A stretch of DNA of 11,116 nt from Candidatus Firestoneibacteriota bacterium. GTDB lineage: Bacteria; Oederibacteriota; D2-FULL-39-29; JBDRBU01. A model generated the notes under the pieces. That model ran no database searches and had not been told where the DNA came from. It worked only from the letters and a program-made list of their open reading frames with translations. The stretch spans positions 1-11,116 of the forward strand of contig JBDRBU010000062.1 in assembly GCA_043822305.1 (NCBI GenBank), given 5' to 3'. Each line of letters starts with the position of its first letter. Position 1 is the stretch's first letter. Shown in pieces: positions 1-11,116 of this stretch. The translations under genes were made by a program, and so were the position numbers.

Positions 1-587
1 ACAAAGTATATTTAGATGCATATTACATAGATAAATACGAGGTAACTTTTGAGCAGTATGATAAATTCTGTGAAGCAACAAAGAGAGAGAAACCTTCTGA
101 TGAGGGTTGGGGTAGAGGTAATATGCCAGTAATAAATGTAAGTTGGAATGATGCATCAGCGTATGCAAACTGGGCAGGGAAACGGCTTCCAACAGAAGCA
201 GAATGGGAAAAGGCATGCAGAGCAGGAAGTAGCAGTAAATATTGCTTTGAAGATAATAAAAGTGAACTTGGTGATTATGCATGGTATTATAGTAATTCAG
301 GTTCAAAGACACATCCAGCAGGAGAAAAGAAGCCAAACAAATGGGGAATATATGATATGCATGGTAATGTCTGGGAGTGGTGCAGTGACTGGTATGATGG
401 TGGCTATTATGCAAATAGTCATAAGGATAATCCTAAAGGACTTGATACAGGTACTTCTAAAGTTCTTCGTGGCGGCTCGTGGCACAACATTGCTAACAAT
501 TGCAGGTCCGCCCTTCGCAACTACAACTCGCCGGACCTTCGCTACGTCGATGTTGGGTTTCGTTGCGTGTTGGGTGGTGCAAAGTAG
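1..587 (+). CDS. FGE-sulfatase (SUMF1-like, CLec-fold) domain protein, 5'-truncated by the window; probable DGR target 1
   Basis: The frame is open from position 3 (KVYLDAYYIDKYEVTFEQY...), so the ATG at 123 is internal. Family motifs present: PVINVSWNDA, KRLPTEAEWEKACRAG, PNKWGIYDMHGNVWEWCSDWY, RGGSW, GFRC. It lacks the catalytic Cys pair of true FGE enzymes after RGGS. Confidence 0.93.
   Translation, partial: KVYLDAYYIDKYEVTFEQYDKFCEATKREKPSDEGWGRGNMPVINVSWNDASAYANWAGKRLPTEAEWEKACRAGSSSKYCFEDNKSELGDYAWYYSNSGSKTHPAGEKKPNKWGIYDMHGNVWEWCSDWYDGGYYANSHKDNPKGLDTGTSKVLRGGSWHNIANNCRSALRNYNSPDLRYVDVGFRCVLGGAK
459..587 (+). repeat. DGR variable region VR1 (paralogue of 4640-4768)
   Basis: Ungapped 129-nt match to 4640-4768 with 18 mismatches, 17 at codon positions 1/2, mostly in NNC/NNT codons. 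About 55% GC (70/126 over 462-587) inside an AT-rich gene. Confidence 0.85.
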
Positions 588-623
588 TTGAATATCTGAA
601 AATCTGGCAATCTGAATATCTGG
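588..623 (+). repeat. Conserved post-VR element with 4 tandem 8-mers (nnnATCTG); candidate DGR cis-acting/IMH region
   Basis: AATATCTG AAAATCTG GCAATCTG AATATCTG at 591-622; 35/36 identical to 4769-4804. Confidence 0.7.
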
Positions 624-710
624 GAAAAAGAAGTGAAAAAAATAAAGAAAGAAAATAAAGTAAGAAACACATAAAAAAGAAAGAAAAATAGAAATTTCGT
701 CAGCGTAACT

Positions 711-1116
711 TTGGTGGATATGGAATATAAAAAGTGTGAATTAATAATATTTACTAAAACGTATGATTTTATTTTATGGGCAATGGCTCATACGACAAAA
801 TTTCCAAAATCGTCAAGGTTTTCAATTTCAGCAAGAATAGAGAATAAATTATTGGATTTTATAGAAATGATACTTATAGCAAATAGGCAGAGAAATAAAC
901 TTGAAAAATTGTGTTATGCGGATGGAATTCTTGAACAAATTCGTATTTTGTTTAGATTGAGCAAAGATATGAAATTTATTAGTTTGAATTCATACGAATA
1001 TGCAGGTAAACCCTGTTAGAGACCTTCGGTCTCTTCTATTTTCTTTACCACCAACTCCGTTGGTGGCTTTCTCTAACAGGGTAAAGCAATTAATAGAGAT
1101 TGGTAAACTTTTATGA
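711..1116 (+). pseudogene. avd: DGR accessory variability determinant (bAvd-like four-helix bundle), interrupted by an insertion and C-terminally truncated
   Basis: ELIIFTKTYDFILW...TTKFPKSSRFSISARIENKLLDFIEMILIAN...LEQIRILFRLSKDMKFISLNSYEYAG resembles Avd-family proteins. The stop at 1017-1019 lies inside the insert. Removing 76 nt (1008-1083) restores ...YEYAGKQLIEIGKLL*, and the usual GGW tail is absent. Start is TTG 711 or ATG 720. Confidence 0.82.
1010..1082. mobile_element. 73-bp MITE-like palindromic element inserted in avd
   Basis: Perfect 13-bp terminal inverted repeats ACCCTGTTAGAGA (1010-1022) / TCTCTAACAGGGT (1070-1082). Internal hairpins AGAGACC-TTC-GGTCTCT (1018-1034) and CCACCAAC-TCC-GTTGGTGG (1048-1066). 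TAAA occurs at 1007-1010 and 1082-1085. The avd frame resumes right after it. Confidence 0.8.
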
Positions 1117-3353
1117 GAAACAAAAAAAATAAGATTTTATTTCTATGTTTGCTGTTGGTTAGTTTTAATTGCTGTTTTACTTCTTTTTCTTCTGCTGTTA
1201 CCATAAAAAATGTAAGTTCTCCCGGCAAAATTGATGCCGGTATATCACAAAAATACAGGGCGAAAAAGAAAGTAATAACTGCTATCAGCTATGTTATTGT
1301 CTCTGTAATTGGGTTCTATGTTCTATTTATAATATATAAGAATAAGAAAAAAAGAGCGCACCTTTTAGCCACTCTACCAGACGAAATAAGAAAAAAAATA
1401 AATTCTTCTCTTTACCAAGAAGCATACAACTTATTTGTCAAATACAGAAAACTTGATGGCAATTTAATAAAATTTTCACCGCAAGAACTTTTCAACATTT
1501 ATTACAGAAATGGTCGTATAGAAACGCTGCTTAAAATAAACCTTGGTAATAAATATTTCTGCGGATTTTGTAAACAACTGGTCAAAGAAAAGGATTGGAT
1601 AGTTGCGTATCAATTTTATAAACAATTCAAGGAGTTCGATGGTGAACCAGAAAAAGAGTTTACAATTGATGAAATACTGGATATTTATTTAAATACGGAC
1701 CAGGTGCATAAATTAAAAGAAGAAAAATTTTCTGTCGGAACTAAACTGATATTAGTAAGTAAACTTACTCTTCTTGAAAAGTCAACAGAGGCATTCTTTT
1801 TGATTAAAGATAAAGAAAGTATAATAAAAAGTCCCATTTCATCAGAGGAATTTGAACTGTTCTATGTGATATATCTGAAGTGTGATAAACTTAATGAGTT
1901 AATTGATATTGTAACCCGGAGAGATGTTAAATTACATAATCCAGATATTTATAGTTTAATGGCAAACAGGTTAATACAAAAAAAAGATTATAAGTCTGCC
2001 TTATCTATCTTAAATATAAAACAAAAACGCTACCCTGAAGAAATAAACGATGATGATTATAAACATTTGATTTATGTATCAGAAAAATCAAACCGTCTTG
2101 GAGAAATTCTACCCGATATGTTGCCGGATAAATACTGGGATAAATTTTTAATGTTACTGAAGAACAAGGGTATGGATGAAGAAATTAAAGAATTTGTTTC
2201 AAAAATACTAACCACAGACCAAAAAGAATTAATACAGTGGCTTAAAATTTGTCTAAAATATGAAATTTATGACCATGTAATGACACATATTAAAAATGAA
2301 AATTTTAAGGAATTTAATAATACTGACAATGGCAAACAATTGTTAGAGATATATTATCAGGAGGGAGCCAACTTAGAACAAATAGGCAAAATAGATATTG
2401 CTCGAGAGATATATGAGAAATTTATCAACGAACTTGGTTCTTACAAAGATGTTAATTCAAGGTATCTCCGGATAACTTCAGTTAGACCACAGAATGTTAA
2501 TGTTTCACCAGAATCTATGCGTGGAGGGACGGTTGTCGGTGGAACGCAGATGGGTGAAACATATTATATCGGCAAGAAATATGAGTTTGTCCGTGAAATA
2601 GGCAGGGGCGGCATGGGTATTGTCTATGAAGCAGTGAATAAGGAAATACATAAAACAGTAGCAATAAAGAAGATGAAAGAAGAATTAGCAATAAATGTTC
2701 GTGAAAAAAAGAGATTTATGGAAGAGGCACGGCGTGTAGCGGAGTTACATCATCCGAATATAGTTGATATATATGACATGTTTGAGGAAGCAGGTAATAT
2801 GTATCTGGTATTTGAGTATATTAATGGCGACACAGTAGATATGCTATTGAGCAAAAAAACTAGATTAAGTTTTGATGAAACAATGAAGATAGTAATGTCT
2901 GTTTGTGAGGCATTAAAATATGCACACAATAAGCAGGTGGTGCACCGGGATTTAAAGCCATCAAACATAATGGTATCAGTTGATGGTTGGGTAAAGGTAA
3001 TGGATTTTGGAATAGCTCGAGAACTAAAAGATACTCTTTCACGACTGACAGGTAAAGACACTTCTGGCACACTTGCATATATGTCGACTGAACAGCATCT
3101 CGGGGAATATGATAAAAGGTCAGATATTTATTCAGTTGGGGTAACCTTATATGAAATGCTGTCAGGAGAATTACCATTTAAAGGTCCTGATTTTCTTGCA
3201 CAAAAAGAGCGTATGGTGTTTCACCTGCTACCCGAACTTGTTCCAGAACTACCAAAACAAATTGATGGAATAATAAACAAATGTCTTCAAGCAGATAAAG
3301 AGAAAAGGTATAAAATAGTAGAAGAATTAATTGGTCAAATTAGCAAACTATGA
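1113..3353 (+). CDS. Membrane-anchored Hanks-type Ser/Thr protein kinase (signal peptide, TM helix, helical-repeat region, C-terminal kinase domain), 746 aa
   Basis: Kinase motifs GRGGMG, VAIKK, FMEEAR, HRDLKPSN, DFG, GTLAYMSTE, SDIYSVG and subdomain XI Arg (EKRY), from about nt 2580. Hydrophobic N-terminus, and TM segment VITAISYVIVSVIGFYVLFIIY followed by KNKKKR. Confidence 0.95.
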   Translation: MRNKKNKILFLCLLLVSFNCCFTSFSSAVTIKNVSSPGKIDAGISQKYRAKKKVITAISYVIVSVIGFYVLFIIYKNKKKRAHLLATLPDEIRKKINSSLYQEAYNLFVKYRKLDGNLIKFSPQELFNIYYRNGRIETLLKINLGNKYFCGFCKQLVKEKDWIVAYQFYKQFKEFDGEPEKEFTIDEILDIYLNTDQVHKLKEEKFSVGTKLILVSKLTLLEKSTEAFFLIKDKESIIKSPISSEEFELFYVIYLKCDKLNELIDIVTRRDVKLHNPDIYSLMANRLIQKKDYKSALSILNIKQKRYPEEINDDDYKHLIYVSEKSNRLGEILPDMLPDKYWDKFLMLLKNKGMDEEIKEFVSKILTTDQKELIQWLKICLKYEIYDHVMTHIKNENFKEFNNTDNGKQLLEIYYQEGANLEQIGKIDIAREIYEKFINELGSYKDVNSRYLRITSVRPQNVNVSPESMRGGTVVGGTQMGETYYIGKKYEFVREIGRGGMGIVYEAVNKEIHKTVAIKKMKEELAINVREKKRFMEEARRVAELHHPNIVDIYDMFEEAGNMYLVFEYINGDTVDMLLSKKTRLSFDETMKIVMSVCEALKYAHNKQVVHRDLKPSNIMVSVDGWVKVMDFGIARELKDTLSRLTGKDTSGTLAYMSTEQHLGEYDKRSDIYSVGVTLYEMLSGELPFKGPDFLAQKERMVFHLLPELVPELPKQIDGIINKCLQADKEKRYKIVEELIGQISKL

Positions 3354-3424
3354 CGGTGAAATTTTATAGGTCATCAATCATCTTATTTTTAATGTTTTCT
3401 ATGGTAAATAAAAAAGTGTAGGAT

Positions 3425-4768
3425 ATGAAAAATAAAATGTTTTTATTGGTATATTTAATCTGTCAACTCATAACAACTGTATATGCCCAGTCAAGAATAG
3501 AGAATGTTCATTTTGAACAGGACAACAAAGGACTTGTGCATATTTATTATGAACTTATAAACCCTTATGATGATAGATTCGAGATTACACTGAAACTCTC
3601 AGAAGAAGGTGGTAATACATTTATACTTATACCGCGAGCACTGCAAGGTGATGTTGGCGATGATGTCACGGGTAGTGGCAAAAAACACATTATCTGGGAT
3701 GTAGAGAAAGATTATCCAAAACTTAAGGGCGAAAATTTTGTTTTTTTGATAGAAGCCGAAGACAAAATGTATGAGTTCTATTACAAAAAGGGCTTGAAAT
3801 CAGCAGAGAAAGGCATGTGGGACGAAGCGATAAACTCATATCAAATAGCGTTGAAGTATAAGCCGAATGATAAGGATGCAGAAGATGGGATGAAGTCTGT
3901 TCAGATGAAAAAGCAGCAAAAGATAAGCAGTTATATTTCAAATGGAAAGAAATATACGAATGAAGGAAAATATTCAGAAGCAGTATTGGAATTTGAAAAA
4001 GCAAAGGAAATGGGAGCAGCAGGAGAAGTAGAAAAATTATTAGCGGGAGCGAAAAAGATGAATACTCCACATGAAGGCACCGGTAAGTATGCGGATATGA
4101 TATACATTTCAGCAGGAGAGTTTGAGATGGGAAGTAATGATTATGATAATGAAAAGCCTGTTCACAAGGTATATTTAGATGCATATTACATAGATAAATA
4201 CGAAGTAACCTTTGAGCAGTATGATAAATTCCGTGAAGCAACAAACAGAGAAAAACCTTCTGACAGTGGTTGGGGTAGAGGTAAAATGCCTGTAATAAAT
4301 GTTAGTTGGAATGATGCCGTAGCGTATGCAGAATGGGCAGGGAAAAGGCTTCCGACAGAAGCAGAATGGGAAAAAGCATGCAGGGCAGGAAGTAGTGGTA
4401 AATATTGCTTTGGAGATAGTGAATCAGAATTAGGTGATTATGCATGGTCATGGTATGGTAGTAATTCCGGTAGTAAGACACATGCAGTAGGGCAAAAGAA
4501 GCCGAACAAATGGGGGCTATATGATATGCATGGAAATGTATGGGAATGGTGCAGTGATTGGTATGATGATAAATATTATGAGGTAGTCGCCGGACTTGGG
4601 CAGGCGAATAATCCTAAAGGACCTAATACAGGCACTTATAAAGTTCTTCGTGGCGGCTCGTGGTACAACTATGCTCTCAATTGCAGGTCTGCCCTTCGCA
4701 TCAACTTCACGCCGGGCAGTCGCGACGACAATGTTGGGTTTCGTTGCGTGTTGAGTGGTGCAAAGTAG
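3425..4768 (+). CDS. Exported protein: signal peptide, beta-rich domain, TPR-like repeats, C-terminal FGE-sulfatase/CLec domain; probable DGR target 2, 447 aa
   Basis: Signal peptide MKNKMFLLVYLICQLITTVYA-Q. TPR-like segments YYKKG...WDEAINSYQIALKYKPND and YISNG...YSEAVLEFEKA. FGE motifs GEFEMGS, EKPVHKV, RLPTEAEWE, DMHGNVWEW, RGGSW, GFRC. Confidence 0.93.
   Translation: MKNKMFLLVYLICQLITTVYAQSRIENVHFEQDNKGLVHIYYELINPYDDRFEITLKLSEEGGNTFILIPRALQGDVGDDVTGSGKKHIIWDVEKDYPKLKGENFVFLIEAEDKMYEFYYKKGLKSAEKGMWDEAINSYQIALKYKPNDKDAEDGMKSVQMKKQQKISSYISNGKKYTNEGKYSEAVLEFEKAKEMGAAGEVEKLLAGAKKMNTPHEGTGKYADMIYISAGEFEMGSNDYDNEKPVHKVYLDAYYIDKYEVTFEQYDKFREATNREKPSDSGWGRGKMPVINVSWNDAVAYAEWAGKRLPTEAEWEKACRAGSSGKYCFGDSESELGDYAWSWYGSNSGSKTHAVGQKKPNKWGLYDMHGNVWEWCSDWYDDKYYEVVAGLGQANNPKGPNTGTYKVLRGGSWYNYALNCRSALRINFTPGSRDDNVGFRCVLSGAK
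4640..4768 (+). repeat. DGR variable region VR2 (paralogue of 459-587)
   Basis: Same scaffold as VR1. 13 amino-acid changes against one synonymous change across 43 codons. Confidence 0.85.
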
Positions 4769-4804
4769 TTGAATATCTGATAATCTGGCAATCTGAATAT
4801 CTGG
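4769..4804 (+). repeat. Second copy of the post-VR ATCTG tandem element
   Basis: TTG AATATCTG ATAATCTG GCAATCTG AATATCTG G; one mismatch to 588-623. Confidence 0.7.
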
Positions 4805-4891
4805 AAAAGTTGAAGGAAGTGAAAGAAGTGAATGAAGTGGAAAAAGTGAAGAAAAAAAGTAAAGAAAGAAAAGAAAAAAAAGAAGGTAAAG
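4805..4891 (+). repeat. Purine-rich low-complexity spacer with GAAGTGAA-like repeats
   Basis: GAAGTGAAA GAAGTGAAT GAAGTGGAA AAAGTGAAG followed by A/G runs. A similar A-rich tract follows the first target (624-692). Confidence 0.55.
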
Positions 4892-6151
4892 ATGAAAGGA
4901 AATAAAACAATCAATCTAATGTTTTTTTGTTTTCTTTTAGTATTTGCTTCATCTTTCAGTAATTTAAATTTTTGTTTTGCGCAGAATATTAAAGAAAGCA
5001 ATACAGGAGGTAATCTCCAAACCCAAAAATTTTGTGTTTTCTGTGGCAAATCAATTGAAAAGGACGCAAAAATTTGCATTCATTGTGGTGAAAAACAACC
5101 TGAAGAAGTAAGCGAGAAAAAATCATTATTATTGGAACAACCATTATTAACTAAAGAACAAGAACTGAAAAAACCTGTATCATTACCACCGGGAAAGTCT
5201 TTCCGTGAAAATGTTTCTTCGTATTATTTAATAGGGGGAATTTTAAGTTTGGTTTTAATCTTATCCGTAGTGTTTCTATTTGTTAGAAAACAAAAAAGAG
5301 TTGATACTGGCACTATAATAAGATCTCCCGAAGAAGATGGAGTAAAAAAATACGAGTTTAAAAGAGAAATTCTTCCCAGGGGCAATATGGGTGTTGTTTA
5401 TGAAGCAGTTAACAAAAAACTCAAGAAAAAAGTTGCAATTAAAAAGATGAGAGAAGAACTTAAAATTAATCTAAGGGAAAAAGAAAAGTTCCTCCAGGAA
5501 GCAAGGACAGTAGCACAATTGCATCATCCTAATATTTAATATTGTTGATATTTATGATATTCTCGAAGAAAAAGATGAAATTTATCTTGTTTTTGAATAT
5601 GTGGAGGGTAAAACAATTGATAAACTCTTGGATGAACAAAGAAAAGTAGATGTAAACAAAACAATAAAGATAATGGAGCAGATTTGTGAAGCAATGAATT
5701 ATGCTCATAACGAACATGTAGTTCATCGAGATTTAAAACCAGCAAATATCAGATTTACTCCGGATGCCAGGATTAAAATAATGGATTTTGGAATTGCACG
5801 GGTAGCGATAGATACATTAACAGCTTTAACAGGTAAAGGAGATGCTTCTGGAACATTAAGATATATGTCTACTGAACAACATTCAGGCAGTAGTGATTTT
5901 CGTTCGGATATTTACAGTTTAGGGGTGATTTTTTATGAGCTTCTCTCCGGTAAAGTACCTTTTAAAGGACCTGATTTTATTACCCAGAAGAGAGAGATGG
6001 TTTATACTCCAATAAGGGAAATTTGTCCCCAATTACAAGAGGAAGTTGAGGTAATAATCAGAAAATGTCTTCAGCCGGATAAAGATATCAAACAGTTTTA
6101 GAACTTAAAGAAGATATATTAAAATTATTTGACAAGAGGGAAGAACTGTGA
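4892..6151 (+). pseudogene. Second membrane Ser/Thr kinase (signal peptide, zinc ribbon, TM, kinase), inactivated by two frameshifts
   Basis: ORFs 4892-5539 and 5601-6101 are one gene. Removing one copy of the tandem TAATATT (5530-5543) gives HHPNIVDIYDILEEKDEIYLVFEYVEG. A second shift near 6083 hides RYQTVLELKEDILKLFDKREEL* (stop 6149-6151). HRDLKPAN, DFG and GTLRYMSTE are present. Confidence 0.88.
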
Positions 6152-6157
6152 TATACT
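6129..6157 (+). promoter_or_regulatory. Sigma70-type promoter of the abiE operon
   Basis: TTGACA (6129-6134), 17-bp spacer, TATACT (6152-6157), with extended -10 TG at 6149-6150; 37 nt upstream of ATG 6195. Confidence 0.82.
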
Positions 6158-6166
6158 CATATCAGT

Positions 6167-6188
6167 AATACCCATTGCCGTGGGTATT
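6167..6188. promoter_or_regulatory. Inverted repeat, candidate AbiEi operator or 5' UTR hairpin
   Basis: AATACCCA-TTGCCG-TGGGTATT, perfect 8-bp arms between the -10 box and the start codon. AbiEi antitoxins are known to autorepress through promoter inverted repeats. Confidence 0.6.
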
Positions 6189-6194
6189 TAGTAT

Positions 6195-6821
6195 ATGGAT
6201 GAAAAAAACCTAATTACATATGCCAGAGTAAATAAAAGGTATGTCTTTTCCGTGAAAGAAGCAAAAATGGTATTTAGTCAATCAAGCGGAAAGACAGTGG
6301 ATAATCTATTGCAAAAGTATGAAAAAAAAGGAATCATTGAACGTCTCAAAAAAGGTCTATATAGTGTTAAATTTCCAGAAGGCGGTCCGACGATCCCGGA
6401 CTTATTTTTAGCAAACAGAATGTATGAACCTTCTTATGTTTCCCTTGAGACAGCGCTCTCATTTTACAATATCATTCCTGAGGAAACGGCTGAAGTCACA
6501 TCGGTAACGACAGGGCAGACAAAGGTATTTAAAAACAAACAGGGAGTGTTTTGGTATTTTTCTGTAAAAAAGGAAGCATTCTTTGGATACATACTTTTGA
6601 ATCTTGAAGGTTTTAAAGTAAATATTGCAGAGAAGGAGAAAGCACTTGTGGATTATATTTATCTTAAAATGAGGCGAGGAGAGGAAATTGATGTTATGGA
6701 AGACAGGTTTGATACCGATATCTTAAAGCAACTTAATTGGGAAAAAGTAAAACAATATGCCAAACTTTACGGAGTGTTCGTTGTATCTCGCGTTGAAAAG
6801 CTAAAAAAGGAGAATTTATGA
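6195..6821 (+). CDS. abiEi: Type IV toxin-antitoxin antitoxin, AbiEi family (N-terminal wHTH), 208 aa
   Basis: wHTH-like GIIERLKKGLY, then PSYVSLETALSFYNIIPE, VTSVT and AEKEKALVDYIY. ATGA overlap with the downstream nucleotidyltransferase gene. Confidence 0.85.
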   Translation: MDEKNLITYARVNKRYVFSVKEAKMVFSQSSGKTVDNLLQKYEKKGIIERLKKGLYSVKFPEGGPTIPDLFLANRMYEPSYVSLETALSFYNIIPEETAEVTSVTTGQTKVFKNKQGVFWYFSVKKEAFFGYILLNLEGFKVNIAEKEKALVDYIYLKMRRGEEIDVMEDRFDTDILKQLNWEKVKQYAKLYGVFVVSRVEKLKKENL

Positions 6822-7630
6822 TCACAATGGAATCGTTGCTGGATGAAGCTGAAAAGATGAAACTGCCATTAAATAAAAAACGCGCAATACTAAGAGAATA
6901 TATTCAGTCATTAACTTTAAATTATATATTTAAAAGCGAATACGGTAAAAAATTATTTTTTGCCGGAGGAACGGCGCTGAGATTTGTTTATAACATCCCG
7001 AGGTTTTCTCAAGATTTGGATTTCAACGCAAAAGGGCTTGGTTATGGCGAGTTTAGCGGGATGATTGTCCTGCTTAAAGATAAATTGGATAATGAAGGTT
7101 TTAATGTTGAATACACAAGAAAGGATATTTATGATGTGTTATCGGCAAAGATTACTTTTAAAGAAGTAATGAAGCAATTTGGTTTAACGGACAAGATCGG
7201 GTTGGACATAATGATTAAGATAGAGACAAATGTACCAAAGTGGAAGATCAAGCATGAGGTTGTTGCTGTCTCAAAATTCGGACAGTTGTTTACCGCTCAA
7301 ATCATGGATAAAGGATCGTTCCTGGCGGAAAAATCGCATGCTTTTATCCATAGATGCAGGGGTCGAGATGTTTACGATATTATTTTTTTACTAAAGAATA
7401 AATTTCCGTTAGATCCTGAAATGTTTAAAAACAAGGAAATTCAGGGAGAGCCGAAAGAAGCCCTTCTAAAAAAGTTTAAAGGATTGAAAAAAGCAAATAT
7501 GAAGTCTTTGGTTAATCAGGTGATGCCGTTTTTATTTAAGGAAGAAGAAATTGAATATGTTAAGAAAGCAGTTTTTTATGGTCCGGAATTGCTGAAACAA
7601 TATGATACATCGACACAAAAAAATGGGTAA
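6818..7630 (+). CDS. abiEii: Nucleotidyltransferase toxin, AbiEii/AbiGii family, 270 aa
   Basis: Family motifs LREYIQ, FAGGTALR...RFSQDLDF, IKIE, LAEK...R.RGRDVYD. Translationally coupled to abiEi. Confidence 0.88.
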   Translation: MITMESLLDEAEKMKLPLNKKRAILREYIQSLTLNYIFKSEYGKKLFFAGGTALRFVYNIPRFSQDLDFNAKGLGYGEFSGMIVLLKDKLDNEGFNVEYTRKDIYDVLSAKITFKEVMKQFGLTDKIGLDIMIKIETNVPKWKIKHEVVAVSKFGQLFTAQIMDKGSFLAEKSHAFIHRCRGRDVYDIIFLLKNKFPLDPEMFKNKEIQGEPKEALLKKFKGLKKANMKSLVNQVMPFLFKEEEIEYVKKAVFYGPELLKQYDTSTQKNG

Positions 7631-7646
7631 AAATAGGAGGTGCAGG

Positions 7647-9140
7647 ATGAAGAAAATTAAAGTATTTTTTTGTTTCATATTTCTATTAGCATTAACAAAT
7701 ATAAGTTGTAGTCCTTTTCAACTAATTGGAGGATTATTCCCTGATGAAAAAGAAGTGCAAAAGAAAGAAGAAAAAGAAAGACGGGAAAGGTTAGCATGGG
7801 AAAAAGCGGATAAGGAAGTAAATGAAAAATTAAAGGATCCGAATTATTATTGTGAGAAAGCACTTGCTGAATATGCTGAATTTGATGGTAATTCGTGGAA
7901 AACGATAGAGGAAGCAAAGAAAAGAGCAAGATTAGAATTGGCAAAAAGGCTTAAAGTAAGAGTAATAAATACTGTTAGTGATACTATTAAAAAAGATAAC
8001 AAATTAGTTGAGGAAAAATTTGAAAGCAAGACAACCACCTATGTTGATGCTTTATTAGAGAATGTTAAAGTTGAAGAATTTGAAAAATATCGTGAAAAAG
8101 ACCAGGTCACGGCTATTGCTTACCTTCCTGTAAGGATATATAAAGATAAGGTAGAAGCAGATCTTAAATCCAAGAAAATATCTATTAGTACGCCGTTTGA
8201 ACAAGGTTTGGAAGCAATGAAACAAAAAAATTATGGGCAGGCACTTACTCAATTTATTAATAGTCGTGCGAAATTGGTAGATAGTTTTAGTGGTTTGCTA
8301 AATGAAGATATAGATGAGGACGGAAAAACAGAAGATGTAGGAGGTATACTATCGGCAAGGATAAGTGAGATTGTAAATAATTTAGAGTTGAAAAGCCTTG
8401 ATGATAAAATATTTTTTGATAGTGATGGAAAAATAACAAAAAAACCAACTGTATTTGTGTCTTATAGGGTAGATAGTAATAATAGACAACCTGTTTCCGG
8501 TATCCCTTTAAAAGTAGCATTTATTAAGGGAGAAGGAAAAATTTCAGAGGTACCTTTAAAAACAAGTGGACAAGGGGATTTGGAAATACCCATTGAAAAC
8601 ATTAATGTGGATTCTTCAACCAAGGAAGTAACGGTTAATGTTGAGATAGACGGAGAAAAAATAGGTTTAGAAAAAACATTCTATTTACCTATTTGCAGGA
8701 TAGAGATGTATAAAAAGAAGGCAGTAGCGTACTGTGTTAATTTCTTTAGTGATGGGTTAAAAACACATCCAGCATCCTGGGTTGATGAAATAAAAGGAAT
8801 GATAATAGATTATGGATTTGGAGTTGAAGAATACGATATAAAAGAGAAAGATATTAGCACAACTACAATAAATGATATAACCAAAACAAATGTTGATTAT
8901 TTCATTTATGTTATGATGACTTCTGAAAGCAAGAAAGACCCTTATGATATGTATAATGCCATGCTTACAAGTAAGGCATCAATATATTCTTTTCCAGAAG
9001 AGAAAATATATAAGACCATTGAAGGTATTTCAGCAAGCGGGTATAGCACAACAGGGTTAAATGCCGGATACGATGCCTTAGGTAAAGTAAAAAACACTTT
9101 AATGGATAAAATAAAAGCAGTAATCAAGGATTTAAAGTAG
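7647..9140 (+). CDS. Predicted lipoprotein with LPP20-like N-terminal domain, about 497 aa
   Basis: The likely start is ATG 7647, which has AGGAGG at 7635-7640, rather than 7602. Lipoprotein-type signal MKKIKVFFCFIFLLALTNIS-C. EEAKKRARLELAKRLKVRV resembles LPP20-type domains. The domain call is tentative. Confidence 0.65.
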   Translation: MKKIKVFFCFIFLLALTNISCSPFQLIGGLFPDEKEVQKKEEKERRERLAWEKADKEVNEKLKDPNYYCEKALAEYAEFDGNSWKTIEEAKKRARLELAKRLKVRVINTVSDTIKKDNKLVEEKFESKTTTYVDALLENVKVEEFEKYREKDQVTAIAYLPVRIYKDKVEADLKSKKISISTPFEQGLEAMKQKNYGQALTQFINSRAKLVDSFSGLLNEDIDEDGKTEDVGGILSARISEIVNNLELKSLDDKIFFDSDGKITKKPTVFVSYRVDSNNRQPVSGIPLKVAFIKGEGKISEVPLKTSGQGDLEIPIENINVDSSTKEVTVNVEIDGEKIGLEKTFYLPICRIEMYKKKAVAYCVNFFSDGLKTHPASWVDEIKGMIIDYGFGVEEYDIKEKDISTTTINDITKTNVDYFIYVMMTSESKKDPYDMYNAMLTSKASIYSFPEEKIYKTIEGISASGYSTTGLNAGYDALGKVKNTLMDKIKAVIKDLK

Positions 9141-9192
9141 TTACCTGATTCATCGGGCATAATATATGGTGCCAAATAAATTGGGCAACTAC
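9137..9192. repeat. Inverted doublet of GTAG-family REP-like sequences
   Basis: GTAGTTACCTGATTCATCGGGCA (9137-9159) and the reverse complement of 9170-9192, GTAGTTGCCCAATTTATTTGGCA, match at 17/23. Each is GTAG plus an imperfect palindrome; 10-nt spacer. Confidence 0.7.
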
Positions 9193-9214
9193 AATACCGG
9201 GAGGATATGTATCT

Positions 9215-11116
9215 ATGAATAGAATTGTAAAATATCTACTATTGGTTATTATGGTTTTGTGCGTAGGGGTGCTTATTTATATCTATAGATTTATAAATTA
9301 TCCCTTTGAGATAAAACCTTATGAAGAATCAATTAAATTACTTGTTACAGATGTTATTTATAAATGCGAAAAAAAAGGATGGAAAGGAACTATTTCCGAA
9401 ATTAAATCTATTAAAGGTCCTGTCACTGATGATTATCTTGATAGTGTATTAGTTCCTGAAATTACTGTTAAAATTCTTGAAAGCGAGAAAAAAGTACTGA
9501 CTTTTATTATACCTCCCGATGAATACCAGCAGCGTATAAAAGAGTTAAAAAAGCTGTTAACTGATAAGGGTGTGCCTGAAAACGAGGTAATAAAAACTAT
9601 AATGGAAAGAACAAAAAATGCAAAATACAAAGCCGATTATGATATCGAAATAAGTTGGAGTTTATTTAATAAAGAGAAACAGCACATTCAAATAATATTT
9701 AAGGTAAGCAAAGAGGAACCGATAGAATCACACGAAATTTTTACGTATCCTATATTTGAACAAAAGTATAATAAAAAAATGTGTGATTATAAGTTGACTC
9801 ACAAAATAACACTTGGTGTATTTTGTTTGGCATTTTTGGCTTTTATTAGTAGTTGGATAATTATGTTTATCAAAGGAAAACTTGTTGATATGGGAATTAC
9901 AAAAGATAAACTTGAAGATTATTTAAGAGGGGGACATTTTTTAGCTGCTGAATCTTTGGTTAATCAAACATTAAACGCTTTACCAAACAATACTGATTTA
10001 CTGGCGTTTAAGGAAAGATTAATGATAGTAACGAAAAGTAATCCCAGAAGGGCGGATGAAGCGTATATCAGGTATATTAATATAATGATGAAATTAAAAC
10101 AACAAGTTCGTTTGACAAAAAAAGAATTTGAGAACTTTAAAAAATTACCACAGTACCTTGAATTACCGGAAATTACCGAAGCAGTAGCAAAATACGAAAA
10201 GCATATAAGATTACATGATCTGATTAATCAGTTAGAAGGTGATACTAAAAATATAAAAAAGTTAATAGAAAGCGGAGATTTAAGTAAAGCTAAAACTGAA
10301 AGTCAATCGTTATTAAAGAGTAGTGAGATGACTGAATATGAAAGGACAGCAAAAGTTTTTGTAGCGAGCAATCAAGATAATGTTTTATTATTACCTTCGG
10401 GAGAGACAGGATTGGCATCCGGTGAAGGACTTGCAGATTACAGAGAAAAGGTCGGCAATTTTAGTGAAGAAATAGCAAAAAGGGGAAAAGAAAGTAAAGA
10501 AATGTTTGAAGAGGCGAAAAACTTTTTCAAAAACCTTGATATTGAAAGCATGGAAAATGTTTTGCAAAAAGTAGTAAAAATTAATAAGGATTTTAAAGAG
10601 GCAGAAGACATTCTTGATAGTATAAGAAAATCAAAAAACACAGACAAACTTTGTTTAGTTTCAAAACAAACAAGTAAAAAGGTGTATATGTTAAAAAATG
10701 ATATAATCACTTTTGGATGCAAAAAAGATGATTATATGCCGGATGTGAATATAAATAACCCAAGAATTAGCCGAAAACATTTAAAACTTTGCATTATAGA
10801 AAATAATGTGATTGCTGAAGATGACAGTTCAGCTAATGGTACATATTATGGATCTGATAAAATAACAAAAATGCAATTAGAAGACGGAGATATACTGGAT
10901 TTAGCTCATTCATATAAAATAGTTATTCATATTTTACGAGGCAGCGAGAATGTTTCATCAACCATGGTTGATGAAACTATGACTGAACAAGTATACTTAA
11001 ACAGACAATCGGGTTTAAAAGGTACAAAAGTAGGAGGCTTGTTTATTGAATGTGATGATAGATATGTAATTGTGATCTTAGATATTGTGCCTATGGCATT
11101 TACAAAAGTAGGAATA
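9215..11116 (+). CDS. Two-TM membrane protein with cytoplasmic helical region and FHA domain; 3'-truncated by the window (at least 634 aa; absent from the ORF track)
   Basis: GGAGG at 9200-9204, ATG 9215, and no stop in manual translation to the window end. TM1 IVKYLLLVIMVLCVGVLIYIY; TM2 ITLGVFCLAFLAFISSWIIMFI. FHA-like IITFGC...PDVNINNPRISRKH...EDDSSANGTY...LEDGDILDL at about 10703-10903. Confidence 0.85.
   Translation, partial: MNRIVKYLLLVIMVLCVGVLIYIYRFINYPFEIKPYEESIKLLVTDVIYKCEKKGWKGTISEIKSIKGPVTDDYLDSVLVPEITVKILESEKKVLTFIIPPDEYQQRIKELKKLLTDKGVPENEVIKTIMERTKNAKYKADYDIEISWSLFNKEKQHIQIIFKVSKEEPIESHEIFTYPIFEQKYNKKMCDYKLTHKITLGVFCLAFLAFISSWIIMFIKGKLVDMGITKDKLEDYLRGGHFLAAESLVNQTLNALPNNTDLLAFKERLMIVTKSNPRRADEAYIRYINIMMKLKQQVRLTKKEFENFKKLPQYLELPEITEAVAKYEKHIRLHDLINQLEGDTKNIKKLIESGDLSKAKTESQSLLKSSEMTEYERTAKVFVASNQDNVLLLPSGETGLASGEGLADYREKVGNFSEEIAKRGKESKEMFEEAKNFFKNLDIESMENVLQKVVKINKDFKEAEDILDSIRKSKNTDKLCLVSKQTSKKVYMLKNDIITFGCKKDDYMPDVNINNPRISRKHLKLCIIENNVIAEDDSSANGTYYGSDKITKMQLEDGDILDLAHSYKIVIHILRGSENVSSTMVDETMTEQVYLNRQSGLKGTKVGGLFIECDDRYVIVILDIVPMAFTKVGI

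Follow-up and report, generated by a model that had tools for sequence, protein, structure and literature searches.

Variable regions in two paralogous surface-protein genes of a Candidatus Firestoneibacteriota bacterium point to a multi-target DGR with its core on the abutting contig

What leaves two diverging surface-protein genes with a patch at their 3′ ends that is identical save at scattered first and second codon positions? The case comes from a contig of a Candidatus Firestoneibacteriota bacterium (11,116 nt; this whole stretch is referred to as the window). A diversity-generating retroelement (DGR), a type of system known from bacteria, uses an error-prone reverse transcriptase (RT) to rewrite the tip with which a surface protein binds, taking a master copy as its source, and the preliminary description had proposed that both window genes were diversified from one shared template. 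When recomputed, 459-587 and 4640-4768 aligned without gaps over 129 nt each, with 18 mismatches in 14 codons and the same codon list as before. Codon positions 1 and 2 account for 17 of the 18 mismatches, one of the two copies has an A at 14 of them, and the encoded peptides differ at 13 of 43 residues, all in agreement with the earlier counts. Third-position changes are indeed commoner upstream, where the 66 mismatches divide 20/15/31 over codon positions 1/2/3 (456-474 nt upstream of both domains). Identity of the two copies runs 36 nt beyond both stop codons. The homologous stretches that had been described are thus real, but the part matching the template is slightly narrower, at 463-580 and 4644-4761. 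Within these 118 columns the two variable regions (VR_A and VR_B) differ at 17 of 32 columns in which the template has an adenine and at 1 of 86 others, a mismatch pattern that is not due to chance.

A search of the same genome with the repeat returned four copies: VR_A, VR_B, a third variable region (VR_C) and a template (TR), the last two on one other contig (C65). The TR lies beside an RT gene, as the preliminary description had predicted for a non-coding, template-like copy. The features of the locus are as follows.

C65 2935-4173: target gene C, a third FGE/CLec gene, with VR_C (C65 4046-4166), just upstream of avd, TR and RT
C65 4236-4592: intact avd, the DGR accessory gene (NF033474 DivGenRetAVD, 108.1 bits, cut-off 80; PF22296, E 7e-21)
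C65 4634-4751: TR, 118 nt, non-coding, flanked by the avd stop (4592) and the RT start (4931)
C65 4752-4930: spacer RNA region, 179 nt, after the TR
C65 4931-5947: intact RT of DGR type, 338 residues
Window 3-587, + strand: target gene A, 3′ part, FGE-sulfatase/CLec domain (PF03781, E 8e-55)
Window 463-580, + strand: VR_A, 118 nt against the TR, 16 mismatches, 15 at TR adenines
Window 581-623, + strand: conserved tract after VR_A; it includes the final two codons of the gene, its stop (585-587) and four ATCTG units at 8-nt spacing
Window 720-1019, + strand: truncated avd copy (avd′), 99 aa from the ATG at 720; the ORF list starts it at the TTG at 711
Window 1011-1081, + strand: insertion in avd′, about 71 nt
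Window 1113-3353, + strand: Ser/Thr protein kinase 1, 746 aa (PF00069, E 2e-59)
Window 3425-4768, + strand: target gene B, 447 aa (PF03781, E 8e-64; TPR matches)
Window 4644-4761, + strand: VR_B, 15 mismatches to the TR, each of them at a TR adenine
Window 4762-4804, + strand: conserved element of 581-623 again, here after VR_B
Window 4892-6101, + strand: Ser/Thr protein kinase 2, split into ORFs 4892-5539 and 5601-6101

The end of C65 and the start of the window share an exact 89-nt overlap that is unique in the genome, and the joined frame is open; therefore all of these parts belong to one locus, in a draft genome of 125 contigs in which the join rests on that overlap. Target gene A starts at C65 5944, overlapping the RT stop, and the joined product is 493 aa with no internal stop. 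The order is thus target C, avd, TR, RT, target A, broken avd copy, kinase, target B and broken kinase, with the avd-TR-RT core 2.1-2.5 kb upstream of the window start. No + strand ORF of at least 70 aa covers the TR on C65, and neither C65 nor the window has a match above the gathering score of any Rfam family. The template that had been rebuilt from the two window copies agrees with the real TR at every specified base in the alignment, its ambiguous bases reading T for Y, AA for NN, and A and G for the two Rs. The third variable region, the broken avd copy (711/720-1019) and the 5′ part of the first ORF lay outside the preliminary description.

Mismatches between the TR and the variable regions fall on TR adenines in 50 of 52 cases (15/16 for VR_A, 15/15 for VR_B, 20/21 for VR_C), with adenines making up 32 of the 118 columns (Fisher's exact test, p = 2e-9, 2e-10 and 2e-13, respectively). 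Between any two of the three variable regions, 17-22 of the 32 adenine columns differ. At the non-adenine columns, only 1-2 of 86 differ between paralogues and 98-99% are identical to the TR, whereas the approximately 460 nt upstream differ by 14.3%, 22.9% and 27.2% between the paralogues (p = 7e-5 to 7e-9 against the non-adenine columns). All three variable regions were therefore overwritten by the TR after the genes had diverged. The single non-adenine change in VR_A is synonymous (TCT>TCC, T>C at window 509), and that in VR_C (G>T) turns the conserved W of RGGSW into L. VR_C also has an extra codon, a 3-nt insertion inside the AAC AAC AAC run that reads as a fourth mutated AAC; indels opposite AAC are given as a known DGR feature in PMC5758913. 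Decay since the last homing event could account for the two non-adenine differences and the insertion. The codons of the TR include 13 AAY plus ACG, GAC and AGG, giving a theoretical diversity of ~9e16 protein variants per target, and no possible change makes a stop codon.

Downstream of C65 4720, the last adenine that varies, TR and variable regions are identical over a stretch whose core is a 21-nt A-free run (GTTGGGTTTCGTTGCGTGTT plus one base). Beyond this run lie three A/G differences between TR and variable regions, the homology stops at C65 4751 and there is no pure GC block. The TR adenines concerned (C65 4743, 4744 and 4748) are G in nearly all of the variable regions and may be fixed IMH/IMH* differences rather than mutagenesis; with them left out, 42 of 44 mismatches are at adenines. 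In DGRs an IMH at the 3′ end of the variable region, with a non-identical IMH* at that of the TR, marks where mutagenesis stops. As judged from its sequence, the 3′ end of the repeat would fit an IMH/IMH* anatomy.

The RT has its nearest solved relative in 8ub7_A, which we take to be BPP-1 bRT (E 2.6e-63, residues 2-321 of 338), with group II intron RTs reaching 4e-20 at best. An [I/L/V]GxxxSQ motif marks DGR RTs, and both LGNLTSQ and YVDD are present in the alignment. All NCBIfam RT models scored the protein below their cut-offs, NCBIfam holding no DGR-RT model. It matched 84 phage records, including Bordetella phages and ANMV-1, and adenine-biased TR/VR pairs were found for 11 of its 13 nearest relatives in the DNA examined. 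The same RT was absent from 40 kin genomes, in which the best matches are 26-42% identical; most of them belong to far longer open frames, and they resemble RTs of other types. Moreover, the spacer RNA region has a predicted fold of -42.1 kcal/mol (z -4.35; 0 of 200 shuffles as good), and a three-hairpin consensus is common to it and five related DGRs, with compensatory change in 22 of 32 pairs (six sequences in all). A structured spacer beside the TR is the DGR part that recruits RT-Avd. The only sigma-70-like match in C65 4120-4960 is on the minus strand.

The CLec/FGE fold that had been assigned to both window genes was borne out by PF03781, which also matches target C (E 4e-71) and extends in all three targets to position 254 of the 255 in the profile. 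Treponema denticola TvpA (2y3c) is the nearest solved relative, with E 5e-39 for target B. RGGSW ... GFRC shows no or almost no variation across 13 aligned targets, and by the profile matches each of the three variable regions is predicted to lie at the C-terminus of an FGE-sulfatase-type C-type-lectin domain. Two of the targets combine a zinc ribbon at the N-terminus with a single transmembrane helix. Target B, the third, has a hydrophobic, signal-peptide-like N-terminus followed by TPR and the C-terminal FGE-sulfatase/CLec domain. Because of these N-terminal segments, the varied surface probably lies outside the cytoplasm, where it would serve as the ligand-binding face; both the topology of the proteins and ligand binding by the varied domains are predictions. 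The targets score far below the cut-offs of the NCBIfam equivalogs EgtB, SenA, GldK and PvdO, and TvpA is described as being without formylglycine-generating activity (PMC5758913). For the CLec domain of target B, an AlphaFold2 model from an alignment of 13 rows had too low a confidence (mean pLDDT 48, pTM 0.46) and was discarded.

Between the two window targets, avd′ is 88% identical to the intact avd, having lost its C-terminal ~20 residues to the insertion. It still matches PF22296 (E 3e-14) and, aligned to positions 1-90 of the 104 in NF033474, scores 80.0 bits, exactly the cut-off (80). The insertion ends in 12-nt terminal inverted repeats (CCCTGTTAGAGA and TCTCTAACAGGG), contains two inner hairpins, has GTAAA on both sides and folds as RNA at -31.6 kcal/mol. 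It was considered as a multi-copy MITE, and this was rejected as a blastn search of the genome returned no other full copy; two other sites have only GTAAA and an 11/12 match to one terminal repeat. Homology to avd resumes at 1082 and ends at approximately 1112, at the start codon of kinase 1. No TR or RT follows avd′ in the window, and kinase 1 occupies the place where they would come. Its product has two N-terminal hydrophobic segments, at 7-27 and 53-76, a long helical region and a C-terminal kinase domain. Kinase 2 is broken at a 7-nt tandem duplication (TAATATT twice, at 5530-5543) that leaves the N-terminal part of the Pkinase domain in one ORF and the C-terminal part in the other. The broken avd copy and the frameshifted kinase show decay near the locus.

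Taken together, these data make it about 95% probable that one chromosomal DGR, with its core on the abutting upstream contig, has three recipient sites, two of which are in the window. One template would then serve both window genes, as had been proposed: the TR stands between avd and RT, and the variable regions differ from it on its adenines. Two diverging surface-protein genes would share a patch that is identical save at scattered codon positions 1 and 2 because a DGR had written it. By homology with Bordetella phage BPP-1, the avd-TR-spacer RNA would be reverse-transcribed by an RT-Avd complex, template adenines would be copied unfaithfully during cDNA synthesis, and at the 3′ end of every target gene the cDNA would take the place of the sequence homologous to it. 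Gene conversion between paralogues, with positive selection on binding residues that favours codon positions 1 and 2, would need no retroelement. Conversion is possible between tandem paralogous FGE domains, and the codon-position bias alone would also fit diversifying selection. This explanation is nevertheless scarcely credible, since it accounts neither for 50 of 52 differences lying on the adenines of a non-coding copy nor for the place of that copy between avd and a DGR-type RT; moreover, 13 AAY codons in a TR are known DGR design.

A chromosomal DGR at this locus could also be a fossil, its variable regions written by past retrohoming and the three genes now ordinary paralogues. The two non-adenine substitutions and the 3-nt indel would suit such an end to diversification, as would the lost W in VR_C, the lack of a hairpin downstream of the variable regions and the decaying surroundings, with avd′ interrupted and truncated and kinase 2 frameshifted. 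We regard this as rather unlikely, given that the core (RT, avd and TR) and the three target ORFs are all intact, that the spacer RNA structure and the 43-nt tract after each variable region are conserved, and that the contrast between non-adenine columns (98-99% TR-identical) and flanks (14-27% different) places the last homing recently relative to paralogue divergence. We infer that diversification is active at the present day. It is improbable that only targets C and A, on either side of the avd-TR-RT core, are live and that VR_B is a duplicated copy no longer addressed. Of the three sites VR_B is farthest from the TR, 6.7 kb downstream with a kinase gene before it, and the target-kinase unit looks block-duplicated; yet VR_B is the cleanest of the three, with no non-adenine change, and it retains both the 21-nt A-free junction and the tract of 43 nt that follows. 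Of 372 DGRs, 45 are reported to have targets that are not adjacent but lie kilobases to megabases away (PMC5758913).

The 43-nt tract has only 1-2 mismatches among its three copies, after which similarity is lost, and it is absent after the TR. Each copy contains the four ATCTG units, and a 4-mer chain of 4 units in the tract has p = 0.002-0.004 against dinucleotide shuffles. A hairpin or GC-rich inverted repeat was not found at the ends of the variable regions (81-nt DNA folds of all three, -1.9 to -3.3 kcal/mol, z -0.17 to 0.15), nor a terminator-like or sigma-70-like site in window 540-760. According to PMC3240598, a GC-rich inverted repeat after the variable region is required for efficient BPP-1 homing; of the 372 DGRs surveyed in PMC5758913, only 127 have one. 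Direct repeats with a period of 7-9 nt (cores TCTG, CTTTTAC or ATTTGAC) were found after 23 of 33 variable regions, from 28 loci in several phyla, and after the TR in only 1 of 28. The periodic tracts are also kept at remote variable regions that have no avd behind them. How cDNA finds and enters the variable region is described as incompletely understood (PMC12875486). The tract might be a recipient-site cis element that marks DGR target DNA, alongside the GC hairpin or replacing it; this is a tentative idea that we would sooner doubt than favour, and the tract would be important only if functional. No description of such an element was found in the literature searched.

Several known systems are close to the one here. 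The Treponema denticola DGR likewise has its variable region at the C-terminus of an FGE-sulfatase-type CLec domain and is chromosomal with several paralogous targets, and the diversity given for TvpA (1e20, PMC5758913) is of similar order to the 9e16 here. It has seven remote targets, however, whereas here three lie within ~9 kb on one strand, two of them with a zinc ribbon and a transmembrane helix, with Ser/Thr kinase genes interleaved and in another host lineage. The prototype, the BPP-1 DGR (mtd-avd-TR-brt), shares the order target, avd, TR, RT, the Avd family, the adenine-specific mismatches and a structured TR-RT spacer. In contrast, it is phage-borne with Mtd as target and a GC-rich hairpin after the variable region, and the locus here is cellular, with three FGE-type CLec targets and a periodic direct-repeat tract in that place. 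A C-terminal variable region of CLec1 type (RGGSW ... GFRC) in an FGE-sulfatase domain is shared with the FGE-sulfatase CLec1 targets (category b) of Wu et al. 2018 (PMC5758913), the largest target category there (71/372), including multi-target cassettes and the kinase-fused type b12; here the kinase is instead a separate neighbouring gene. Hypervariable FGE/CLec domains encoded beside kinase, WD40, TPR and FHA-type signalling genes, as here, are also reported, as DGR-diversified putative sensors, by Kaur et al. 2020 (PMC7159879) and Dore et al. 2024 (PMC10907252). Unlike those signalling or conflict loci, the 18 kb examined here contain no vWA, MoxR, STAND NTPase or effector-associated domains, and the genome here, of only 2.1 Mb, gives no sign of a multicellular host.

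The locus is an ordinary multi-target DGR of TvpA type. Tens of thousands of DGRs have already been catalogued, and one more FGE/CLec multi-target system among them means that the biology is not new. What the case adds is that DGR variable regions were recognised from two paralogous copies alone and the template was rebuilt almost base for base. For this uncultured, small-genome bacterium, the targets, and perhaps the interleaved membrane kinases too, would make up a variable sensing or adhesion module.

Both window copies (459-587 and 4640-4768) form the final 43 codons of an ORF. The preliminary description had read them as variable regions (VRs) of a diversity-generating retroelement (DGR), and its figures were reproduced on recomputation. 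The copies align without gaps and carry 18 mismatches in the same list of 14 codons; 17 mismatches are on codon positions 1 or 2, 14 have an A in one copy, and 13 of 43 residues change. Upstream in the same domains, third-position changes are indeed common, the 66 mismatches in about 460 aligned bases being split 20/15/31 over codon positions 1/2/3. Ordinary third-position drift therefore prevails there and ceases at the VR. Identity between the copies persists for 36 nt after each stop codon, where it breaks off sharply.

The draft genome (2.15 Mb, 125 contigs, 96.8% complete, 2% contamination) was searched with window 430-640. Four matches were found. Two are the window copies themselves, and two lie on a second contig, C65 (6,927 bp). 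One of the latter lies at the end of a third target gene and the other is a non-coding template repeat (TR) between avd and a reverse transcriptase (RT) gene, which is the kind of third copy that the preliminary description had proposed to look for. The template it had inferred from the two VRs equals the real TR at all specified bases. The window begins with the same 89 nt that end C65, this 89-mer is unique in the genome, and the target A ORF joined across the two contigs has 493 codons without a stop. Therefore, C65 and the window represent one locus, in the order target C, avd, TR, RT, target A, avd' (a broken second avd copy), kinase 1, target B, kinase 2. VR_A and VR_B lie about 2.5 kb and 6.7 kb downstream of the TR, respectively.

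Features of the joined locus (TR and VRs all on one strand)
C65 2935-4173: target C, 412 aa; zinc ribbon, one hydrophobic helix, FGE-sulfatase domain (E 4e-71)
C65 4046-4166: VR_C, the third VR, at the 3' end of target C
C65 4167-4209: 43-nt tract after VR_C
C65 4236-4592: avd (NF033474, 108 bits; cut-off 80)
C65 4634-4751: TR, 118-nt intergenic copy
C65 4931-5947: RT, 338 aa (RVT_1, E 1.5e-26)
C65 5944 to contig end: start of target A, a zinc-ribbon/TM/TPR/FGE protein
Window 3-587: ORF with the first copy, open at the window start
Window 463-580: VR_A
Window 581-623: 43-nt tract after VR_A
Window 720-1019: avd', 88% identical to avd over 99 aa
Window 1011-1081: insertion in avd', about 71 nt, with perfect 12-nt terminal inverted repeats and GTAAA flanks
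Window 3425-4768: ORF with the second copy
Window 4644-4761: VR_B
Window 4762-4804: 43-nt tract after VR_B

Adenines make up 32 of the 118 nt of the TR, and almost every TR/VR mismatch falls on one of them: 15 of 16 in VR_A (the exception being a synonymous T>C), all 15 in VR_B and 20 of 21 in VR_C (the exception being G>T, plus one extra codon), with Fisher p values of 2e-9, 2e-10 and 2e-13, respectively. The replacing bases are T, G and C. These data support the earlier claim that both window genes were diversified from one shared template, and the locus is a true DGR that comprises a single TR and three VRs, of which the window holds two. Read in frame, the TR contains AAY 13 times, plus AGG, ACG and GAC; 9.3e16 peptides are possible from it and no possible change creates a stop codon. 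The extra VR_C codon lies within a run of AAC AAC AAC, where VR_C reads TAC TAC TAC TCC, and looks like a fourth, mutated AAC, i.e. slippage on the repeat. An indel opposite AAC is figured as a known DGR variant by Wu et al. (PMC5758913). The TR adenines at C65 4743, 4744 and 4748 (window 572, 573, 577 and 4753, 4754, 4758) are G in all VRs, bar one VR_B position. These look like fixed differences between IMH and IMH*, the paired elements at the VR and TR 3' ends, and not fresh mutagenesis. The 3' boundary of cDNA transfer would thus fall in the preceding identical stretch, the core of which is a 21-nt A-free run.

Over the ~460 nt upstream of the VRs, divergence is 14.3% (A/B), 27.2% (A/C) and 22.9% (B/C). 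Within the VRs, the 86 non-adenine columns hold only 1, 2 and 1 differences for the same pairs (Fisher p 7e-5 to 7e-9), while in the 32 adenine columns the counts rise to 17, 17 and 22. The pattern is explained by repeated rewriting of all three VRs from one shared template after the paralogues had diverged, and not by paralogue drift or selection.

Similarity among the three sites continues through the 43 nt after each VR with only 1-2 differences and then vanishes. This tract is missing from the TR; within it, four ATCTG units are spaced 8 nt apart. Periodicity was measured as the longest chain of one 4-mer recurring every 6-10 nt in the 50 nt after the VR, a statistic devised after the pattern had been seen. 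Chains of at least 3 units followed 15/17 VRs in this locus and the 11 nearest loci and 8/16 in 16 more distant loci (those with a detectable TR/VR pair among 31 scanned), as against 1/28 TRs, 144/3,121 unselected 50-nt windows and 49/441 windows after stops of ORFs of at least 150 aa, VR-bearing ORFs included. Overall, 7-9-nt periodic direct repeats follow 23/33 VRs from 28 DGR loci, these loci being related to one another and the L038 and L040 windows identical. Compared with their own dinucleotide shuffles, 19/33 VR-downstream windows reached p<=0.05. Each repeat has TCTG, CTTTTAC or ATTTGAC as its core, in every case on the sense strand. The tract also occurs at remote VRs with no avd following, which argues against a simple avd promoter. 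DNA folding revealed no GC hairpin after any of the three VRs, and several relatives have one after the periodic tract; one survey gives GC hairpins in only 34% of DGRs (PMC5758913). No mention of such a tract was found in the portions of the DGR literature searched, although a description may exist elsewhere.

Among solved structures the RT is closest to 8ub7_A, a 328-aa 'Reverse transcriptase' matched over query 2-321 at E 2.6e-63; group II intron RTs reach E 4e-20. We take 8ub7 to be the BPP-1 bRT, the database entry naming only the molecule. LGNLTSQ and YVDD are present in the RT alignment, and hits to 84 phage records, at E values no higher than 1e-20, include Bordetella phages, Vibrio phage VP585 and ANMV-1. 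Adenine-biased TR/VR pairs were found in 11 of the 13 nearest RT loci, within the available DNA around each. The 179-nt TR-RT spacer folds far better than shuffles (z -4.35), and three of its hairpins are common to five relatives, with compensatory changes in 22/32 pairs. This fold is consistent with BPP-1, in which bRT-Avd is recruited by a structured spacer (PMC12875486). The nearest RT in public genomes (63% identity) belongs to a Candidatus Omnitrophota MAG whose locus runs in the same order, from a caspase/FGE target through avd and TR to RT, with a similarly designed TR. For ribosomal protein L2 the closest match (68%) comes from a Candidatus Firestonebacteria MAG, whereas the RT's closest match belongs to another phylum, and this RT was absent from all 40 kin genomes searched. 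These affinities hint that the DGR was acquired horizontally.

The missing GC hairpin, the second avd copy, the interleaved kinases and the RT's absence from kin genomes are all uncommon, yet each falls within what is known. Homology of avd' stops exactly at the kinase 1 start codon and no TR or RT follows it; avd' seems to be what is left of a duplicated target-avd(-TR-RT) module. Its insertion (RNA fold -31.6 kcal/mol) contains two hairpins, one of them with TTCG as its loop. No second full copy was found in the genome; GTAAA with an 11/12 match to one terminal repeat occurs at C78:184 and C117:5377. Kinase 2 is split into ORFs 4892-5539 and 5601-6101 by a tandem 7-nt duplication (TAATATT twice, window 5530-5543); the frameshift is either real or due to misassembly. 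At window 6195-7630, next to the end of the DGR/kinase block, an AbiEi-like antitoxin gene (NF047376; 64 bits, short of its cut-off of 150) overlaps by 4 nt a gene for an AbiEii nucleotidyltransferase toxin (PF08843, E 1e-17), a pair assigned by these matches to type IV toxin-antitoxin systems. The 512-aa product of window 7602-9140 has a hydrophobic N-terminus and matches no Pfam or NCBIfam family. C65 493-2932, upstream of target C, carries genes for two putative small lipoproteins, of which one matches LPP20 weakly and below the cut-off. The third gene there codes for a WD40 beta-propeller of 402 aa, and its stop codon overlaps the target C start codon.

All three targets are FGE-sulfatase/CLec proteins, and in 13 aligned targets the VR is framed by RGGSW and GFRC. 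Target B has its closest solved relative in T. denticola TvpA (2y3c, E 5e-39); the AlphaFold model of the target B CLec domain has a pLDDT of only 48, and the fold was therefore assigned from sequence. Targets C and A have a single strongly hydrophobic segment after a lysine-rich stretch and the target B N-terminus is hydrophobic, from which we infer that the CLec domains probably face outward. Membrane Ser/Thr kinases alternate with the targets, with WD40, TPR and FHA proteins near. The protein at window 9215-11116, at least 634 aa long, has an FHA domain at its C-terminus (E 6e-9) besides two hydrophobic segments, and is possibly a phosphothreonine reader for the adjoining kinases. The kinase-interleaved targets recall the kinase-fused and the signalling-linked FGE targets described in the literature. 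The DGR is probably active at present.

Follow-up and report, generated by a model that had tools for sequence, protein, structure and literature searches.

A DGR with three FGE-sulfatase target genes nested in a kinase, lipoprotein and FHA island of a Candidatus Firestoneibacteriota bacterium

The genome of a Candidatus Firestoneibacteriota bacterium was found to carry a complete DGR, consisting of Avd, a template repeat (TR) and a reverse transcriptase (RT), which is predicted from its sequence to diversify the ligand-binding face at the C-terminus of three paralogous proteins with an FGE-sulfatase/CLec fold. All three target proteins are predicted to be exposed on the outer side of the cytoplasmic membrane. 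Both the DGR and the target genes map within what gene order identifies as a conserved accessory island of kinase, lipoprotein and FHA genes. It is plausible, and our tentatively preferred reading, that the variable proteins form an exchangeable input layer of an envelope Ser/Thr-phosphorylation module.

Results

Organization of the locus

The window, i.e., the whole stretch of 11,116 nt that was analyzed, is the complete contig C62. Its start overlaps the end of a second contig, C65, by 89 exact nt, and both the reading frame and the protein domain run on across the join. Because of this exact overlap and the continuing frame, C65 and C62 constitute one chromosomal locus of ∼18 kb. C65 supplies the DGR core that is absent from the window (Avd, the 109-nt TR and the RT), and also carries the third target (T3). 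The features of the window and the TR are listed below.

1..587, + strand: 3' part of target 1 (T1; ORF 3-587), FGE-sulfatase E 8e-55
463..571, + strand: VR1, the variable repeat of T1
585..625, + strand: conserved element directly 3' of the VR1 stop, containing the direct repeat TGAATATCTG twice
711..1113, + strand: avd2, relic of a second Avd gene (ORF 711-1019, insert, residual avd 1081-1113)
1010..1082: 73-nt insert in avd2 with 11-nt terminal inverted repeats, two GC-rich hairpins and GTAAA at both flanks
1113..3353, + strand: kinase 1 (746 aa), Pkinase E 2e-59, 201.7 bits
3425..4768, + strand: target 2 (T2; 447 aa), with a signal-peptide-like N-terminus, a beta domain, TPR_2 (E 1e-6) and FGE-sulfatase (E 8e-64)
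4644..4752, + strand: VR2, the variable repeat of T2
4892..6101, + strand: kinase 2, broken in the assembly (ORFs 4892-5539 and 5601-6101)
6195-6821, + strand: AbiEi antitoxin, PADLOC E 5e-45
6818-7630, + strand: AbiEii toxin, PADLOC E 6e-42, Pfam AbiEii E 1e-17
7602..9140, + strand: LPP20-like lipoprotein (512 aa), LPP20 E 0.001 at 19.9 bits, below the 25.9 cut-off
9215..11116, + strand: two-TM FHA protein, FHA 36.6 bits (cut-off 20.7), ORF open at the 3' contig end
C65 4634-4742: TR, 109 nt, with 13 AAY codons and adenine at 29 of 109 positions

A sequence-only reading of the window had described a target-kinase unit that occurs twice, with avd in the first copy, followed on the same strand by a lipoprotein and a two-TM FHA protein. 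This layout was borne out, with all features on the + strand, and the repeats are real by nucleotide identity: T1 and T2 shared 84-89% over ∼620 nt and ∼40 nt beyond the stop codon, while the domains of the two kinases were 71-79% identical in nucleotide blocks. The kinases are 51% identical at the amino acid level and differ in their N-termini. In the host genome (G000), which is small at 2.1 Mb and 97% complete, kinases 1 and 2 on C62 alone exceeded the Pkinase cut-off, and the sole FHA match and every FGE match fell on C62 and C65. Together the kinase, FHA and FGE genes form one same-strand cluster with gaps of 72-124 nt. The GC content of the FGE domains was 0.39-0.42, vs. 0.30-0.32 for the island genes and 0.316 for the genome.

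The DGR core and its repeats

The RT (C65 4931-5947) scored 94.8 bits against RVT_1 (cut-off 29.6) and its translation contained LGNLTSQ and YVDD, motifs of diagnostic value. The intact Avd gene, avd1, scored 108.1 bits against NCBIfam DivGenRetAVD (cut-off 80). The single TR was matched by all three targets, and 42 of the 44 substitutions that separate it from the three variable repeats (VRs) fell at template adenines (12 in VR1 with one elsewhere, 13 in VR2 with none elsewhere, and 17 in VR3 of T3 with one elsewhere and a 3-nt insertion relative to the TR). The TR on C65 and the adenine-specific substitutions confirmed the variable repeats and the status of DGR target that had been assigned within the window. 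In all three FGE-sulfatase proteins the VR ends 16 nt 5' of the stop codon. About 40 nt of the element at 585..625, which was 95% identical to C65 and formed invariant columns in the T1/T2 alignment, are also kept after VR2 and VR3. When the sequences after the VRs were searched for a hairpin (target-recognition element, IMH plus hairpin), none scored above shuffles (z −0.2 to +0.2).

The avd gene noticed earlier in the window is indeed avd-like, but it is a broken relic and not a working copy. Its ORF (711-1019) matched bAvd (E 3e-14) and reached DivGenRetAVD with 80.0 bits, at the 80-bit cut-off. Compared to avd1 it showed 91% nucleotide identity with a +1 frameshift (1-nt insertion), it is interrupted by the 73-nt insert, and its truncated 3' end abuts the ATG of kinase 1. 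The hairpins of the insert appeared among the terminator-like sites of the window, and the insert had a single full-length copy in the assembly.

Architecture of the target proteins

The 5' part of T1 is located on C65 (5944-6927) and shares the 89-nt overlap with the 3' part. The order of the whole protein is Zn-ribbon, TM, coiled coil/TPR and FGE-sulfatase (CLec fold), with Zn-ribbon, TPR and FGE detected on the C65 part. T2 had been read as an exported protein with TPR-like repeats, in agreement with its signal-peptide-like N-terminus and TPR_2 match. The closest solved structure to T2 was a Treponema denticola variable protein, 2y3c (E 5e-39), which is TvpA, a DGR target of that species. 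The N-terminal domain of T2 is common to orthologues in L114 and G207.

Residues 1-89 of T3 shared 54% identity with a tail-anchored Zn-ribbon protein of 191 residues that is encoded at the same position in a relative, G007. T3 is therefore this island anchor protein with a variable ectodomain placed after the TM. Both T3 and T1 are predicted to be anchored by an N-terminal cytoplasmic Zn-ribbon and one TM, and T2 to be secreted by its signal peptide. No Pkinase match was obtained in the targets and no FGE match in the kinases, which are separate ORFs. Between the TPR segments of T1 and T2 and the ectodomain of a G007 kinase only generic repeat similarity was observed (pairwise E 5e-4 to 4e-3, 22-24 residues).

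Kinases, AbiE pair, lipoprotein and FHA protein

Kinase 1 consists of a signal-peptide-like segment, ∼28 residues, a TM, a ∼400-residue helical cytoplasmic region and a Hanks kinase domain with the catalytic motifs VAIK, HRDLKPSN and DFG. Its hydrophobic segments span residues 8-26 and 55-73, and residues 242-746 were 45% identical to a TPR-kinase of G007. The G007 orthologues have ectodomains of 170 residues (TPR) or 100 residues (WD40); the earlier view that kinase 1 almost lacks an ectodomain thus holds against the 170-residue TPR ectodomain of its best orthologue. Kinase 2 comprises a hydrophobic N-terminus, a Zn-ribbon, a TM and a kinase domain. It is present after T2 as proposed, but a tandem duplication of 7 nt near 5527-5540 shifts its frame, a point absent from the sequence-only reading. 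It keeps the catalytic motifs, and positions 5-60 and 80-248 of the Pkinase profile were matched.

Kinase 2 and the lipoprotein lie on the same strand. The AbiEi and AbiEii genes, which overlap by 4 nt and are absent from the sequence-only reading, stand between them. Judged by its profile matches, this is an inserted type IV TA/abortive-infection pair, and G007 has no AbiE counterpart there. Of the promoter-like sites in the window, the best was found at 6129-6157 (11/12 match with TG).

The lipoprotein may start at Met16 (7647). Its ESM Atlas neighbors fell in LPP20/FlgO/DUF4384 clusters (score 0.91-0.96) with LPP20 in 17-90% of the members, and LPP20a on C65 likewise reached 21.1 bits on LPP20 (cut-off 25.9). 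The lipoprotein gene is the conserved partner of the FHA gene, which it adjoins in 8/8 genomes examined. The FHA protein has a TM, a ∼170-residue ectodomain, a second TM, a helical cytoplasmic region and the FHA domain, with hydrophobic segments at residues 4-22 and 194-212, and was 46-47% identical to its G007 orthologue. Its FHA domain contains the S-x-x-H and N-G-T motifs, and a Cys occupies the position at which seven of the eight orthologues have the conserved Arg, a pThr-binding residue of FHA domains.

The island in related genomes

The island consists of LPP20-like lipoproteins, an exported WD40 protein, a Zn-ribbon anchor protein, membrane Hanks kinases, an LPP20-like lipoprotein and the two-TM FHA protein, in this order. 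G000 and G007 are collinear over LPP20a (55% identity), lipoB (54%), WD40 (44%), the Zn-ribbon anchor, the kinases, the lipoprotein (48%) and FHA; the G007 island also encodes caspase-like and trypsin-like peptidases. Throughout G007 (87% complete) no FGE-sulfatase match was obtained, and no DGR-type RT was found with the G000 RT as query.

An FGE gene was present on the island contig in two of the eight islands examined. In G207, a genome from another phylum, contig C2 carries a T2 orthologue ∼1.3 kb from an FHA-kinase remnant, in which 53 residues of a kinase remain beside the FHA gene. On contig C38 of the same genome the 3' end of an FGE gene precedes a lipoB-like gene, with a Zn-ribbon kinase of the island clade next. 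The 3' ends of the G207 FGE genes resemble a VR pair. As the arrangement in G000 and G207 is perhaps shared by descent or transfer, the two are not independent cases. No kinase or FHA gene was found near any of nine DGR loci with related RTs (three in G101, four in G099 and two in G485; flanks 5.8-20 kb), and among the 79 closest FGE loci a kinase lay within the flanks in only four (three fused, one adjacent). FGE genes beside the island thus recur in G207, and six of the eight islands had none.

Comparison with known systems

Treponema denticola TvpA is an exported FGE-type DGR target with a CLec fold, and one DGR serves several paralogous targets there. The present locus likewise has exported FGE-type CLec targets and several paralogues per DGR. 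The kinase/FHA island around the DGR would set it apart; no such island is known to have been described around TvpA.

Judged by analogy, the closest working system is TagR(FGE)-TagQ-PpkA-Fha1. TagQ/TagR/PpkA/PppA/Fha1 form the threonine-phosphorylation pathway of the Pseudomonas aeruginosa H1-T6SS, and the FGE-sulfatase domain of TagR is proposed to bind the periplasmic domain of PpkA, with the lipoprotein TagQ and Fha1 downstream (PMC13713981). In this pathway a separate periplasmic FGE protein acts on a membrane Hanks kinase, an outer-membrane lipoprotein assists and an FHA protein reads the mark (PMC13713981). The split arrangement, with FGE, lipoprotein, Pkinase and FHA families encoded together, is common to both, and here T2, kinase 1 and FHA lie on one strand. 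Unlike TagR, the targets are DGR-diversified; PpkA has a folded periplasmic domain, whereas kinase 1 has only ∼28 residues between its hydrophobic segments; and the FHA protein is here a two-TM membrane protein. The TagR pathway has a PP2C phosphatase and a T6SS output, whereas neither PP2C_2 nor VipB/TssC (T6SS sheath) was matched in the 97%-complete genome, and therefore neither a reset enzyme nor an output machine was identified.

Among multidomain DGR targets of cyanobacteria, kinase-CLec fusions are the commonest (PMC7517822), and in the Thiohalocapsa DGR loci a Ser/Thr kinase is fused to a C-terminal CLec/FGE domain (PMC10907252). They share with our locus a DGR-diversified FGE/CLec ligand-binding domain tied to Hanks-type kinase signaling and several paralogous targets per TR. 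Here, in contrast, kinase and CLec are separate polypeptides, a Zn-ribbon or signal peptide replaces the kinase in the targets, and the variable domains are predicted to face outward. Simple fission of such fusions was considered and rejected: the kinase domain lies at the C-terminus after a TM anchor of its own, and the Zn-ribbon of the targets stands at the position of the fusion kinase.

DGR-linked 'conflict systems', or putative antigen sensors, have been described in multicellular bacteria (Kaur et al. eLife 2020, PMC7159879; Dore et al. PNAS 2024, PMC10907252). They comprise FGE ('FGS') sensors with WD40/TPR repeats and kinases, and sporadic FHA (PMC7159879, PMC10907252); the caspase-like and trypsin-like peptidases of the G007 island are a further likeness. 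In contrast, the locus studied here is envelope-facing and lipoprotein-rich and belongs to a small host genome, and the domains detected in C65/C62 included neither a STAND or MoxR NTPase nor a vWA or adaptor (EAD) domain.

Discussion

The sequence-only reading had proposed a diversifiable receptor and kinase module. In its favor are the true DGR targets, the near lack of an ectodomain in kinase 1, the confinement to one locus, the placement of T3 on an island component, the recurrence in G207 and the TagR/PpkA/Fha1 precedent; the FGE-free islands, the DGRs without kinases, the broken kinase 2 and the absent FHA Arg speak against it. If the coupling exists, a variable FGE domain would bind its ligand at the surface or in the periplasm and thereby alter the activity of kinase 1, which itself lacks an ectodomain. 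The signal might reach kinase 1 either by way of T1 and T3, which are membrane-anchored, or by way of the lipoprotein and FHA ectodomains. The FHA protein would in turn recognize the pThr marks that the kinase sets, much as in the chain from TagR(FGE)/TagQ to PpkA and Fha1.

A serious, if somewhat doubtful, alternative is that the two systems are co-located but uncoupled. In that case the DGR with its three targets would be autonomous, like TvpA, and would have landed and been duplicated in an insertion-prone accessory island; the kinases, lipoproteins and FHA protein would be an older, separate envelope signaling module, and the targets hypervariable surface or periplasmic binders. Consistent with this, G007 has the complete island with neither FGE nor DGR, 6/8 islands are FGE-free, kinases are found at 0/9 related DGR loci, and the T2 architecture (signal peptide, beta domain, FGE) belongs to the DGR lineage itself, cf. 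L114. The AbiE pair and the small inverted-repeat element were also taken up by the locus, and the FGE domains exceed island and genome in GC. However, the Zn-ribbon/TM anchor of T3 and T1 is that of the island itself, which would require a precise, in-frame, syntenic fusion and its retention. FGE genes are again found near island-clade kinases in G207, and the one closely spaced cluster holds every kinase, FHA and FGE gene in the genome.

The kinase 2 frameshift, the avd2 relic, the 73-nt insert, the AbiE pair and the FHA Cys are signs of decay and of an insertion hot spot, and the frameshift together with the Arg to Cys change suggests that the module is partly decayed in G000. That the locus as a whole is a decaying remnant of a once functional or accidental association, with the signaling arm being lost and selection, if any, acting on the DGR targets only, we consider unlikely. 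The broken kinase 2, the destroyed avd2, the Cys that is unique among the eight FHA orthologues, the insertion and non-adenine change in VR3, the lack of a PP2C_2 match and the kinase remnant in G207 would fit such a loss. In contrast, kinase 1, the three targets, avd1, RT, the lipoprotein and the FHA ORF (to the contig end) are intact, VR2 has no non-adenine changes, and the frameshift and Cys are possibly consensus or assembly variants of a metagenome-assembled genome.

It is highly improbable that C65 and C62 are not neighbors, or that the doubling of the target-kinase unit stems from a mis-join between near-identical FGE repeats: each contig breaks off exactly where the repeated FGE segment starts (repeat D1 begins at window base 1) and the G207 contigs are broken at a similar kind of place, but the overlap is exact where the T2 copy differs, frame and domain are unbroken over the join, and both units lie within one contig with kinases that have diverged and differ in their N-termini.

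We thus return to the coupled module as the tentatively preferred reading. The link between targets and signaling is circumstantial; since the DGR targets are nested inside a kinase-lipoprotein-FHA island, the variable proteins may be swappable sensors. The most likely class of role for such a module would be envelope-stress or invader sensing, as in a conflict system.

Gene content of the locus

The window makes up one entire contig (C62, 11,116 nt) of an assembly of 2.15 Mb in 125 contigs that is 97% complete with a GC content of 0.316. By open reading frames (ORFs) and family matches, every real gene in it lay on the + strand, at spacings of 72-124 nt or overlapping its neighbor, and the target, kinase, avd, lipoprotein and 2-TM FHA genes described in the sequence-only reading were all found.

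Genes of the window
3-587, +, 3' part of target T1, FGE-sulfatase (ORF and family match)
711-1019, +, avd-like ORF, avd2 (ORF and family match)
1113-3353, +, kinase 1 (ORF and family match)
3425-4768, +, target T2, FGE-sulfatase gene (ORF and family match)
4892-5539 and 5601-6101, +, kinase 2, in two pieces (ORFs and family match)
6195-6821, +, AbiEi
6818-7630, +, AbiEii
7602-9140, +, 512-residue lipoprotein
9215-11116, +, 2-TM FHA protein, open at the contig end

Both target-kinase units of that reading were present, but in kinase 2 a tandem duplication of 7 nt (AATATTT/AATATTG, 5527-5540) shifts the frame within the HHPNIVD-coding stretch; either the gene is a true pseudogene or the consensus carries a variant here. 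The avd gene assigned to the first unit exists as an ORF but is a broken relic. It is 91% identical in nucleotides to the intact avd1 on contig C65, carries one inserted nucleotide as well as a 73-nt insert, and its residual 3' sequence stops exactly at the ATG of kinase 1. The insert (1010-1082) is bounded by perfect terminal inverted repeats of 11 nt, contains two GC-rich hairpins, is flanked by GTAAA at either end and therefore resembles a miniature inverted-repeat element; it is the single full-length copy in the assembly. The lipoprotein does follow kinase 2 on the same strand, but the two are separated by an inserted type IV toxin-antitoxin (abortive infection) pair, AbiEi/AbiEii (6129-7630), with the best sigma-70-like site of the window, TTGACA-17-TATACT with TG, just upstream of the pair. 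No counterpart of the AbiE pair was found at the same position in G007, the related genome compared below.

The diversity-generating retroelement

The diversity-generating retroelement (DGR) is complete, and its core lies on the neighboring contig C65. There the order is an LPP20-like lipoprotein, the small lipoprotein lipoB, an exported WD40 protein, target T3, avd1, the template repeat (TR, 4634-4742), the reverse transcriptase (RT, 4931-5947), which is the sole RVT_1 match of the genome, and the 5' part of T1. C65 ends with exactly the 89 nt that open C62 and an FGE reading frame runs through the join, while the T2 copy of this segment is not identical to that of T1. Most parsimoniously, the two contigs would represent a single locus of ∼18 kb. 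All FGE matches, the Pkinase matches over the cut-off and the only FHA match of the genome were confined to these two contigs.

The 109-nt TR core contained 29 adenines and 13 AAY codons. Compared with it, substitutions at adenines numbered 12 in variable repeat VR1, 13 in VR2 and 17 in VR3, against 1, 0 and 1 at other positions. VR3 (C65 4046-4157) also differed by three inserted nucleotides and, at one site, a G-to-T change, so it was either altered since its last templated replacement or tolerates an indel. Immediately after the stop codon, ∼40 nt were conserved at ∼95% in all three targets (window 585-625 and 4766-4806; C65 4171-4211). This element holds TGAATATCTG twice, as a direct repeat, and folding against shuffles revealed no hairpin beyond that of shuffled sequence. 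Purine-rich GAA/AAG low-complexity tracts follow it behind T1 and T2 (621-663 and 4825-4885; repeat families D5, D6 and D9).

A conserved island independent of the retroelement

The kinase/FHA genes form a conserved island, which also occurs where a DGR is missing. In G007, a genome from another family within the order (87% complete), a collinear cluster occupied one 27-kb contig (C266): LPP20a (55% identity to the present genome), lipoB (54%), the WD40 protein (44%), a 191-residue Zn-ribbon protein, a Zn-ribbon kinase, a trypsin-like peptidase, the lipoprotein (48%), the FHA protein (46%), a double Zn-ribbon protein and a 1057-residue TPR-kinase. No FGE-sulfatase match was obtained genome-wide in G007, and no related RT. 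The extra genes on that contig encode two TIG-caspase (Peptidase_C14) proteins, a DUF4384 lipoprotein, the trypsin-like peptidase and a kinase with two exported WD40 repeats; the caspase-like proteins, DUF4384 and the WD40-kinase lie further upstream of the collinear cluster. Such a set of genes is similar to that of bacterial conflict systems in the literature. Conflict systems linked to DGRs and comprising FGS, WD40/TPR, caspase/trypsin and kinases are well described (PMC7159879).

At six further FHA loci, a homolog of the 512-residue lipoprotein adjoined the FHA gene in every case and a kinase of the same clade was adjacent in four; 16-17 kb of sequence were covered at the two kinase-less loci. 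Counting the present locus and G007, the lipoprotein-FHA pair was adjacent in 8/8 and the kinase in 6/8, and an FGE gene was on the same contig in only 2/8.

The FHA protein is rare. Within a sample of 99 genomes of the phylum it was found in three, namely this genome, G007 and, as a partial match, G080, where the contig is only 1764 nt long and therefore provides no gene context. In the phylum of genome G099 (Elusimicrobiota by title), 9 of the 401 sampled genomes matched at E <= 1e-10, four near full length. A metagenome scan with the FHA alignment returned one locus, L106, whose ORF layout is the same as that of the G007 contig, so that it adds no new case. The FHA domain of the window reads G-C-K (10715-10720, residues 501-502), while seven of the eight orthologs have Arg (x-R-K/R); we take the Cys position to be the site of the conserved phosphothreonine-contacting Arg. 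Structure prediction of the FHA ectodomain from a 2-row alignment reached a mean pLDDT of 48, too poor for a structure search, and its structural neighbors in the Atlas (TM 0.18-0.28) were uninformative.

The island-linked kinases grouped in a single clade (support 96/93), to which two further kinases, from genomes G207 and G485, did not belong. Residues 242-746 of kinase 1 were 45% identical to the 1057-residue TPR-kinase of G007. Kinase 1 was indeed almost devoid of an ectodomain, with ∼28 residues between its hydrophobic segments; the ectodomains of the G007 kinases comprise 170 residues (TPR) and ∼100 residues (WD40). The idea that the TPR of T1 and T2 is the "lost" ectodomain of kinase 1 was dropped, as the similarity was limited to generic TPR matches of 22-24 residues. 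Membership of the kinases in PD-T4-6 or mad6 was also rejected, since the PADLOC matches span the generic kinase domain only.

Origin of the targets

T2 is probably the kind of target native to this lineage of DGRs, as its signal peptide and beta domain recur in G207 and in a target of L114, a locus among the closest related DGRs (RTs 61-69% identical). Its best solved relative was the Treponema denticola variable protein 2y3c. Judged by their sequences, the targets of this genome are mosaics. T3 consists of a Zn-ribbon, a helical region, a TM segment and the FGE domain, and T1 of a Zn-ribbon, a TM segment, a coiled coil/TPR region and the FGE domain; T1 corresponds to the TPR-FGE part of T2 placed behind a Zn-ribbon and TM segment nearly identical to that of T3. 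Residues 1-89 of T3 were 54% identical to the 191-residue Zn-ribbon protein of G007, which is tail-anchored (TM at residues 168-186) and occupies the same syntenic position. By identity and synteny, T3 is this island protein with an FGE domain gained after the TM segment. When residues 1-140 of T3 were searched against 5.8 billion proteins in the 226-721-residue range, only T3 and T1 of this genome were retrieved.

Two long targets of a related DGR (contig C52 of genome G101, 7181-9172 and 11861-13885; RT 58-59% identical) had N-terminal halves that appeared caspase-like by eye, and their last ∼250 residues were identical to each other.

Coupling or co-location

A three-target DGR is thus nested in a conserved envelope kinase/FHA/lipoprotein island, with at least one target built on an island protein. 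A signaling link between the targets and the kinase/FHA module is hypothesized. The variable FGE domains may form the input layer of the island module, a possibility that we put somewhat short of even. The best working analog is the TagQ/TagR/PpkA/Fha1 pathway of Pseudomonas aeruginosa, from which the locus differs in that kinase 1 has no ectodomain. In that pathway, the FGE-sulfatase domain of TagR is proposed to bind the periplasmic domain of the kinase, and a lipoprotein stabilizes TagR (PMC13713981). Without an ectodomain on kinase 1, the signal would have to pass via the membrane-anchored targets or via the FHA and lipoprotein ectodomains. The fully wired scheme is rather unlikely: variable FGE/CLec ectodomains grafted onto the island's own anchor (T3, T1), together with a secreted copy (T2), would act through the ectodomain-less kinase on the membrane FHA protein, as a split TagR-like repertoire with 13 re-randomizable AAY codons. 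A complex prediction for kinase 1 residues 76-489 with T3 residues 1-122 from 2-row alignments scored 0.00 against a mark of 0.32, which bears on binding neither way.

The main rival, that a self-contained DGR system like that of TvpA simply happens to lie in an island prone to insertions, is quite possible, if less than probable. The diversifiable recognition coupled to kinase-FHA signaling that had been proposed is favored by the nesting and by the T3 anchor fusion, but neither a kinase nor an FHA match was present in flanks of 5.8-20 kb at any of nine related-RT DGR loci (three in G101, four in G099 and two in G485). Among the 79 closest FGE loci of species-representative genomes, a kinase was found in four (three fused, one adjacent; home-made HMM of 5 sequences) and an FHA match in none, the FHA detector being weak (home-made HMM of 2 sequences). 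With an RT in 2/79 and Avd in 2/79, this survey concerns mostly non-DGR FGE genes and has little weight for DGR targets as such. Neither a PP2C_2 phosphatase nor a T6SS sheath gene was found in the genome.

A second case of the association was seen in G207. One contig (C2) carried LPP20a, lipoB, a lipoprotein and the FHA gene, then a kinase remnant of 53 residues, a disrupted ATPase gene and a T2 ortholog running off the contig; another (C38) opened with an FGE 3' end, behind which lay a lipoB-like gene, genes for two small membrane proteins and an island-clade Zn-ribbon kinase. Two of the FGE 3' ends of G207 had identical flanks with scattered, VR-like internal differences, and shared sequence after the stop codon that resembles that of the present targets; no RT was found in G207. 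In G485, an FGE gene lay 1.4 kb from a kinase, which was divergently oriented and outside the island clade.

Decay of the present locus is less likely than co-location and improbable; kinase 2 and avd2 are damaged, and the DGR itself is complete. The predicted ATPase gene of G207 (C2, 1065-2032), split into two ORFs between the kinase remnant and the T2 ortholog, points to decay at the same junction there too. An assembly artefact is likewise less likely than co-location and, with the reading frame intact across the contig join, very improbable.

Implications

DGR targets are usually interpreted as adhesins or single-polypeptide sensors. Fused kinase-CLec targets are well described (PMC7517822; PMC10907252). 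A DGR-driven sensor feeding a phosphorylation cascade was not described in the portions available of the literature searched on DGR, kinase and FHA. No DGR-TagR link appeared in the literature searched either, though split target/kinase neighborhoods may be listed in the supplements of the DGR surveys (PMC7517822; PMC10907252; Wu et al., 2018).

The nesting of the DGR and the anchor fusion are real and instructive. The comparison with G007 illustrates one route to a new DGR target, in which a tail-anchored island protein receives an in-frame variable ectodomain after its TM segment. If the coupling is false, what remains is a clean and complete DGR with three targets, found in a small, AT-rich genome, and a useful counterexample to the inference of function from adjacency. 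If it is true, recognition by hypervariable domains outside the cytoplasmic membrane would be passed to a kinase/FHA module distinct from them. Such a link would connect DGR-diversified CLec sensors with envelope signaling of the TagR-PpkA-Fha type, which are unconnected in the literature searched, and would provide the organism with a programmable extracellular sensor that drives a phosphorylation cascade.
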